Part shown: piece after piece, positions 1 through 64,000 of the stretch | How positions within the stretch are numbered: position 1 is the stretch's first letter | How the letters are laid out: each line of letters begins with the position of its first letter | Made by a program: the position numbers and the translations under genes | The notes under the pieces: model-generated | Told to the model about the DNA's origin: nothing | What the model saw: only the letters and a program-made list of their open reading frames with translations | Database searches by the model: none | Assembly: GCA_019057385.1 (NCBI GenBank) | Contig: JAHQJS010000005.1 | Coordinates: forward strand, 192,799-256,798 | DNA from: Candidatus Borrarchaeum weybense | GTDB taxonomy: Archaea > Asgardarchaeota > Sifarchaeia > Borrarchaeales > Borrarchaeaceae | Direction of reading: 5' to 3' | Length of the DNA: 64,000 nucleotides

Positions 1-119
1 AATAGCGCCTCCAACAACAGAAACTCCTACTGCACCTCCAACGACACCTCCAGCAGGACCCCCAATAGCGCCTCCAACAACAGAAACTCCTACTGCACCT
101 CCAACGACACCTCCAGCAC
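1..119 (+). repeat. 63-bp coding tandem repeat (about 2 units visible)
   Basis: aatagcgcctccaacaacagaaactcctactgcacctccaacgacacctccagca occurs at 1 and again at 64. Confidence 0.95.
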
Positions 120-229
120 CTGGAGAAGACCTTGTTGATGCAGGAATGGCGACAGTGGCCTCACTAAGATCAGAAATGTTAAATGAGTTAAGAAGACTCA
201 AAAAATATATGCAGAAACCACCTGCGTAA
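2..229 (+). CDS. 3' end of a Pro/Thr-rich protein with a C-terminal amphipathic helix (partial, runs off the window start)
   Basis: Frame 2 is open: IAPPTTETPTAPPTTPPAGPP x2 ... TVASLRSEMLNELRRLKKYMQKPPA*. TAA at 227-229, T-rich tract follows. Confidence 0.8.
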   Translation: MAPPTTETPTAPPTTPPAGPPIAPPTTETPTAPPTTPPAPGEDLVDAGMATVASLRSEMLNELRRLKKYMQKPPA

Positions 230-307
230 TCTTCTTCTCTATTTTTTGGATTTTTACAAAAATACTTACAAAAAGCATGCGTCTACGTTTCTTTTGCTAA
301 TTTTTAA

Positions 308-994
308 TTAAAGTTTTGTTAATGTTTTTACGCCTTTTTCTGAGCCTACGTAGACTATATCAGCCATATTTACGAACAAACCGTTTTCAATTACGCCTGG
401 AATTGCGTTTAGTTGTTTTTCCATTTTACTATAATCTCTAATTCTTAGATCAAATATATCGATGATAAAATTGCCATTGTCTGTTACTACAGGTCCAAGT
501 TTTCTATTACTCATTCGAACTTGAGGAATACCAAATTCTTTGAGTTGATTAAGTACAGTTGACTTCGCGAAAGGAAGAACCTCAAGAGGAAGAGGGGCGA
601 TTTCTCCTAGGGTTTTAACAAGTTTGCTTTCATCCACTAAAATCGCGAGAAGTTTTGCAGCACTCCCAACAATTTTTTCTTTAGTAAGTGCAGCACCTCC
701 ACCTTTTATGAGATTCAAATTAGGATCTACTTCATCAGCTCCATCAACAGCTAGCGCTAAAGATGGGTGCTCATCTAAGGTAGTTAAACGAATGCCTGAA
801 GAGATACACAACTGTGCAGTTTCATATGAAGTTGGCACCGCCATAATATCTATCTCATCGTTTTTAATTCTCTGACCGATCAAATTTATGAGATGCATAA
901 CAGTTGAGCCACTGCCCATTCCAATGATCATTCCATCTTTGATTTGTTCAAGCGCAGCTTTTGCTGACATTTTTTTTAGTTCATCGCTGTCCAT
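308..994 (-). CDS. rpiA: ribose-5-phosphate isomerase A
   Basis: GMGSGST, DGADEVD, KGGGAAL, VTDNGN motifs. Confidence 0.97.
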   Translation of the reverse strand: MDSDELKKMSAKAALEQIKDGMIIGMGSGSTVMHLINLIGQRIKNDEIDIMAVPTSYETAQLCISSGIRLTTLDEHPSLALAVDGADEVDPNLNLIKGGGAALTKEKIVGSAAKLLAILVDESKLVKTLGEIAPLPLEVLPFAKSTVLNQLKEFGIPQVRMSNRKLGPVVTDNGNFIIDIFDLRIRDYSKMEKQLNAIPGVIENGLFVNMADIVYVGSEKGVKTLTKL

Positions 995-1063
995 TTAAAA
1001 TGCCCTCTATTCGATTAACTTAGTTGAAGATATTCTCCGAAGATAAATACTCAAATGAAGGAT

Positions 1064-2914
1064 TTAATATTTTTTAGCAGAAATCCTTTTACCTTCTTGT
1101 AGCGTTCTAATAAGTCGTTTCCCATCCTTCGAGGTCTTTCTAATCCTACATATCCCCTTCTGTCCTATTTTAGCAGTAAGAAGTTGTTTTCCGTTAACAT
1201 AGAGAACCAACAACTCATTTGGGTGCTCTTGAGCCCTAATCATAATAAATTTCTTTTTTACCGAAATATCAATTGGAATCTTTTCCTCAGTTCCCATTTC
1301 ATCTATTTCACGAACCTCTATTCGAATACCTAATTGTTGTTCAATTTCTTTTATTTTTAGACCATTCTTTCCGATTATTTGGGGCACATATTCTTTAGTC
1401 GTTCGAACTATAATTCTGTTTTCTGAAAGCGGTTCTATTTCAAGAGGGGCGTAGGGTACATATCGTTCAAATACTGACAGAATAGTGTTTCGTTTTTCCT
1501 CAGATATCTTAGGGATAACTTTTTGTTTCTCTGTGGAACCGATGGGGATCACTACAACCTGTTCACCAAATGTGTAAAGTTCATAAAGCAGTTTATCTGT
1601 TTCAAAATCTTTTATTTCAATTATAGGCCTGGCAAGATCTGCTTCGAACATTCCACTTGGAACTTTAACAAGCATTTGTAAGTAATACACGCTAGTTATT
1701 CGGCCTGAATCCATATAGATTACAGTATCTACTATTTGTGGGATGACACCTAACTCCACCCGTCCAATAAGTCGTTGAATTGCATCTACAGGTCTAGAGG
1801 TATGTACAACGCCAAGCATACCGACTCCAGCCATTCGAAAATCTGCGAAGACTCGAAAGTCAACTGTACGTCTCATTTCATCGAATGCTACAAAGTCTGG
1901 CCTTATAAGAAGAAGTAATTCGGCAGCTTTTTCAAAATCACCACCCAATGGCGCGTATTGGGTGATTGTTGGCCCAACTTGAAGATCACGTGGCCTCTCA
2001 AGGGTCGCCACATTTTGCTTTTCTGCAAATAAATTTGCTATGGCTTGAACAAAAGTTGATTTTCCAGATCCTGGTCTTCCAGCGACAATAATTCCTTCTG
2101 CTTGCTCTTCAATTCTTTGTCTAAGTTTTTCCGATAAATCATAATCATCAATGGTCATTGTTACAATTGGGCGAACTATAGTGATTTCAGATCTATCAGA
2201 GAAAGGTGGGTGTGTTATAACAATACGATATTGTTGTAACTGAAGTACAGTAGCACCTGGTTCATCTATCTCAATAAAAGAACCTCTTTCAGTTTTCGCT
2301 CTCTCGATTAATTCCGTAGCAATATTCTGCAATTCGTTTCGTTTTAATGGAAGATCGCCAAATTTTTCAAGATACCAATTACCAGGTGTGCCTCTTTTCG
2401 CCATAGGGAGTACGCCTTCACGCAAATGAACAGACATTGTATCTCCTGTGAAAAAATCTTCAATTTGAATTTGTGATATTTCTTTCTTAGGCTTGACATA
2501 TTCTGTACGAATTCCGTCTATTTCTGCAACAAGAGCTTGGACCCTGTCGGAAGTAACTAACTTTGCATTGTTTTCTTTCGCTACTTGACGAATAAGTTCG
2601 TCGAGTTCGCCGCCCCTGGCCAATTTAATTTGTTCTAATCCAGGCCGTTCACCTATTATCTGAATGTCAAGAATATTATCAATAGCGTCAGCTACTTCTT
2701 TTAATTTCTTTATTTCATATAATCCTACATAACCTGTAGCCTTTCCAAGATTGGCTTGATATTCTAGCTCACTGAGGGCTACTCGCGGAATCAAAATTTC
2801 TGTTGGAATATCATATTTTCTATCTGCCAGTACCCCGCTAATGATAACAGACGTATCTGGAACGATTCTAATTGTCTCTTGAGAGGTTTCATCGAGATTC
2901 AAAGATCTCACCAT
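1064..2914 (-). CDS. PIN-domain P-loop ATPase with KH domain (PINA family)
   Basis: N-terminal PIN (VPDTS...ELEYQAN), Walker A GRPGSGKST, DEMR Walker B, KH IIGKNG. Confidence 0.92.
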   Translation of the reverse strand: MVRSLNLDETSQETIRIVPDTSVIISGVLADRKYDIPTEILIPRVALSELEYQANLGKATGYVGLYEIKKLKEVADAIDNILDIQIIGERPGLEQIKLARGGELDELIRQVAKENNAKLVTSDRVQALVAEIDGIRTEYVKPKKEISQIQIEDFFTGDTMSVHLREGVLPMAKRGTPGNWYLEKFGDLPLKRNELQNIATELIERAKTERGSFIEIDEPGATVLQLQQYRIVITHPPFSDRSEITIVRPIVTMTIDDYDLSEKLRQRIEEQAEGIIVAGRPGSGKSTFVQAIANLFAEKQNVATLERPRDLQVGPTITQYAPLGGDFEKAAELLLLIRPDFVAFDEMRRTVDFRVFADFRMAGVGMLGVVHTSRPVDAIQRLIGRVELGVIPQIVDTVIYMDSGRITSVYYLQMLVKVPSGMFEADLARPIIEIKDFETDKLLYELYTFGEQVVVIPIGSTEKQKVIPKISEEKRNTILSVFERYVPYAPLEIEPLSENRIIVRTTKEYVPQIIGKNGLKIKEIEQQLGIRIEVREIDEMGTEEKIPIDISVKKKFIMIRAQEHPNELLVLYVNGKQLLTAKIGQKGICRIRKTSKDGKRLIRTLQEGKRISAKKY

Positions 2915-3018
2915 TATTCTGTCGTTAATAATTTTTTAATGAAGGGTTTAAACAAAAATTAAATTACAAAATCACATTTTCTCAAAAACTTAGTGTTACA
3001 GAAAATGTATTTGTTATT

Positions 3019-3690
3019 CTAAGATTTTTGAATGCCACCTTTGCCCGTTACATCCGATATTTGCTTTTTAACTGCAAGGTTGACTTGAGTACCTAAATAA
3101 TAGGTGACTTCGCCGACATTATCTACCACCGCCAGCACCAATTTTTTCCTTACATTGCGCGCTTGACGAGTAACGCTATCTAAAACATCAAGTTTAAAAG
3201 GAGTGCCCTCTACAACAATACAAACAAGATACGCTGCCTCATCCTTTCCTAAAACTCCTCCGCGAGGATATATCCTGTAGTGTATTGGGTCACCTAGTCC
3301 TGCCCTGACGATATATCCTCGTGATCGCAAATCACGATAAACCAAATATCTTGTCCAAATTTGTGGATCATTTTTTAGGAAATATGTCAGAAGTTTATCG
3401 AATGTGAACGCCTCATCCTCGTCATCAGTGGTTACATTTAATCTACTGCGTTCTACTAAGAGCAGGCTTTCAATAGGAGAGAGCAGCAATTTGCGATCTT
3501 CATCAAAGGAGCCATAATATCCATTTCCATAAATCACATCTGCCCCTTCCTCAACTATTACAGAATTGTCCTTTAATTTGCCGTCTTGGGTTGGATAAGG
3601 TTCTCTTTCTTCTTTCTCCTCTTCATTTATTGAAGTTTCATCGTTCGAATTAACCACAAAAGTCCCTCTTGCATTATTTGATCTCATCAA
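3019..3690 (-). CDS. endA: tRNA-splicing endonuclease subunit, probably the structural (non-catalytic) one
   Basis: LSPIESLLL, YLVYRDLRSRGYIVR and VRKKLVLAVVD motifs. The catalytic His position reads Glu. The true start may be GTG at 3657. Confidence 0.85.
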   Translation of the reverse strand: MMRSNNARGTFVVNSNDETSINEEEKEEREPYPTQDGKLKDNSVIVEEGADVIYGNGYYGSFDEDRKLLLSPIESLLLVERSRLNVTTDDEDEAFTFDKLLTYFLKNDPQIWTRYLVYRDLRSRGYIVRAGLGDPIHYRIYPRGGVLGKDEAAYLVCIVVEGTPFKLDVLDSVTRQARNVRKKLVLAVVDNVGEVTYYLGTQVNLAVKKQISDVTGKGGIQKS

Positions 3691-3751
3691 AAGAGTTGCA
3701 ATAATACATTTTTAAAACTATTCAAATAAACCCTCTATTGGCGAGAATACT

Positions 3752-4306
3752 ATGTCTAGAATTCACCCATCGGAGTCTCCTGAAAATCTTGATAAAAAGA
3801 GCCAAATATTATGGAATAAACTAAAAGCATTTTTTACAGGTGCAAAAAATATCGTGATTATTGCCATTGGAAATGAAATGAGACGAGATGACGGGATAGG
3901 GATCGCGATTTTTAAAAAACTAAAAGATCTTGGCCCATTACCCTCACCATTTCTTCTTTTAAATACAGGTACGACTCCAGAAAACTTTATCCGCCCTATC
4001 GAAAGCTGGAATCCAAGCCATCTTTTAATTATAGATGCCGTTGATATGGGTGAAGAACCGGGTGAAATCGAACTCATTCAAATGGATGAAATTCATAACA
4101 TAACTGTTTCAACTCATAAGATGTCTCTTGCTCTCCTTAATAAGTATCTTATGAGCGAACTAAAATTAAAAATAAAGTTCCTTGGTATTCAAATAAAAGA
4201 TGTGTCTTTTGGGGAAGGTCTTTCGCCTGAACTAACGCAAATTCCTACGAGAGTTGCACAGCTTTTGAGGTCCATTTTAAATGAAATCACGCACCATCCA
4301 ATTTAA
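3752..4306 (+). CDS. hydrogenase maturation protease (HycI-like)
   Basis: IGNEMRRDDGIG, TPEN, IIDAVD, STH motifs. Confidence 0.9.
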   Translation: MSRIHPSESPENLDKKSQILWNKLKAFFTGAKNIVIIAIGNEMRRDDGIGIAIFKKLKDLGPLPSPFLLLNTGTTPENFIRPIESWNPSHLLIIDAVDMGEEPGEIELIQMDEIHNITVSTHKMSLALLNKYLMSELKLKIKFLGIQIKDVSFGEGLSPELTQIPTRVAQLLRSILNEITHHPI

Positions 4307-5352
4307 GGAGCTTCTCTTAGTGCAGCTAAAGCTTCCTCAAATGGGGGATATATGACTCCCTTATCACAGATTAAAGCTGTGATTAGTTCAGGTGGTGTTA
4401 TATCGAAAGCGGGATTTAACACTGGCACATCATTAGGAACTATTTGTTGATCCCTACAAAATCTAACTTCCTTTGGGTCTCGCTGTTCGACAATGATATC
4501 TTCTAGTTTATGTACGAAATCAAAAGTAGTTATAGGAAGGGCTACGTAGAAAGGGATCTTGTGATGTTTTGTTAAAACCGCAAGCGCATATGTTCCGATC
4601 TTATTAAATACATGACCTGTAGATAAAACGCGATCAGCGCCAACAATTACACAATCTATAAGTTTCCGATAAATAAGTATCCCTGCGGCGTTATCTGGAA
4701 TAATAGTAATATTTACATCTTCCTGGGCGAGTTCAAATGCAGTGATTCTTCCTTGCAGAAAAGGTCTAGTCTCTGTAGCAAACACTTTTACATTTCTCCT
4801 TTTTTCAGAAGCAAGCGAAACTATCCCTTGAGCAGTTCCGTATTCACCGCTGGCTACTGCTAGTCCACCTGTGTGACAATGGATCAGAATGGTGAAATTA
4901 TCCTTTATGAGTTCAAGGCCATTTGCTGCAATCTGGAGATTCATTTTTCGGTCGTCATCTATTGCTAGTTCTGCTTCTCTCAAAATAAATGGTACAATTT
5001 CCTCTGTGGTTGAAAGTTTTGAAATGCCTTGTAAGACCTTATCAAGGACTAATGAAAGATTCACTGCTGTTGGACGTGCTTTTATTAGTTGGGCTGCTCC
5101 CTTTTTTAATTCAATTAGAAATTTATCAAAATCGACCGAGCCATAGCTTTTTTGTTTGATATGAAATGCATGCAGCACCAGTCCATATACGCCAGCAATA
5201 GCAATGGCTGGAGCCCCTCGGACAACCATGTTTTTTATGGCGCCTAGCACGTCTTCTAACTTTGAGCAAGTTACATATTCTAAAGAAGGCAGAGCGCGTT
5301 GATCTACAAAGATTAATGTTTTTGTGTCCTGTTTCCATTCAAATGGTTTCAT
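4303..5352 (-). CDS. mtnA: methylthioribose-1-phosphate isomerase (eIF2B-related family)
   Basis: DQR, MVVRGAPAI, RPTAVNL, ETRP, GADR, NKIGT, NPAFDITP. Confidence 0.88.
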   Translation of the reverse strand: MKPFEWKQDTKTLIFVDQRALPSLEYVTCSKLEDVLGAIKNMVVRGAPAIAIAGVYGLVLHAFHIKQKSYGSVDFDKFLIELKKGAAQLIKARPTAVNLSLVLDKVLQGISKLSTTEEIVPFILREAELAIDDDRKMNLQIAANGLELIKDNFTILIHCHTGGLAVASGEYGTAQGIVSLASEKRRNVKVFATETRPFLQGRITAFELAQEDVNITIIPDNAAGILIYRKLIDCVIVGADRVLSTGHVFNKIGTYALAVLTKHHKIPFYVALPITTFDFVHKLEDIIVEQRDPKEVRFCRDQQIVPNDVPVLNPAFDITPPELITALICDKGVIYPPFEEALAALREAP

Positions 5353-5617
5353 ATATCTTCACAGTTCCCTTTTGAGATCAAAAACAAAAATTTTCCGATA
5401 ATTTTACTATTCTATTTTTTTCAAGTCGACTTAACCTATTAAATCTTAATTAGTCGCCCCGCTCTGGGGTGCTCCAGAAAAAATGGTGATCTCCTCAGTT
5501 TATGCCGAAAATTAGTAGAACTTCCACCTCTATTTAGAAAATGACAAAAAGAATTATCTTATTTCAGTTTCACCCCTCTCTCTCTTTTCTAAAAAGATTC
5601 TATGAGAAGTACTAAAT

Positions 5618-5998
5618 ATGGTGATTTATTGCGAGATTTGCTTCCAACCTTTCAAGAATTATAGAGGGTTGAGAATTCATAAGGGAAAAGTCCATAAGGA
5701 CATTCTAAATACAAGGAAAGCGGTTCTGCACAAAATTGACAGCCAGGCAGAAGAAATTAGGGGGCTTAAAGCAGTACTCTCAACTCTCATAAATGAAATA
5801 AAATCTCTAAGGGTGTTAGGTTTTTCATCTTCACATAATATTACACAAACGAATTATTTCTCAGCATCTCCTCCCACAAAACCTATGCTTTCAAATATCT
5901 CTATGCCACCAGTTGGAATGAATTACGGATGCGCTCATGGAGAATTAATGAGTGAGTTAAAATCTGTTTTAAAAGAACGTGAACTTGCATCTGCTTGA
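5618..5998 (+). CDS. C2H2 zinc-finger protein with coiled coil and Pro-rich linker
   Basis: CEICFQPFKNYRGLRIHKGKVH fits C-x2-C-x12-H-x4-H, followed by a heptad-like helix. Confidence 0.75.
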   Translation: MVIYCEICFQPFKNYRGLRIHKGKVHKDILNTRKAVLHKIDSQAEEIRGLKAVLSTLINEIKSLRVLGFSSSHNITQTNYFSASPPTKPMLSNISMPPVGMNYGCAHGELMSELKSVLKERELASA

Positions 5999-6027
5999 TT
6001 CTGTATTATAATAGTCTTAATGGAAAC

Positions 6028-6855
6028 TCAACACAAGACTCGTGAATCTAATTCACAAATTATCCTACTTGCAGTTCTTAGTCGTTTTTTCAAAGTCTCA
6101 AAAAAGTATCGATTTCTAGTTTGTTGCTGAATCTCATAGTTTGGATAGAGTTTATTTTTTAATTGAATCATAACCTTAACCAGTTCCGAGAGATCTGATG
6201 AGGAAGTAGGGGGGCTATAAATCTTTTTTAGCGCATTTTCATCTTGAATCTGGATTTGCTTTAGCGCTAGTTCTATCACAGTCCTATATGCGTTTTCTAC
6301 AAGTGAATACACTTTATCATAAAAACCAATTATCTGGTTTAAATAGTCAGATATTCGTTGTGCAAGTAATTCAAATAATTTCATTGATTCAGAAACTCCA
6401 ATAATGCTGTTTAAAGAAAAATCGTAATTTGGAGCGGGACTATATTCTTCTAATTCTAAAGGAACTGGGCCAATGATCCCGCTTATTGTAAGAACATCTA
6501 TGGGACATTTTTTATCATTTATATCGCGTCCTAGGAAAAGATAAATGAGAGGACGATATAATGAAAGATACGAAGTAGATAAACTGTAAGGCTTGGCTTT
6601 ACTACATGGCAAAATAAGCAAAAATCGTCTCTTATGTGAGGGTGTATAATTCGTTAACACGAATTCAACAAAATTTTGAGTGCACGGATGTTTTATAGCT
6701 CTATATGCATCTGCAACTCTGTCTGTTTCGGAAATGTCGTCTATGAAGGCCCATGGATATTTTGGAAATAACTTTCGATATTCGAAAACAGGTATAGGTT
6801 CTCGCTGTTTGTTTACTCTATTTCCGCCCCAAACTAATTCATTTTTCATAAACAA
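6028..6855 (-). CDS. archaeosine synthase/TGT-associated domain protein (DUF5591-like)
   Basis: LILPCSKAKPYSLS and GPVPLELE...NYD motifs. Confidence 0.7.
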   Translation of the reverse strand: MFMKNELVWGGNRVNKQREPIPVFEYRKLFPKYPWAFIDDISETDRVADAYRAIKHPCTQNFVEFVLTNYTPSHKRRFLLILPCSKAKPYSLSTSYLSLYRPLIYLFLGRDINDKKCPIDVLTISGIIGPVPLELEEYSPAPNYDFSLNSIIGVSESMKLFELLAQRISDYLNQIIGFYDKVYSLVENAYRTVIELALKQIQIQDENALKKIYSPPTSSSDLSELVKVMIQLKNKLYPNYEIQQQTRNRYFFETLKKRLRTASRIICELDSRVLC

Positions 6856-6893
6856 ACCAGAGAATTTAGTGTTTCTAGAATTGAGATTAATAA

Positions 6894-7682
6894 TTATGAG
6901 CGATTGCTGGGTAAATTAAGGATTGTCTCGATCTTCTCGTCAGGTAATATAATTTCCTCACGCCAGGAATCTCCAATAGCGACTAGAATAAAAAGTCCCA
7001 CCACATCTGACCCAGACTTTTTTACTATGTTTATTAAGGCTCGTTGTGTTTCTCCTGAGCGAACTACATCATCTACAACTAGAACTCTGTCTTTTCTTGA
7101 AAAGCTATATTTTGGGATATACAAAGACATCCTAGTTCCTGAAAAACTGGGAATATACGTTTCTTCCACAAATTCTTTAACGCCAACTTCTCTAACTCTT
7201 TTTGCAATCACTAAATCAACTTCCATTTCATTTGCAATATGGGTTCCGATCGGAATTCCATCTGCTGCCGCTGTTAAAACCTTTGTGATACCATCTTTAG
7301 CAAACTTTTGCGTTATAACTCGTGCAACATAGCGGAGCAATAGAGTATCACCTAATAACGATGTGTTATCAAAGTATCCGTTGTCAAATTTCAATCGATT
7401 TCTAACTTCTTTCACAAGGTCAATTTCATTTTCCAAAATTTTTAACATTTCCTCCGTACGATCCGCATTTGGTAAGACGTGACCTCTAATGTATCGATTT
7501 AATACTGTAATAGGAAGTGGACGTGGTGTTGAATCATTTTTAGACTCACCCCGTAATTGTGGTCTGACTTTCAGAATTTTTGATAGTTCTTCATAAGTCA
7601 TTCTTTTCTTAAGGATTTTTAAGAGTTCTATACATCGTAAACGGGCTTTTATTTGCTCTAATTGTGTTAAATTACCAGACAT
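6894..7682 (-). CDS. HTH-phosphoribosyltransferase (PurR/adenine PRT-like regulator)
   Basis: N-terminal HTH (TYEELSKIL...LNRYIRGHVLP) and PRPP motif VLVVDDVVRSGET. Confidence 0.88.
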   Translation of the reverse strand: MSGNLTQLEQIKARLRCIELLKILKKRMTYEELSKILKVRPQLRGESKNDSTPRPLPITVLNRYIRGHVLPNADRTEEMLKILENEIDLVKEVRNRLKFDNGYFDNTSLLGDTLLLRYVARVITQKFAKDGITKVLTAAADGIPIGTHIANEMEVDLVIAKRVREVGVKEFVEETYIPSFSGTRMSLYIPKYSFSRKDRVLVVDDVVRSGETQRALINIVKKSGSDVVGLFILVAIGDSWREEIILPDEKIETILNLPSNRS

Positions 7683-7889
7683 TTACTGAAGCACTCCTTT
7701 GCTTTGTAACATTTTTGTTAAAATATTTATAAGAATACAACTGAGTCTCCATAAAAATTGTATTAAATTAGTTAATTTGAGTATGGACTTTATAAATATG
7801 TTTGATATTCAAAACTAACTACTACGTGAAAATCGACAGTAGTAGGATCCTGCTTGAGTTGATCGCCTCGCTCCAGGAGGCTCCGAATG

Positions 7890-8384
7890 TTAAACAACTT
7901 TGTATATTCCATCATATAAAAGAGAAATATCTAAAACTCGTGCAAAAGATATTTGTAAGATTCGAGCGTCTCTATAGAGTTGAACTCTTGAAAATGCGGC
8001 CAGACCGACAACCAAAGGCCCTTTAAAACCAGGATCAATCAGTGCTTCCCTTAAAAAGAGCCCCATTCTATGAAGACTACTGCGTGGATTAATGATACCT
8101 ACTAAATCATCGGGCATTGTAAGAGATTCGTTAGTTTCTACAAGATAGAAGCCCTTTTGTAAAATCACAGCATCCTTATTATCCCATTCTTTTTGTTTTC
8201 GCTTAGGTAAATTGCGTCTCGAATTATCAAAATCGAGAACGCCCATATCATTTTCGAGAGTGAAAATAGTTCCTATAGTGCATTCAAAGCCACAAGGTTG
8301 GAGCTGTTTCTCTAAAGAAACATAATCTTGCACCAGTTGATGCTCAGTTATGAGTTCCTTAATTTTTAAATCTCCTAAGAACAA
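7890..8384 (-). CDS. dUTPase/dCTP deaminase family protein
   Basis: QLQPCG, PRSSLHRMG, DPGFKG, ARILQ motifs. TTG start after GGTG. Confidence 0.88.
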   Translation of the reverse strand: MFLGDLKIKELITEHQLVQDYVSLEKQLQPCGFECTIGTIFTLENDMGVLDFDNSRRNLPKRKQKEWDNKDAVILQKGFYLVETNESLTMPDDLVGIINPRSSLHRMGLFLREALIDPGFKGPLVVGLAAFSRVQLYRDARILQISFARVLDISLLYDGIYKVV

Positions 8385-8581
8385 ATTAGATCACCACAAA
8401 TTGACTTGATATCCCTAACTCAACAAATTTACTTGAATATCTAGCTACTATTACATAAAATGTCCACTTCCATAAACTTTTTAAAAAAGTATGATGTAAA
8501 CCTTTCTGCCTTAATAAAATAATAACTCCCTCTTTAGGTTCTTTGAACTGAGCATAATCCCTAAAAGGAATTATCTTAAGT

Positions 8582-8724
8582 GCCCTGGTGGTGTAGCACG
8601 GCCTTTAACGATTATCACCAAGTCGTTAGCTGATATCATTTGGGACTGTCACTCACTTATGTGCGTTTGATGCATAAGTTGGGCAATTCCCAGGACCCGG
8701 GTTCAAATCCCGGCCAGGGCGCCA
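8582..8724 (+). tRNA. tRNA-Asp(GUC) with 2 introns (D-loop 8605-8634; position 38/39 8653-8687)
   Basis: Acceptor GCCCTGG/CCAGGGC+GCCA. Anticodon stem TGGGA/TCCCA. BHB helices CGGC/GCTG and TGTC/GGCA. Confidence 0.92.
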
Positions 8725-8782
8725 TCCATTAAAACTCTAAGTAGTTACAGCGCATGGATAAACAGAAAAAAAAGATAGATAC

Positions 8783-8793
8783 AAGGTATATAA
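8783..8793 (+). promoter_or_regulatory. putative BRE/TATA for tRNA-Lys
   Basis: aaggtatataa about 30 nt upstream of the tRNA 5' end. Confidence 0.5.
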
Positions 8794-8823
8794 TCTCACT
8801 TACGGCCATTTACTAAATAGGAC

Positions 8824-9006
8824 GGGCCCGTAGCTCAGCTAGGTAGACAAAGCCTTAATATCTTTGGCTGTAAGCGTCGGGCTTTTACGCATTACACTTA
8901 AGCAGTAAATAAAGCTTAAGCGATTAAAATGCAGAGACACCCGATGGCCACGGGTTCAAAGGATCCAAGCGCAACGACGGATCTGAAATTCCCGTCGGGC
9001 CCGCCA
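8824..9006 (+). tRNA. tRNA-Lys(UUU) with 3 introns (about 22/23 8847-8872; 37/38 8888-8938; 59/60 8961-8989)
   Basis: Spliced product GGGCCCGTAGCTCAGCTAGGTAGAGCGTCGGGCTTTTAACCCGATGGCCACGGGTTCAAATCCCGTCGGGCCCGCCA. BHB helices CTTT/AGAG and TTCA/TGAA. Confidence 0.92.
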
Positions 9007-9264
9007 ATTCTACAATAACCGAACTTCTGCCAGAAGGAGAATCAAAAGTTATAAAAAAGATTCGGACATTGTTGGGTAGGTAAGCTAGCAGATTTTTCAG
9101 GAGAATGATTTCAGAATAAATAAGCCTTTAGGGGGACATAACTCCTTTCACATTATTATATTGCTAAAATTGAGACAATTAATGAACCAGTAAGTGAAGG
9201 TCATCTAATATTTATCTCAAAATGAATTTTGTAATTTATAATCCATGAAAAAGGAAGTGCGCGG

Positions 9265-12200
9265 ATGCTCTCTCAAGAAGATAGATGGGAATTAATGAAG
9301 GCGTTTTTTATTGAAAAAGGTCTTGTAAGACAACATTTAGATTCATATAATGAATTTATTGGACGTAGTATTCAGCAAATTGTTGATGAGATTGAAAAAA
9401 TAGAGCCTGACATTCCAGGCTTCTATGTTAAGTTAGGTAAGGTAGAGGTTGGAGAACCTACCATCCGCGAAGCAGATGGAGCAGTTCGACCTATAACACC
9501 TATGGAAGCTAGAATCCGAAATTTGACATATTACGCACCTTTACAGCTTGAAATGACACCAATAGACCTCAATGAAGGAGTGGAGATACCTGGTGAAACG
9601 GCTAATGTCTATATTGGTCGCCTACCGGTCATGCTCAAATCAAATAAGTGCCTTTTAGCACAAATGTCACCACAGGAATTAGTTGAGATTGGTGAAGATC
9701 CAAGCGATCCTGGTGGCTATTTCATTATTAACGGATCAGAAAGAGTTCTAGTCACACAAGAAGATCTTGCCCCAAATAAGATCTTGATTGAAGAAAGTAG
9801 TAGCGGCAAAACAAGTACACATATTACAAAGGTATTTTCTACAGCAAGAGGATTTCGAGCACCTGTTACCGTAGAACGAAGAAATGACGGTTCATTACGA
9901 GTTTCATTCCCTTCAGTTCCAAGAAAAATTCCTTTAGCAACTGTCTTAAGAGCTCTTGGACTAGAAACCGATAAGAGTATTGTTGATGCGATTTCAAATA
10001 GGCCTGAAGTGATCCGGGAACTAATACCAACTATTCGAGAAGCCACAGAAATTAAAAACATTGATGACGCATTGGATTACATTGGAAAACGAGTAGCGGT
10101 TGGACAAATGCGTGAATATAGAATTAAACGGGCACAACAGGTACTTGATAAATACTTATTGCCTCACATAGGTACAGAAGAGGCAGATCGAAAGAAAAAA
10201 GCTTATTTTTTGAGTCAAATGGCACAACGAATACTTGAACTTTTCCTAAATATTCGAAACGCCGATGATAAAGATCATTATGCTAATAAAAGACTGAAAT
10301 TAGCAGGTGATCTTTTAACGAGTCTATTTAGAGTTGCTTTCTTAAATCTGGTAAGAGATATTACCTATCAACTTGAGCGAACTGCAGTGAGAGGGAAAAA
10401 ACCGAATATAAAAACGGCAGTAAGGGCAGATGTAATTACTGAGCGTTTAAGACACGCTTTAGCAACTGGGAATTGGGTAGGCGGTAAAGCAGGAGTCAGT
10501 CAGTTACTAGACCGTACTAATTATATGTCTACATTAAGTCACCTTCGTCGTGTTGTTTCTCCGTTAAGTCGTAGCCAACCTCATTTTGAGGCGCGAGATC
10601 TTCACCCCACTCATTGGGGGAAGGTATGCGTCTCACCAGATACCAAAGTGCTACTAAAGGATGGTGTTTCTCAATTACCAATTCTTGCTCTTGAGAAAGA
10701 TTTCAAACGATCCCAAATAGTGACTGTTGATGAATACTCTCATGCTGAAATTCAATCGAAAATCATAGATTATCAAAAAATCTCCGCGTATCAATTAGGA
10801 AAAAGTGTTTTTGAAATTAAAACTATAACTGGAGAAAGGATACGGGCTACTGAAGATCATCCATTTCTTACTGACAGAGGTTGGGTAGAAGCTGGTGATT
10901 TAAAATTAACTGATCGTGTTTTATATAGACCTGTACTTAATGATATCTCTTCTGAAGAGATAGAAAAATATGCTGTATTTACTATACTCGATAGAGATGA
11001 GTTTCTATATGGAAATTGGACTGAAAAACTATCAGAAGAAGAAAAATCCATGCTTGTAAAAGATGCTGAAGAACTAGAACAACTGGGACTTTTGCCTTTA
11101 GATTCGGATCATGAACATCTTCATATTATTGCACGATTAATGGGAATCATCTTAACCGATGGCAGCGTCACTAACACTGTTGAATTTTATTTAGGAACTG
11201 AGGAAGATGCAAAAACAGTAATACAAGATCTTGAAACATTGGGATATTCCTCAAACCAAATTTCGCGAAAAGAAGGTACCTTTACGGACGAAATTGGCGA
11301 GCGTATTATCCAATATGCAACTTACTTAACCACAAAAGGTGGATCATTTAAACGATTTATGCACGCTCTTGGAATTCCATCAGGAAAAAGAACCGAACAA
11401 GCCAGCATATTTCCAAAATGGCTATCAAATACTAATAAGTTAGTGAAACGAGAATTTATTGCTGCTTTTATGGGGGGAGATGGTTCCGCTGCGTGGAGCT
11501 ACAAGAGAAGCGGTCGTCGAGATAGTTATAAAATACGACTTCCCGACATCGAAATTCACAAAACTCCAGAACATGTCATTTCACAAATCGAATTCTTTGA
11601 ACAATTAAAGAAAATGTTCGAAGAATTTGACATTAGAATTAATCATATCAAAACTAAGAATTCTAGAACTACAAACCGTAAAGTAGTTCACCTAGTTTTT
11701 GACGCATCGAAAGACAATATAAGAAAACTTTGTGATAATGTTGGTTACAGATATTGCAAAGAAAAGCAAAATAAAGCCCAGCTAATCAGCGCATTCTTAG
11801 CCTATCGAGAAAAACAAATAATTAAAAGAGTTCAAGATCGAGAAAAAACAATCGAGTTGTACAACCAGGGAATGCAACCCAAACAAATAGCAACTGAACT
11901 AGGTTTAGGATATCGTATAGTTACTTCAACAATACAACGAAAAGATCAGGATAGGCAAGTAGTACATCCACAATCATCATGGTCAGTTGGAGCATTTTTT
12001 GAAAAGACTGCTGCAAATGCTGAAACTGGCATGCTTTATCTTCCATTAAAATCAATACAATCGGTTGATGAAGATATAATGTGTGACTTTACCACTGCTG
12101 AGAATACACATAGTTTTATTGCTAACGGTTTTATTACCCATAACTGTCCCAACGAAACACCAGAGGGACCAAATTGTGGTTTGGTTAAGAATCTTGCATT

Positions 12201-14109
12201 AATGGCTTATATCTCTGTAGGGTTAGATGAGTATATCGTTGAGGAGATACTCAGAACATATGGAGTAAAGAGTTGGGACGAACTACAAGGAAAGGAAGCA
12301 AATCAATCACGTGTTTTTCTTAATGGAAGGCTTATCGGGTTTCATCCGAATCCAACGGCACTTGTTGATCAAATTAAGAAGGCAAGACGTGCTAATGAAA
12401 TTGATGACTCAATAAATGTTGCATATTATCATGAAACTGACGAAATAAAGATTAATTGTGATATTGGGCGTGTTAGACGTCCACTAATGATCGTAGAGAA
12501 TGGACAACCTAAAATTACTCCTAAACACGTTGAAAAACTCGTAAAAGGAGAATTGAAATGGAACGATCTAATTCTTAATGGATTAGTCGAGTATCTTGAT
12601 GCGGAAGAAGAAGAAAATGTATATATCGCTATTGACTCAGAAGAGTTGACACCGTCGCACACACATCTTGAAATCGATATTTCGACTATTTTGGGAATTT
12701 GTGCAAGCATTATTCCTTTTCCACAACACAATCAATCACCAAGAAATACATATGAAGCGGGGATGTCAAAACAAGCTCTTGGATTATATGCTAAGAACTT
12801 TCAACTACGTGTAGATACTAGAGGGCATTTCCTACATTACCCACAGGTTCCTCTAGTGAAAACACGAGCGATGGATGTAATTGATTTTGATAAATGTCCT
12901 GCAGGTCAAAACTTTGTTGTTGGTATCCTCAGTCATGGTGGTTACAATATGGAAGATGCTCTGATAATAAATAAGGCATCACTTGAACGAGGTCTTGCCA
13001 GATCTACATTTTTCAGATGTTATGATGTAGAAGAGAAGCGATATCCTGGAGGTCAAGAGGATCGTTTTGAAATACCTGGTAAAAATGTAAGGGGCTATAG
13101 AGTTAGTGAAGCTTATAGACATCTGGCTGATGATGGCCTTATCGAGCCAGAAACTGATGTTACTGGAGGAGATGTGATTATAGGGCGTACTAGTCCTCCT
13201 AGATTCTTGGAAGAATATACTGAGTTTGAAATGCCTGCCCCTATTCGTAGGGAGACTTCAATAAGCCTGCGCCACGGTGAACGAGGCGTTATTGACTCAG
13301 TCATTGTAACGGAGACTGTTGATGGAAACAGATTAGTAAAAGTAAGAGTCAGAGATCAAAGGATTCCAGAACTGGGAGATAAATTTGCTTCAAGACATGG
13401 ACAAAAAGGAGTTCTAGGAATCATAGTTCGACAAGAAGACATGCCTTTTACGGAAGATGGAATAGTTCCTGATTTGATAGTTAATCCTCATGCGATACCC
13501 AGCAGAATGACTGTAGGGCAAATAATAGAAGCTATAGCAAGTAAAGTAGGCTGCATCGAAGGTGAAAGAAAAGATGGCACTGCATTTTCTGGAAGCAAAG
13601 AAACATTACAAAAAGAAATGAGAGACGCTGGCTTCGATCATAGAGGACTAGAGAGCATGTATAACGGCATGACTGGTGAAAAATTTGAGGTGGATATCTT
13701 TATTGGCGTTGTTTATTACCAACGACTTCACCATATGGTCGCTGATAAATTGCATGCCCGAGCAAGAGGTCCTGTCCAAATTTTGACTAGACAACCAACT
13801 GAAGGACGTGCACGAGAAGGTGGACTTCGATTTGGCGAAATGGAACGAGACTGTTTGATAGGTCATGGTGCAGCGCTATTACTTAAGGAACGTCTTTTAG
13901 ATGAGTCAGACAAAACGGTTGTAATAGTTTGTGATGAATGTGGAATGTTAGCAGTACAAGATCGTTCAAGAGATCGTTTTTATTGCCCTATATGTGGCGA
14001 CAAGACAACTGTGAGCCGCGTAACTATGTCTTACGCATTTAAACTGTTACTTCAAGAATTAATGAGTCTTGGAATTTCTCCTCGTTTAAGATTAAAAGAA
14101 CCTGCTTGA
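9265..14109 (+). CDS. rpoB: RNA polymerase subunit B (Rpo2, unsplit), intein-containing
   Basis: [48 protein letters not shown]-terminal Zn finger. Confidence 0.98.
10627..12144 (+). mobile_element. intein with LAGLIDADG homing endonuclease in RpoB (506 aa)
   Basis: HWGKV|CVSPDT...ATEDHPF...[10 protein letters not shown]...[11 protein letters not shown]...FITHN|CPNETPEG. Confidence 0.95.
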
Positions 14110-14124
14110 GAGGGAATAAATAAA

Positions 14125-17100
14125 ATGTCTACACTTCCAAAAATTATTAATCAAATCCAATTTGGTTTACTATCTCCAGATGATATACGAAAGATGTCCG
14201 TAACTAGAATCATCACAGCTGACACTTACGATGAAGATGGACTCCCTATTGACTCGGGACTAATGGACGGTCGATTAGGAACCATTGAACCGGGCCAAAC
14301 CTGTAAGAGCTGTGGAAATAGGGTGGGGGAATGTCCTGGACACTTCGGTCATATAGAATTAGCGCGCCCCGTAATACACGTAGGCTTCGCAAAAATTATC
14401 CAAAAGACTCTTAGAGCAATATGCAGAGATTGTTCCCGCCTTAGTTTAAATGACGATGAAAGGCAAGATTTTATTAAAAAAATGGATATATATGAAGAGG
14501 AATGGGGCGAACTAGATCCTGAGCTTGTAAAAGAAGTCCTAAAAAAAGCAACAAAAACAAATACATGTCCCGATTGTGGAAAAGAGAAATTGAAAATTCG
14601 TCTTGAAAAACCAACTACTTATTATGAAGAACATGAGTCTGGTGCCGCCCGTTTAACTCCAAGCGACATACGGGCAATCTTAGAAAAAATGCCCGATGAA
14701 GATTGTCGATTAATTGGGATTAATCCAGATGTTGTACGTCCAGAATGGATGATACTTATTGTACTTCCGGTTCCACCTGTTGCCGTGCGTCCAAGTATTA
14801 CCTTGGAATCTGGTGTTCGTTCAGAAGATGATCTTACACATAAATTAGTTGACATTATCAGGATTAATCAGAGGTTAAGCGAAAATATTGAGGCGGGTGC
14901 GCCGCAATTAATTGTTGATGACTTGTGGGAACTTTTACAGTATCATGTTACGACTTTTTTTGATAATGAAGTCTCAGGTATTCCTCCTGCACGTCATAGG
15001 TCAGGAAGGGCTTTAAGAACTCTATCTCAAAGACTTAAAGGAAAAGAAGGACGCTTTAGAAGCAATTTGTCAGGAAAACGTGTTGATTTCTCAGCACGTA
15101 CTGTTATTTCACCGGATCCAAATCTGGGTATTAACGAAGTAGGCGTACCTGAAGAAGTTGCACAAATTTTAACAATTCCAGAACGTGTTACGGAATGGAA
15201 TATTGAAGAAATGAGAGACCTTGTGATGCGAGGGCATGATGATCATCCAGGTGCGAATTATATCATTCGTAGCGACGGAAGACGAGTTGATTTACGGTTT
15301 GTAAAGGATAAAACTACAGTGAGTGAAGCCCTTAGACCAGGATATGTAGTAGAGCGTCATTTAAAAAAAGGAGATATTGTATTATTCAATCGTCAACCCT
15401 CTCTCCATAGAATGTCGATTATGGCACATGAAGTCAAAGTTATGCCTTTTAGGACGTTCAGACTTAATCTATGTGTCTGCCTCTCTGGTGATACAGAGGT
15501 TTATACAGATCTTGGCAGAATTTCTATTGAGAACCTTGTTAAAGATTATGAGAAGTATTCTCCTCTCTCTTGTAATTGGGATACTGACAAAACAACATAT
15601 TTCTCTGAAATTTCAGAAGTTCATGCTATAAACCCCAAGCAACTTGGACTTAAATCTTATGAAATTACAACCAAGACTGGGAGAATAATTAAAGCTACAG
15701 AGGACCATCCTTTCTATTCCAAGAAAGGCAAGACAAGGGCAGGCAATTTAAAGATTGGTGACTTCGTTGCTGTTTATCCCATCGAAATTCCTGAAATTGG
15801 TGGTTGCCCACCAGTTCTCACAGAGGAACAAGTTTTGGAAGCAATACCCGAAAATATCTATATACAATATACTATTAATGAACTAGCAGAAATGGAACTT
15901 CTCGACATTCCTGCAGGAACAAAGAAACAAATCTACCTGGCAAGCCTTGTCGGACATCTATTCGGTGATGGCTCATTACTTATCTCTTATGAGGGAGGAC
16001 GTGTTGTTTTTCGGGCATCTGATTATGAGGACATCCTTTCTCTTTATGATACTGTTACAAAGCTAAACCTTCAACCAACAGGCATTCAAGAATTTCAATC
16101 TCGTGGTATTCCTATCCAACAAACAGATGGAAATATATTGATACCTGAAGGAAAAACATATTTCTTTGAAGTAAGGCGAAAACCGGTTGCAATCGCTTTT
16201 AAGGCGCTAGGTGTACCTGTTGGTGACAAAGTAACTCAAGAATATCGTCTACCAGAATGGTTATTTGATGCACCAAAAATGGCAAAACGCGCGTTCCTAC
16301 GTGCATATTTTGGTGCTGAGCTATCAACGCCCAGATTACACATAAAATCAAAGTCTAAGTTTAACCAACCTATTCTTAAATTTGCCAAGATCGAAGGGTT
16401 ACGAGTAGATAACTTTATTCAAGATATCAAAACCCTCCTTGCTGAATTTAATATTGAAATCTCATCTATTTACACCGAAAGTGGTAATTTACGAAAAGAT
16501 GGCAAATCAACTATTATCTATGCATTAAACTTCGCCGCAAGCGATGAAAATTTACTTGCTTTATATAAGAAAATCGGATATGAATTTGCACGAGCCAAGG
16601 AAGAACTTGCACGACTAACTAGTGAATATATAACTGCAAAAAATACGGCAAAAGCAAAAGCCACTGCTCAACTTAGTCGTGCAAAAGAACTCCGAGAACA
16701 AGGATTAACCTATGAAGCTATAGCTAATGAAATCAACCATGAATCATGGCATACAATTGCATCATGGATTCGAAATGAAAGAATTGCGGCAGGGCTTCCA
16801 GCAAGTTTCCCTGAATTTCCAAAGTGGATGAAATCAGCTACTGAAGGATTAAAAAATGGATTTGTGTGGGACACGATAGTTAACATTGAAGAAATTGATC
16901 TTGAAGTAGCTTATGATATAACCATCAATGATGATAACCATAATTTCATTGCAGAAGATTTCCTAACCAGAAATTGTCCACCCTACAACGCCGACTTCGA
17001 CGGCGACGAGATGAATCTCCACGTACCGCAGAGCGAAGAAGCAAGAGCAGAAGCCAGAATTCTTATGCGTGTTGAAGAAAACATTCTCTCACCAAGATAT

Positions 17101-18279
17101 GGTGGTCCCATAATTGGTGCACTTCAAGATTACATATCTGCGGGATTTCTTCTTACGAGAAAGAATGCGTTCTTCACAAAAAAGGATGTATGCCAATTAT
17201 TCTATGCGGCAGGATTTAAAGACGACCTTCCGCCTCCTACGATACAAAAACCAGTTAAATTATGGTCTGGAAAGCAATTATTAAGTACACTAATACCTTC
17301 TCTCCTCAATTTAACACTTACCTCAAAAGCATGTATTAAATGCAAGGTTTGTGAAAAGGATGACTGCCCTAATGATGCTTATGTAATCGTCAGAAACGGA
17401 AAACTTATGTCTGGAGTTATTGACAAAAAGACACTGGGAGCTGGGCAAGCCAATTCTTTGCTTCACAGAATTGTAAAAGATTATGGAAGTCAAAAAGCCA
17501 GAGAATTCCTTGATTCCATTACCCGATTATTATTAGAATTAATTACATCAAAGGGTTTTACTCTTGGTCTTGATGATGTTGATCTTAGTGCCGAGTCAAA
17601 AAACATGATAGATGGAGTTTTAAACAAGGCAGAAGAACAAGTGGATGAACTTATTAGAGTATATAGACGAGGCGAACTAGAAAGACTTCCTGGACGAACT
17701 CTAGAGGAAACGTTAGAGATGAGGATCATGCAGGAACTAGCTGAGGCTAGAGACGATGCAGGTACAATTGCTGGGAGAAATCTTGGGCTAAATAACCATG
17801 CAGTGATAATGGCTACTACTGGTGCCAGAGGGAGTAATTTAAATCTCGCCCAGATGACAGCTTGTGTTGGTCAACAGTCTGTACGAGGTGAAAGAATCCA
17901 TAGGGGATATAGAGAACGCGTATTGCCTCATTTTAAGGAAGGTGACCTGAGCGCAACTGCGAGGGGTTTTGTAAAAGCAAGTTATAGAAGTGGATTAACT
18001 CCTATCGAATTCTTTTTCCATGCGATGGGTGGTCGGGAAGGCTTGGTAGATACAGCAGTTCGTACCAGCACTTCAGGTTATATGCAAAGACGATTGGTAA
18101 ATGCTTTGCAAGATATAAAGAACGAAAATGATGGAACTGTAAGAAACGCAATCGGTCAAATAATTCAATTCGTTTACGGTGAAGATGGGGTTGATCCTGC
18201 GAAAAGTGACCATGGGAAAGCAATGAACATTGACGTGATATTTGAAAAAATCCTTAGTCAAAGGAGGGTTGAAGAATAG
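14125..18279 (+). CDS. rpoA1: RNA polymerase subunit A' (Rpo1N), intein-containing
   Basis: CPGHFGHIEL, KGKEGRFR, NRQPSLH, catalytic YNADFDGDEMN. Confidence 0.98.
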   Translation: MSTLPKIINQIQFGLLSPDDIRKMSVTRIITADTYDEDGLPIDSGLMDGRLGTIEPGQTCKSCGNRVGECPGHFGHIELARPVIHVGFAKIIQKTLRAICRDCSRLSLNDDERQDFIKKMDIYEEEWGELDPELVKEVLKKATKTNTCPDCGKEKLKIRLEKPTTYYEEHESGAARLTPSDIRAILEKMPDEDCRLIGINPDVVRPEWMILIVLPVPPVAVRPSITLESGVRSEDDLTHKLVDIIRINQRLSENIEAGAPQLIVDDLWELLQYHVTTFFDNEVSGIPPARHRSGRALRTLSQRLKGKEGRFRSNLSGKRVDFSARTVISPDPNLGINEVGVPEEVAQILTIPERVTEWNIEEMRDLVMRGHDDHPGANYIIRSDGRRVDLRFVKDKTTVSEALRPGYVVERHLKKGDIVLFNRQPSLHRMSIMAHEVKVMPFRTFRLNLCVCLSGDTEVYTDLGRISIENLVKDYEKYSPLSCNWDTDKTTYFSEISEVHAINPKQLGLKSYEITTKTGRIIKATEDHPFYSKKGKTRAGNLKIGDFVAVYPIEIPEIGGCPPVLTEEQVLEAIPENIYIQYTINELAEMELLDIPAGTKKQIYLASLVGHLFGDGSLLISYEGGRVVFRASDYEDILSLYDTVTKLNLQPTGIQEFQSRGIPIQQTDGNILIPEGKTYFFEVRRKPVAIAFKALGVPVGDKVTQEYRLPEWLFDAPKMAKRAFLRAYFGAELSTPRLHIKSKSKFNQPILKFAKIEGLRVDNFIQDIKTLLAEFNIEISSIYTESGNLRKDGKSTIIYALNFAASDENLLALYKKIGYEFARAKEELARLTSEYITAKNTAKAKATAQLSRAKELREQGLTYEAIANEINHESWHTIASWIRNERIAAGLPASFPEFPKWMKSATEGLKNGFVWDTIVNIEEIDLEVAYDITINDDNHNFIAEDFLTRNCPPYNADFDGDEMNLHVPQSEEARAEARILMRVEENILSPRYGGPIIGALQDYISAGFLLTRKNAFFTKKDVCQLFYAAGFKDDLPPPTIQKPVKLWSGKQLLSTLIPSLLNLTLTSKACIKCKVCEKDDCPNDAYVIVRNGKLMSGVIDKKTLGAGQANSLLHRIVKDYGSQKAREFLDSITRLLLELITSKGFTLGLDDVDLSAESKNMIDGVLNKAEEQVDELIRVYRRGELERLPGRTLEETLEMRIMQELAEARDDAGTIAGRNLGLNNHAVIMATTGARGSNLNLAQMTACVGQQSVRGERIHRGYRERVLPHFKEGDLSATARGFVKASYRSGLTPIEFFFHAMGGREGLVDTAVRTSTSGYMQRRLVNALQDIKNENDGTVRNAIGQIIQFVYGEDGVDPAKSDHGKAMNIDVIFEKILSQRRVEE
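15478..16974 (+). mobile_element. intein with LAGLIDADG endonuclease in RpoA' (499 aa)
   Basis: RLNLCV|CLSGDT...ATEDHPF...LVGHLFGDGS...FLTRN|CPPYNADFDGD. Penultimate residue is Arg, not His. Confidence 0.95.
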
Positions 18280-21053
18280 CGGCTAAAACTAAACTCTCAG
18301 CTGTAGAGAAAAAATTGAAAAAAATTGAAGAAAACGATGAACTTCCTCTTGCAGTAATTAAAGAACTAAGTGCAAAATTAGAAGAAACTGAAGTAACTAA
18401 AAAGGAATTAGACTTACTTATCGAAGAAGCGAAAAAATCCTATTCAAAAGCTTTAGTGGAACCAGGAGAAGCTGTAGGTACAATAGCTGCGCAATCAATC
18501 GGTGAGCCAGGCACGCAAATGAGCATCCCTGGGACTGAAAAGGTAATCGTGAAAAGTAACGATTATGTGAACGTAGTTGAAATTGGAGATTTCGTAGATA
18601 ACCTCTTCTCTAATGCCGAAATTACCGACCATATTGGTGAAAGCGAAGTGTTAAGTCTAGAGTATGATGATTACCGTGTGCCTTGCATTGGTCAAGACGA
18701 AAAAACACATTGGCGAAGGCTAAGGCAAGTAAGTAGGCATCCTGTTAACGGTGAACTACTAAAAATCACTACTAGGTCGGGAAGAAAGATTGAGGCTACC
18801 CTCTCACATTCATATCTTATGCGTGATGAAAATAAAATTATCCCAGTAACTGGAAGATCTCTTAAAGTGGGTGACAGAATTCCTCTTATAAAACATTTAC
18901 AATCTGATCATAATCTAGAAAGCATACCAGTCGAACGATATATTCCTAAATACGAAGCGTGGTATGGTTCAGAATTTATTAAAGCTAAACGATCTTGGGA
19001 TCGACTTGGCAGTCATTGGAAAGAAGAATATAATGTCGCTTATACTGTCCCCGTTAAAGAAGACGGCCTGCGAATAGCATTCAAAACCAGAAAGGCAGAG
19101 ATGCTAACAGTAGGTCATGTTTATCCCAAAGCGTTTTCAAATACAGATATTCAAATCCCTGAGATATTCCAGTTGAATTATTTGTTTGGATGGTTCATAG
19201 GTGCATATATTGCTGAAGGATCAAATGCTGGAAATTACGTTTCAATCACTAATATTGACGAAAATTACCAAAATCGCACACAAAGGTTTGCTGACGAACT
19301 TTCAATATCTTGGCGGTTAATAGAAGAAACTGGGGAATTTGGACCAAGTGTATCCGTATGCTTATCATCGTCGTTGTTAGCGAAACTTCTAGTACGAATG
19401 TGCGGGAAGAATGCACCAGATAAATTTATACCAGACTGGGCGTTAAACGCACCGGAAGAGTTCGTTTCGGGGTTACTCCAAGCATATTTCGATGGCGACG
19501 GTAGTTTTTCTGTAGATCGAATGCAGATTCGCGCAACCAGTAAGTCTAAGGACTTGCGAGACGGAATATGCTTATTATTGTCGAGATTTGGAATTTTCGC
19601 TTCGAAACAAGAAGATGCTGAACAGTATAATTTAAGGATCCCTGGGAAGTATGCGCTTGTCTTTAAAGATAAGATTGGTTCGATAATTCCTCATAAAAGA
19701 GATATATTAGACCAAATGGTAACAAGTGAAGAAAATAAAGAAATTACCTATGACATTATTGATATGATTTCGGGTTTTGGTAAGATATTAAACAACCTCC
19801 GTATCAAGTTGAAAATTGACGCCCACTCTTCTCTAGCAGCAAGTATTAGAAAATATACAACTAATCAAGTGATCGGTAGGCAAACCCTAGCACGGTATGT
19901 AACATTAATAGTTGAGGAAGCAAAGAAAAAAAATATTGATATAAGCAACGAAATAAATACGTTACAGCGAGCCCTTGAGAGCGATGTGATCTGGGATCAA
20001 ATAACTTCTATAGAATTAGTGAAATCTCCCACTTCACTAGTATACGATTTCTCGGTTGAACAACACGAAAATTTCACTACGGCAGAGGGCTTAATAACTC
20101 ACAACACGTTAAGAACTTTCCATTACGCAGGAGTCGCTGAATTGAATGTAACGCTCGGACTTCCTCGACTGATTGAAATTGTGGATGCACGTAAAAATCC
20201 TTCAACACCCATGATGACAATTTTTCTAGATGATGCTCATAAAGAAGATGGAATAAAAGCCCGTGAAGTGGCACGGCGTATTGAGGAAACAAAAATAGAG
20301 AAGGTAACTTATGATATAGAAATCAATCTTAGCAATATGCAAATTGATCTGAAATTAGATCCTGATCTAATGGACGATAAAGGTTTAACTGCGGAATTTA
20401 TTGTAGAAAAAATTAATAAACTCAAGAAAGGAGATGCAGAACTCCAGGATGATTATACGATTATTGTCCGACCAAAACTTGATAACTTTACAGAGTTACA
20501 AAAACTTGCAGAAAAAATTCGATCTTTACCATTGAAGGGCCTCAAAGACGTCAAAAGAACGGTTATTCGAAAAGAAGAGGAGGAATTTGTCATCTATTCT
20601 GAAGGTACAAACTTATTAAATGTCCTTCGTGTTTCAGGCGTACATCCCATGCGGACTATTTCTAATCATATTCATGAGATTTCAGAATGCCTAGGCATCG
20701 AAGCAGCAAGGAACATTATTATAGCAGAAGCTATAAATGTGCTTGAAGAACAGGGATTAGATGTCGACCTAAGACACGTTATGCTAGTCGCAGACCTTAT
20801 GACAGTCACAGGCGAGGTCAGACAAATTGGTCGTCATGGCATTAGTGGTGAAAAAGCTAGTGTTTTAGCAAGAGCGGCTTTTGAAGTAACTGTGAAACAT
20901 TTACTAGAAGCAAGCACCCGAGGCGAGATTGATCATTTAAAGGGAATAACTGAAAACGTGATTATCGGGCAAACAATATTGTTAGGGACAGGGGCGATAG
21001 ATCTTATGATGAATCGAGAAGGGAAAAAAAAGGCGAAGGAGGACAAAGCATAA
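18276..21053 (+). CDS. rpoA2: RNA polymerase subunit A'' (Rpo1C), intein-containing; start probably ATA 18276 (TTG 18315 is the alternative)
   Basis: GEAVGTIAAQSIGEPGTQM...TLRTFHYAG, LGLPRLIEI, RAAFE. GGAGG at 18263-18267. Confidence 0.95.
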   Translation: MAAKTKLSAVEKKLKKIEENDELPLAVIKELSAKLEETEVTKKELDLLIEEAKKSYSKALVEPGEAVGTIAAQSIGEPGTQMSIPGTEKVIVKSNDYVNVVEIGDFVDNLFSNAEITDHIGESEVLSLEYDDYRVPCIGQDEKTHWRRLRQVSRHPVNGELLKITTRSGRKIEATLSHSYLMRDENKIIPVTGRSLKVGDRIPLIKHLQSDHNLESIPVERYIPKYEAWYGSEFIKAKRSWDRLGSHWKEEYNVAYTVPVKEDGLRIAFKTRKAEMLTVGHVYPKAFSNTDIQIPEIFQLNYLFGWFIGAYIAEGSNAGNYVSITNIDENYQNRTQRFADELSISWRLIEETGEFGPSVSVCLSSSLLAKLLVRMCGKNAPDKFIPDWALNAPEEFVSGLLQAYFDGDGSFSVDRMQIRATSKSKDLRDGICLLLSRFGIFASKQEDAEQYNLRIPGKYALVFKDKIGSIIPHKRDILDQMVTSEENKEITYDIIDMISGFGKILNNLRIKLKIDAHSSLAASIRKYTTNQVIGRQTLARYVTLIVEEAKKKNIDISNEINTLQRALESDVIWDQITSIELVKSPTSLVYDFSVEQHENFTTAEGLITHNTLRTFHYAGVAELNVTLGLPRLIEIVDARKNPSTPMMTIFLDDAHKEDGIKAREVARRIEETKIEKVTYDIEINLSNMQIDLKLDPDLMDDKGLTAEFIVEKINKLKKGDAELQDDYTIIVRPKLDNFTELQKLAEKIRSLPLKGLKDVKRTVIRKEEEEFVIYSEGTNLLNVLRVSGVHPMRTISNHIHEISECLGIEAARNIIIAEAINVLEEQGLDVDLRHVMLVADLMTVTGEVRQIGRHGISGEKASVLARAAFEVTVKHLLEASTRGEIDHLKGITENVIIGQTILLGTGAIDLMMNREGKKKAKEDKA
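18522..20105 (+). mobile_element. intein with LAGLIDADG endonuclease in RpoA'' (528 aa)
   Basis: PGTQM|SIPGTE...FIGAYIAEGS...LLQAYFDGDGS...LITHN|TLRTFH. Confidence 0.95.
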
Positions 21054-21368
21054 ATGGCAGATATAGCGAAAAGTATTAAAATTGCAGTGCGAACGGGTAA
21101 AACTATATTAGGGGCAAAGGAATCTATTAGAGCTGTCAAACATGGAGATGTTAAGTTAGTAATACTTGCAGCAAACGCCCCCTCATCAATAAAGAATGAT
21201 ATCATTCATTATACTAATTTGTCAGATCCTAGAATTCCAACCATGGATTACGAAGGATCTAGTTTAGATCTAGGGTTTGTTTGTGGTAAACCGTATCTAG
21301 TATCAGTTGTATCGGTTCAGGAACCAGGTGATTCAGATATTCTGCAATTAGTGGAGGACAGTAATTGA
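21054..21368 (+). CDS. rpl30e: 50S ribosomal protein L30e
   Basis: TGKTILGAK, LGFVCGKPY, PGDSDIL. Canonical operon position. Confidence 0.96.
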   Translation: MADIAKSIKIAVRTGKTILGAKESIRAVKHGDVKLVILAANAPSSIKNDIIHYTNLSDPRIPTMDYEGSSLDLGFVCGKPYLVSVVSVQEPGDSDILQLVEDSN

Positions 21369-21790
21369 GTAGCGTTAAAATTACAAGCGATGAAATAAAA
21401 TATATCGCACTATTTGAAAACATTACAGGTGCCATCACGAAAGATGTAGTTATTGATGATGATCGGTTGATTTTTGTGGTGAAAGAGGGGGACATAGGGC
21501 GAGCGATTGGCAAAAGAGGAATAAATATAAAAAGAGCTAAGGACATGCTACACAGAAATATTGACATAGTTGAGCATGCTGAATCCGAAGTCGAATTCAT
21601 CAAAAATACCTTAGCGCCAGCCAGAATCAAAAGTGTGAGCATCTCAGAAAAAAAGGATCGAAAGGTAGCAATAGTAAACGTAGAACCAAAGGATCGAGGC
21701 ATCGCGATAGGTAAAAATGGAAAGAATGTTGCACGCGCACGGCTACTTGCAAAAAGATACCACAATATCGCAGACGTAATTATCTCTTAA
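21365..21790 (+). CDS. nusA: archaeal NusA (KH domains)
   Basis: Two GxxG KH motifs: AIGKRG and AIGKNG. Confidence 0.95.
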   Translation: MSSVKITSDEIKYIALFENITGAITKDVVIDDDRLIFVVKEGDIGRAIGKRGINIKRAKDMLHRNIDIVEHAESEVEFIKNTLAPARIKSVSISEKKDRKVAIVNVEPKDRGIAIGKNGKNVARARLLAKRYHNIADVIIS

Positions 21791-21823
21791 GATGGCGTAG
21801 ATAACAAAGGAGTGATTATAAAA

Positions 21824-22267
21824 ATGCCAGGAAGCAAGTCACCAAAAGGAGAATTTGCCGCAGGTTTATTAACACGCAAGAGAAAGAAATTCAGATGGAA
21901 AGATCGTTATTATAAACGTAGACAATTAAAACTTGATATTAAGGCAGATCCGCTAGAAGGTGCGCCACAAGCACGTGGCATAGTTTTGGAAAAAGTTGGG
22001 ATCGAGTCCAAACAACCAAATAGTGCCATTCGTAAATGCGTACGTGTCCAATTGATAAAGAATGGAAAACAAATAACCGCTTTCTTACCTGGTGACGGTG
22101 CGCTACTTTACGTTGATGAACATGATGAAGTAATCGTAGCGGGCATCGGTGGGTCAAAAGGTAGAAGTATGGGTGACCTTCCAGGTGTTAGATGGAAAGT
22201 CACTCAAGTCAATGGCGTTTCATTGGATTCGCTGATACTGAAGAAAAAGGAGAAGCCTATCAGGTAA
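21824..22267 (+). CDS. rps12: 30S ribosomal protein S12 (uS12)
   Basis: [22 protein letters not shown]. Confidence 0.97.
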
Positions 22268-22305
22268 TTTATTTCATATTCTAATTTCAAGGAGCCAGAA
22301 TAACA

Positions 22306-22917
22306 TTGTCAGAAAAAAAAGAAAAAAAAGAAAAAAAAGGAAAAAAAGTAACTTCTGAGATCCTTCTATTCGGTAAATGGTCTACAGATGGAATTGAAGC
22401 TGAGGATCCAGGATTGAAACGATACATTTCCTTAAAACCTGTAATCGCACCACATTCTGCAGGCCGCCATGAACACCATCGATTTAGAAAATCACAGGTT
22501 TCTATTGTAGAACGATTCATAAACAAATTGATGCGAGGCGGACGTAATACTGGCAAAAAAATGAGGATAACTAAGGCTGTTATGGTAGCTTTTGAAATCA
22601 TTCATTTAAGAACTTCAGCTAATCCCGTTGAAATTCTAGTGCGCGCAGTCGTGAACTCAGCCCTTCAAGAAGAAACAACTAGAATCTCTTATGGTGGTAT
22701 TGTATACCATCAGGCGGTCGATGTTGCGCCTCAAAGACGTGTAGATCTTTCTTTACAGTATCTGGCGCAGGGAATTCAAAAGGCAAGTTTCTCAACCGTG
22801 AAATCATTTGAAGAAGTTATTGCAGAAGAATTAATAGCAGCAGCTAATAATGATACAAGAAGTTTTGCAATTAAAAGACGCCAAGAAAAGGAGCGTATTG
22901 CATTGTCTGCTCGCTGA
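22306..22917 (+). CDS. rps7: 30S ribosomal protein S7 (uS7)
   Basis: PHSAGRH, IVERFINKLM, AVDVAPQRRVD. Confidence 0.97.
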   Translation: MSEKKEKKEKKGKKVTSEILLFGKWSTDGIEAEDPGLKRYISLKPVIAPHSAGRHEHHRFRKSQVSIVERFINKLMRGGRNTGKKMRITKAVMVAFEIIHLRTSANPVEILVRAVVNSALQEETTRISYGGIVYHQAVDVAPQRRVDLSLQYLAQGIQKASFSTVKSFEEVIAEELIAAANNDTRSFAIKRRQEKERIALSAR

Positions 22918-23136
22918 GTTAAAAGTTCAATGAATGCAGACATTCAAAATTTTTTGGCAAGAAATAAAGATAAATTATTTCACCAGCTTGTTATCTCACA
23001 AGCTTTTTAAAACGAAGGTTTGAAATCAAAAACAATATAATAATATTTTATAAAAACAACATACTCTATATATTAAAAATTATACCTTCCAGAAGGTATA
23101 GCATAGAAAAGTTAGGAAAATCCGGAGGAAAGGTTT

Positions 23137-24444
23137 ATGTCAAAATCTGGAAAGCCGCATATGAATTTGGTGATTATTGGACATGTTGATCATGGCAAAT
23201 CTACGCTTGTAGGACATCTCTTAGTTTTAATGGGAGCCATTGACGAACGAACTATTGCAAAGTACGAAGCGGACGCCGATAAAATCGGTAAAGGAAGCTT
23301 CAAATACGCATGGGTATTAGACAAACTTAAAGAAGAAAGAGAGCGCGGACTGACTATTGATATCGCATTCTGGCAATTTGAGACGCCCAAATACTACTAT
23401 ACGATCATAGATGCCCCGGGTCATAGGGACTTCGTTAAGAACATGATTACTGGTACTAGTCAAGCTGATGCCGCAATTTTAGCCGTTTCATCCCGCAAAG
23501 GTGAGTTTGAATCTGGGATCGGCAAAGGCGGCCAAACTGTCGAACACTTAGTACTAGCCGCTACGCTTGGTGTTGATCAATTCATTGTTGCCGTTAATAA
23601 AATGGATGCAGCAGATCCTCAGTGGGATGAAGATAGATTCAACGAAATAAAAAGTAATGTTGAGAACGTCTTCAAACTTATTGAAAAAGAACTAGACATG
23701 AAAATTACGCGCTTCTACATTCCAGTATCAGCTTGGACTGGCGATAACATAACAAAGGCAAGCGAAAATATGGGATGGTTCAAAGAACCAACGATTCTTC
23801 AAGCTTTAGATCAGATGAAAATTCCACCTCAGCCAACTGATAAGCCCCTAAGGATTCCAATTCAGGATGTCTATACAATTACTGGAGTAGGAACTGTTCC
23901 CGTCGGTCGTGTTGAAACAGGGATACTCAAAGCAGGCGACAAAATCCATGTTGAGCCAGTCTCAAAGGTGGGTGAAGTAAAATCAATTGAAATGCATCAT
24001 GAACAGATGGAAAAAGCGATGCCCGGCGACAATATCGGATTTAATCTCAAAGGAATTGCGAAAGCAGAAATTCGTCGTGGTGATGTAGCAGGAGATCCAA
24101 AGAACCCACCAAGCGTTGCAAAGGAATTTACTGCACAAATATTTATCTTACATCACCCAACAGCGATTGCTGCAGGATATACACCCGTTATCCATGCACA
24201 CACAGCTCAAGTTGCATCAACGTTCTTAGAACTTCAGGCAAAAATTGACCGCAGATCTGGAGAAATAGTAGAGGAAAATCCACCGTATCTAAAAACAGGT
24301 GAAGGCGCAATCGTAAAACTCGTCCCAACGCGTCCATTATGCATAGAAGAGTACGCTAGTATTCCACAGCTTGGCAGGTTTGCTATAAGAGACATGGCTA
24401 AGACAGTAGGTGTAGGAATCGTAAAAAGTGTAACAAAACGTTAA
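23137..24444 (+). CDS. tuf: elongation factor 1-alpha
   Basis: GHVDHGKST, ERERGLTID, DAPGHRDFVKNMITG, NKMD. Confidence 0.98.
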   Translation: MSKSGKPHMNLVIIGHVDHGKSTLVGHLLVLMGAIDERTIAKYEADADKIGKGSFKYAWVLDKLKEERERGLTIDIAFWQFETPKYYYTIIDAPGHRDFVKNMITGTSQADAAILAVSSRKGEFESGIGKGGQTVEHLVLAATLGVDQFIVAVNKMDAADPQWDEDRFNEIKSNVENVFKLIEKELDMKITRFYIPVSAWTGDNITKASENMGWFKEPTILQALDQMKIPPQPTDKPLRIPIQDVYTITGVGTVPVGRVETGILKAGDKIHVEPVSKVGEVKSIEMHHEQMEKAMPGDNIGFNLKGIAKAEIRRGDVAGDPKNPPSVAKEFTAQIFILHHPTAIAAGYTPVIHAHTAQVASTFLELQAKIDRRSGEIVEENPPYLKTGEGAIVKLVPTRPLCIEEYASIPQLGRFAIRDMAKTVGVGIVKSVTKR

Positions 24445-24520
24445 TAGCTTTTTTCTAAGGAAGCCTGAGAAGGCTTTCTATATAATTTTTATTAGGTTAG
24501 TAAAAAAGAGGCATAAAAAT

Positions 24521-24829
24521 ATGGTACAGCGAGCACGCATCAGATTGCTAAGTAAGGATACCAAAGAACTTCATCAAATTTGTGATCAACTCAAAGAAAT
24601 CGCTCAGAAGACTGGGGCGCGAATTAATGGTCCGATTCCACTGCCAACGAAGAAAATAAGGATCCCTGTAAGGAAAACTCCTTGTGGCGAAGGAACACCC
24701 ACATGGGAGCAATGGCAGATGAGAGTTCACAAACGAATTGTTATCCTCGATGCAAACGAACGCACTATGTCGCAAATTATGAGGATTAGGGTGCCCGATT
24801 CAATCTACATTGAAATAGAACTTGTATGA
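24521..24829 (+). CDS. rps10: 30S ribosomal protein S10 (uS10)
   Basis: GPIPLPTK, RKTPCGEG, MRVHKR. Confidence 0.97.
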   Translation: MVQRARIRLLSKDTKELHQICDQLKEIAQKTGARINGPIPLPTKKIRIPVRKTPCGEGTPTWEQWQMRVHKRIVILDANERTMSQIMRIRVPDSIYIEIELV

Positions 24830-24866
24830 CCTACCTCACGCTAAAGCTGTGGTGCTTTCTTGCTTA
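24826..24866 (-). mobile_element. IS200/IS605-type right-end remnant (copy A)
   Basis: Reverse complement taagcaagaaagcaccacagctttagcgtgaggtaggtcat is about 36/41 identical to 37745-37785. Confidence 0.7.
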
Positions 24867-25002
24867 ATTAAACTGTAATCTTATTCTCACGTTTTGCTTT
24901 ATGTTCATTTTATAACTATTAGCTATTTCTTTACTTTCAAAAATCTCAAATCTGCTACTTTGTTTTTCATAAATATTAAATGCAGATAAAATCAGAAAGA
25001 AA

Positions 25003-25169
25003 TGGTGGGTCCGGCGGGAGTTTCAGATCAGAGCATAGCTCTAAATCCTTTGAACCCGCGATCTCCGCAACTCTCCCTTCTTGAGGGAGAACTTATCCGG
25101 CTCCGCAGGCATACGCCTTAGACTAGTTTTATCTAAGTCGGCGCCCGATCCAGGCTAGACTACGGACCC
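25003..25169 (-). tRNA. tRNA-Arg(GCG) with 3 introns (29/30 25111-25138; variable loop about 25063-25094; 59/60 25020-25048)
   Basis: Acceptor GGGTCCG/CGGACCC+ACCA, anticodon loop CTGCGGA, A20 present. BHB helices GCGC/GCGT and TTCA/TGAA. Confidence 0.92.
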
Positions 25170-25225
25170 TTGGAATGTGTGATATAGTTAAATTGGGTTG
25201 TTAACAGTTATTGATTTTGTATACA

Positions 25226-25600
25226 AATATCGACACCTATAGACAGTTCTTTCGCGAGCAAGGGTTTTTGTGTGGTATGTGTGAGGCGTGGTGTTTATAA
25301 AGTAACTCCTCTGCTATATAAATGAGAATCGATGGTACACTATGGTACCTGGCGGTTTAATAATTCGCCCCAGGACCCACTCACGACCTTCAGCCCAGCA
25401 CTTCTATACGCTGTCGATTCTGCGGGAAGGCTGACAGCCTGCTATCGTTTCGTTCACACAAAGCCTGCACCCTATATGGCGGCAGGTATCCCGCTCAACC
25501 GTCCTAGCGGGGACTCCACTCCGGTTATCGTGGGTGGATAGACACTATTCCCTGTAATAGATGTCTATTATGAAAGGAACGGTGGGCATATAAGTGTTTC
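25226..25600 (-). mobile_element. probable IS110-family remnant: promoter, structured left-end ncRNA and decayed transposase start
   Basis: GC-rich multi-stem segment, BRE/TATA at 25587-25600, SD-like GAGGAG, then frameshifted ...ERTV/IGVDI resembling the first DEDD motif. Confidence 0.55.
25345..25570 (-). ncRNA. structured ncRNA (candidate IS110 bridge/seek-type RNA)
   Basis: Stems: atagacatctatt/aatagtgtctat, ccacccacgat/gtcgtgagtgg, cccgct/agcggg, cctgc/gcagg, gctgtc/gacagc, ggcg/cgcc. No ORF. Confidence 0.6.
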
Positions 25601-25610
25601 AGTAAGGATT

Positions 25611-26255
25611 TCATTGAAGCAGTGCCTTACACTTATTAACACCTTGCGTAGCATCGACAGCATAGCCGTCTACCTCAACTTCTTTAGCAAAATCTTCTGT
25701 TATAGCAGCTCCTCCGATTATCACTTTTACCTGATCTCTGAGTCCTTCCTTTTTTAATTCTGCGATTACATTTTTAATTTGATCCACTGTGGACGTCAAC
25801 AGAGATGACATTGCTAAAATATCAGCGTTTGTTTCCTTCAAGGTTTCAATAAATTTAGACGCAGGAACATCTACACCAAGATCAACAACTTCAAATCCTG
25901 CTACCTTTAAAAGAGAGATCATGATGCTTTTGCCTATATCGTGAATATCGTCTTTGACTGTGCCAAACACGATCTTACCGTGTGCCGTTGGAGTTTCACC
26001 TTCCGCAAGATATGGTTTAATGACGTCTATATTCTGGCTCATAATCTCTCCAGCTATCAACAACTCCGTAACAAAATAATATCGCTCTTCATATAATCGT
26101 CCTACCTCCGCCATACCTTCTGTCATACAGTTAATAATTTCCAGTGGATCCATTGATTTAAGTGCTTCCTCAACGATTTTTTTGGCAGGCTCGGGATCTA
26201 CATCAATGATCGCCTGTTTTATCTTTTCACATAATTCGGGATTTTTCTTTTCCAT
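25611..26255 (-). CDS. corrinoid (cobalamin-binding) methyltransferase protein, MtaC/MtbC-like
   Basis: GTVKDDIHDIGK B12-binding motif, DLGVDVP, IIGGA. Confidence 0.93.
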   Translation of the reverse strand: MEKKNPELCEKIKQAIIDVDPEPAKKIVEEALKSMDPLEIINCMTEGMAEVGRLYEERYYFVTELLIAGEIMSQNIDVIKPYLAEGETPTAHGKIVFGTVKDDIHDIGKSIMISLLKVAGFEVVDLGVDVPASKFIETLKETNADILAMSSLLTSTVDQIKNVIAELKKEGLRDQVKVIIGGAAITEDFAKEVEVDGYAVDATQGVNKCKALLQ

Positions 26256-26267
26256 GTAATTGTCCTC

Positions 26268-27314
26268 CTAAGTGTCCTCTTTTAAATCCTCTTGAGCCAC
26301 TTCTGTTATAGCTTTTAAATTCTCATTCGGCACTCTCGTTGGAATTGCACATTCGGGGGCAAGAATCTCGAAGCCTGCTTTAACAGCGTTCCGAGCCTCT
26401 CTTTTCACATCTCCAGGGGTTTTAAACAAAAGGGTAGATGGATTATTGATGTTCCCCATCAATGAGATGCGGTTACCAACGATTTCTTTCGCCTTGAAAG
26501 GGTCTACTTTGCTATCAATATGGAAACAATCAAAACCAGCTTGCGCTATATGATGAAGTCGATCAGTCGTATCACCACAAATATGTAAAACTATTGGGGC
26601 TCCGATGCGTTTTGTGACTTCTTGATGGACATGCAGTAAGAACTTACGATATGTTTCTCCAGAGACGAGATCTCCAGTCGCATGATCGGCTAGCATTATA
26701 ACATCTGCCCCTGCATCTACCTGTGCCTTTGCAAATTCTACGGTCAACTCTTTTAGAACCTCCATAAAGCCATGTAAGCGGTCGGGATTTAGACGCACTG
26801 ACATGAGAATATTTTTTACGCTCGCAACATGATATCCGAGGGTCCAAGGACCCATCACCTTGCCGACAATAGCAACTCTGTCGCCATATTCATGATGTAG
26901 GATATCAATTGCATCGAGCAAAGCCCTTGGTGCCTCTCTTTCGAGAAAATTATCGGGGATGGTCACTTGGTCAGGTTCTTCCCAGAATTTGATGTTTTTG
27001 CCATCTGGCATGCGATCTGCGTCCCCCCAGTCCATCACCCCAGGCAGTGGATCGCCATTTTCTATGAAAGCAGCGCCTTCGACCCAAACACTGAAATATG
27101 GTAAAATACAATCGTAACCAAGCTCCGTAAAAGCAGTAGCAGCTAGTTTTGCCATTTTTTCTGCATCGTAGTGTGCCTCAGGGAAGTATATGCCTGTTGC
27201 CTGCATGCATTCTATGGTCACGACGCTTGTGACACTTCCAACGGGCAGTCTGTCTACGCGTCCGCCAAATAAGCCGGACAGAAACCTACGCTTAGGTGTC
27301 ATCCATTCGCTCAT
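26268..27314 (-). CDS. MtaA/CmuA-family methylcobamide methyltransferase (URO-D fold)
   Basis: GPWT, LHICG Zn motif, GNINN, APEC. Adjacent to the corrinoid protein. Confidence 0.88.
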   Translation of the reverse strand: MSEWMTPKRRFLSGLFGGRVDRLPVGSVTSVVTIECMQATGIYFPEAHYDAEKMAKLAATAFTELGYDCILPYFSVWVEGAAFIENGDPLPGVMDWGDADRMPDGKNIKFWEEPDQVTIPDNFLEREAPRALLDAIDILHHEYGDRVAIVGKVMGPWTLGYHVASVKNILMSVRLNPDRLHGFMEVLKELTVEFAKAQVDAGADVIMLADHATGDLVSGETYRKFLLHVHQEVTKRIGAPIVLHICGDTTDRLHHIAQAGFDCFHIDSKVDPFKAKEIVGNRISLMGNINNPSTLLFKTPGDVKREARNAVKAGFEILAPECAIPTRVPNENLKAITEVAQEDLKEDT

Positions 27315-27565
27315 TTTAGGTCCCTCTTAGAAGGTTAAAGGAAATAATCAGATTAAGAAATAGAAATCATTATTTGAATGAATAAAGAAGTAATACCTCT
27401 ATGCTTTTTTAAAAATTATACTGAAGATACATTTCAGAATGATTTTCAGTTTAGATCATGTAGTTCATGTAGAATTTTCTCTGGATCGTTTTAGGGAGTA
27501 CAGCGAATATATCAAGGCGCTTTTGCCATATTAGCCTCAAAATCTAGTGGAGATGAAAATATCTT

Positions 27566-28534
27566 TTAGAACGTATTTACGGCATTTTGAGGACGTTTAT
27601 TTTTAATTACCTGAACCGCTTCTTTTGCAATACCCATAGATACATTGTAGATTGCCTGATCGGTTAAGAATGCAATATGCGGCGTTGTAACTACATTTTT
27701 CATCTGAAGTAAGGGGTTTTCAGGCTCAACAGGTTCATTCGTAAACACATCCATTGCTGCACCAGCGATCTTTTTATCTTGCAATGCTCTAATTAGCGCT
27801 TTTTCATCTATTACTGCTCCTCTTGCTGCGTTAATCAAATACGCGGTTTCCTTCATCATTTCAAACTCTTTTGCACCAACATAATGCTTTGTTGCAGGGA
27901 TTAATGGAACATGAATTGTTACAAAGTCGCTTTTTCTGAGAAGTGTTTCTTTATCCACATATTCGACTCCTAAATCTTTTTCTAGGTTCTCAAATCGTAC
28001 GATATCTGTGTACAATATCTTCATGCCAAAGCCTTTAGCTATTTCTGCTACAATTCTGCCAATATTCCCAAGCCCAATCACGCCTAGAACTTTGCGAAAA
28101 AGTTCTAACCCTATAAAATTCAGAGGTCTCCAGTTGCCATTTCTCGTGTCGAAATCTGCTTGTGAGATCTTTTTCGTCACGGCTAATAAAAGGGCTATAG
28201 TTAATTCCGCAACTGATCGTGCATTTGCTCCTGGCTGATTTATCACAAAGATCTTTCGTTCAGTAGCAGCCACAACATCTATGTGATTAACACCGACACC
28301 ATGAACTAAAATGCCTCGTAAATTAGGTGTCATATCCATGACCTTTGCTGTTATGGACACGGCGTCACTAACTATAGCTTTTATGGAATCTTTGTCGATG
28401 ACCTCCTGTAATACTTTTATCAGTTCTTCCTCGTTGCGTGCATTTCCTTGAAGAACGCCAGTAACAGATTTCATTAGTGCAATGGATTCATTACTTATAG
28501 CACATGAATCAGCGATTAAGATTTCATTTTTCAT
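27566..28534 (-). CDS. D-isomer-specific 2-hydroxyacid dehydrogenase
   Basis: GLGNIG, HVPL, INAARG, DVFTNEP, TPHIA. Confidence 0.93.
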   Translation of the reverse strand: MKNEILIADSCAISNESIALMKSVTGVLQGNARNEEELIKVLQEVIDKDSIKAIVSDAVSITAKVMDMTPNLRGILVHGVGVNHIDVVAATERKIFVINQPGANARSVAELTIALLLAVTKKISQADFDTRNGNWRPLNFIGLELFRKVLGVIGLGNIGRIVAEIAKGFGMKILYTDIVRFENLEKDLGVEYVDKETLLRKSDFVTIHVPLIPATKHYVGAKEFEMMKETAYLINAARGAVIDEKALIRALQDKKIAGAAMDVFTNEPVEPENPLLQMKNVVTTPHIAFLTDQAIYNVSMGIAKEAVQVIKNKRPQNAVNTF

Positions 28535-28751
28535 TTAATGCACCATTCTCGTCTTATGAGGGCATATAATTACCAAAAAAAATACAGCTGCTCAAAAAGC
28601 AGCTAAGATCAGCAAGAAATGTTCAATCATCTAGTTGATGAGACTATCAGAACCGTCACATTCTCGTCATCTAATATAAGTTTTAGTGGTAATCCTTTAT
28701 AAAAAGCACGGATATAGTAGTTAAAGAAAAAAAACAGGTGGTGTATAGATT

Positions 28752-28937
28752 TTGCCTTTAGCACAAATTTCCTTATGGGCAGGTCGGTCCTTAGATGAGA
28801 AACGTAAAGTAGTAGAGGAAGTTACTGAAGCGATATCCAGAGCACTTGACTATCCAAAGGATAATATTCGAGTGATACTATACGAAATTCCAAAAGAAAA
28901 CTGGGGCATTGGCGGTAAACTTGCCACGGAGAGATAA
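28752..28937 (+). CDS. 4-oxalocrotonate tautomerase family protein
   Basis: Pro after Met, GRSLDEKR, NWGIGG. 61 aa. Confidence 0.92.
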   Translation: MPLAQISLWAGRSLDEKRKVVEEVTEAISRALDYPKDNIRVILYEIPKENWGIGGKLATER

Positions 28938-29180
28938 GTGAAAACTATTCAGTCAAACTGCTCTGCACCTTCTATTTTTTCTTTTCTGAGGAAATTTAAA
29001 AATACGGTTAAAAAATACTCAAATACTGCTTCTATTTCGATCTTTAAAAAAAGCACAGATATTTAATAAAGAAAAGAAGTTTTAAATATTTTAAACTTTA
29101 AAAAGAAAAACAAATTAACAAGATACAATCAATTTGAAACATATTATTAATTTTTGACATCTAAAGATGGAGGAAATCTA

Positions 29181-30476
29181 TTGACAGAGTTACCTGATGT
29201 TAAACAAAAGATTCTTGTTAAGATTAATGAAGAAAAAGAAAATATAATCGATTTATTAAGAAACATGGTACAGATCCCTAGTGTTGTTGGAGACGAGAAG
29301 GCAGTCCAAGAATTCATGGCAAAGAAATTTGAGGAAATGGGGCTCACGGTTGATAAATGGGTTCCGGATTACGATGAACTGAAGACGCATCCTGGATTCG
29401 CATCTCCAAATACTACATTTGAAAATCGCCCGAATGTGGTGGGAGTATTAAAGGGCACAGGAGGAGGTAGATCGCTCATATTAAATGGTCATATGGATGT
29501 TGTTAGTCCCTACGATGAAAGCCTTTGGGAACAAGCTCCGTGGTCGGCAGCCATTGTAGGCAATCGGATGTATGGGCGTGGCAGCTCGGATATGAAGGGT
29601 GGAGTCGCAGCGATGACAATGGCTGTGGATTGCATTAAAAAAGCAGGAGTTCAACTGAAAGGTGATGTAATCATAGAAAGCGTCATTGAGGAAGAAGCGG
29701 GAGGCGTAGGTACGCTGGCTTGCGTAGTAAGGGGATACAAAGCTGATGCTGCACTTATAACGGAGCCTACAGTAGTAGAAGAAGGTGGTGTGCCGATGGT
29801 ATGCCCTGCTCAAGGAGGCTCGATGTGGTTTAAAGTGCACGTGCAAGGAAAATCGGCTCACGCAGGATTACGTTATGAAGGGATATCTGCTGTTGAGAAA
29901 GCGTTTAAAATATGTAATGCACTTTGGGATCTAGAGAAGTTCCGAAACGCGAAACTCAAACATCCACTCTATCAGAGATACGAAATACCACTCCCACTAA
30001 ATATCGGGATTTTGAACTCAGGCGTATGGCCGTCCTCAGTCCCAGAAGAAGCAACAATCCAATGTCGTATCGGAGTGGCGCCTGGGGAGAGTATAGAATC
30101 TGTAAGAACACAAGTTAAAGATTATGTACAAAAATTTGCAGAACTTGACTCGTGGTTAGTTGACCATCCACCGAAAGTGGAATTTTTTGGTGGGACGTGG
30201 ATACCTACAGAACTACCTCTTGACCACCCATTTGTCAAAATAGTTATCAATTCTTATTCAAAAGTCTTTAATCAAGAACCTGAACTTGCAGGTACGCCTT
30301 GGGGTGCAGATGGCGGTCTTTTAGTTCACCACGGAGATACACCAGTAGTCATTTTTGGACCGGGCGACATGAGAGTCATACACTTCCCAAACGAGTTTAT
30401 TGAACTCGATAAACTTATTGCCGCCACGAAGGTGATCGCACTAGCCATTTTGGATTGGTGTGGGTATATAACTTAA
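29181..30476 (+). CDS. M20 family metallopeptidase (ArgE/DapE-like)
   Basis: LNGHMDVV, GRGSSDMKGG, EEE, HFPNE. TTG start 7 nt after GGAGG. Confidence 0.92.
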   Translation: MTELPDVKQKILVKINEEKENIIDLLRNMVQIPSVVGDEKAVQEFMAKKFEEMGLTVDKWVPDYDELKTHPGFASPNTTFENRPNVVGVLKGTGGGRSLILNGHMDVVSPYDESLWEQAPWSAAIVGNRMYGRGSSDMKGGVAAMTMAVDCIKKAGVQLKGDVIIESVIEEEAGGVGTLACVVRGYKADAALITEPTVVEEGGVPMVCPAQGGSMWFKVHVQGKSAHAGLRYEGISAVEKAFKICNALWDLEKFRNAKLKHPLYQRYEIPLPLNIGILNSGVWPSSVPEEATIQCRIGVAPGESIESVRTQVKDYVQKFAELDSWLVDHPPKVEFFGGTWIPTELPLDHPFVKIVINSYSKVFNQEPELAGTPWGADGGLLVHHGDTPVVIFGPGDMRVIHFPNEFIELDKLIAATKVIALAILDWCGYIT

Positions 30477-30496
30477 CTAAAATAAAGCGTAATAAA

Positions 30497-31495
30497 TCAA
30501 AGCGGGAGTTTTACCGGTTTTCTTGTTTCCTGTGATTCATAGGCTGCAAGCACCATCTCCAACGCCTTTTTTCCATCTTCACCAGTTACTTGTGGTTGCT
30601 TGTTTTTTTGTATACATTCAACGAAATGCTCAATTTCTCTGATCCAGCCGTTCTTCATTTGTTTGAAGTTTGTTTTAACAGATCTTGATCCATAGCGGAC
30701 ATCCATAGTGTTCTTAAATAGATCACATATAATGCGCCCTCTTTTACCAATAACTTCAATCCAATGCTCCTCATAGGGAAAGTAACCGAATGAAAGGTCA
30801 CCTATGACCCCATTTTCAAATTTAAGGAGAATATTAGCCCTGTCGTGAACTTGAATGTCTGGCTTAGCGCCATATATACCAGTATTTGCGAAAACTTCAT
30901 CAACGTCACCACTTAACCATTGTACCAAGTCAGTGACATGAGTTCCATAGTTAAGTAACACATCTCCACCAAGTTGCCTTTCTTTATAATAGTCTGATTG
31001 GGTTTTCCAACCACCAAATAGTGCACTTTTACCTAGCCAGTGGCTTTTAACCATTACTATTTCTCCAAGGCTCTTATCGTCGACATGTTCTTTTAATTTA
31101 ATTAAATTATCTTGAAAGCGGAGATGGTGCCCTATCATAAGGATCTTATTGTTTTTTTTCACGACTTGAATCATTTGGTTTGCATCATCTAATGTTATTG
31201 AGATGGGCTTTTCACAAAGGATATGGATATTCCGTTCAGCCGCTTTAGCAGCTATCTCTGCATGAAAAGAAGGTGGTGTACATATACTGACGGCATCAAT
31301 ATCGTCCCGCTCCAGCAAAAGGTTATAATCCGTGTATGGTTTCGCATTAAATTGTTGTGCTATCTGCTTTACTTTTTTTTCATCAATATCCGATACCGCA
31401 ATCAACTGAGTATCTGGAAGAGATCTGTAAGTTGGCAAGTGAGCCCTATTTGCGATTGCGCCACAGCCAATCACACCGACACCTATCTTTCCCAT
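30497..31495 (-). CDS. Gfo/Idh/MocA family oxidoreductase
   Basis: GCGAIA, CEKP motif. Confidence 0.92.
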   Translation of the reverse strand: MGKIGVGVIGCGAIANRAHLPTYRSLPDTQLIAVSDIDEKKVKQIAQQFNAKPYTDYNLLLERDDIDAVSICTPPSFHAEIAAKAAERNIHILCEKPISITLDDANQMIQVVKKNNKILMIGHHLRFQDNLIKLKEHVDDKSLGEIVMVKSHWLGKSALFGGWKTQSDYYKERQLGGDVLLNYGTHVTDLVQWLSGDVDEVFANTGIYGAKPDIQVHDRANILLKFENGVIGDLSFGYFPYEEHWIEVIGKRGRIICDLFKNTMDVRYGSRSVKTNFKQMKNGWIREIEHFVECIQKNKQPQVTGEDGKKALEMVLAAYESQETRKPVKLPL

Positions 31496-31580
31496 TTGAT
31501 CGCCACATAACTTCTATCGTTATCCCAATTCGTGATATATCTCAAAGCATATAAGTCATCCGAATCCCAGAATGTAGTGG

Positions 31581-32579
31581 ATGACAAAGATGAAACAGTC
31601 AGTTGTCTCAACATTTAGTTTGAAAAATAGAAGTCGAGCACAAGTGATGGAAAAATGTTTCAGATATTTCGACAAGTTCGAGGATGGCGATGAGGTAAAA
31701 GTCGTTATTAAACCGAACTTATGTCGAGCCATGGCATCTGAAACAGGTGCGACGACTGACACCACACTTGTTGAAGATGTTATCAAGCATCTACATACCA
31801 GAGGCATAACCAATATACGCATAGTTGAATCAGATACCCATCACAGAACTGCAGAGGAAGTTTTTAACCGAAATGGATATAGAGATTTAGAGGAGAAGTA
31901 TGATATCACCTGTATAAATCTTAGTAAAGACGAAACCTTCGCTATGGAAGTTAATAACATACCGAGAAAATTGAGAATTCCAAAAAGTCTTATTCTCTGC
32001 GATTACTTCATCTCAATAGCCAAACTCAAAACTCATGCTGAGGAAAAGATCTCTTGTGTCTTAAAAAATCAATTCGGCTGTCTTCCTTCAAAAATCAAAT
32101 CAGGATATCACCCTTACATGTCAGCAACCCTAACAGAGTTAAACAGAATTATAAAACCTGATGTATGTTTGATTGATGGAATTGTGGGAATGGAAGGACT
32201 TGGCCCAACGAAAGGCACACCCAAGAAAACAAATCTCATTATTTGTGGAAAAGATCCAGTTGCAACGGATTCAGTTGCAGCGAAAATAATGGGCTTTAAT
32301 CCATATTCTGTTCCTCATCTCCAATTTGCAGCCAGAAACCGACTTGGTAATATTGACAATATAAAACTTCTTGGAGACAACATAACGCCAATACCCTTTT
32401 CGTTCATCCCCGCAGACGTGTACAGGCTGTATAGGCTTGAATTTCAGTTTGAAAAAGTTGGACAGAAAATGCACGATAAATTCTCCCGATTATCTCAAAT
32501 ATCAAGAAGAATCGGAGATTTAGTCAGAGAAGGTGGTTGGTCTTACGTTTTTTCCCGATTTTTAAATAAAATAAGATGA
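31581..32579 (+). CDS. DUF362 domain protein
   Basis: IKPN, KLKTH, LKNQFG, DGIVGMEG-GP, DPVATD. Confidence 0.88.
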   Translation: MTKMKQSVVSTFSLKNRSRAQVMEKCFRYFDKFEDGDEVKVVIKPNLCRAMASETGATTDTTLVEDVIKHLHTRGITNIRIVESDTHHRTAEEVFNRNGYRDLEEKYDITCINLSKDETFAMEVNNIPRKLRIPKSLILCDYFISIAKLKTHAEEKISCVLKNQFGCLPSKIKSGYHPYMSATLTELNRIIKPDVCLIDGIVGMEGLGPTKGTPKKTNLIICGKDPVATDSVAAKIMGFNPYSVPHLQFAARNRLGNIDNIKLLGDNITPIPFSFIPADVYRLYRLEFQFEKVGQKMHDKFSRLSQISRRIGDLVREGGWSYVFSRFLNKIR

Positions 32580-32643
32580 GTTTTGTAATAATGAATATAA
32601 TTACATAATGACACAAAAAAGCCTTGCAGAAGAAAAAGGCTCA

Positions 32644-33351
32644 TCAAGACTTTTTAACTTGATGAATGGCGTTTTTTACGGCTGCTTTTATCATATAGCC
32701 TGCTTTATGGAGTATAGTATCTCCAAGAACATTATCGATTGCCATACTAGCTGTACATGGATACGCATGATGATACTTGGAAATTTCCATTTCAACATCA
32801 GAAATATGTTTTGCTTTTAGATTGTCTATCACGTGGTATGTTGACCCACAAGGAGCACTTCGAAGAACTCTGCAATCCTCTGTAAAAAATTCATTATCGA
32901 TATCTACTTCTACAAGGGGCATGCCCATCTTGGAAAGCTCTATAAATTCATTAATTGTTGGTGTAGCATCATTTGGCTTCAAACTACAAAAAGGCTTTGG
33001 GAAAGTATATTCAACATTCATCTGTTGTAAGCCTTGTTCTATTTGTTTCTGCAGACCAAGCGGACACCAAGTTGGATCTTCTAGAGGGACTATAACCGCT
33101 GTTGCACCTATTTTTTCTACAATTTGCGGTAAAGACGCAAGAATATCTTGATGAACACCTATGACAATTAAAAGGTCTGAATTAGGCATATCAGGGAGAT
33201 ATGGAGAGGCGTCTTCTATAAATGAAGGCAGATCTTTTGATAATTCTTCTATGCCAATAATAGATGCTGCTAGAGAAGGTGAATGAGTTGCTAGGTTTTC
33301 TACGAAACGATTTACGTATTCTCCATAACTGTGAAGGACGTAGATTCTCAA
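32644..33351 (-). CDS. DUF166 family protein
   Basis: PKPFCSL, VLRSAPCGST, YPCTASM, LHKAG. Confidence 0.8.
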   Translation of the reverse strand: MRIYVLHSYGEYVNRFVENLATHSPSLAASIIGIEELSKDLPSFIEDASPYLPDMPNSDLLIVIGVHQDILASLPQIVEKIGATAVIVPLEDPTWCPLGLQKQIEQGLQQMNVEYTFPKPFCSLKPNDATPTINEFIELSKMGMPLVEVDIDNEFFTEDCRVLRSAPCGSTYHVIDNLKAKHISDVEMEISKYHHAYPCTASMAIDNVLGDTILHKAGYMIKAAVKNAIHQVKKS

Positions 33352-33499
33352 GAGTTTTACCTCCGTAATTCCGAATATTCCATAATCATGGATTTAATAG
33401 GTGTTTTTGTTTCAAGAAGTGTATGTGATAGCAATGAGTTCAATACTTTGAGAAATGGTTTTCCAATTGAGACAAATCAAACAATATTATTGGAATTGT

Positions 33500-33667
33500 T
33501 CATTCAAGTTCTTCTGCCTCGTTATACACTTCAGTGCAATGAGAACATTGGTAAAAAGTTGATTTTTTGGTTTCTACCTCTTCAATCGCTTGTTGGCCAC
33601 ACTTCTTACAAACATAATTTGTCGGGCGTCTCGCCAGAATTCTTTGCATTCCAGCTCTTTTAGTCAT
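33500..33667 (-). CDS. small zinc-ribbon protein
   Basis: CKKC...CSHC. GGAGG upstream of the ATG. Confidence 0.65.
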   Translation of the reverse strand: MTKRAGMQRILARRPTNYVCKKCGQQAIEEVETKKSTFYQCSHCTEVYNEAEELE

Positions 33668-33872
33668 GAATCTTGCCTCCAAATACTCTTCTAAGCCTCT
33701 ACACTTTGTATAAAGAAAATTTCTTTTTTTTTGATTGACTTACCAGTTATCTACCGGGAAAATCAGGAATAAAAGGATTACGACAGTGACATATTAAAAA
33801 TAGGGCAAACATAGAAAAGAAATTAATATGTTCTCGTTTAAAAAAGAGAAATAAGTGAACGCCACAGATTTT

Positions 33873-36047
33873 CTATGCGTGTTCTCCAGTTAGATTTTCG
33901 GCAATTTCAGTAACTTTTCTTAGATCTTTATCTTTAATACGACCGTTTTGGTGTAATGCCTCTAGACCTTTTTTTAATTCTGGTACAAATTCTTCTTTTG
34001 AAAGCAAGTTCTGCGTGCTTACCGCTTTTTTTGTAAACTCGTTTAATTGTTTCTTTGAAACGATTAATTTTTCAAATTTCTCTTTCAGAGCATGAAAAGA
34101 ATCCGTTGCATAAACTTTCAAGTTTTTGTTGATTAACTTTTCAGAGGTTCCGGTGGCCATTGAAATAAACTGCATAGGTGGATAGACCAGAAGGCGTGAT
34201 GTATCCTGAGTAGGATCTAAGAATTGTGCAAGATAAATTGGAACGTCAACCTTCTGTGCCTGTTTAAATTTTAAAAGATTAGAGAGAACAAATTTCTTAA
34301 ATTGTTCTTCTTCTTCAAGAAGACGTTCTTTTTTGCTGTTAATAAACTCGATAAGTTGATTAGATTTCTCTGCAATCTTTTTTGTAATATCGACCAACTC
34401 GACAATTAGGCTATCTCTTTCAGTCTCTATCTCAGAGAGTTGTTTTTGTTGTTCGCTCATCAGTTTTGTTATTGTCTTGTTTCTATCGACTTCTGTTTTT
34501 TCTATAACTTCTCTTTGTTCTTTCATTAGACGTTCTATATTTTCATTTTGTTCCTTTGTTACACGCTCAACATTTTCATTCAAATCATTTATCTTATTTT
34601 TTGCCTCGTGTTCGATTGCGTTTATCTTCGATTGGGCGTCATTCTCAATAGAAGATAATTCTTTATTGCCTTCCTTTATGCGGGATTTTAATTCTTTTAT
34701 CTCGTTTCTGCTAGCATCTTTCATATGAGACTCCATTGAATTAGCGAGACCACTTATCTGAATTTCGAGGATGTCCTTTACGTCGGCAAATTGAAAGTTT
34801 TTAGTTTTTATATCATCGAGTTGTCCCTGAACTGAACTGGTCATATCGCTAAAGCGGTTTAATAAAGTCTCTAACGTACTGCCAATACTAGTTTTTAGGA
34901 AATTATTTGCATTTAGATTCCTTGCAGTATTTGTATCAGCGATCTTTTTTTCTTTTTGTTCCAAAACGACAGTAATTTGTCTGTCAGTATCCTCTCTTAA
35001 TCGCCTGATGGTTTCTTTATATTCAATTCTAGTTTCATCTAAATGACGGGTCGTGCTTGATCTAACTTCTATAATTTTTTCATCCCATTCCTGCTTCTTA
35101 GCACCAATTTTCATGTCTGTGTTTTCTTTTGTCCTCTGAAGTATAGCACCGTACTTATTGTTCAGTTTTTCGATCTCTTGCTCAATTTTATTTGTGAATT
35201 CGCTTCTTTTTCTCGAAATGAGCGCTTGGATAGTGGGTAAAGTCTTCATATTTTCCTCAATTGTATGAAAGGCCTCATCAAAGGTTACAGTGACCTGAGA
35301 TAGTTCATCTTTTGAGAGTTCGAATGGTAACTCTGTAAATTGTGGTATTGAACGTGGTTTACTAAGCCAGTAAAGTTCTGTAATATCCTCCAAATACTTG
35401 AGAGTGCTAAGGGTATATACAAGATGTTTCTCAGCACTCAGATCTGCTAAGAAATTTTCAACACGTGTAAATGCACTAAGGTAGTCTGAAGTTTCGGAAA
35501 CCGATAACATACTTTCAAAATCAGTTAAAATAAGTGAAGTTGTGGTCGTTACGGTTGTTGGGACTGTGAACGTGTCCACCAGCAACGCGCCAGTCCTATA
35601 AGGTAATACCCATATTGGAACATGAAATACTAAAAGAGATTCAAGAGTTTCTCTTTTCTTTCTATCGTCTTCACATAGAATGAATATCGTTGCAAGCTCA
35701 GTGTTAAGATCTACTTCCGTATACTTTTGTTCTTTTTGTTCTAAATATGGGAATTTTTCAATTAAAAATGGAATTCGTGTTTCAATTGTGAAGAGTTCTG
35801 AAGATGGAACCTCTTCGGTTATGGAGGTGGTAGTAGTGGATACCTTATCTATTTGACTTGTGTATGCTCTCCTTATGTTATGATCAGGATCAACATCTAT
35901 CGTCAGAATATGATCATCATGTACAATTGTCTTACTTAAAATGAACATACCTGGAGGTAAATTTGAAAATTCGTCATCTGAAATCTCGATGGTTTCAGTT
36001 TTAGAACACTTTGGACATGTTACTTTGAGGTCATTTTTCATATCCAC
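33873..36047 (-). CDS. large coiled-coil protein with N-terminal CxxC/His metal-binding module
   Basis: 724-aa ORF. CPKC...HDDH...DVD, then about 350 aa of heptad-rich helix between two beta-rich segments. Confidence 0.85.
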   Translation of the reverse strand: MDMKNDLKVTCPKCSKTETIEISDDEFSNLPPGMFILSKTIVHDDHILTIDVDPDHNIRRAYTSQIDKVSTTTTSITEEVPSSELFTIETRIPFLIEKFPYLEQKEQKYTEVDLNTELATIFILCEDDRKKRETLESLLVFHVPIWVLPYRTGALLVDTFTVPTTVTTTTSLILTDFESMLSVSETSDYLSAFTRVENFLADLSAEKHLVYTLSTLKYLEDITELYWLSKPRSIPQFTELPFELSKDELSQVTVTFDEAFHTIEENMKTLPTIQALISRKRSEFTNKIEQEIEKLNNKYGAILQRTKENTDMKIGAKKQEWDEKIIEVRSSTTRHLDETRIEYKETIRRLREDTDRQITVVLEQKEKKIADTNTARNLNANNFLKTSIGSTLETLLNRFSDMTSSVQGQLDDIKTKNFQFADVKDILEIQISGLANSMESHMKDASRNEIKELKSRIKEGNKELSSIENDAQSKINAIEHEAKNKINDLNENVERVTKEQNENIERLMKEQREVIEKTEVDRNKTITKLMSEQQKQLSEIETERDSLIVELVDITKKIAEKSNQLIEFINSKKERLLEEEEQFKKFVLSNLLKFKQAQKVDVPIYLAQFLDPTQDTSRLLVYPPMQFISMATGTSEKLINKNLKVYATDSFHALKEKFEKLIVSKKQLNEFTKKAVSTQNLLSKEEFVPELKKGLEALHQNGRIKDKDLRKVTEIAENLTGEHA

Positions 36048-36521
36048 GCCTCCATAATTGACACGTGACTTTGAGATTGTCCGTCATCTTTCATCTTTAA
36101 TCAGAAGGTAATCGTGCGTATAATCTACTGTTTATAATAATCTTTCCACTATAATAAGAAAATACCACAATTCACCTAGATATACTCTTTTCACTGACTA
36201 TAAAAAATGCATACTAATTATTAAGGATTTCAGTTTGCCCCTTCAACTAATGAGTACTTCGATATCCTTCTTAAATTAAGATGATATGTAAAATTCCATT
36301 TCCTTTGTTATAAAATAAAGAAGCGACTTTAAAACGCATTTATCACCGTTAAATAAACAGAAAAAACTTAAATTACCCGCAATAATGAAAATTGACTTTC
36401 CTTTTTGTTAAAAAAATATCCATAAAATACAAATAAGGGTTTTAAGAGTTGTAAACTACGAGTTTTAACGCCCTCAGATTATCGTTATGGCAAATAAAAC
36501 TCGCTTTAAGAGGCGAAATTT

Positions 36522-37685
36522 ATGTATAAATGGAAGAAAATTCTATTGGTAACTGTTTCATTTATAATTTTGTTCCTTTATATATCCCCGGCTGTCGCTC
36601 AAAGACAAACTGAAACTCAGAGCGAATACTATGATTATTCCGACTCAAATGGCTTTCTTACCACCATACGAGTTAGTTTAACAGGATTTCCAACTATCGA
36701 AAACCGAAAGGAAACATATACAGCAAGATTCACTGTTCAGAGTCTTGACACAACTTCAAATGTTGAAATAAAATTAAAAAGATATTCATGGGAAATTAAT
36801 ACTGATGAAGGCATTATTTCAGGTGAAGAAGACTTAGATGTGCTACTAAGTGCAGTAGGTGATTCTTACGAATTTGATTTTAATGTGAAATCAATTTCTG
36901 ATGAGTACTCAGGTAATGCAACATTTAATGTAGAATTTAGACATGATGTTTATCGTGATGGTAGTAAAAAACTAACTGATGAAAAGCCATCTATAAACGC
37001 TAATCTAAATGTTTTTACTGTAGGAGAAAGCCCAAGCCCTGCTGATCCCAGTGAAGGAAATACTCAAACAGGAGGTAATCTAACATTTGGAGGCATAAGT
37101 CGATTCTTGCCTGGATTGATTGTTCTTATTCTCATAGTAATAGTAATGGGTATTATTGTTAGTAGAAGGAAACCTCGGTATGAAGATACTACAATTCCAT
37201 CTATGAGTTCATCACAAATTGACAGAATGAATTATGACGAACTATTAGGACGAAGAGAAGTCCTAGAAGAAGGGCTAAGAAAAATTGAAACTCAATTGAG
37301 TTCAGGGTTACTATCACCTGCAGCTTACATGGATGCTTACACAAAGTACAGGTCCGAATGGATTCAAATCAACAATAAACTTTCTGCCGCGGGAATAAGC
37401 GAAGGCGAAGATGAAGGTGAGATAATACCTCCCACAACAGAAGAAGTCGCATGTTCTTCTTGTGGAGCTCCATACTCTAGTGATGCACCATTTTGTCCCA
37501 GCTGTGGATCTGAACGTGAAAAATGCATGGTTTGTCTATTACCTATGGCACCTGGAAGTGAGATTGCCAAATGTCCCCATTGCTCAGGCGTTGCGCACAA
37601 GGATCATCTACAAGAATGGGTTAAAATAAAAGGATTTTGTCCAAAATGTAAAAACAAACTAACAGAATACGATTTGGTACAATAA
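36522..37685 (+). CDS. single-pass membrane protein with cytoplasmic zinc ribbon and RING-like finger
   Basis: Signal peptide, TM helix followed by RRKPR, CSSC..CPSC, then CMVC..CPHC..HKDHL.EW...CPKC. Confidence 0.88.
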   Translation: MYKWKKILLVTVSFIILFLYISPAVAQRQTETQSEYYDYSDSNGFLTTIRVSLTGFPTIENRKETYTARFTVQSLDTTSNVEIKLKRYSWEINTDEGIISGEEDLDVLLSAVGDSYEFDFNVKSISDEYSGNATFNVEFRHDVYRDGSKKLTDEKPSINANLNVFTVGESPSPADPSEGNTQTGGNLTFGGISRFLPGLIVLILIVIVMGIIVSRRKPRYEDTTIPSMSSSQIDRMNYDELLGRREVLEEGLRKIETQLSSGLLSPAAYMDAYTKYRSEWIQINNKLSAAGISEGEDEGEIIPPTTEEVACSSCGAPYSSDAPFCPSCGSEREKCMVCLLPMAPGSEIAKCPHCSGVAHKDHLQEWVKIKGFCPKCKNKLTEYDLVQ

Positions 37686-37744
37686 TTCTATTCTCTGCTT
37701 CCAGTATCTCTTTTTTGTCAATATTCAAATTCTTTTACTATGAC

Positions 37745-37785
37745 TAAGCCAGAAAGCAACACAGCTTCAGCGTGAGGTAGTTCAC
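37745..37785 (+). mobile_element. IS200/IS605-type right-end remnant (copy B)
   Basis: taagccagaaagcaacacagcttcagcgtgaggtagttcac, ending in TCAC. Confidence 0.7.
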
Positions 37786-37839
37786 TATCAACAAAAAAAG
37801 GAATATAAAAAATAGCATAGCCTGACGAGAAAATCTTCG

Positions 37840-38022
37840 TTATTTGTCTATATAAAGCTGGCCTGCAATCGAATAATTTTCTTTAGGCATATCATTGATT
37901 ATAATACGTACAGCGTCTTTTGGACAATCAAGTGCGTCTACAACCGCTTGTGTGACCATTTCAACTAATTTGCGTTTTTTTTCCAATGGGCGCTCGAAGA
38001 GGGTAATTTGTAAAATCGGCAT
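37840..38022 (-). CDS. 4-oxalocrotonate tautomerase family protein (second paralog)
   Basis: MPILQI...KKRKLV...NYSIAG. Confidence 0.92.
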   Translation of the reverse strand: MPILQITLFERPLEKKRKLVEMVTQAVVDALDCPKDAVRIIINDMPKENYSIAGQLYIDK

Positions 38023-38071
38023 GTCTAATCACCTTTTTAGAATTTATTTTTCTCTATTATGATATTCTTTT

Positions 38072-38517
38072 AAACTCTATCGGCGAGAAGTCCCCTTCCG
38101 AAAGGAGGGGGATGAAAGCCGATGGCTTTTTATAGTTTCGTGGAAACCTATACGTGGTACCGCGAGTGTACCCGTAATGCCCGACTGGGTGGAGGTATAT
38201 CCTCCTGTAAGCGACCAGTCAGCAGGTGACAGGGCTAAACATGAGGAAGCCCGTGCATGAGGTCTTATCCAGCGTGGCAAGAGAGTCCCCTTCTGGTGTG
38301 CAGTTTGCTAACCTGCCAGCCAGGCAGGTAACAGATTAATAGCCTTCTGCAAGCAAATAATCAAGGGGCAGGATAAGGGTGAGCAGCGTGTGCAACCTGG
38401 TAAGCTTCCGTAAGCCCATAACTGTAGTGAAGGTGGCGAAGCGTCGCCCCCCGTGAGGGAGCGAGAACTACAATGGAAAGCTGGAAGCCCCATCCAAAAG
38501 GGTGGGGAGGATGTCAC
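38072..38517 (+). mobile_element. non-autonomous IS200/IS605-type element with structured non-coding interior
   Basis: Left hairpin cggcgagaagtccccttccgaaaggagggggatgaaagccg after TTTA. Right hairpin gaagccccatccaaaagggtggggaggatgtcac. No tnpA/tnpB ORF. Confidence 0.78.
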
Positions 38518-38570
38518 ACATCTTGCCAATTTAGACAATAAAATGGTATTTTTTGAACTGAAAGAATAGG

Positions 38571-39728
38571 GTGAATATAATGAATATAGATGAACTTAGA
38601 GCTCAATTTCCGGTTACAAAGCATTATACATACCTAAACCATGCAGCTGTAGCACCCCTCCCACAAAGCGTAATTAACGCAGTTTATGAGGTAACTCAAG
38701 AGAAAGGCGACAGTGGAGGTCTCCACTGGATGGATTGGGAGGAAGAAGCGGAAAAAACCCGAAATGCAATTGCAGGACTTATTAATGCAACGCCAGAAGA
38801 AATTGCCTTCGTCCCGAATACCTCCGAAGGCTTATCCATTATTGCAAATGGATTAAAGTGGAATAAAAACGATAATATCGTGACAAATGACTTAGAATTC
38901 CCTTCTGTTGCGTTTCCTTGGCAAATCCAAGCAAAAAAACATGGACTTGAATTAAGGATTGTCCGTAATCGGAATGAAGCTCTATTTTTGGAGGATTTTG
39001 AAGACAAAATCGATAGAAATACAAAAGTAGTTGCAATTAGCCATGTACAATTTAGCAACGGATTCAAAATAGATTTGAAGCGCCTATCCCACCTGGCTCA
39101 CGAGAATAATGCATATATAATAATAGATGGCGTTCAGGGTGTTGGTCAAATACCTGTAGATGTGAAGCAAATAGACGTTGATTTCTACACCAGCAGTGGA
39201 TACAAGTGGCTTTTATCACCAGTTGCTACAGGGTTTCTGTTTTTAAAGCGAGAATTGCTTGAAGAAATTGATCCAACCTTTGTAGGTTATCGTAGTGATG
39301 AGTTGGAACATGAGTTTCATTTTCGAGAAATAAGTCCCTCAAAGAGTGCTCGCCGATTTGAGCATGGTCAATTAAATTTCCCAGGAATAGCTGGAATGCG
39401 AGTGGCAATAGCATTGCTTGAAAAAATAGGTATTCATAATATTGAAAACCGAATTCGCGTTTTGATGGATTATCTTTTAGCAGGTATAGAAGAAATAAGA
39501 GAGTTAAAAGTAATTTCTTCCCTTACGCCAGAACACAGAAGCGGTATTATCAAAGTGAAGATAGAAAATTCAGATATCGATCCAGAGGAAATAATAACAA
39601 AACTTCAAGAACAACATATCATAATTTCCTCGCGTGCAGGAGGACTGCGAATTTCTTGTAACTTTTATAATACTGAAGAAGAAATCAAAAGATTACTAGA
39701 TGCATTATCCTTGCTCACTCAAAGTTGA
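38571..39728 (+). CDS. class V PLP-dependent aminotransferase (cysteine desulfurase-like)
   Basis: YLNHAA, EFPS, DGVQ, SGYKWL, YNTEEE. Confidence 0.9.
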   Translation: MNIMNIDELRAQFPVTKHYTYLNHAAVAPLPQSVINAVYEVTQEKGDSGGLHWMDWEEEAEKTRNAIAGLINATPEEIAFVPNTSEGLSIIANGLKWNKNDNIVTNDLEFPSVAFPWQIQAKKHGLELRIVRNRNEALFLEDFEDKIDRNTKVVAISHVQFSNGFKIDLKRLSHLAHENNAYIIIDGVQGVGQIPVDVKQIDVDFYTSSGYKWLLSPVATGFLFLKRELLEEIDPTFVGYRSDELEHEFHFREISPSKSARRFEHGQLNFPGIAGMRVAIALLEKIGIHNIENRIRVLMDYLLAGIEEIRELKVISSLTPEHRSGIIKVKIENSDIDPEEIITKLQEQHIIISSRAGGLRISCNFYNTEEEIKRLLDALSLLTQS

Positions 39729-40691
39729 TGCAAATCGGTCAGTATGCCAATCGGATTTTCGTGAGTGAGCCTTTTTATCCTTTTTGTAGTATCCCTCAAT
39801 TGTATCTCCTTTCAAACGCATTAACCGTTTTAGTATATTAATTACGGATCTGACCTCAAAAGTATTTGCTGGAAAGCCTACTTGGTTGGAGATATATTTC
39901 CAAAGTTCTTCTTCTGATACTGCTATATTTTCGCCTACTGAGGAGTTTTCAATTATTTGAACAAATCGCGTAAGACGTTCAAATTTATCTAAGGTTTTCA
40001 ATATCCTTTCGCCTTTCCCTGTAAGCTGATAATAGAGGACAAAAAAAGCTTCCGGTAAAGGGTTTGGTCCTGCCTTTACTATGACGCCACGTCTAGAAAG
40101 TTCTGAGAGGCGAGCTTGAACGCTTTTTTCGGCTAAACCAGTTATGTCGGCGATTTCTTCGGATGTCAGTTTGAATCTTTCTGGATTTCCTTTATTAAGG
40201 GCTTTTATAATTTCCGAATAGTATGTAGGTAGTTTTTCTAATTCCGCTGCTGTTGTGATCTCTCTAATTTTGTATCTTATTCTTTCAGTTTGTACTATTC
40301 CTGCTTCTTTCAGTTGTCGTAACAATATAGATGCAAATGTACGTGAAACATCTAAGATTTTTTGCAACTGTTTGTTAGTTTTTGGTTCTTGAAGAGCTTT
40401 AATGCACTGTATTTTACCATTGACTTCCGAAATTTTTAATTTACCTAAAAAATCTACTGCTAAAACGCCTACTGGTGTCGGTACACATGAATCGCCTGTT
40501 ATTTCGACCAAATCTCGTCCTTGAAGTCTTAAAAGATATCTTGACAAAAATTTGCTTCGGTATCGAGGAGCGTAATCTACAGTTTTCATAATGGTATCGA
40601 TATCCGTGGATCCATGTTTGTAGAGTCGATATAACACCTTTGCGCAAATATTATTTCCCAGAGCTCGTATTGCTTCTTCAGCAGAGATCAG
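39705..40691 (-). CDS. multi winged-HTH protein; start probably CTG 40691
   Basis: Several wHTH-like units (SEEIADITGL...LSELSRRG, YYQLTGKG). The frame extends 18 codons beyond the GTG to a CTG 7 nt after GGAGG. Confidence 0.78.
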   Translation of the reverse strand: MISAEEAIRALGNNICAKVLYRLYKHGSTDIDTIMKTVDYAPRYRSKFLSRYLLRLQGRDLVEITGDSCVPTPVGVLAVDFLGKLKISEVNGKIQCIKALQEPKTNKQLQKILDVSRTFASILLRQLKEAGIVQTERIRYKIREITTAAELEKLPTYYSEIIKALNKGNPERFKLTSEEIADITGLAEKSVQARLSELSRRGVIVKAGPNPLPEAFFVLYYQLTGKGERILKTLDKFERLTRFVQIIENSSVGENIAVSEEELWKYISNQVGFPANTFEVRSVINILKRLMRLKGDTIEGYYKKDKKAHSRKSDWHTDRFASTLSEQG

Positions 40692-40934
40692 GAAAAGACC
40701 TCCTTTAAATCAAACCTGAATAAGACCAAAAGTGCAAAGTCTCTCGCATTTAGAAAAACTTTTTGCGTTATTCGTTTTTAATCTCACGATATTCGTTATA
40801 TATCGCCTTGCAATAATATATGTTCATACTTTTATATCGATTTCCGTTAATGCATGATATTCTGACGATTCGTATAAATACAAGATGTAGAACACCACGA
40901 ATGAAGTATAATATAATATTTCCGAGGACATCAA

Positions 40935-41354
40935 ATGCTTGATGATATTAATCAGAAAATTATTGAACAATTACAAAAAGATGCTCGGCAAAAAAATACT
41001 GCCATAGCAGAAAAAATCGGTGTTGCGGAATCAACCGTAAGAAAAAGAATCAAGGAAATGATACAGAATGGAATCATTTCGAGTTTTTCTGTGCAGTTGG
41101 ATCCTGTTGCTATGGGTTATACAGTCGCTATTGTCGGAATCGATACAGATTCTGCCAAGCTACTCAAAGTTGCAGAAAAGTTAACAGCATTTAAAGAAAT
41201 ACGCTCCGTACAACTTAGTACAGGAGATCATCATATAATATGCGAAATTTGGGCAAAAGAAAAAAAATTATCTGAATATCTTGAAGAAATAAGCACTCTT
41301 AAAGGAGTAGAGAGAGTGTGTCCCGCAATCGTTATGGAACGATTGAAACCATAA
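40935..41354 (+). CDS. Lrp/AsnC family transcription regulator
   Basis: LQKDAR...IAEKIGVAESTVRKRI, STGDH, RVCPAI. Confidence 0.93.
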   Translation: MLDDINQKIIEQLQKDARQKNTAIAEKIGVAESTVRKRIKEMIQNGIISSFSVQLDPVAMGYTVAIVGIDTDSAKLLKVAEKLTAFKEIRSVQLSTGDHHIICEIWAKEKKLSEYLEEISTLKGVERVCPAIVMERLKP

Positions 41355-41390
41355 CTTATGGGCTCATAGAGATGTTAAAGGTTGTAGAAA

Positions 41391-42206
41391 TTAATAGATA
41401 CCCTTGCAAATTTCATTAAAGACTTTTTTCAAGCACGATAATCGAGAGACTTCATCTTTCAAGTGAGAGGTAATTTCGTTAATAATCTTGTAATCATTTG
41501 TGAAATTAAGTTCCGAATATTGAACATTATAAAGTAATAATCCCCAGGCAGGTGCTGGAGGGATTCCCTTTTTAGGACTACTACTCGGATCTAGAAGTTT
41601 TTTGAATTCATTCAAGGTCATTAAACTTCTACCAACTAAGGTTAATACAGTAACAATCTTGCGTATCTGTTGCCAAAGGAAACTCTTTCCTATGAACTCA
41701 AAATGAAGAACCTCATTTACCTTTTTGAATTTTAGTAGAGTTAATTCTCTTATCGGATTAACATGGTGATTGACTTTTGAAAGGTTTTTAAAATTATGAG
41801 TACCGATTAGGTAGTCTGCTGCATTTCTCATTTCTTCTAAATTTAGAGCCTCCTCATAAGGCAAGAAATACATGTAATGCTTAGAAAGTGCATCAAATCT
41901 AGGATTAAACTCCTCTGGGACATGTGCAATCGCCCAACAGCGTATATCTTCAGGTAAATGTGCATTCAATTGGCCTAATATTGTTTGTCTAGAAGTCGAA
42001 AAGGCAATTAGCTGCCCTAAAGCATGAACTCCTCTGTCAGTTCTCCCAGCAGCCCCATACCGAAATGTTCGGGAGTCATCAATAAGTTCCGTCTCTTGAA
42101 ATGCATTAAAAAGGCAGCCTTCAATTGTTTTGAACTTCGTCGTCTGCCGCTGAAATCCGAAGTAATTCGTACCAATATAAAAGACCCTAAGTGCATAGCG
42201 AGCCAC
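41391..42206 (-). CDS. truA: tRNA pseudouridine(38-40) synthase
   Basis: GFQRQ, AGRTDRGVHA, GTHNF, SFLWQQIR. Confidence 0.93.
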   Translation of the reverse strand: MARYALRVFYIGTNYFGFQRQTTKFKTIEGCLFNAFQETELIDDSRTFRYGAAGRTDRGVHALGQLIAFSTSRQTILGQLNAHLPEDIRCWAIAHVPEEFNPRFDALSKHYMYFLPYEEALNLEEMRNAADYLIGTHNFKNLSKVNHHVNPIRELTLLKFKKVNEVLHFEFIGKSFLWQQIRKIVTVLTLVGRSLMTLNEFKKLLDPSSSPKKGIPPAPAWGLLLYNVQYSELNFTNDYKIINEITSHLKDEVSRLSCLKKVFNEICKGIY

Positions 42207-42229
42207 TAAGAAACACCAAGCGAGGCAAT

Positions 42230-43012
42230 TCAATCAAGTCGAATTTGAAGACTAATCTCTCGACTTTTTTCGGGAACTTCTTTTAATTCCTTAACAACTC
42301 CCATAACTACTGCTTTGAACAAATCTTGAACAAACCCTTTCATCACAATGGTCTTTCCATCTATTGCCAAGTCCACTTTGGTGAACATTGTTATACATTG
42401 TCTAACGTCTGCCTCACCTGCACGGACAGCTTCAGCAAAATCTGCACAAGTATTATAACCACAAGATTTACAGTCTATGCCTGGTAACTGATTGACAAAA
42501 ATAGTCTGTGCACGGGATTCAAGAAGATTTACTAATTTTTCACTTTCATTTATCTTAACTACTGGGGCATCAAGATCTAATTTCTTGAGTTCCTCCGGCT
42601 TTTCAACTATCCTTCCAGATATGGCGACAGTGTTACTTAGATTAATACTTTCTAAATCTTCAGCAACGTCAGCAACTATAATTTTCGGATACTCCGAATG
42701 GCGGAATCCCTCAACTATAACATAATCTAAATTCTTTGGAAGTTTGTCTAATATGGTTTCTGGAATTATAGGAAGTTCTGATGAATTCCAAATAGTAAGT
42801 AGCTCAGAATCGGTTATTACACCCGTAGCAGTTGCCCCAGCTTTAATATGTTTCCAAGTATCTTTTTTTGGGGTATCAAAGGTACCATGTATATGTTTAA
42901 CTGTTCCAATACGAAAGCCCTTTTCTGTTATTTTTTTAACCAATCCTTCTACTACAGTTGTTTTACCGACGTTTCTCTTTGGACCGACAACACAGACTAC
43001 ATATGTGAACAT
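42230..43012 (-). CDS. mobB: molybdopterin-guanine dinucleotide biosynthesis protein B with Fe-S domain
   Basis: VGKTT, VKH, KDTW, VEGF, LPGIDCKSCGYNTC. Confidence 0.9.
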   Translation of the reverse strand: MFTYVVCVVGPKRNVGKTTVVEGLVKKITEKGFRIGTVKHIHGTFDTPKKDTWKHIKAGATATGVITDSELLTIWNSSELPIIPETILDKLPKNLDYVIVEGFRHSEYPKIIVADVAEDLESINLSNTVAISGRIVEKPEELKKLDLDAPVVKINESEKLVNLLESRAQTIFVNQLPGIDCKSCGYNTCADFAEAVRAGEADVRQCITMFTKVDLAIDGKTIVMKGFVQDLFKAVVMGVVKELKEVPEKSREISLQIRLD

Positions 43013-43069
43013 TTAATCTCACCTAGAGTACATAATCAAATAATGCATGATATCTATTGACGTTATGGA

Positions 43070-43537
43070 TTAAAGGTTTTTGATGATGTCATCCTTGTCC
43101 ATAACGGTATGGCAGTAATGGCAGCGTATGCGAAGTGGTTCCTTGCTTCTAAGTATAAAATGTGGTTCCACGGGTTCCTTCGGAATAGCTGCGGTGACAC
43201 AGTTGGGATTAATACAACGTGGATAACCTTTAACGGTCGTAGGAAGTTTCACTCTATTTTTTTCTACAACTTTAAAGTCTCGGATGATGTTAATTGTTGC
43301 ATTAGGAGCGATTAACGCAATAATATCAACTTCCTGTGGCTCTAATTCACGATCTTCAATTTTTACAATGTCTTTTCGACCAGCTTTTCCACTTGGTACA
43401 TTTATAGCAATTGATATGGTGTTACCCTCTCCTCCGGATATCCCTAAAATCTTTAGAACAGTTAAGGCATTTCCAGCTCGGATATGATCTATTACAGTTC
43501 CATTGCGTATTTTTCTAACTCTTAATTCGTCTTCTAT
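43070..43537 (-). CDS. pyrI: aspartate carbamoyltransferase regulatory subunit; start appears to be ATA
   Basis: IEDELRVRKIRNGTVIDHI...KDIVKIE...CINPNC...CHYC, 155 aa. The ORF track captured only the last 60 aa. Divergent from pyrB. Confidence 0.92.
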   Translation of the reverse strand: MEDELRVRKIRNGTVIDHIRAGNALTVLKILGISGGEGNTISIAINVPSGKAGRKDIVKIEDRELEPQEVDIIALIAPNATINIIRDFKVVEKNRVKLPTTVKGYPRCINPNCVTAAIPKEPVEPHFILRSKEPLRIRCHYCHTVMDKDDIIKNL

Positions 43538-43644
43538 GGAAAGTCCCCCAAGTTATCAGTTTCTATAAACTGATTAATGTTCGAATTAATTCTTTAAAAT
43601 GTTTTACTAATTCAGAGTTTTTTTCTAATGATTTGATTGCTCTT

Positions 43645-43690
43645 AACTTAATCGGCGGGAAGTCCCATCCGTCAGGGTGGGGTAGTTCAC
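43645..43690 (+). mobile_element. miniature IS200/IS605 derivative (left start fused to right end; copy D)
   Basis: aacttaatcggcgggaagtcccatccgtcagggtggggtagttcac resembles both ends of 38072-38517. Confidence 0.72.
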
Positions 43691-43836
43691 GCATCTCTTT
43701 TTCAAATTAAAAATATATAGCAGATTACGAAGAATATGAATTTGAAAATCTAGGAAATTAAAAATAAAAAGATTAAACTATCAGAATAATAACAAAGATC
43801 ATTTGGAATCACATATTTTTGAAGAGGCGAAAAGAT

Positions 43837-44751
43837 ATGGATTTTTCAGGGCGCAATATTATGTCCATTCAGGACTTTTCACGAGACGAACTTGAACATA
43901 TTTTCAAAATAGCAAGTGATATGGAAAAGTTTGTCAAAACAGGAAGTGATATGCTCAAAAACAAAATTCTAGCAAATCTTTTTTTTGAACCATCAACTAG
44001 AACTAGGTTGTCGTTCGTTTCTGCGATGTATCGCCTTGGTGGAAAGGTATTAGGCTTTGATGACCCGAAGATGAGTTCAAGGGCGAAAGGAGAAACCCTT
44101 GTTGACACCATCCGTGTCATCGAATCTTATGCAGATGCAATCGTGATCAGGCATACTATTGAAGGTAGCGTGACGCTGGCAGCTGAATATTCAAACGTAC
44201 CGATCATCAATGCCGGTTCTGGAACACTTGGTCATCCCACACAAGCTATGCTGGATCTATTTGCGATTCTCAGGGAAAAAAATACGATTGATGGACTTAC
44301 GGTTGGTATATTGGGGGATTTAAAATACGGAAGAACCGTGAAATCACTTGCGTATGGTTTAGCAAATTATGATGTGCAATTGGTATTTGTAGCACCAGAA
44401 CAGCTGAGAATGCGCCGAGATGTCTTAGAAGATTTAAGCGAAGAAGGAAAATCCATTCGGGAGGTATCAGATCTCGACGAGGTAATATCAGATCTTGATG
44501 TATTATATGTAACACGAATACAAGAAGAGAGATTCCCAGATCCTTCAGAATACGAAAAGGTTAAAGGTTATTTCCGCATAAATCGACGTACCTTAAAATC
44601 TGCAAAAGACGATCTAATCGTACTCCACCCACTGCCACGAGTAGGCGAAATCTCAACAGATGTTGACTCAACAAAACATGCAAGATACTTTAAACAAAGT
44701 TCTTACGGTTTATTGGTTAGAATGGCACTACTCTCATTAATTTTATCCTAA
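43837..44751 (+). CDS. pyrB: aspartate carbamoyltransferase catalytic subunit
   Basis: FFEPSTRT, HPTQ, HPLPR. Confidence 0.97.
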   Translation: MDFSGRNIMSIQDFSRDELEHIFKIASDMEKFVKTGSDMLKNKILANLFFEPSTRTRLSFVSAMYRLGGKVLGFDDPKMSSRAKGETLVDTIRVIESYADAIVIRHTIEGSVTLAAEYSNVPIINAGSGTLGHPTQAMLDLFAILREKNTIDGLTVGILGDLKYGRTVKSLAYGLANYDVQLVFVAPEQLRMRRDVLEDLSEEGKSIREVSDLDEVISDLDVLYVTRIQEERFPDPSEYEKVKGYFRINRRTLKSAKDDLIVLHPLPRVGEISTDVDSTKHARYFKQSSYGLLVRMALLSLILS

Positions 44752-44788
44752 TAATGTTTCTTTTCCAACTGGTACGCGCTTTTTTTTG

Positions 44789-46621
44789 TTAGAAGAAGAA
44801 AATGAGAAAAATTATAGAAAACAGATAGAGCACTACGAAAATGATCGGAAAAGTCGTTTTAGCAGTATGAGCCGCTCTCGCAACTCCTTCTAAAAGATTT
44901 TCAAACCCTCTGTCGCCAATTACCTTTACATTTTCTAAATTCCCTATAATGACTCCTACTTCGACTTCTTCTATATTCTTGCTCGCTTGCGAAATGCCCT
45001 CCTGAACATATGAGATAATTTTTTGATGATCAGTTACTTCTCCAATAGGATGATAGCCACTCCTACTTGGACCTAATGCATTCACAGTGTGTGTATCCGA
45101 TGTCATTACCTCTATTTCGTCCACTTCTTGTATGTTTTGAATGATTTTTTCTCTGAGATCAGTTATCATATTATTACTATCGAAAAGAACATAAGCGGTC
45201 CTTTGTCCAGCGACTTCTACAAGCGATACTGCAATTCCACACTCTCCCATTCCTTCTTCTTTCTTAATGTCAGGATATAAACGATGAGTTCCTATTTTCA
45301 GTTCAGAACTCTTTTTTTCTTGTATTTCTTCTATTGCTTTTTCTCCGTCTATCAGTAATTGACTGGCAAGTTTGGATCCTGGGACAATAAAGGGAGAATC
45401 TTCACCCAAGCAATTATGGCCATCAATTACAGTTATCTCTGTTCCGAAGCGACTTTTTATAGCATCAATTAAAGATAAACTAACTTCAAGCGAAATGTCC
45501 TCCATTGTTTTAGGAGACCTTGTTGCTATCAAAATAATTTTCTCATTGAATTTCTGGCAGCCTATCTGGAATTCTTCACCTATTATTCTTACAAATGGGG
45601 TCGCTGACGATTCGAACGAAATAGTTTTCGTGAGAAGATTCTGTATTTGTGATAGCGCTTTTTCATTTTCTCTTTGACTTACAAGGTTCAGCGCGTGCGT
45701 TGAAGGGCCATGAAATACTAACACTTCACAATTGAAGTGTTCTTTCAATTTTTTACATAAATAGAACGGTAAAATACTACTTCCAACATCTTTAAATGGG
45801 CCAGGATGGAAGGAAGGGATAATAAATATAGACTTTAGCTTTTTTTCTTGACGAAAGAGAAGTATATTGATTGGAAGACTTGTTACTTCCCCTATATCTT
45901 CAAGGAGTGCCTCTAAGTCATCACTTTTTCCTCCAAACCAATCCTTAATAAATGCACTAAAGAGGGTATCTCCTTGAACTCCAACAATCTCTTTTACAGA
46001 ATTACTAACTTTCTTGAGGTAGAGATACATCCCAATCATTAAAGCAACTGAAATTATACAGAATGCCAAAAAAATGCGAATCGGATCATTTCCAAACTTC
46101 AGCCAAGTAAATGCTACCAGGCTAAGTATTGGATGAATAAACGTATGGAGTAGCGTATTACTTATAGTCTGTGGTGCGAGAAACGTAAATGCGAGGTATC
46201 TCAAAATGGCTACAGTTGCCATTCCAAGAATAGCCGATGTAAGAAGAATTCTGTCAGATTGGAAAACTGCCATGCTAAGCCTTCCAAAAAGGAGTATTAT
46301 TCCTAAGAAGACGTTACTAATGACACCTGTCGCAATCAAACGACGATATGTTAAAACTTGGCGATACTCGCCGAGAAGTGAATATGAAACGATGCTAGAG
46401 GCAAGTATGGGGATAAGAAAAATTATTAACCCAAATACTAGTAAATTAGTTATTATAACTAAAAGAGAGGTAACAGGGAATTCTAATAAGATTAAACCAT
46501 AGATAAAACTTGAGATAATGGCAATTATGGCTAACTTAATACTTGAGGGGACTGAGAAAAGCCCCTTGTACAACCCCACAACCCTTGATACATTCCTTGT
46601 ATGATGTAACTGTCCTTCCAT
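44789..46621 (-). CDS. DUF2070 family membrane protein
   Basis: N-terminal TM helices, HPGPF, HGPSTH, DGHN, DSNN, SDTH. Confidence 0.85.
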   Translation of the reverse strand: MEGQLHHTRNVSRVVGLYKGLFSVPSSIKLAIIAIISSFIYGLILLEFPVTSLLVIITNLLVFGLIIFLIPILASSIVSYSLLGEYRQVLTYRRLIATGVISNVFLGIILLFGRLSMAVFQSDRILLTSAILGMATVAILRYLAFTFLAPQTISNTLLHTFIHPILSLVAFTWLKFGNDPIRIFLAFCIISVALMIGMYLYLKKVSNSVKEIVGVQGDTLFSAFIKDWFGGKSDDLEALLEDIGEVTSLPINILLFRQEKKLKSIFIIPSFHPGPFKDVGSSILPFYLCKKLKEHFNCEVLVFHGPSTHALNLVSQRENEKALSQIQNLLTKTISFESSATPFVRIIGEEFQIGCQKFNEKIILIATRSPKTMEDISLEVSLSLIDAIKSRFGTEITVIDGHNCLGEDSPFIVPGSKLASQLLIDGEKAIEEIQEKKSSELKIGTHRLYPDIKKEEGMGECGIAVSLVEVAGQRTAYVLFDSNNMITDLREKIIQNIQEVDEIEVMTSDTHTVNALGPSRSGYHPIGEVTDHQKIISYVQEGISQASKNIEEVEVGVIIGNLENVKVIGDRGFENLLEGVARAAHTAKTTFPIIFVVLYLFSIIFLIFFF

Positions 46622-46764
46622 ATTGCGAGCCTCGTCTTTTGTTTGAACTCATGTATATTAGTTAGTTGTCGTATTTTCTCCGTTGATTTTTGGCAAAAAG
46701 CATTTGGATCGATTAACTACAAACAAACTCAAAAGATATAGTATGAATTCAGTGAATTTCTTTA

Positions 46765-46810
46765 GTTGGAATACTTAAATAGTATCGTTGGAATACTTAA
46801 ATAGTATTCC
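46765..46810 (+). repeat. 22-bp tandem duplication with a hairpin
   Basis: gttggaatacttaaatagtat(c) x2. ggaatact/agtattcc inverted repeat. Confidence 0.85.
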
Positions 46811-46835
46811 CTATGTCACAGCAAGTTCGGTCGTC

Positions 46836-46875
46836 GAAGCAGGAAGCCTCACTGCTTTAACGTGAGGTAGTTCAC
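46836..46875 (+). mobile_element. IS200/IS605-type right-end remnant (copy C)
   Basis: gaagcaggaagcctcactgctttaacgtgaggtagttcac, sharing cgtgaggtagttcac with copy B. Confidence 0.72.
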
Positions 46876-46903
46876 TATATTCAATAGTAAACGGTGAAAA
46901 AGT

Positions 46904-47464
46904 ATGAGTGAAAAATATCTCTCTGTGTCCGATGGAGAGAACTGTCCTGTATGTAACAATCCAACTATGAAAGTTACCGCAAGAGAGATCGACGTCCCAC
47001 ATTTTGGGCAAACCTTACTATATTCGAGTCTATGTCGCAACTGCGGATTTCGACAAAGTTGGTCATATCCGCTTGAAGAAAGTTCACCTCATAGATACAC
47101 GTTATATGTTTCGGATCCTTCTGATCTAACTTCACGGGTAATTAAGTCAAACACAGCATCGATAAAAATCCCAGAACTCGGTTTCAGCATGGAATCTAAA
47201 ATGTCATCTGATCCATTCATTACAAATGTTGAAGGTGTACTTCAAAGGGTTAAAGCTGCTACGCAAACGTTAAATTCATGGGCTGATTCTAAAGAGGAAA
47301 AAGAAAAAATTGAGAAAGTGTTCCAAAAAATAGAGAAGGCAATAGCCGGCGAACTCCCCTTTCACCTAATTATAGAAGACCCACTTGGAATAAGTACTAT
47401 CGAGGCTACAAATCCGAAAAAACTAAAAGTGGAAGAATTGAGATCATCAGAGGATGCCCAGTAA
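46904..47464 (+). CDS. ZPR1-type zinc finger protein
   Basis: CPVC...PHFG...CRNCGF, IPELG, TNVEGVL, IEDPLG. Confidence 0.92.
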   Translation: MSEKYLSVSDGENCPVCNNPTMKVTAREIDVPHFGQTLLYSSLCRNCGFRQSWSYPLEESSPHRYTLYVSDPSDLTSRVIKSNTASIKIPELGFSMESKMSSDPFITNVEGVLQRVKAATQTLNSWADSKEEKEKIEKVFQKIEKAIAGELPFHLIIEDPLGISTIEATNPKKLKVEELRSSEDAQ

Positions 47465-47749
47465 ATTTTACGCTTAGTTGGCTGGAATTTAAATAGTTTC
47501 TTTTCCGATTTTTTAGTTTACGTCATTTAGTTTCAAGTTTTCTGTGAAGGATGTTTGTCAACTACTAACCCTAAAGGAAAGGTTGTCATTGCGCAAATAT
47601 ATAAAAATAATAGTGGTTTTTCAATATACTTGAATGGAATTCTCTGATAACCTTCGACAGTTTTTATTAAAGTGTATATCTTTGCGATTCTTTATCTGTT
47701 AACCTACTTATGTATCGCATTAAATCTAGAAAAAAAGAGGTCACTTTAC

Positions 47750-49669
47750 ATGGACGAAAGAGATGAATTTAACGAAGAACTTGATATTGACTTTAAGACT
47801 ACAAAAGATTTACCTGTAGATAAGTTATTAATCGCTCAAGTAATAGGTCAAGAAAGAGGCGTTTCTGTCATTAGAAAAGCTGCAGCTAAGAAAAGAAACG
47901 TCCTTTTAATCGGTCCCCCCGGTACAGGAAAAAGCATGTTAGGAGCTGCAATGGCACAACTTATTCCAAAAGAACAACTTGAAGATATTCTAGCTATACC
48001 AAATAGAAAAGATCCAAATACTCCGAAGGTAGTCGTCGTGCCGGCGGGATCTGGAGAACAAATAGTGCATTACCACCTACAAAGAGCAAATAAGTCAAAA
48101 GGTCTCCGCAATTTTATCTCGATAATCCTCCCAGCAGTTATTATACTTCTAGCGTTCATGACTGGACAATGGCTTATGGGCATATTTGTGGCCCTGGTGG
48201 CATTTCTGATCATAAATCAGGTAAAGATAAGATCTGAGCAACTCGTTCCAAAGTTGCTTGTAGATAATAGCAGAAAAGAGTATGCCCCATTTCTCGAAGC
48301 AACAGGAGCACATTCGGGCGCAATGTTAGGTGACGTGAGGCACGACCCATTTCAAAGCGGGGGACTTGGAACCCCTGCGCATGAACGCGTTGAAGCAGGT
48401 TTGATCCATAAGGCTCATAAAGGAGTGCTCTTTATCGACGAAATTGCAACTCTCAAATTAAGAACTCAACACGACCTTTTAACGGCAATGCAAGAGAAAA
48501 AATTCCAAATAACGGGTCAGAGTGAATTGAGTAGTGGTGCTATGGTTCGAACAGAGCCAGTACCTTGTGATTTCATTCTAATAGCTGCAGGTAATTTAGA
48601 TACCGTCCAGAAAATGCATCCCGCGCTGCGCTCAAGAATCCGTGGGTACGGATATGAAGTTTACATCAACGAGACGTTACCCGACACCTTAGAAAATCGG
48701 AGGGCATACGCGCAATTTGTCGCCCAAGAAGTAAGAAAAGATGGAAAGATCCCACACTTCACTAAAGAAGCAGTCATTGAGATCATTCGTGAAGGAAGAA
48801 GAAGAGCGGGAAGAAAGGGTCATCTAACGTTAATGTTAAGAGATCTTGGAGGTTTGATCAGGGCGGCTGGTGATCTTGCAAGTGAGCAAGGCGCCATACA
48901 CGTTACCGCGGAGCATATCATTAATGCGAAAACAATGGCACGAAGTCTAGAACAACAAATTGGCGATAAATACATCGAACGGAAACGAGAATATGAAGTA
49001 ATAAGAGTTCAAGGAGAGGTTGTTGGAAGAGTCAATGGGCTAGCGATCATTGGTGATCCGCGAATAGGTGCAAGTGGTATCGTATTGCCATTAGAAGCAG
49101 AAGTTGTCCCTGCTCTAAGCTCAGACGAAGGAAGAATTATTGCCACAGGCAAATTGGGAGATATTGCAAAAGAGGCTGTCCAGAACGTCAGTGCATTAAT
49201 TAAAAAGCATTCTGACGATGTGTCTAAGTATGATATCCACATCCAATTCCTGCAAACCCACGAAGGCGTGGAGGGCGACAGCGCATCCATCTCCGTAGCA
49301 ACCGCAGTCTTTTCCTCGATAAGAGGTATCCCTGTGGATCAATCAGTAGCCATGACAGGATCCCTCAGCGTACGTGGAGAAGTACTCCCTATTGGAGGCG
49401 TAACTCCGAAAATAGAAGCAGCATGTGAGGCTGGACTCAAAAAAGTTCTTATCCCTACTGCAAATAAGAAGGATGTCATTCTTGAGGCAAAATACAAGGA
49501 TAAAATTGAAATTGTGACCGTTACACGAATTGAGGAAGTACTTCAACATGCTTTAATGTTCGATAGTGAGGAAGAAATGGATTTTTTAAAAGTAGTGGGC
49601 GGTACTAATGCAATCACTGATGAAAAGAAAAAGTTCTCAATTGACTTCAACCAGCCAGTTCCGTCGTAG
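47750..49669 (+). CDS. lon: archaeal membrane-bound Lon protease (LonB)
   Basis: GPPGTGKS, TM insert, FIDEI, EGDSAS catalytic Ser, PIGGVTPK. Confidence 0.96.
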   Translation: MDERDEFNEELDIDFKTTKDLPVDKLLIAQVIGQERGVSVIRKAAAKKRNVLLIGPPGTGKSMLGAAMAQLIPKEQLEDILAIPNRKDPNTPKVVVVPAGSGEQIVHYHLQRANKSKGLRNFISIILPAVIILLAFMTGQWLMGIFVALVAFLIINQVKIRSEQLVPKLLVDNSRKEYAPFLEATGAHSGAMLGDVRHDPFQSGGLGTPAHERVEAGLIHKAHKGVLFIDEIATLKLRTQHDLLTAMQEKKFQITGQSELSSGAMVRTEPVPCDFILIAAGNLDTVQKMHPALRSRIRGYGYEVYINETLPDTLENRRAYAQFVAQEVRKDGKIPHFTKEAVIEIIREGRRRAGRKGHLTLMLRDLGGLIRAAGDLASEQGAIHVTAEHIINAKTMARSLEQQIGDKYIERKREYEVIRVQGEVVGRVNGLAIIGDPRIGASGIVLPLEAEVVPALSSDEGRIIATGKLGDIAKEAVQNVSALIKKHSDDVSKYDIHIQFLQTHEGVEGDSASISVATAVFSSIRGIPVDQSVAMTGSLSVRGEVLPIGGVTPKIEAACEAGLKKVLIPTANKKDVILEAKYKDKIEIVTVTRIEEVLQHALMFDSEEEMDFLKVVGGTNAITDEKKKFSIDFNQPVPS

Positions 49670-49777
49670 TTCTGAGACGAGTCATTCGTCTCTTTACTTT
49701 TTAAAAAGACTTAAAAAGAGACATGCGTGATTAGATGCAAGAGCGAAAAAGAAAATAATTCGATTCAGGTGAAACTA

Positions 49778-50083
49778 ATGGTTAAATTTCCGTCAATTAT
49801 ACGTGCGTACTGTCCTTTTTGTCGTCGTCACACCACACACGACGTCACAGAAGTGAAATCTAAGGCCAGAAGAACCCTTTCTAAAGGACAACGTCGAGCT
49901 GAACGACATAAAAAAGGATATGGAAACAAAGGTAAGTACTCAAAGAAAGCAATTACACAAGCGAAAATGGCTTCAAAAACATCAAAGAAAGTAGATTTAC
50001 GCCTTAAATGTCAAGACTGCGAAAAAATGCATCCGAGGAGTTATCCTAGAACTAAGAAGTTTGAAATAGTAAAAATGGTTTAG
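49778..50083 (+). CDS. rpl44e: 50S ribosomal protein L44e
   Basis: YCPFCRRHTTH, KKVDLRLKCQDC. Confidence 0.93.
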   Translation: MVKFPSIIRAYCPFCRRHTTHDVTEVKSKARRTLSKGQRRAERHKKGYGNKGKYSKKAITQAKMASKTSKKVDLRLKCQDCEKMHPRSYPRTKKFEIVKMV

Positions 50084-50125
50084 AAATCTCGCTCTATAAA
50101 GAACTCTCAATTACTTTTTAATTTT

Positions 50126-51259
50126 TTAACTCACAGGTTTCCAGGTGATGCCTAATTCATCTGCATATTTGTAAGCTTTATCCATTTCTGCTGAAGTAGG
50201 TCTTCGATTAATACTACTATATTTTTTATTGCTTCCAACTAAGTGTGTTGGGCGATATTGCGCCATTATATTCACAAGTGACTTTGGGCAGTTTTCAGCA
50301 ATCCATTCTAGAATTGGAAGTGTACAGCAATCGACATGGTTCGGCATTACTAGATGTCGGATTATTATTTCTCCATGATCTAGACCACCATAATCGTATG
50401 CCATCTTTAGATTTCTTGAAACGACCGCCCAATAATTAGGGACAATTGAAAATTCTTTAGCGCACTCATCAGAATAGTATTTTAGGTCAGGCAGCCACAC
50501 GTCCATGATATCGAGCAGCTTCATCGTCTCCTCCGAGCAATAGAGATTTGAGTTCCACAACTGTGTTACGTTAATATCGCTGTATTGCAACGATTCGATA
50601 ATTACATGAAGATTTGGAGTAGGCTCGCCCCCAACATAATTTATATTTCGTGCTCCTTCGCGTCTTAAGTTCCTTGATATTGATGCGAGTTTTTCAGGTG
50701 AGATCTCCACGCCGTTCTCTGGATAAACTTGTGATATATCATAATTCTGACAGAAGACACAACAAAAATTACAGCTGGTAAAGAAAATTGTCCCACTTGG
50801 TACAAGCGGTGCTTCTTCGCCATGATGTAAAAAAGCACTGCTAATACGTGCACGTTCATCCAACTTACACCAAGTTCCCTTTTCTCCTTCTCGCCTATTA
50901 ACTCGGCATCGCCTTTCACAGAAGATGCATTCTTCAAGCATTCTTTGAGCAAGTTCTACTTTCAATTCCAAATAGGATACTTTGGGGTTGTCTAGCGAGT
51001 CATATTCAAGTTCTCCGCTGTCAATTCTCTGAATCATGTTTTTAAAACTCTTTCTGATCCGTTCATGTGCATTCCATAGTTTTGGTAAGTCTTCATTTAA
51101 CTCAACTTTTGCATCAATTCTTTTTGTAATAAGATATTTAGCAGTTGTTTTTTCATTTATTATATCCCAATAACGCTTAAGCAATGTTTTTACAACTGAA
51201 TCATCATCCCATACTTTTTTCGCATCAGGGCGTAAAAGTCTCCAAACCATCATTATCAC
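50126..51259 (-). CDS. radical SAM protein (PflX-like)
   Basis: CIFCERRC, HGEE, CNFCCVFCQN, GGEPTP, RHLVMP, QYRP. Confidence 0.9.
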   Translation of the reverse strand: MIMMVWRLLRPDAKKVWDDDSVVKTLLKRYWDIINEKTTAKYLITKRIDAKVELNEDLPKLWNAHERIRKSFKNMIQRIDSGELEYDSLDNPKVSYLELKVELAQRMLEECIFCERRCRVNRREGEKGTWCKLDERARISSAFLHHGEEAPLVPSGTIFFTSCNFCCVFCQNYDISQVYPENGVEISPEKLASISRNLRREGARNINYVGGEPTPNLHVIIESLQYSDINVTQLWNSNLYCSEETMKLLDIMDVWLPDLKYYSDECAKEFSIVPNYWAVVSRNLKMAYDYGGLDHGEIIIRHLVMPNHVDCCTLPILEWIAENCPKSLVNIMAQYRPTHLVGSNKKYSSINRRPTSAEMDKAYKYADELGITWKPVS

Positions 51260-51357
51260 CTTATATTTGAAAGGTCAACGAAAACATAAATTCGTTTAAA
51301 ACAAGTACAATATAGCTTTTAAAGTTACAGATTATTTCATTAACAGAGGGACGAATC

Positions 51358-51597
51358 CTATTCTTTTTGACCCAAATACCAGTCTAGATATTCCTTCCTA
51401 CTGCGTCTTTTTTCATCTTCTGTATCTTCGACCTGCGCAAACTTACGCAATTCAGCTCGCATCTTATCGAGTTCTTCCCGAGTGACTGCTAGCCCACAAC
51501 GTTGGCATACCATCAATCTAACGTATCTATCATATTTCATCGTTCCAGCGCACTCAGGGCATACCGTCTCCTTCTTTTTCCTTGGTGATTTAGACAT
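51358..51597 (-). CDS. small zinc-ribbon protein
   Basis: CPEC...CQRCG, C-terminal EYLDWYL. Confidence 0.75.
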   Translation of the reverse strand: MSKSPRKKKETVCPECAGTMKYDRYVRLMVCQRCGLAVTREELDKMRAELRKFAQVEDTEDEKRRSRKEYLDWYLGQKE

Positions 51598-51743
51598 TTT
51601 TTGTATATACACTCCTTACTTCAACATTAAGTTGTACGTTTTTCATTTATTTGAATGATCCTTCGCGAAACTTTATTTAAATCTTGATATTAAGAACTTA
51701 GTAGGATTAAACTTTTTACACTGAATTCCTTTGGTGGCTTAGA

Positions 51744-54497
51744 ATGGCGATTTCGAAAGCAGAACTCAGGAAAATGTTTACAAGAGATAACTATGAAGTC
51801 GAAATATTTCGGGAGAAGGAATTCACACGAAAACAATGCAATGTTTGTGGAAGTTTCTATTGGACACTAAATCCTGAAAAGAACTCATCATGTGGAGATA
51901 CTCAATGCGTAGGGGGCTATCAGTTTATTGGAGATAGTCTAAATGGCGGTTGGGATTTCCATGAAGCAATCGCTCGCTGGAATGACTTTTTTGAGCGACA
52001 TGGTCATGCAAAAATATCCGAATATCCTATAGTAGCTAGATGGAGAGATGATATTCCATTTACCATTGCTTCAATAGCCTGTTTTCAACCCTGGGTGGTT
52101 AATGGAACAGTAGATCCGCCAGCAAATCCACTCGTCATTCCACAACCCTGCTTAAGAACTATTGATATAGATAATATCGGACGTACTGGTCGTCATTTAT
52201 CTTCTTTTATCATGGGAGGACAACACGCCTTTAATTCAGACCATCTTAAAGGATATTGGATGGATCGTTGTATAGAACTAAATTTCAAATTTTTGACAGA
52301 AGAAATGCGAATACCTCAAGAAGAACTCACATATAAAGAAGATGTGTGGGCAGGTGGAGGGAATTTCGGCCCCTGTTTGGAAGCGTTCTCAAAAGGACTT
52401 GAAATCGTTAATAATGTTTTCATGCAGTACCAATTTACAAATGGTGCTCATAAACAACTTGATATCCGCGTTATAGATGTCGGATGGGGACTTGAACGTC
52501 TTGCATTCTTCACACAAGGTTCCCCGACAATATATGAGGCTACATTTGGACCTGTGTTAGAGTTTGTGAAAAAAGAAGTGGGCATTTCCACAAATCAACG
52601 ACTTCTAGGTAAATATGTGATACTTGCAGGGCTATTAGATGTTGATGAAGTCAAAAATATCGATTCGGTTAGAAAGCATATTGCTCATCAACTGGAAGTT
52701 GACCCCGTAGAATTGGAGCGAGAAATAGCACCGCTCGAAGCAGTCTATGCAATTGTCGATCATATGAGAACTTTAGTTTTTGCAGTTGCAGATGGCGCTA
52801 TCCCCAGCAACATTGGTGGAGGTTATAACCTTCGTATGCTTCTTAGAAGGGCAATAACTTTCAATAGCCATTTTGATTTCAATTTAGATCTTATTGAGAT
52901 GTGTCATAAACATATAGAATACCTACAGAAAACTTATCGGCGTGTAAAAACCGCATCAGAAATAATTGATGAACTCTTCAGTTTAGAAAAACAACGATAC
53001 AATAAAACCATTGAAAGTGGACGTGCTTTAGTAAAACGTCATCTCAAAAAGAAGAAAAAAATCGATCGTAAGATTCTAACAGAGTGGTACACAGCTAATG
53101 GAATTCTTCCTGAAATAGTTTCTGAGGAAGCACAAAAATTAGGAACCACCGTGGAAATCCCCGCAGATTTCTTCAAGGAACTTAGTGAAAAAAAGATTAT
53201 AGACAAACCCAAACTAATTGAAGAGGATCTTGAACAAAAAGTAAAAACTTTAGATGCCACAGATAGACTATATTACTCCGATGGTCCGTACAAAACTGAG
53301 TTTAATGCACGAATACTGAAGATTATAGACGGCAATCAATTGGTACTTGACAAGACTATGTTTTATCCTACCAGCGGAGGACAGTTGTTCGATACAGGAA
53401 CCTTAGATAAGTTCAAAGTTATAGATGTATTAAACGTAGGGAAAGTGATAGTGCATAAAATTGATGATATCATCCCTCAAGAGTACAAAGGACGAACAAT
53501 ACAAGGGCGTATTAACTGGGGGCGTCGAATTGAACTTATGAGACATCATACTGCCACGCATATAATTAATGCGGCTGCAAGAACCCTTTTAGGATCTCAT
53601 GTCTGGCAAGTGGGTGCTGAGAAGTCACCAGAAAGAGCAAGACTAGACATTTCACATTTTAAATCATTATCTGCCGATGAATTGAGAGAAATCGAGGCGA
53701 AGGCGAATTTTGCCGTTATGCAAAATAAACCGATTCATACAGAATGGAAATTAAGAAATGAAGCGGAACAAGAGTATGGCTTTACAATTTATCAAGGAGG
53801 GGCAGCAGGCGGAGGTAGGGAACTCAGGATTATCAAGATAGAAGACTGGGATGCTGAGGCCTGTGGAGGCCTTCACCTTAGTTTAACCGGCGAGGCTGGT
53901 GTAATCAAAATAATTAGTTCTGAACGAATCCAAGATGGAGTTGTCAGGCTAGAATTTACAGCAGGAGAAGCGGCAGTAAGATATATGCAACAAAGAGACC
54001 AACTACTTGAAAAAACCGCTCAAATCCTTCGAGTACCAATAGATCAAGTACCAAGAACTGCTATTAAGTTCTTTGAAGAATGGAAAGAACGAGGAAAACT
54101 TATTGAAAAATTGACAGACGAATTGATTCTTGAAAAGATACCCAAACTCATCGAAAACGCCATTATCATTAATGATATTTCATTAGTGTTGGCTGAAATT
54201 CCAGGAACGCGAGAAGAATTAATAAAAGTAAGTAAGAAGATTACTGACGAAAACCCATCAACTATAGCTATATTAGTGAATAAAAACCAGAAAGTTACTA
54301 TAGTTGGGTCATCCGGAAATTCAATTCTGATCGATCTGATACCAATTATACAAGAAGCCTGCGTTATGGCCGGAGGAGGAGCTGGAGGAAATAAAAAGGA
54401 GCGATTAGTAATAGGCGGAGGTCCTGATACTTCAAAATTTGAAAAAATAATGGTTAAACTTAAAAAACTTGTTTTAGACGCTCTAGAAAATCTCTAG
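51744..54497 (+). CDS. alaS: alanine--tRNA ligase
   Basis: ARWRDD, ASI..FQP, GWGLER, HHTATH editing motif, ACGGLH. Confidence 0.97.
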   Translation: MAISKAELRKMFTRDNYEVEIFREKEFTRKQCNVCGSFYWTLNPEKNSSCGDTQCVGGYQFIGDSLNGGWDFHEAIARWNDFFERHGHAKISEYPIVARWRDDIPFTIASIACFQPWVVNGTVDPPANPLVIPQPCLRTIDIDNIGRTGRHLSSFIMGGQHAFNSDHLKGYWMDRCIELNFKFLTEEMRIPQEELTYKEDVWAGGGNFGPCLEAFSKGLEIVNNVFMQYQFTNGAHKQLDIRVIDVGWGLERLAFFTQGSPTIYEATFGPVLEFVKKEVGISTNQRLLGKYVILAGLLDVDEVKNIDSVRKHIAHQLEVDPVELEREIAPLEAVYAIVDHMRTLVFAVADGAIPSNIGGGYNLRMLLRRAITFNSHFDFNLDLIEMCHKHIEYLQKTYRRVKTASEIIDELFSLEKQRYNKTIESGRALVKRHLKKKKKIDRKILTEWYTANGILPEIVSEEAQKLGTTVEIPADFFKELSEKKIIDKPKLIEEDLEQKVKTLDATDRLYYSDGPYKTEFNARILKIIDGNQLVLDKTMFYPTSGGQLFDTGTLDKFKVIDVLNVGKVIVHKIDDIIPQEYKGRTIQGRINWGRRIELMRHHTATHIINAAARTLLGSHVWQVGAEKSPERARLDISHFKSLSADELREIEAKANFAVMQNKPIHTEWKLRNEAEQEYGFTIYQGGAAGGGRELRIIKIEDWDAEACGGLHLSLTGEAGVIKIISSERIQDGVVRLEFTAGEAAVRYMQQRDQLLEKTAQILRVPIDQVPRTAIKFFEEWKERGKLIEKLTDELILEKIPKLIENAIIINDISLVLAEIPGTREELIKVSKKITDENPSTIAILVNKNQKVTIVGSSGNSILIDLIPIIQEACVMAGGGAGGNKKERLVIGGGPDTSKFEKIMVKLKKLVLDALENL

Positions 54498-54594
54498 AAA
54501 ACCTTCGTTAATAAAAACCTTCATTAAGGACAGTTTAGATCATTTATAAGAGTAGATTGAACCGATTCAATAACTAGAATGAAGTGAGAGCATT

Positions 54595-54870
54595 ATGACT
54601 GTGATTGCGAAACACCTTCGTTGCGACGCACAAAAGATGTGTATACAGTGCAGCGATTATTTATGGAGCCCAGAAAAGAAAGGGGAACATGGAGCGATGA
54701 ACATTTATTATTATTGCCCCTTTTGCAAAATGGATATACTATGCGAGAGAGGTGTCGGAATGCGCTTCACACATGATCGACAGGGGCAAATAGGCAAGAT
54801 ATATGTATGTGTAAAATGCGGAGGAAAACTAGTAGAGCGCATTTGGCCTTTTGGAAAGGATCTAGAATAG
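54595..54870 (+). CDS. small Cys-rich (three CxxC) hypothetical protein
   Basis: CIQC, CPFC, CVKC. Confidence 0.65.
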   Translation: MTVIAKHLRCDAQKMCIQCSDYLWSPEKKGEHGAMNIYYYCPFCKMDILCERGVGMRFTHDRQGQIGKIYVCVKCGGKLVERIWPFGKDLE

Positions 54871-55398
54871 GATTTCCTATCTAGATAAATCTAATATCAA
54901 AGAATTGTATCAAACTACGCTTGAACTGTCTATTTTTTTTAATGAGTCTAAGAATGAACTAAAAAAAAATTTAATACACCTTAATCAATTAAGATACTCA
55001 AGAGCGCAGCATTTTAATGGTTGTTTAATAAAACGCGTCTGATCATATGCAAAGTTAGGGAGTAGTTAATCAATCAGAGTATAAATTGAGCATATATACA
55101 TGATCGTGTTAATTTTCAATAAAAAACTATCGGAAGATTTACACCAAAACAAAAAATATATAAAGGACTTTGAATACGGGTTTATTGACGACCTCTCTTA
55201 CACTTCACTTTTATGTGGATCGATTTTAGTATCCCCACTTCCTTTTTCTAAAATTTTTTATTCGTCAAAAAATTATTAGTATGATGTTTTTTTAACTAAA
55301 ATAATAAAATATCTCATATTCTATAACTTAGCTAACAAGCACATTTTTGAAGCATTAAAAAGCATCCTTTTAAGATAAAAGCAAAAAGGCGATTAGCA

Positions 55399-55755
55399 AT
55401 GACTGCAAAGAAGTACTGTGTCACTCTGAGGAACATAACGCTCAAGAAAATCGACTCGATGTTAAAAAAGATGGGTTTTGTTGAATATGAAGAAATTTCT
55501 CGTGATGCAAGGGCTGAATACCACTTCTATTGGAACGATAGACAATTGCATTTAAGGATTTTCTCGCTTTCTGAATCAGAAGAAATATTTGGGATCAGAG
55601 CTCATACAGAACCTTCAATAAAAACTAACCCTCAGTGGCACTTGGAACGCTTTCTGGAACAACAAGCGGGCGATTTACGAGAAAAATCGCATTATGGGGC
55701 GGGATGCAGAAAATTTAAGGCTATGTTGAAGCAGTATAGACGTTCTCATAAATAA
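55399..55755 (+). CDS. hypothetical protein
   Basis: 118-aa ORF with RQLHLRIF...AHTEP. Upstream TATA-like ttttaag. Confidence 0.65.
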   Translation: MTAKKYCVTLRNITLKKIDSMLKKMGFVEYEEISRDARAEYHFYWNDRQLHLRIFSLSESEEIFGIRAHTEPSIKTNPQWHLERFLEQQAGDLREKSHYGAGCRKFKAMLKQYRRSHK

Positions 55756-55775
55756 TATCTTAACTAAAAGGGAAA

Positions 55776-55882
55776 TGGCGGGTCCGGCGAGATTTGAACT
55801 CGCGATCGCCCAGCAACATCGATATGATGGTTGCAATCAGGCTTAGGAGGCCTGTGCCCTATCCTGGCTAGGCCACGGACCC
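55776..55882 (-). tRNA. tRNA-Arg(CCU) with 1 variable-loop intron (about 55807-55835)
   Basis: GGGTCCGTGGCCTAGCCAGGATAGGGCACAGGCCTCCTAAGCCTG...GCGAGTTCAAATCTCGCCGGACCCGCCA. Confidence 0.92.
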
Positions 55883-55969
55883 TTATTTTGAAGTTATGTT
55901 TTCAAGATTCTCCGCTAACAACTTAGAAAAATTATTGCATTTGTGGAGCACATAAAATCCTTTTCAAAA

Positions 55970-56107
55970 TGGCGGGTCCGATGGGATTCGAACCCATGAG
56001 TCGACGCACTCCTCCGAATTGAGGGAGAGCATTTCCGGCTTCGAAGGCTTACGCCCTAGACACAATGTGTCAAGGTCGGCGCCTCATCCAGGCTAGGCCA
56101 CGGACCC
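55970..56107 (-). tRNA. tRNA-Arg(UCG) with 2 introns (29/30 56049-56076; variable loop about 56000-56031)
   Basis: GGGTCCG/CGGACCC+GCCA, loop CTTCGAA, A20 present, BHB helix GCGC/GCGT. Confidence 0.9.
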
Positions 56108-56181
56108 ATTTTTAAGGTCTTGTTAAGACTAGTAACTTATAGAGGAATCGTTGTCAGAAGTATAGTATATCTTGAGTTTTT

Positions 56182-56234
56182 AACTTTATCGGCAGAAACG
56201 CCTCTTCCGTACGCGAGAACTACTTACAGTTCAT
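56182..56234 (+). mobile_element. degenerate IS200/IS605 derivative (copy F)
   Basis: aactttatcggcagaaacgcctcttccg resembles the left end of 38072. It also contains gcgagaactac, as at 38461-38471. Confidence 0.5.
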
Positions 56235-56314
56235 TCCTTACAAAATAAGAAGAAAAAAAGGATGTAAAGGAACCACATTTGTTTTGTTGAGTCACTAGAC
56301 AACAGAAGACTGCA

Positions 56315-56896
56315 TCAGGCGAGGAGAATAATAATCGCGTATCCGATTGCAATGAAGCCAAGAGGTACTGAGATCAAGGGAAATGTCAGAACCTTTGCAA
56401 TAAACTCCAGCAACTCCTCAAGCCATTTGAACAGGAAGAACACAATCCCACCAAAGATTATAAAGACTATTGCAATGATCAGCCAGTTACTAGCTAAGGA
56501 TACGCCTAATGAGACCATTATAAAGACCGCGACACCAGCAGCGATAAGCCCACCGACTAAACCTAGCAGAGCAGCCCATGGGACAACAGTCCATGGTTTC
56601 ATAATGTTTGCAATACCGATTACTAATAATAAGGCAATTAATATAGTGTCTCCGAGCCATGATGGGGCTTGGCCTGCGGGAAACGCAGTATCAGGAGTTA
56701 CCCAAACTACAACGCCAGTCACAACACACAAGATACCAATAAAGAAGCCAAGGGCAGCAAAGATTTTGACAAAAACAGCAAAAACCTCTCCTACTTTACC
56801 CATACGTTCAGCGATTTTTTCACTTAACCACGCAATAGCAAGAAGTCCTGCAACTATGAGAATAGCCGGTGCAAATTGAGCGAGAACTGTTACCAT
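56315..56896 (-). CDS. multi-pass membrane protein
   Basis: About 6 hydrophobic helices. GGTG SD-like sequence upstream. Confidence 0.8.
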   Translation of the reverse strand: MVTVLAQFAPAILIVAGLLAIAWLSEKIAERMGKVGEVFAVFVKIFAALGFFIGILCVVTGVVVWVTPDTAFPAGQAPSWLGDTILIALLLVIGIANIMKPWTVVPWAALLGLVGGLIAAGVAVFIMVSLGVSLASNWLIIAIVFIIFGGIVFFLFKWLEELLEFIAKVLTFPLISVPLGFIAIGYAIIILLA

Positions 56897-57194
56897 AATT
56901 CATCACCGATCGTTTTCATTCTTTTATTTTTTGATTCGAGAGACGAGAATTCTTCTTATAAGAAGAAACTGCACGGTGGTTAAAATATGTTTTGCCTTTA
57001 TCAGAAACTTCGAGTATTCAGGTCTTTAATTAGTTGTTTGAACATAGATTTTCGAATTTGGTGAAAAACAGTTTTAAATTCGCGCGCAAATAAATCACCA
57101 TATACTTTAACATGTTGAAAGCACTAAATTATACTTAACTTAAATTTCATAGTTAAGCGAGAGGAATCTGGCAATAGATAAGGTCAATGAATGA

Positions 57195-59204
57195 GTGTGT
57201 ATTTCCTTGAACGAAGAAGCCCATGAAGAAGCCATTTCTTTGAAAATGAGTGTTGAAAAAACCGCGCTTAGCCCCGGAGAACTATTTAACGTCTTCTTTA
57301 CTATAGAATCTCATATTTCCCACAGTTTTAAACGGTTTCAGCATCTGCCAAAGGTATTCAAACTTGCACAAGTTGAAGAATTTCCAAGAAAATTCAAAGA
57401 AGGGGATGAAACGCATCAGAAAGTCAGTTTCGTCGCACCGAGTGGTCAAGTTCCTAGTGATTTTGAACTCTTTTTTGAGTTTATATTTGAGAAAGAGGAT
57501 ACAAGTTTGCTTATTACTACTGTGCCTCTCCTGATAAGGATAATGAGGCCCGAAGAAATCCCCTCTGATCAATTAAGTATCATTGCAGACCATAAAATTG
57601 ATATAAATGGCAATTTGACCACGTCATTGCAGGAATTTCCAAAAATGAACGGAACACATACTGTTCTATCCGAAGAAACTGAATTAGTAGAAATAGAAAC
57701 CAGAATCGTGGCTGCTGAAGAAGTTGACGAACTATCTCCTCCTGAGATAGAGAGTTTTGATACGCTAATTGAAGAACAAGTGGGGACAAGCGAATTACTG
57801 TTGGAACCTGAAGAACAAGTGGAGACAAGTGAATTACTGTTGGAACCTGAAGATACACCAACAAACAATATTTTATCAGAAGATAAAACAGAAATGTTAA
57901 CAGACAAGATTTCGGAATATACTCGAAAAATTGTCTCCCTAGAAGATCAACTTAAGAAGCAAACAAGAGACCTAAAGCTCAAAGAAGAAGATCTAAAAAA
58001 TCGAGAAGAAGAAATAATGATCTTGAAAAATGAAAACACTCGTTTAGACGATGCTATCGGAAAATATCGTGCAAATATAAATGACCTTGAGAGAACTTTA
58101 GAGGACATTACCCCTCGTCTAAGTGAATTTGAAACCAAATTTTCAGAGCGTGGCAAAAAAATCAATCAACAAGAGGGAATTAACGCAAATTTGAGGACAG
58201 AACTTGATGAAAAGGATAAGGAATTAAAACAGCAAAAAGATGAAATTGAGAAACTATCAGAGCACAAATCAAAAACTGAAAAACAAATTGCTTTGTTAAA
58301 AACAAAAACTGAAGAATTAGAGTTACTTGCATCAGAACAAGCAGCAAAAGTAATAGCTCTCGAAGAGACTCGAAAAGAATTAAATGACCATCTCGATGAA
58401 AAAACGGAAGAAATCATGAAAATAAAGAACGAACGTGACCAACTTCAAGTAAAACAACGCGAACTAAAGCGTGTGATAACACAATTATCGCAGCAGATAG
58501 AAGATGAACTCAAACCGCATATTGAACAACTTCAAGAAGCACTTGTCGAGCGCGAATCGAAGATTAATCAACTCAAACGACGACTTAGTAGCGCCGATAA
58601 CCAGTTGAATGAAAAAGACACCGTAATTGAACAACTAAATAAGGAACTCGGAATTCTAAAAGAACAATTTATTATAGAGCCCGAAGATAAGATAATCGAA
58701 TACTATGGTCCTACTGAAGAGATGATTACTACCGAAGAGCCATACACACCTCCTAGAGAACCAGAAGTTGAAGAGCTAATTGATACGCCTGAATCTATAG
58801 CTCTTTCTGAGAACCTTCTTGCATCACCTGAAGAAGATGGGCTTATTGAAGAGAGTGCCGTCAGTGAAACAAAAGAAACTTCTAGAGAAAAAGAAATCGA
58901 AGAATTCATTGTAAAAGGGGGAGAATTCGGCACAGAAGAGATTGAACTGCCTATCATAGACGAAACCAAAGAATTTTATGAAGAAGAGATCGAAGAAAAA
59001 GAAATATTAATCCCGGATGCTCCGAAATGCAAGATTTGTGGGTCCACATCATGTCCTACCTGTGGATCCTCGTTATCATACTGCAAAGTTCGTTGCACTC
59101 ATTGTAGCTCCATTATGCATCGACACTGTGCAGAAGGGATGAGATCCTCCGAAAATGATGTTTTTATAAGCTGTCCAACTTGTAATGAGAAAGTTGTTTT
59201 GTAA
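57195..59204 (+). CDS. acidic coiled-coil protein with C-terminal RING/PHD-like finger
   Basis: N-terminal beta-rich domain, about 260-aa coiled coil, CKIC..CPTC..CTHC..HRHC..CPTC. Confidence 0.85.
   Translation: MCISLNEEAHEEAISLKMSVEKTALSPGELFNVFFTIESHISHSFKRFQHLPKVFKLAQVEEFPRKFKEGDETHQKVSFVAPSGQVPSDFELFFEFIFEKEDTSLLITTVPLLIRIMRPEEIPSDQLSIIADHKIDINGNLTTSLQEFPKMNGTHTVLSEETELVEIETRIVAAEEVDELSPPEIESFDTLIEEQVGTSELLLEPEEQVETSELLLEPEDTPTNNILSEDKTEMLTDKISEYTRKIVSLEDQLKKQTRDLKLKEEDLKNREEEIMILKNENTRLDDAIGKYRANINDLERTLEDITPRLSEFETKFSERGKKINQQEGINANLRTELDEKDKELKQQKDEIEKLSEHKSKTEKQIALLKTKTEELELLASEQAAKVIALEETRKELNDHLDEKTEEIMKIKNERDQLQVKQRELKRVITQLSQQIEDELKPHIEQLQEALVERESKINQLKRRLSSADNQLNEKDTVIEQLNKELGILKEQFIIEPEDKIIEYYGPTEEMITTEEPYTPPREPEVEELIDTPESIALSENLLASPEEDGLIEESAVSETKETSREKEIEEFIVKGGEFGTEEIELPIIDETKEFYEEEIEEKEILIPDAPKCKICGSTSCPTCGSSLSYCKVRCTHCSSIMHRHCAEGMRSSENDVFISCPTCNEKVVL
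57771..57853 (+). repeat. 39-bp coding tandem repeat (EEQVxTSELLLEP x2)
   Basis: gaagaacaagtggrgacaagygaattactgttggaacct x2. Confidence 0.93.
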
Positions 59205-59518
59205 ACATTAATAGAATATTTTCATTATTTAACAGAAGTCTAACCCCTCAAAAAGAGACATTTGCTTGAAAACAAGCTTATAGTGAACCTCAAATTCGTT
59301 TTAAGTTACTGAAATATTTGTATAAGGCGTTAATATTTTAAATGAATTAATGGATGATACTTTGTCCTTTTCATGTAAGAATAACAAAAGGACTCTAATC
59401 CCATTTCAAGAACCCAATCATTTTATTGATTATTGAACTCAAAAACTGGCAAGTAGGCTGCACTCTAAGAAAAAGAATTAGCAATTACTTGTTAAGGTCA
59501 TTAGGAGGAAAGAGTATA

Positions 59519-62506
59519 TTGAAAATGTCAAGAAAATTTACGCCAGTATCTATTGAAGAAACGATTTTGAAATTTTGGGAGGATAATAAGATCTATCAAA
59601 AAACGAAAGATTATCGAAAGGGCAAAGAAAAGTTTTACTTCTGCGATGGTCCCCCTTATACGACTGGGAGCATTCATTTAGGCACTGCATGGAATAAAAT
59701 CATCAAAGATTTCTTCCTCAGATACAGGCGCATGAGAGGTTATGACGTCTATGATCGCCCAGGGTATGATATGCACGGATTACCCATTGAAGTCGCTATT
59801 GAGAAGAAACTGGGCATCGAAACGAAAAAGCAAATCGTTTCATTTGGCGTGGAACGCTTTATTGAAGAATGTAGAGCATTTGCGATTGAAAACCTCAATA
59901 AGATGACAGAACAATTTAAAAGGTTAGCTGTGTGGATGGATTGGGAAGATCCGTACATGACAATCAAAGATTCTTATATCGAGGGTGCTTGGTGGGCACT
60001 TAAGAAAGCGTATGAAAAGGATCTTCTATACAAAGGCACGAGAGTATTGAATTCTTGCCCTAGATGTGAAACTGTTCTCGCTAAGCATGAGTATGAGTAT
60101 AAGACAGTTGGAGATCCTTCAATTTTTGTAAAATTTCAACTAAGAGACACGCCAAATGAATATTTCATAGTTTGGACAACGACACCTTGGACTCTCCCTA
60201 GCGACTTAGCAGTTATGGTACACCCAGAGTTCGAATACGTTCGTGCTCAGGTTGAAGATGAAATCTGGATCATTGGAAAGTTTGTCTCAGTAGGTATTAT
60301 TTCAGCAATGCTTGAAAAAAAATTCAAGGTAATCGAAGAAGTCACAGGTGAAATACTGCGGGAAAGAGGACTCCGTTATATTCATCCGCTCATTGAAGAA
60401 GTTCCTATTATGCAGGAATTTTATGAAAAATATCCGGAAGCACATTCTGTATTATTGAGCAGTGAGTTTGTAACGAAACTGCAAGGTACTGGTATCGTTC
60501 ATAGCTCTCCTGGGGCTGGACCTGAGGACTTTGAGGTAGGAACAAGATATGGACTTCCTCCTTTTTCGCCACTTGATGAAGCTGGACGTTTTACTGAAGA
60601 GGCTGGAAAATACGCTGGATTATTTGTTAAAGATGCAGATCCTATCATAATTGAGGATTTAAGGAGAAAAGGTCTGCTTCTTGCGACTCATCGAGTTGAA
60701 CACGAGTATGCTCATTGCTGGAGATGCAAGAGCCCTTTGATATTTCAAGCTACAAGCCAATGGATGTTGAATTTAACGAAAGAAAAAGAAAAGATTCTTG
60801 CAGAAAATGACAAAGTTAAATGGTCTCCAGATTGGGCAGGTAGTCAGAGTTTTAGGAGCTGGTTAGAAAACCTGCAAGATTGGTGCATTAGTCGACAAAG
60901 ATATTGGGGTATACCTCTACCGCTCTGGATTTGCGATGCATGTGAATCTATTGAGGTTATAGGATCAAGAAAAGAACTATTAGGTATGTATGGAAAACCT
61001 GTTGATGATTTTCACCGACCTTGGATTGATGAGGTAACATGGGTTTGTGCCTGTGGTGGTACCTTTCGAAGGGTACCCGATGTATTAGACGTTTGGCTGG
61101 ACAGTGGCGCAGCAACATGGGCTATCTTGCCCTATCCTGAAGATCCTAAAACCTACGATTACTGGTGGCCTGCCGACTTCATTTTAGAAGGTAAAGATCA
61201 AGTTAGAGGCTGGTTCAACTCACAAATCTGTCTAAGTGTTGTAGCAAACGATAGGAGACCTTACGAGGCAGTTTATATGCATGGTTTTGTTGCAGATACC
61301 GAGGGACGGAAAATGAGCAAATCTTTAGGAAATGCAATTGAACCCAGTGCCGTTATTGAGAAGTATGGCTCCGAAGCGTTTAGATTCTATTCTTTAGCTA
61401 CACCTCCAGGCGAAGATATGAAATTCGATTTTAAAACTCAACAGGATTACTTCAAAATTCTGAATATTCTTTGGAACACTTACATGTTCGCAATATCACG
61501 AGTCAAAGAGTCCAACTTTAATGTACAGGACCATTCTCTCGATACTGCTGAACTTCAGATAGAAGATAATTGGCTTATTTCGCGTTTCCACTCTGCACTT
61601 AACAAGATGACCCGCGCCTTCGAAGCAATGCGCCCGGGAGATACAATTCCCATTATGCAGGAATTAATTGTTGAAGACATAAGTAGATGGTATATTCGCC
61701 TAATCCGAGAACGCACATGGATTTCTGAGTCGGGATCAAGCAAAGCAACTGCACTTACTACCCTTGTAACTGTCCTCACAGAAACTGCCAAGATGTTTGC
61801 TCCTGTTCTCCCAATAATAGCAGAATCAGTCTATCAAAATTTCATTCGTGAACAATATCCTGATTTGCCTGAGTCTATCCATATGTGCGATTGGTCTGAA
61901 GTTAACGAATCATTCCGTGATGAAAAACTAGAAAATGCTATGAAAGACGCACGAAAAATTGTAGAACTTACTCTAGCGCTTCGAGATGAGCATAATATCA
62001 AATTAAGATGGCCTTGTAAGAGACTCGTTGTGATATCGAAAGAAGGTTTTGGTGATATATCAGAAGTAATTCCCGCAATCGTTCACGAGGCAAATGTAAA
62101 AGATGTGCTTGTAACTGAAACGTTACCTAGTTCAACAGAACATTTAGTTGGTATGGTAAGCGATTCATTTGACCTCTACCTCGATTTAGAAATCACTGAT
62201 GAAATTGCCTCAGAAAGACTTGTAAGAGAATTCATGCGCCAAGTACAATTTACTCGAAAGAAAAACAGACTTAATGTAAGTGATCGTGTTGACCTCATTG
62301 TAGTAACTCAAGATGACAAAATCAGACAGTATTTAACAGAGTGGCGAGAAGAAATCATCGCAAAAGTCGGAGCGCAAAACTATGAGGCACAAAAGAACGA
62401 TATAGAAGAAGATTTTAAAGATCACTACCCCATATTCAGTGAATTGCAGTATGAGAATGCCAAAGTCAAAATATATATGAAAAAAACTTCCCTTTCTTCT
62501 AAATGA
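59519..62506 (+). CDS. ileS: isoleucine--tRNA ligase
   Basis: DGPPY..G.IHLG, WTTTPWT, WCISRQRYWG, EGKDQ.RGWF, KMSKS. Start is ambiguous (ATA 59516, TTG 59519 or ATG 59525). Confidence 0.97.
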   Translation: MKMSRKFTPVSIEETILKFWEDNKIYQKTKDYRKGKEKFYFCDGPPYTTGSIHLGTAWNKIIKDFFLRYRRMRGYDVYDRPGYDMHGLPIEVAIEKKLGIETKKQIVSFGVERFIEECRAFAIENLNKMTEQFKRLAVWMDWEDPYMTIKDSYIEGAWWALKKAYEKDLLYKGTRVLNSCPRCETVLAKHEYEYKTVGDPSIFVKFQLRDTPNEYFIVWTTTPWTLPSDLAVMVHPEFEYVRAQVEDEIWIIGKFVSVGIISAMLEKKFKVIEEVTGEILRERGLRYIHPLIEEVPIMQEFYEKYPEAHSVLLSSEFVTKLQGTGIVHSSPGAGPEDFEVGTRYGLPPFSPLDEAGRFTEEAGKYAGLFVKDADPIIIEDLRRKGLLLATHRVEHEYAHCWRCKSPLIFQATSQWMLNLTKEKEKILAENDKVKWSPDWAGSQSFRSWLENLQDWCISRQRYWGIPLPLWICDACESIEVIGSRKELLGMYGKPVDDFHRPWIDEVTWVCACGGTFRRVPDVLDVWLDSGAATWAILPYPEDPKTYDYWWPADFILEGKDQVRGWFNSQICLSVVANDRRPYEAVYMHGFVADTEGRKMSKSLGNAIEPSAVIEKYGSEAFRFYSLATPPGEDMKFDFKTQQDYFKILNILWNTYMFAISRVKESNFNVQDHSLDTAELQIEDNWLISRFHSALNKMTRAFEAMRPGDTIPIMQELIVEDISRWYIRLIRERTWISESGSSKATALTTLVTVLTETAKMFAPVLPIIAESVYQNFIREQYPDLPESIHMCDWSEVNESFRDEKLENAMKDARKIVELTLALRDEHNIKLRWPCKRLVVISKEGFGDISEVIPAIVHEANVKDVLVTETLPSSTEHLVGMVSDSFDLYLDLEITDEIASERLVREFMRQVQFTRKKNRLNVSDRVDLIVVTQDDKIRQYLTEWREEIIAKVGAQNYEAQKNDIEEDFKDHYPIFSELQYENAKVKIYMKKTSLSSK

Positions 62507-62549
62507 CAAAGGTGTGGAAGAACTTCAAATAATGGAAATGGCGAGTGAT

Positions 62550-62565
62550 CGAAAGATATTAAATA
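62550..62565 (+). promoter_or_regulatory. putative BRE/TATA for the UAU tRNA
   Basis: cgaaagatattaaata ends 25 nt before the tRNA 5' end. Confidence 0.6.
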
Positions 62566-62590
62566 AAACACCTAATATTTCGTTACATGA

Positions 62591-62788
62591 GGGTCCGTGG
62601 CCTAGCCAGGTTAGCAGCGCTTCAATGTGCTGACCGAGGGGCGCCGGCCTTATATGACCTCGTCCCATACAAAGCAGGCCTAAGATAGCCGGAGACTGCC
62701 TGTTTCTTGCTATTACCGGCAGCCGAAGATCGCGGGTTCGAATGTCTTGAGCAAATCGCTCATTTCGAAAAGCCCGCCGGACCCACCA
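62591..62788 (+). tRNA. tRNA with UAU (Ile) anticodon and 4 introns (21/22 62614-62638; 37/38 62655-62686; 45/46 62695-62728; 59/60 62743-62771)
   Basis: Spliced product GGGTCCGTGGCCTAGCCAGGTTAGGGCGCCGGCCTTATAAGCCGGAGATCGCGGGTTCGAAGCCCGCCGGACCCACCA. BHB helices AGGT/ACCG, CTTA/TAAG, CCGG/CCGA, TTCG/CGAA. Confidence 0.88.
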
Positions 62789-62874
62789 CTTTCTTCTTTT
62801 TAATGAATATTTTTATTCTCTATACTATCATTTTTCAAGAAACATTGAAAAGGTCATATTAAGAGGTAATGACC

Positions 62875-64000
62875 ATGTCCCCCTACAGGCAATTCGCAGA
62901 GGAATGCATTATACTTACACAGAAAACCCTTCAAGCTGTCTTTCCAGAACTATCAGTAACACTCAATCATGAAATTCCGGCTAAATTAGAGTTTGGAGAG
63001 TTGGCAGTTCCTGTTTTTCATATCGCAAAGAAAATAAACAAAAAACCCAAAGATCTTGCAGAAATTCTCATTGAAAATATCAACCCTTCAAATTCACGCT
63101 TCATAAAAGAAGTAGTAATAGGTGGAGCAGGCTATCTAAATTTCTTTGCAAATTATGATTCCTTTGCAAATCTCGTTATAAACTCAATAAGAACCCTGGA
63201 TACAAGTTATGGAAAAAGTGAAGCGAAGAAAAAGGAAAAAATTATAGTAGAATACTTGAGTCCAAATCCAAATTCTCCTTTGCATATCGGTCATGCACGA
63301 AATGCAATTCTAGGCAGTTCACTAGTCAAAGTTTTGCAAACACAATCTCATGATGTTTGTTCTCACATATATATCGATGATGTTGGTCGACAGGTTGCGA
63401 TATGTGTACAAGGTCTACGGATGGTAGATAGAGACACTCAGCCTTCAGACATGAAGTCAGACCAATTTGTAGGAACAATTTACACAATAACAAATGCACT
63501 TACTGAAATTCAGAAGGCAAAAAAGGAACAAAATGACTTAGCTGAATGGGAATCAATCGCAGAAGAATTAAAAAAAGCACAGCCTAGTATTTTCGACCAG
63601 ATTAGTAATAACTCAGAAAATATCGACTTAGATGCGGAAATATCGACCCTCATATCTCTTTATGAAAATCAAGATGAACAAACTGTTCAACTTTTCAGAA
63701 GTCTTGTTGATTTAGTTCTTGGAGGATTTAAGGAGACCTTCAAAACAATTGATATAGCTTTCGAAAGCTATGATTGGGAAAGTTCGTTCATCTGGGATGG
63801 AAGTGTTACAAAGATTTTAAACGAACTAAAAATGACACCTTTTGTTACAGAACTCGATGGTGCATTAGTCTTCGATTGTGAGAAAGCTGCAACTGAATTT
63901 AATATTAAAGAGAGTTTGGGGGTTAAAGAAACTCATGAAATTCCTCCTATGACTTTAATGAGATCTGATGGCACGACTCTTTATACAACACGGGATATAG
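62875..64000 (+). CDS. argS: arginine--tRNA ligase (partial, runs off the window end)
   Basis: FGELAVP, GYLNF, EYLSPNPNSPLHIGHARNAILG, YIDDVGRQ, RSDGTTLYTTRDI. Confidence 0.95.
   Translation, partial: MSPYRQFAEECIILTQKTLQAVFPELSVTLNHEIPAKLEFGELAVPVFHIAKKINKKPKDLAEILIENINPSNSRFIKEVVIGGAGYLNFFANYDSFANLVINSIRTLDTSYGKSEAKKKEKIIVEYLSPNPNSPLHIGHARNAILGSSLVKVLQTQSHDVCSHIYIDDVGRQVAICVQGLRMVDRDTQPSDMKSDQFVGTIYTITNALTEIQKAKKEQNDLAEWESIAEELKKAQPSIFDQISNNSENIDLDAEISTLISLYENQDEQTVQLFRSLVDLVLGGFKETFKTIDIAFESYDWESSFIWDGSVTKILNELKMTPFVTELDGALVFDCEKAATEFNIKESLGVKETHEIPPMTLMRSDGTTLYTTRDI

Follow-up and report, generated by a model that had tools for sequence, protein, structure and literature searches.

The window analysed here, a 64,000-nucleotide stretch of the Candidatus Borrarchaeum weybense genome, carries at positions 38074-38517 (plus strand) a protein-less IS200/IS605-type element of 444 nt, the interior of which appears, judging from its sequence and that of its homologues, to be a conserved structured RNA. 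With a probability of roughly 0.6, we read this RNA as a stand-alone, self-transcribed TnpB-type omegaRNA, mobilised by TnpA and serving TnpB in trans. Protein-less elements with stand-alone omegaRNAs have already been described (10.1101/2023.03.14.532601; PMC10691335), so the novelty implied by the original prediction for this locus was too high; stand-alone guide-RNA transposons are known, and the element represents an unusually large new family, with no new principle or mechanism.

Boundaries and genomic setting of the element

Alignment of the genomic copies together with their flanks showed that the ends of the element are sharp. The original prediction had placed it at 38072-38517, after TTTA; the right end stands, and the left end is refined to 38074, directly after TTTAA at 38069-38073. 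TTTAA lies immediately 5' of each of six copies, every copy ends GGATGTCAC, and the aligned copies and flanks revealed neither inverted terminal repeats nor a flank duplication. The element has a GC content of 53% compared with 31-38% in the flanking DNA, and the description of the locus as a GC-rich, ORF-less island with IS605-type ends was borne out, as the open reading frames overlapping it are limited to mechanical minus-strand ones (67 and 76 aa). These were rejected as coding sequences, being broken by indels between copies. The neighbours of the element are divergent: on the minus strand a gene (37840-38022) for a 4-oxalocrotonate-tautomerase-like protein, and on the plus strand, from 38571, one for a class-V aminotransferase. 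The features of the two ends are the following:

38069-38073, plus strand: TTTAA target and transposon-adjacent motif (TAM), just outside the left end; it precedes six copies, the left ends of tnpB elements and homologues in another genus
38079-38123, plus strand: left-end subterminal hairpin, likely TnpA site in single-stranded DNA; its sequence resembles that of the right-end hairpin
38129-38134, plus strand: TTTATA in the left end, a motif like the archaeal TATA box and the predicted promoter for the RNA
38488-38507, plus strand: right-end subterminal hairpin, second likely TnpA site and final stem of the RNA; it resembles the hairpin that ends tnpB ORFs
38512-38517, plus strand: right-end cleavage motif (ends TCAC), which is also the 3' strand of a pseudoknot (copy alignment and covariation)

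The source genome (4.18 Mb, eight contigs) contains six near-full copies, 88-92% identical, and one shorter variant; truncated and internally deleted copies occur as well. All seven copies lie in intergenic DNA and in mixed orientation, with no consistent bias relative to the neighbouring genes in this genome. Empty sites, a search for which the original prediction had named as a check, were found at the orthologous locus: the spacer between the tautomerase and aminotransferase genes is element-free in three of four same-genus genomes (G001, G003 and G004), and TTTAA there joins the downstream spacer directly. The empty spacers and the TTTAA-flank junction together indicate that insertion at this locus was recent and precise. 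By its ends, its copies and its conserved structure, the element is best classed as a non-autonomous, protein-less IS200/IS605 derivative of PATE-like type that mobilises a large structured ncRNA, as had been proposed.

Several further observations concern the insertion site and its surroundings. The TTTAA target looks like an archaeal TATA box. The insertion lies within a promoter spacer of only ~100 nt common to the two divergent genes (window 38023-38570 with the element); the inserted copy cuts the aminotransferase gene off from its former upstream DNA, and the element's own promoter now stands before that gene. Nearby, window 37740-37786 (plus strand) holds the right end alone of an element from another TnpB family; this stub ends GGTAGTTCAC and lies just 3' of TTTTAC. 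Dozens of sites in the source and sister genomes, some of them directly behind tnpB, repeat approximately 36 nt of this stub with 86-97% identity.

Resident elements with related ends

The first ~69 nt of the element, comprising the hairpin and TTTATA, recur at ~25 other sites in the genome, with the hairpin 77-87% identical. Among these sites are the left ends of the one tnpA-tnpB element of the genome (C7:194115), the TnpB of which measures 427 aa (C7:194597-195877), and of ~7 tnpB-only elements, with TnpB proteins of 418-444 aa. The single Y1_Tnp gene of the genome (C7:194221-194586, 131 bits) lies directly behind the same left-end hairpin, and a Y1 TnpA with matching ends could act in trans on the element. 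The left ends of the tnpA/tnpB elements follow TTTAA and comprise the same hairpin and a TATA box ahead of tnpA or tnpB, while a related right-end hairpin, ending GTTCAC, is located at the extreme end of the tnpB ORF. The resident IS605 family (e.g., C7:194103-195880) thus has TTTAA, the left hairpin and the TATA box in common with the element, as well as a similar right hairpin and a CAC end, but it encodes TnpB and carries an omega region of ~135 nt inside the 3' end of the ORF.

In total, the genome contains one Y1 tnpA gene, 41 TnpB-domain matches and 16 IscB/IsrB-like (RRXRR) genes. The HEARO model gave 36 strong matches, of which 28 were above the Rfam cut-off of 83 bits, and many of these HEARO RNAs have no adjoining nuclease gene.

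Three sets of resident sequences deserve mention in their own right. Copies of the TnpB subfamily considered below as the partner carry, in otherwise full-length genes, one in-frame TAG each (C4:626112-627383, C4:1153158-1154426 and C8:169367-170638; also in G004, G002 and G001), which may be a nonsense mutation common to them, a case of recoding or a split that has been conserved. Another family without protein genes, ~300-360 nt long and with the same left hairpin and TATA box but a different interior, was found at C8:185652, C6:426335, C6:514073 and C4:784387. Finally, elements of ~52 nt in which the left and right hairpin matches overlap (C4:817183-817234, C6:90731-90782, C6:740451-740502 and C7:213987-214038) seem to be minimal forms derived from the same ends, with one hairpin each.

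Predicted fold of the RNA

The plus strand of the element folds better than its dinucleotide shuffles (z = -4.5; minus strand, -3.6). We aligned 40 homologues and assessed seven helices, for which 94.6% of cells are paired compared with 36-52% when the partners are slid by one to three columns. Changes on both sides occur at 14 pairs compared with two to seven in the slid controls (40 sequences). None of 500 shuffles reached the observed structure score. Because the aligned sequences are kin, such counts should not be read as probabilities, and the case for structure rests more on the slid controls and on compensatory swaps that recur. The 3' domain alone gave 95% pairing compared with 42-52% in slid controls. 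Compensatory changes among homologues, which had been named as a check, were thus found, and the predicted RNA is organised as follows:

38157-38517, plus strand: predicted RNA scaffold, ~361 nt; the start is placed from the position of the TATA box and the end is the transposon boundary
38179-38235, plus strand: 5' module; helix 38179-38182/38232-38235 around a hairpin (38183-38188/38215-38220), its inner stem (38191-38195/38201-38205) and the pseudoknot 5' strand
38226-38231, plus strand: pseudoknot 5' strand GTGACA, which pairs with 38512-38517, the last six bases of the element
38264-38377, plus strand: central domain; helix 38264-38270/38371-38377 around helix 38287-38292/38363-38368 and a 70-nt expansion hairpin (38293-38362)
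38405-38487, plus strand: 3' domain; helix 38405-38410/38482-38487 closes it around helix 38423-38427/38468-38472 and a hairpin with a GNRA cap and a single bulge (38444-38464)

The helix of the 5' module is 96.8% paired, with alignment columns 9/81 reading GC in 30 sequences, CG in seven, and UA and UG in one each. In the outer helix of the central domain, U-A to C-G exchanges between genera occur at four pairs. In 12 sequences, C-G is replaced by G-C in the closing helix of the 3' domain, the GNRA-capped hairpin has compensatory changes at five pairs, and in the alignment of the 3' domain the right-end hairpin carries a compensatory A-U to U-A change. The stems listed in the original prediction are all present in the sequence, but comparison among homologues did not support each of them. 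The gggct/agccc hairpin (38232/38248) found no such support; GGGC at 38232-38235 covaries instead with GCCC at 38179-38182. The outer stem of the 3' domain (agctt/aagct) exists, but is better drawn as 38405-38410/38482-38487, where the C-G to G-C swap occurs in another genus, and the GGCGA/TCGCC hairpin in the same domain was dropped, as its formation would be at the expense of the long GNRA hairpin, which covariation supports. The internal TATA box at 38129-38134 and the pseudoknot 38226-38231/38512-38517 had been missed.

Length variation is restricted to helix tips, and the 70-nt expansion is replaced by a loop of 5-7 nt in short variants and other genera. Counted from the first base that is conserved up to the end, minimal homologues measure ~220 nt and the window copy ~337 nt, its greater length being due to the 70-nt expansion hairpin and longer stems; a further 5' hairpin of the window copy lies behind the predicted start. 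The argument from size made in the original prediction is therefore weaker than stated, since the minimal forms are within the range of the natural ISDra2 scaffold of 231 nt (PMC10097598). The TATA box is kept in all copies; in homologues from other genera, the spacing between it and the start of the conserved RNA sequence is constant at ~25-28 nt. Two conserved modules, the 5' hairpin and the central domain, which contains invariant single-stranded stretches, are extra parts that the resident tnpB omegaRNA does not have.

The terminal pseudoknot

The conserved structure extends to the final base of the element, 38517. The 5' strand of the pseudoknot is located ~290 nt upstream of the 3' strand, within the loop closed by the 38179/38232 helix. 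In the 40-sequence alignment, 96.6% of the pseudoknot cells are paired, with pair 73/377 reading UA in 33 sequences, CG in four and UG in two; the four sequences carry a U-A to C-G double change, and others have G-U pairs. A 6-bp partner was not found in the copies of G018 or of the G016 type.

In the omegaRNA of ISDra2 TnpB, a pseudoknot formed by nucleotides -6 to -2 and -102 to -106 is reported to be conserved in all Cas12 guide RNAs (PMC10097598). Bases 38512-38517 occupy the position of nucleotides -6 to -2 in that structure (PMC10097598). The resident tnpB elements carry a matching pseudoknot pair, GTGGAC and GTTCAC, 135 nt apart with GGGCT after the 5' strand, so that the pseudoknot strand plus GGGCT is a motif common to the resident family and the element. 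A terminal pseudoknot as in TnpB/Cas12 guides, and the same arrangement in the resident tnpB elements, suggest that the RNA reads as an expanded relative of TnpB omegaRNAs. We infer that homology to TnpB omegaRNA extends beyond the pseudoknot and GGGCT motifs. However, blastn of element positions 70-410 against the full-length tnpA/tnpB elements gave no similarity; as there is no likeness of this kind to the resident omega region beyond the pseudoknot motif and the right end, compatibility with the TnpB of those elements is uncertain.

The pseudoknot-enclosed scaffold measures ~180 nt in minimal forms and ~290 nt (292) in the window copy, compared with 135 nt in the resident tnpB elements. Among the identities originally offered for the RNA, an extended or trans-acting omegaRNA fits best, with the 3' end at the boundary and the last six bases in a TnpB/Cas12-type pseudoknot; for the unknown ribozyme, also offered, we obtained no evidence.

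Distribution among Asgard genomes and co-occurrence with TnpB

A covariance model (R1) built from the 3' domain only detected homologues in 16 of 151 Asgard genomes, namely the complete set of four genomes from the same genus and representatives of five further genera in five further families. Identity is 75-92% within the genus; homologues from other families are ~72-79% identical or are detectable by the covariance model only. A pattern scan of the genome collection returned six real loci out of 117, the other 111 being chance matches to a pattern that was too loose; real matches in GenBank MAGs carry the labels Candidatus Borrarchaeum yapensis, Borrarchaeota and Candidatus Sifarchaeum marinoarchaea. 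A pattern scan of metagenomes yielded 26 further confirmed copies, the upstream sequence of which was inspected for 16. The examined copies have a uniform order of TTTAA, left hairpin, TATA box, RNA and right hairpin, and end in CAC or, in a few cases, CGC or CAT. Plasmid and phage collections searched with blastn gave no match to the element.

No tnpB gene adjoins the RNA in the source genome, in the 151 Asgard genomes or at the distant loci and metagenome contigs examined, and an effector-linked parent with the same scaffold was not found with the covariance model, the metagenome pattern or inspection of the genomic context. The TnpB-domain match nearest to any copy in the source genome is a 105-aa fragment ~6 kb away (C3), and the nearest gene of intact length is ~9 kb away (C7). 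Absence of tnpB in cis is the accepted state for omegaRNAs described as stand-alone (PMC10691335). TnpB of the partner subfamily (at least 49% identity) is present in 11 of 16 RNA-positive genomes compared with 15 of 135 RNA-negative ones, counts that include kin and are thus not independent; the co-occurrence of TnpB and RNA in support of a partnership is suggestive only. Five RNA-positive genomes have no close TnpB of the partner subfamily, including G016, a single contig rated 96% complete.

Searches for known RNAs and protein remnants

At gathering thresholds, Rfam models matched only a tRNA in the whole window. At E values up to 10, a search of 1.2 kb returned only a chance match to DUF2815 (E = 8.8, opposite strand); the RNA thus belongs to no matched Rfam family, in keeping with the original prediction. 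It had also held that the element is not a decayed tnpB, and tblastn with 19 TnpB, IscB and TnpA proteins of the genome aligned nothing but the C-terminal 8 aa of the partner TnpB, which fall on the right-end hairpin, so that a tnpB remnant was rejected. Motifs resembling RNase P, noticed by eye, were dismissed as well, because their order is wrong and they lie partly within the dispensable expansion hairpin. The tRNA (window 55779-55882, minus strand; 104 nt, 55.6 bits) is absent from the ARAGORN output, for which an archaeal intron is the probable reason.

Alternative explanations

The element might be a decaying, functionless relic, with an interior that is alike among copies since these are young or since folding of single-stranded DNA is needed for transposition. 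Shared descent does account for part of the conservation, as the copies within the genus are 75-92% identical, and truncated and internally deleted copies exist. In contrast, divergent homologues from other families keep the helices through compensatory changes, vary in length at helix tips only, and have G-U pairs in the pseudoknot and stems that point to pairing of RNA, not DNA. Moreover, TnpA proteins of the IS200/IS605 family require subterminal hairpins and nearby guide bases only, as is established for IS608, and we consider the relic unlikely. A second reading takes the RNA to be cargo, a TnpB-independent ribozyme, regulatory RNA or scaffold for another protein that uses the IS200/IS605 ends for mobility only. 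Its 3' end, however, is the exact transposon boundary and part of a TnpB/Cas12-type pseudoknot (PMC10097598). The element also has its TAM, its ends and the local motif of the pseudoknot in common with tnpB elements, and no Rfam ribozyme or other family was matched even at E values up to 10. What speaks for cargo is that the conserved 5' hairpin and central domain are unmatched in the resident tnpB omegaRNA, that the RNA is an orphan in every checked copy across several Asgard families, and that a close TnpB of the matching subfamily is missing from five RNA-positive genomes; on balance, we hold this reading to be doubtful. We give equally little credence to an emancipated, RNA-only lineage that propagates itself free of a cis effector across several Asgard families, its extra domains recruiting a different or additional partner or serving a function of their own, e.g., regulation at TATA-like TTTAA landing sites. 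The large extra domains and the absence of an effector-linked parent leave room for such a partner or function.

The guide of IscB lies 5' of the scaffold, outside the left end. A hybrid or IscB/IsrB-type (HEARO-like) omegaRNA is difficult to reconcile with the promoter within the left end and with a conserved boundary and pseudoknot at the 3' end. The HEARO model also missed all seven copies genome-wide (E up to 1) and matched nothing locally (E up to 10). The 16 IscB/IsrB-like genes and the 36 strong HEARO matches, many of them orphans, do indicate that RNAs of this type are mobilised in the genome too, but we regard the identification as very improbable. Least probable of all is a mini-IStron, i.e., a group I intron joined to an omegaRNA and self-splicing from host transcripts. 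Although the layout of left end, structured 5' RNA, omega-like 3' part and right end resembles that of tnpB-less constructs (10.1101/2023.11.20.567912), the group I intron model (Intron_gpI) was unmatched at E values up to 10, and the last base of the element is C where group I introns have a terminal G. Furthermore, a conserved promoter inside the left end places the 5' boundary outside the transcript, and all seven copies are intergenic and in mixed orientation.

A proposed stand-alone omegaRNA used in trans

For the preferred reading of a stand-alone omegaRNA, we propose the following cycle. The single Y1 TnpA would excise and insert the element as single-stranded DNA by means of the two subterminal hairpins and TTTAA, insertion taking place directly 3' of TTTAA with no target duplication. 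The TATA box in the left end would then drive transcription of the ~360-nt scaffold from a start near 38157, and the transcript would read through 38517 into the host flank, which would become the guide. Closed by the pseudoknot between its last six bases and the hexamer near its 5' end, the scaffold may be bound in trans by TnpB from the resident tnpB elements, which have the same TAM and similar ends. Guided by the flank, TnpB would cut the vacated TTTAA-plus-flank site, and repair would copy the element back, resulting in homing and retention. The start of transcription, the read-through into the guide, and the binding and cleavage by TnpB are steps that we infer. The guide so predicted is:

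38518-38533, plus strand: predicted guide, the first 16 nt of the host flank, from the family architecture and provided that the RNA reads through

No other genomic site combines TTTAA with the guide 38518-38533 at up to three mismatches, and genome-wide, TTTAA-plus-guide self-targets do not exceed the shuffled expectation apart from one flank duplication. A T6 run at ~38549-38554 could end transcription.

The duplication concerns copy C4a (C4:545900-546620), whose 3' flank imperfectly repeats the ~52 nt preceding its TTTAA. As a result, an additional TTTAA site exists upstream, within the final codons of the adjacent gene, and 13 of the first 14 positions of the predicted guide are matched there. 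Rather than an independent target, this looks like duplicated flank, left as a scar of repair or serving to rescue the 3' end of the gene.

Comparison with known systems

The closest parallels are PATEs, which often encode omegaRNAs and are known from Geobacillus stearothermophilus (Meers et al. 2023, 10.1101/2023.03.14.532601), and other stand-alone omegaRNAs, for which PMC10691335, citing Altae-Tran 2021, states that they function in trans with compatible effectors. Like the element, these are protein-less and multicopy, share their ends with effector-bearing elements of the same genome, need TnpA and a nuclease in trans, as the element would, and have an RNA that abuts the transposon boundary. 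The element differs from known PATEs in its Asgard host, its ~360-nt RNA with a pseudoknot-enclosed scaffold of ~290 nt, the archaeal TATA box of its own in the left end, and the fact that an effector-linked parent was not found in the genomes and metagenome contigs examined.

The omegaRNA or reRNA of ISDra2 (Karvelis 2021, PMC8612924; PMC10097598) has its scaffold end at the right-end boundary, up to which the conserved structure of the element extends as well. It likewise has a terminal stem formed by the right-end hairpin, a pseudoknot of the bases just 5' of the guide (in the element, the predicted guide) with a 5' segment, and a 5-nt TAM on the left flank. It consists, however, of a 116-nt core scaffold that overlaps the 3' end of tnpB and has the TAM TTGAT, whereas the element lacks tnpB, has the TAM TTTAA and accommodates extra 5' and central domains inside the pseudoknot. 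HEARO (Rfam RF02033; the omegaRNA of IscB/IsrB) is comparable as a large structured RNA on IS200/IS605 elements that is often an orphan in this genome, but it has its guide at the 5' end and a different fold, and its model does not match the element.

Implications

The RNA described here forms an uncatalogued family of stand-alone guide-type RNAs, absent from Rfam, that is conserved and mobile in at least six Asgard genera. Asgard archaea are the closest known prokaryotic relatives of eukaryotes, and their genomes are crowded with TnpB and IscB elements. For annotation, the family accounts for one class of GC-rich 'orphan RNA' islands in AT-rich genomes, and tool builders gain a natural test case for asking which parts of a scaffold TnpB tolerates or needs. 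If the RNA is indeed of omega type, such a scaffold can reach ~1.3-2.2 times the size of the omega region of the resident tnpB elements (135 nt) while retaining the TnpB/Cas12 pseudoknot, and guide-type RNAs can persist for long without a nuclease gene in cis.

Follow-up and report, generated by a model that had tools for sequence, protein, structure and literature searches.

A tRNA-Ile(UAU) gene with four introns lies between ileS and argS

The window, by which we mean the whole 64,000-nt stretch that was analysed (contig C5, 192799-256798, of genome G000), comes from a Borrarchaeaceae assembly of 4.18 Mb in 8 contigs that is 100% complete with 7% contamination. Between the genes of the isoleucyl- and arginyl-tRNA synthetases (IleRS and ArgRS) it carries a 198-nt tRNA gene on the forward strand, made of five exons and four introns and with the CCA end encoded. 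The tRNA gene starts 84 nt past the stop codon of the gene for the 1026-aa IleRS, and the ArgRS gene begins 81 nt further on. The features referred to below are, in window coordinates:

3100-3360 (-): EndA paralogue, catalytic domain (tRNA_int_endo match)
25003-25169 (-): tRNA-Arg(GCG), three introns; A73, A20
55776-55882 (-): tRNA-Arg(CCU), one intron, at 45/46
59426-62506 (+): ileS, IleRS of a clade found in TiaS-less Asgard families only, with half of DUF5915
62556-62568 (+): putative A/T-rich TATA-like element, read from the sequence, ~30 nt upstream of the tRNA
62591-62788 (+): tRNA-Ile(UAU) gene, encoded CCA at 62786-62788; orthologues known
62591-62613 (+): exon 1, acceptor 5' strand, U8, D stem 5' strand GCCT, D loop AGCCAGGTTA (U at 20)
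62614-62638 (+): intron 1, 25 nt, at 21/22 (D loop); BHB with three of four central pairs, outer helix of 3 bp, inner helix of 6 bp
62639-62654 (+): exon 2, D stem 3' strand GGGC, G26, anticodon stem CCGGC, nt 32-37 CTTATA
62655-62686 (+): intron 2, 32 nt, at the canonical 37/38; strict central helix of C32-A35 with TAAG, 3-nt bulges TAT and ATA
62687-62694 (+): exon 3, A38, anticodon stem 3' strand GCCGG, nt 44-45
62695-62728 (+): intron 3, 34 nt, at 45/46 (variable loop); relaxed BHB with three of four central pairs, 5-bp inner helix, weak outer helix
62729-62742 (+): exon 4, 3' part of the variable loop, T stem GCGGG, T loop nt 54-59
62743-62771 (+): intron 4, 29 nt, at 59/60 (T loop); central helix of 4 bp, outer helix of 5 bp (the T stem), weak inner helix
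62772-62788 (+): exon 5, G60, T stem 3' strand, acceptor 3' strand, A73, CCA
62869-63999 (+): argS, 5' part; the gene runs past the window end

When the exons were joined by hand, they gave a 75-nt cloverleaf plus CCA with stems of 7, 4, 5 and 5 pairs, and all 21 pairs were standard. The spliced product has U8, A14, G18G19, U33, A37 and A73, an anticodon loop CTTATAA and a T loop TTCGAAG; its anticodon TAT lies within exon 2 (62651-62653). All four introns fit the BHB geometry of two 3-nt bulges separated by four pairs, with the cuts past the second bulge base. The central helix is complete at 37/38 and 59/60 and has three of four pairs at 21/22 and 45/46. As some of the flanking helices are weak, we regard the introns as relaxed forms of the motif, introns 3 and 4 in particular. 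The first-pass annotation, which was made from the letters of the window, had already placed a tRNA with a spliced UAU anticodon between ileS and argS and had paired TAAG of its 37/38 intron with nt 32-35, and the hand splicing bears this out. It had also described an upstream promoter element, an encoded CCA and a T-rich tail; the CCA and the 3' tail are there, and what can be recognised of the upstream element is the TATA-like stretch.

The gene was missed by ARAGORN, with and without its intron mode, and by Rfam at both gathering and E-value thresholds; the sole Rfam match in the window was tRNA-Arg(CCU) at 55779-55882 (-). When the complete assembly was searched for combinations of acceptor stem, T arm and anticodon arm whose loops could hold introns, this locus was the only convincing TAT tRNA in the genome. 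A strict BHB scanner failed on the true introns, as there are mismatches inside the flanking helices. Template-guided spliced alignment mis-spliced several orthologues as well as the gene of G000, and identities are therefore given from hand counts. A 16-mer scan of a contig collection returned 120 hits, mostly bacterial and by chance. In genomes of this kind, essential Asgard tRNAs escape standard tRNA finders.

The gene is conserved within the genus

The gene is present in three other species of the genus (G001, G003 and G004). G004 has the same 198-nt layout with 12 differences, 11 of them in the 120 intron nucleotides and one in the 78 exon nucleotides. The single exon difference is D-loop nt 17a, where a C completes the central helix of intron 1 (four of four pairs in G004). 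G004 and G001 both have the TAT anticodon; in G003, whose contig covers the 3' part only and does not reach the anticodon, the intron retains its pairing TAAG. Intron 4 is absent from G001 and G003, and their unbroken T loop, TTCGAAG, equals the predicted spliced product of G000. Metagenome contigs from two other studies span the anticodon and show no change. As G004, G001 and these independent contigs agree, TAT can be put down neither to faulty assembly nor to a mutation confined to G000; it had been judged an unlikely sequencing error at the outset. At the level of sequence, the pattern of kept exons and drifting introns confirms that the tRNA gene is real and under selection.

TiaS is absent and AUA keeps an isoleucine-like meaning

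Telling AUA from AUG is among the few points where the three domains use different chemistry: most archaea read AUA by means of TiaS and agmatidine, and eukaryotes use an intron-containing tRNA-Ile(UAU), the intron of which guides anticodon modification in yeast. The TiaS_FLD profile (PF08489) had no match in the 100% complete G000 assembly, while all four archaeal control genomes scored above the cut-off. A tblastn search of G000 with three full-length Asgard TiaS proteins gave a best E value of 0.05, and TiaS was found in none of the four other genomes of the genus. The 151 Asgard genomes surveyed include 80 with TiaS; it is absent altogether from families f1 (to which the present genus belongs), f3, f10, f12, f13, f20 and f23. 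The earlier suggestion that AUA might be read here independently of TiaS is supported by these searches.

ATA is a frequent codon in G000, with 27 per 1000 codons in long open frames, or ~30% of the isoleucine codons. In an alignment of 30 Asgard IleRS sequences, the columns that hold the 16 ATA codons of the G000 ileS contain I (22%), V (19%) and L (19%). Columns of ATT and ATC codons looked similar, AGA columns held R or K, and ATG columns held M. The alignment, although not strictly specific for isoleucine, shows that AUA keeps an aliphatic, Ile-like meaning; the first-pass annotation had read ATA as Ile at a single RNA polymerase site. Such a meaning speaks against charging with arginine.

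The only clear CAU tRNA in G000 is initiator-like (C5:353423-353529). The scan that found it recovered ~30 of the ~45 expected tRNAs and did not recover the elongator tRNA-Met, so the tRNA inventory of G000 is incomplete; the genes of the missing tRNAs are probably split or interrupted by introns within their stems. We thus take tRNA-Ile2(CAU) to be probably missing, from the absence of TiaS and not from the tRNA scan. A search of G000 for a second CAU tRNA found none, the anticodon-arm scan returning noise. The pattern GCCGGCCTCATA matched coding DNA only, and with it the tRNA-Ile2(CAU) of TiaS-positive relatives was not recovered. A separate tRNA-Arg(UCU), the presence of which the first reading had proposed to check, lies at C5:430786-430894 and has A20 and G73.

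Orthologues follow ileS in other TiaS-less Asgard families

Orthologues of the tRNA with a UAU anticodon were found in the TiaS-less families f3, f10, f12, f13 and f20. The anticodon arm G26-CCGGC-CUUAUA...A-GCCGG is the same in f3, f12, f13 and f20; the stem in f10 is CAGGU/GCCUG. In f3, f12, f13 and f20, the 37/38 intron, which is homologous to that of G000, ends in four bases that pair with nt 32-35, and the genes also have a D-loop intron and a variable-loop intron. The start of the 37/38 intron reads N-GACC-N-CG in f3, f13 and f20, and f12 departs from this with T-GGTCCCG; across families, both the start and the end of this intron are thus kept. The D-loop intron lies at about the same place as intron 1 in f3, f13 and f20, and an intron at 45/46 is found in orthologues of other families as well as in the tRNA-Arg(CCU) of G000. 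The D arm outside f1 is of the ordinary GCTC or GCTT type, and the Arg-like D stem GCCT/GGGC is a change confined to this genus.

In f1, f3, f12 (genome G117), f13 and f20, ileS is followed immediately downstream by the tRNA. The tRNA does not adjoin ileS in f10 or in three f12 genomes; no tRNA at all adjoins ileS in these or in the TiaS-positive families. ArgS adjoins the tRNA in f1 only.

The introns also bear on the origin of the anticodon. Wherever the intron of an orthologue was resolved, its base facing nt 35 is T, which makes A35 an ancestral base rather than one that was newly acquired and compensated. Opposite nt 34 the base is G in f3 and f13 and A in f1, f12 and f20. The G makes a G-U wobble at present and would pair perfectly with C34, which fits an ancestral C34, i.e. 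a tRNA-Ile2(CAU) and not a tRNA-Arg(UCU). On this pairing pattern, the most likely origin of the gene is a tRNA-Ile2(CAU) that contained an intron and in which C34 was changed to U.

As separate observations, the f13 orthologue (locus L170 in G016, 4520-4760; locus L172 in G026) has about five introns, one of them inside the anticodon stem, and the 3' end of the G026 tRNA reads A-TCA rather than A-CCA.

Resemblance to the arginine tRNAs

The acceptor, anticodon and T stems of tRNA-Ile(UAU) equal those of tRNA-Arg(GCG), as had been noticed at first, and the two tRNAs also have A73 in common. Positions 1-25 match tRNA-Arg(CCU) except for nt 20; a match over the first 27 nt with this one exception had been claimed, which is slightly overstated, since nt 26 differs as well (G versus A). 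Over exon 1, 22 of 23 nt are shared with tRNA-Arg(CCU) and ~16 of 23 with the f3 orthologue. The D stem GCCT/GGGC is of the arginine type in G000, where tRNA-Ile(GAU) has GCTC/GAGC. These features, together with the 45/46 intron common to this tRNA and the arginine tRNAs, would favour the proposal that, in this lineage, a duplicate of an arginine tRNA of the UCU type exchanged C35 for A and A20 for U, so switched its identity to isoleucine and gave rise to a new route for decoding AUA.

The main determinants of ArgRS are A20 in the D loop and C35 in the anticodon. The arginine tRNAs of G000 (GCG, CCU, UCU and CCG) all have both, and tRNA-Ile(UAU) has U20 and A35 instead; the absence of both determinants, to which the first-pass annotation had pointed, is thus real. 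However, in four other families the orthologue has the same UAU anticodon, the CCGGC stem, a similar start of the 37/38 intron, a D-loop intron and a place after ileS, together with an ordinary D arm. No D-loop intron was seen in any of the arginine tRNAs of G000. A UCU origin is also disfavoured by the T that faces nt 35 in all resolved orthologues and by the G that f3 and f13 have opposite nt 34, which fits a CAU ancestor. Moreover, the shared stems CCGGC, GCGGG and GGGNCCG are common GC-rich stems of archaea. Outside the anticodon loop, identity by hand count was ~89% to tRNA-Arg(GCG), ~87% to the f20 orthologue and ~77% to the f3 orthologue, i.e. the f20 orthologue is about as similar as the arginine tRNA. 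As the stems compared are all GC-rich archaeal consensus, identity alone cannot settle the origin. Taken together, the sequence comparisons do not support an Arg-to-Ile switch as the origin of the gene, and we consider it highly improbable.

A mixed history would be that the gene is an old, ileS-linked tRNA-Ile(UAU) in which, in the ancestor of this genus, gene conversion replaced exon 1 and the D arm by those of a tRNA-Arg, with nt 20 kept as, or reset to, U. The 22 of 23 matching nucleotides of exon 1, as compared to ~16 for the f3 orthologue, would agree with this, as would the D-stem change, which is common to G000, G004 and G001. Yet the changes that have to be explained are just two D-stem base pairs and the acceptor pair 4-69, for which point mutation is enough. 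Pair 4-69 is variable in the genus, being A4-U69 in G001, which differs from the tRNA-Arg(CCU) of G000, and on 23 nt no boundary of a conversion tract can be demonstrated. We hold such a conversion to be unlikely.

The arginine-like body of the tRNA and the neighbouring argS could also be taken to mean that ArgRS or some other enzyme charges it, AUA being recoded or ambiguous, or that the gene is a decaying pseudogene. But the ATA codons align with I, V and L and not with R or K, and a codon as frequent as ATA argues in the same direction. Both main ArgRS determinants are missing, the exons are conserved while the introns drift, and argS is a neighbour in this genus alone. The chance that such a reading is correct seems to us close to nil. 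The origin that we favour remains a tRNA-Ile2(CAU) whose D stem changed later.

The IleRS of TiaS-less families forms a separate clade

The G000 IleRS was compared with those of other Asgard families. It shares 45-52% identity over nearly the full length with the IleRS of the TiaS-less families f13, f3, f12 and f10, and 36-40% identity, extending only to about residue 900, with that of most TiaS-positive families, including f2 of the same class. In a maximum-likelihood tree of 30 Asgard IleRS sequences, the 15 from TiaS-less families make up one side of a single branch with an SH-aLRT support of 100, so that the TiaS-less label needs one change as compared to a mean of 10.3 when labels are shuffled. 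In the control tree of AlaRS, which is encoded in the same window, the label needs three changes and the families are scattered; the association of IleRS with TiaS should be read as that of five non-independent families against one control gene. The G000 AlaRS is nearest to TiaS-positive families (53-56% identity, versus 37-47% for f3, f13 and f10).

The two types of IleRS also differ at the C-terminal, anticodon side. The Pfam domain DUF5915 is complete in the TiaS-positive sequences (n=2; profile positions ~2-193, 94-146 bits), and only its second half is matched in the TiaS-less ones (n=3; ~83-184, 32-45 bits). Against the IleRS of PDB entries 8C8V/8C9D, the TiaS-positive G005 protein scored 1052 bits end to end and that of G000 593 bits; against human cytoplasmic IleRS the scores were 738 and 530 bits, respectively. 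These lower scores relative to G005 indicate that the UAU-associated IleRS is more derived and not more eukaryote-like.

Aminoacyl-tRNA synthetases are often transferred. From the tree and the gene order, the synthetase and the tRNA may have been passed on together, and the change at nt 34 may be reflected in the remodelled C-terminal domain; the pair could have come to the Borrarchaeaceae by transfer or by sorting of an old duplicate. A stronger version is that ileS and tRNA-Ile(UAU) are a co-inherited two-gene module that displaced TiaS and tRNA-Ile2 in several unrelated Asgard lineages and reached the Borrarchaeaceae horizontally. We regard this version as tentative, with the odds somewhat against it. 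If it were true, the movement of a matched enzyme-tRNA pair would have rewired how the archaeal relatives of eukaryotes decode AUA.

Proposed route of AUA decoding and comparison with known systems

Our main reading, to which we would give a probability of about 85%, is that the locus encodes the precursor of a tRNA-Ile(UAU) that replaces TiaS and tRNA-Ile2(CAU), and that it is the local copy of an ileS-linked, CAU-derived orthologue found across TiaS-less Asgard families. It draws on what was observed of the structure and conservation of the gene, the lack of TiaS, the meaning of AUA, the linkage and the IleRS clade. The splicing endonuclease would remove the four introns to give the mature 75-nt tRNA, which the IleRS encoded 84 nt upstream would charge; U34 would presumably be modified, and the tRNA would read AUA as isoleucine in place of TiaS and tRNA-Ile2(CAU). 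A73, A37 and the linkage to ileS kept in five families point indirectly to charging by IleRS. The orthologue, present in six TiaS-less families and directly after ileS in five, would be paired with one clade of IleRS, the shortened C-terminal anticodon-side domain of which may have a part in this pairing. The gene would have begun as an intron-containing tRNA-Ile2(CAU) in which C34 became U, and in this genus the D stem would later have changed to the Arg-like GCCT/GGGC, nt 20 staying U as in tRNA-Ile.

Similar replacements are known from other lineages. Nanoarchaeum equitans and Korarchaeum cryptofilum have no tiaS and have a tRNA-Ile with a TAT anticodon (PMC8450103; PMC3575796). In these species, as here, a genomic TAT (tRNA-Ile3(UAU)) takes the place of tRNA-Ile2(CAU) for AUA; the gene described here differs in being from an Asgard archaeon and in having four introns. 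The linkage to ileS and the distinct IleRS clade are stated for the Asgard case alone and are not meant as a contrast to these two species. In ARMAN-2, -4 and -5, a precursor of tRNA-Ile(UAU) that bears a 37/38 intron is cut in vitro by the ARMAN endonuclease, and TiaS is absent (Fujishima et al. 2011, PMC3239211). Both TiaS and tRNA-Ile(CAU) have been lost there, and the broad-specificity endonuclease also cuts introns at 59/60 (PMC3239211). The UAU anticodon, the canonical 37/38 BHB intron and the loss of TiaS are thus common to ARMAN and the present case. ARMAN, however, belongs to a DPANN phylum, has an epsilon2 endonuclease where G000 has two EndA paralogues, and has one intron in this tRNA where G000 has four.

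The cytosolic tRNA-Ile(UAU) of eukaryotes contains an intron and carries pseudouridine at positions 34 and 36 (PMC3575796). The likeness lies in a U34 tRNA that reads AUA and in a 37/38 intron that is always present and pairs with the anticodon. Pseudouridine at 34 and 36 and intron-dependent modification are stated here for eukaryotes only; in addition, as the bit scores to the human enzyme indicate, the UAU-linked Asgard IleRS is less like the eukaryotic IleRS than is the TiaS-positive Asgard one. In the bacterium Mycoplasma mobile, the enzyme that modifies C34 was lost, the tRNA is tRNA-Ile(UAU), and IleRS is thought to have adapted to the new anticodon (PMC3575796). These three points resemble the Asgard situation, although the enzyme lost was TilS rather than TiaS, the IleRS is of type 1 and there are no introns. 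Asgard tRNA genes are known to be heavily interrupted, with 2.12 per gene in the Borrarchaeaceae (bioRxiv 10.64898/2026.10.13.758758); that study does not mention UAU, Ile or TiaS. We found no literature that joins TiaS or agmatidine with Asgard lineages. What is new here is the case of a Borrarchaeota-type genome with four introns in this gene, the rejection of an arginine origin, the finding that the tRNA is linked to ileS in five families, and the IleRS clade that goes with it.

If the main reading holds, about half of the sampled Asgard genomes, including the Borrarchaeota-type genus, would use a U34 route to AUA, always with a 37/38 intron and with an IleRS clade of its own. This would offer a testable system for the handling of UAU by an archaeal ribosome and IleRS, for intron-guided anticodon modification and for spread by the transfer of an enzyme-tRNA pair.

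Splicing endonuclease and other tRNA genes of the genome

Besides the EndA paralogue in the window, a second one has its catalytic domain at C4:663774-664019 of G000; the two open frames encode 226 and 230 aa. Two EndA genes are expected for a heteromeric archaeal splicing endonuclease of broad specificity, and the two paralogues suggest that G000 has such an enzyme.

Most of the recovered G000 tRNAs have a 28-32-nt intron at T-loop position 59/60 (e.g. C4:332411-332721, C5:191572-191708 and C8:121901-122039), and many also have a ~30-nt intron at 45/46, the same positions recurring over many isoacceptors. In the tRNA-Arg(GCG) of the window, an intron interrupts the anticodon stem on its 5' side, following nt 29, in addition to those at 45/46 and 59/60; this tRNA was missed by ARAGORN, by Rfam and by the scan for acceptor, T and anticodon arms. 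Further intron-bearing tRNAs of the window are Ala(UGC) at 55970-56107 (-), which was found by ARAGORN, a probable Asp(GUC) at 8582-8724 (+) and Lys(UUU) at 8824-9006 (+); none of these three was reported by Rfam at the gathering score.

Contig C1 of G000 (179 kb, outside the window) has 12 intron-less tRNA genes in tight clusters and 800 N; one cluster has seven such hits between 19435 and 19896. Nearly all tRNAs found elsewhere in the assembly are split by introns. C1 resembles foreign DNA of bacterial or viral origin, which would agree with the contamination estimate of 7%. Finally, the genes in the window for RNA polymerase A' (14125-18279, +) and A'' (18315-21053, +) both contain inteins (Intein_splicing matches), and A'' also has a LAGLIDADG homing-endonuclease domain.
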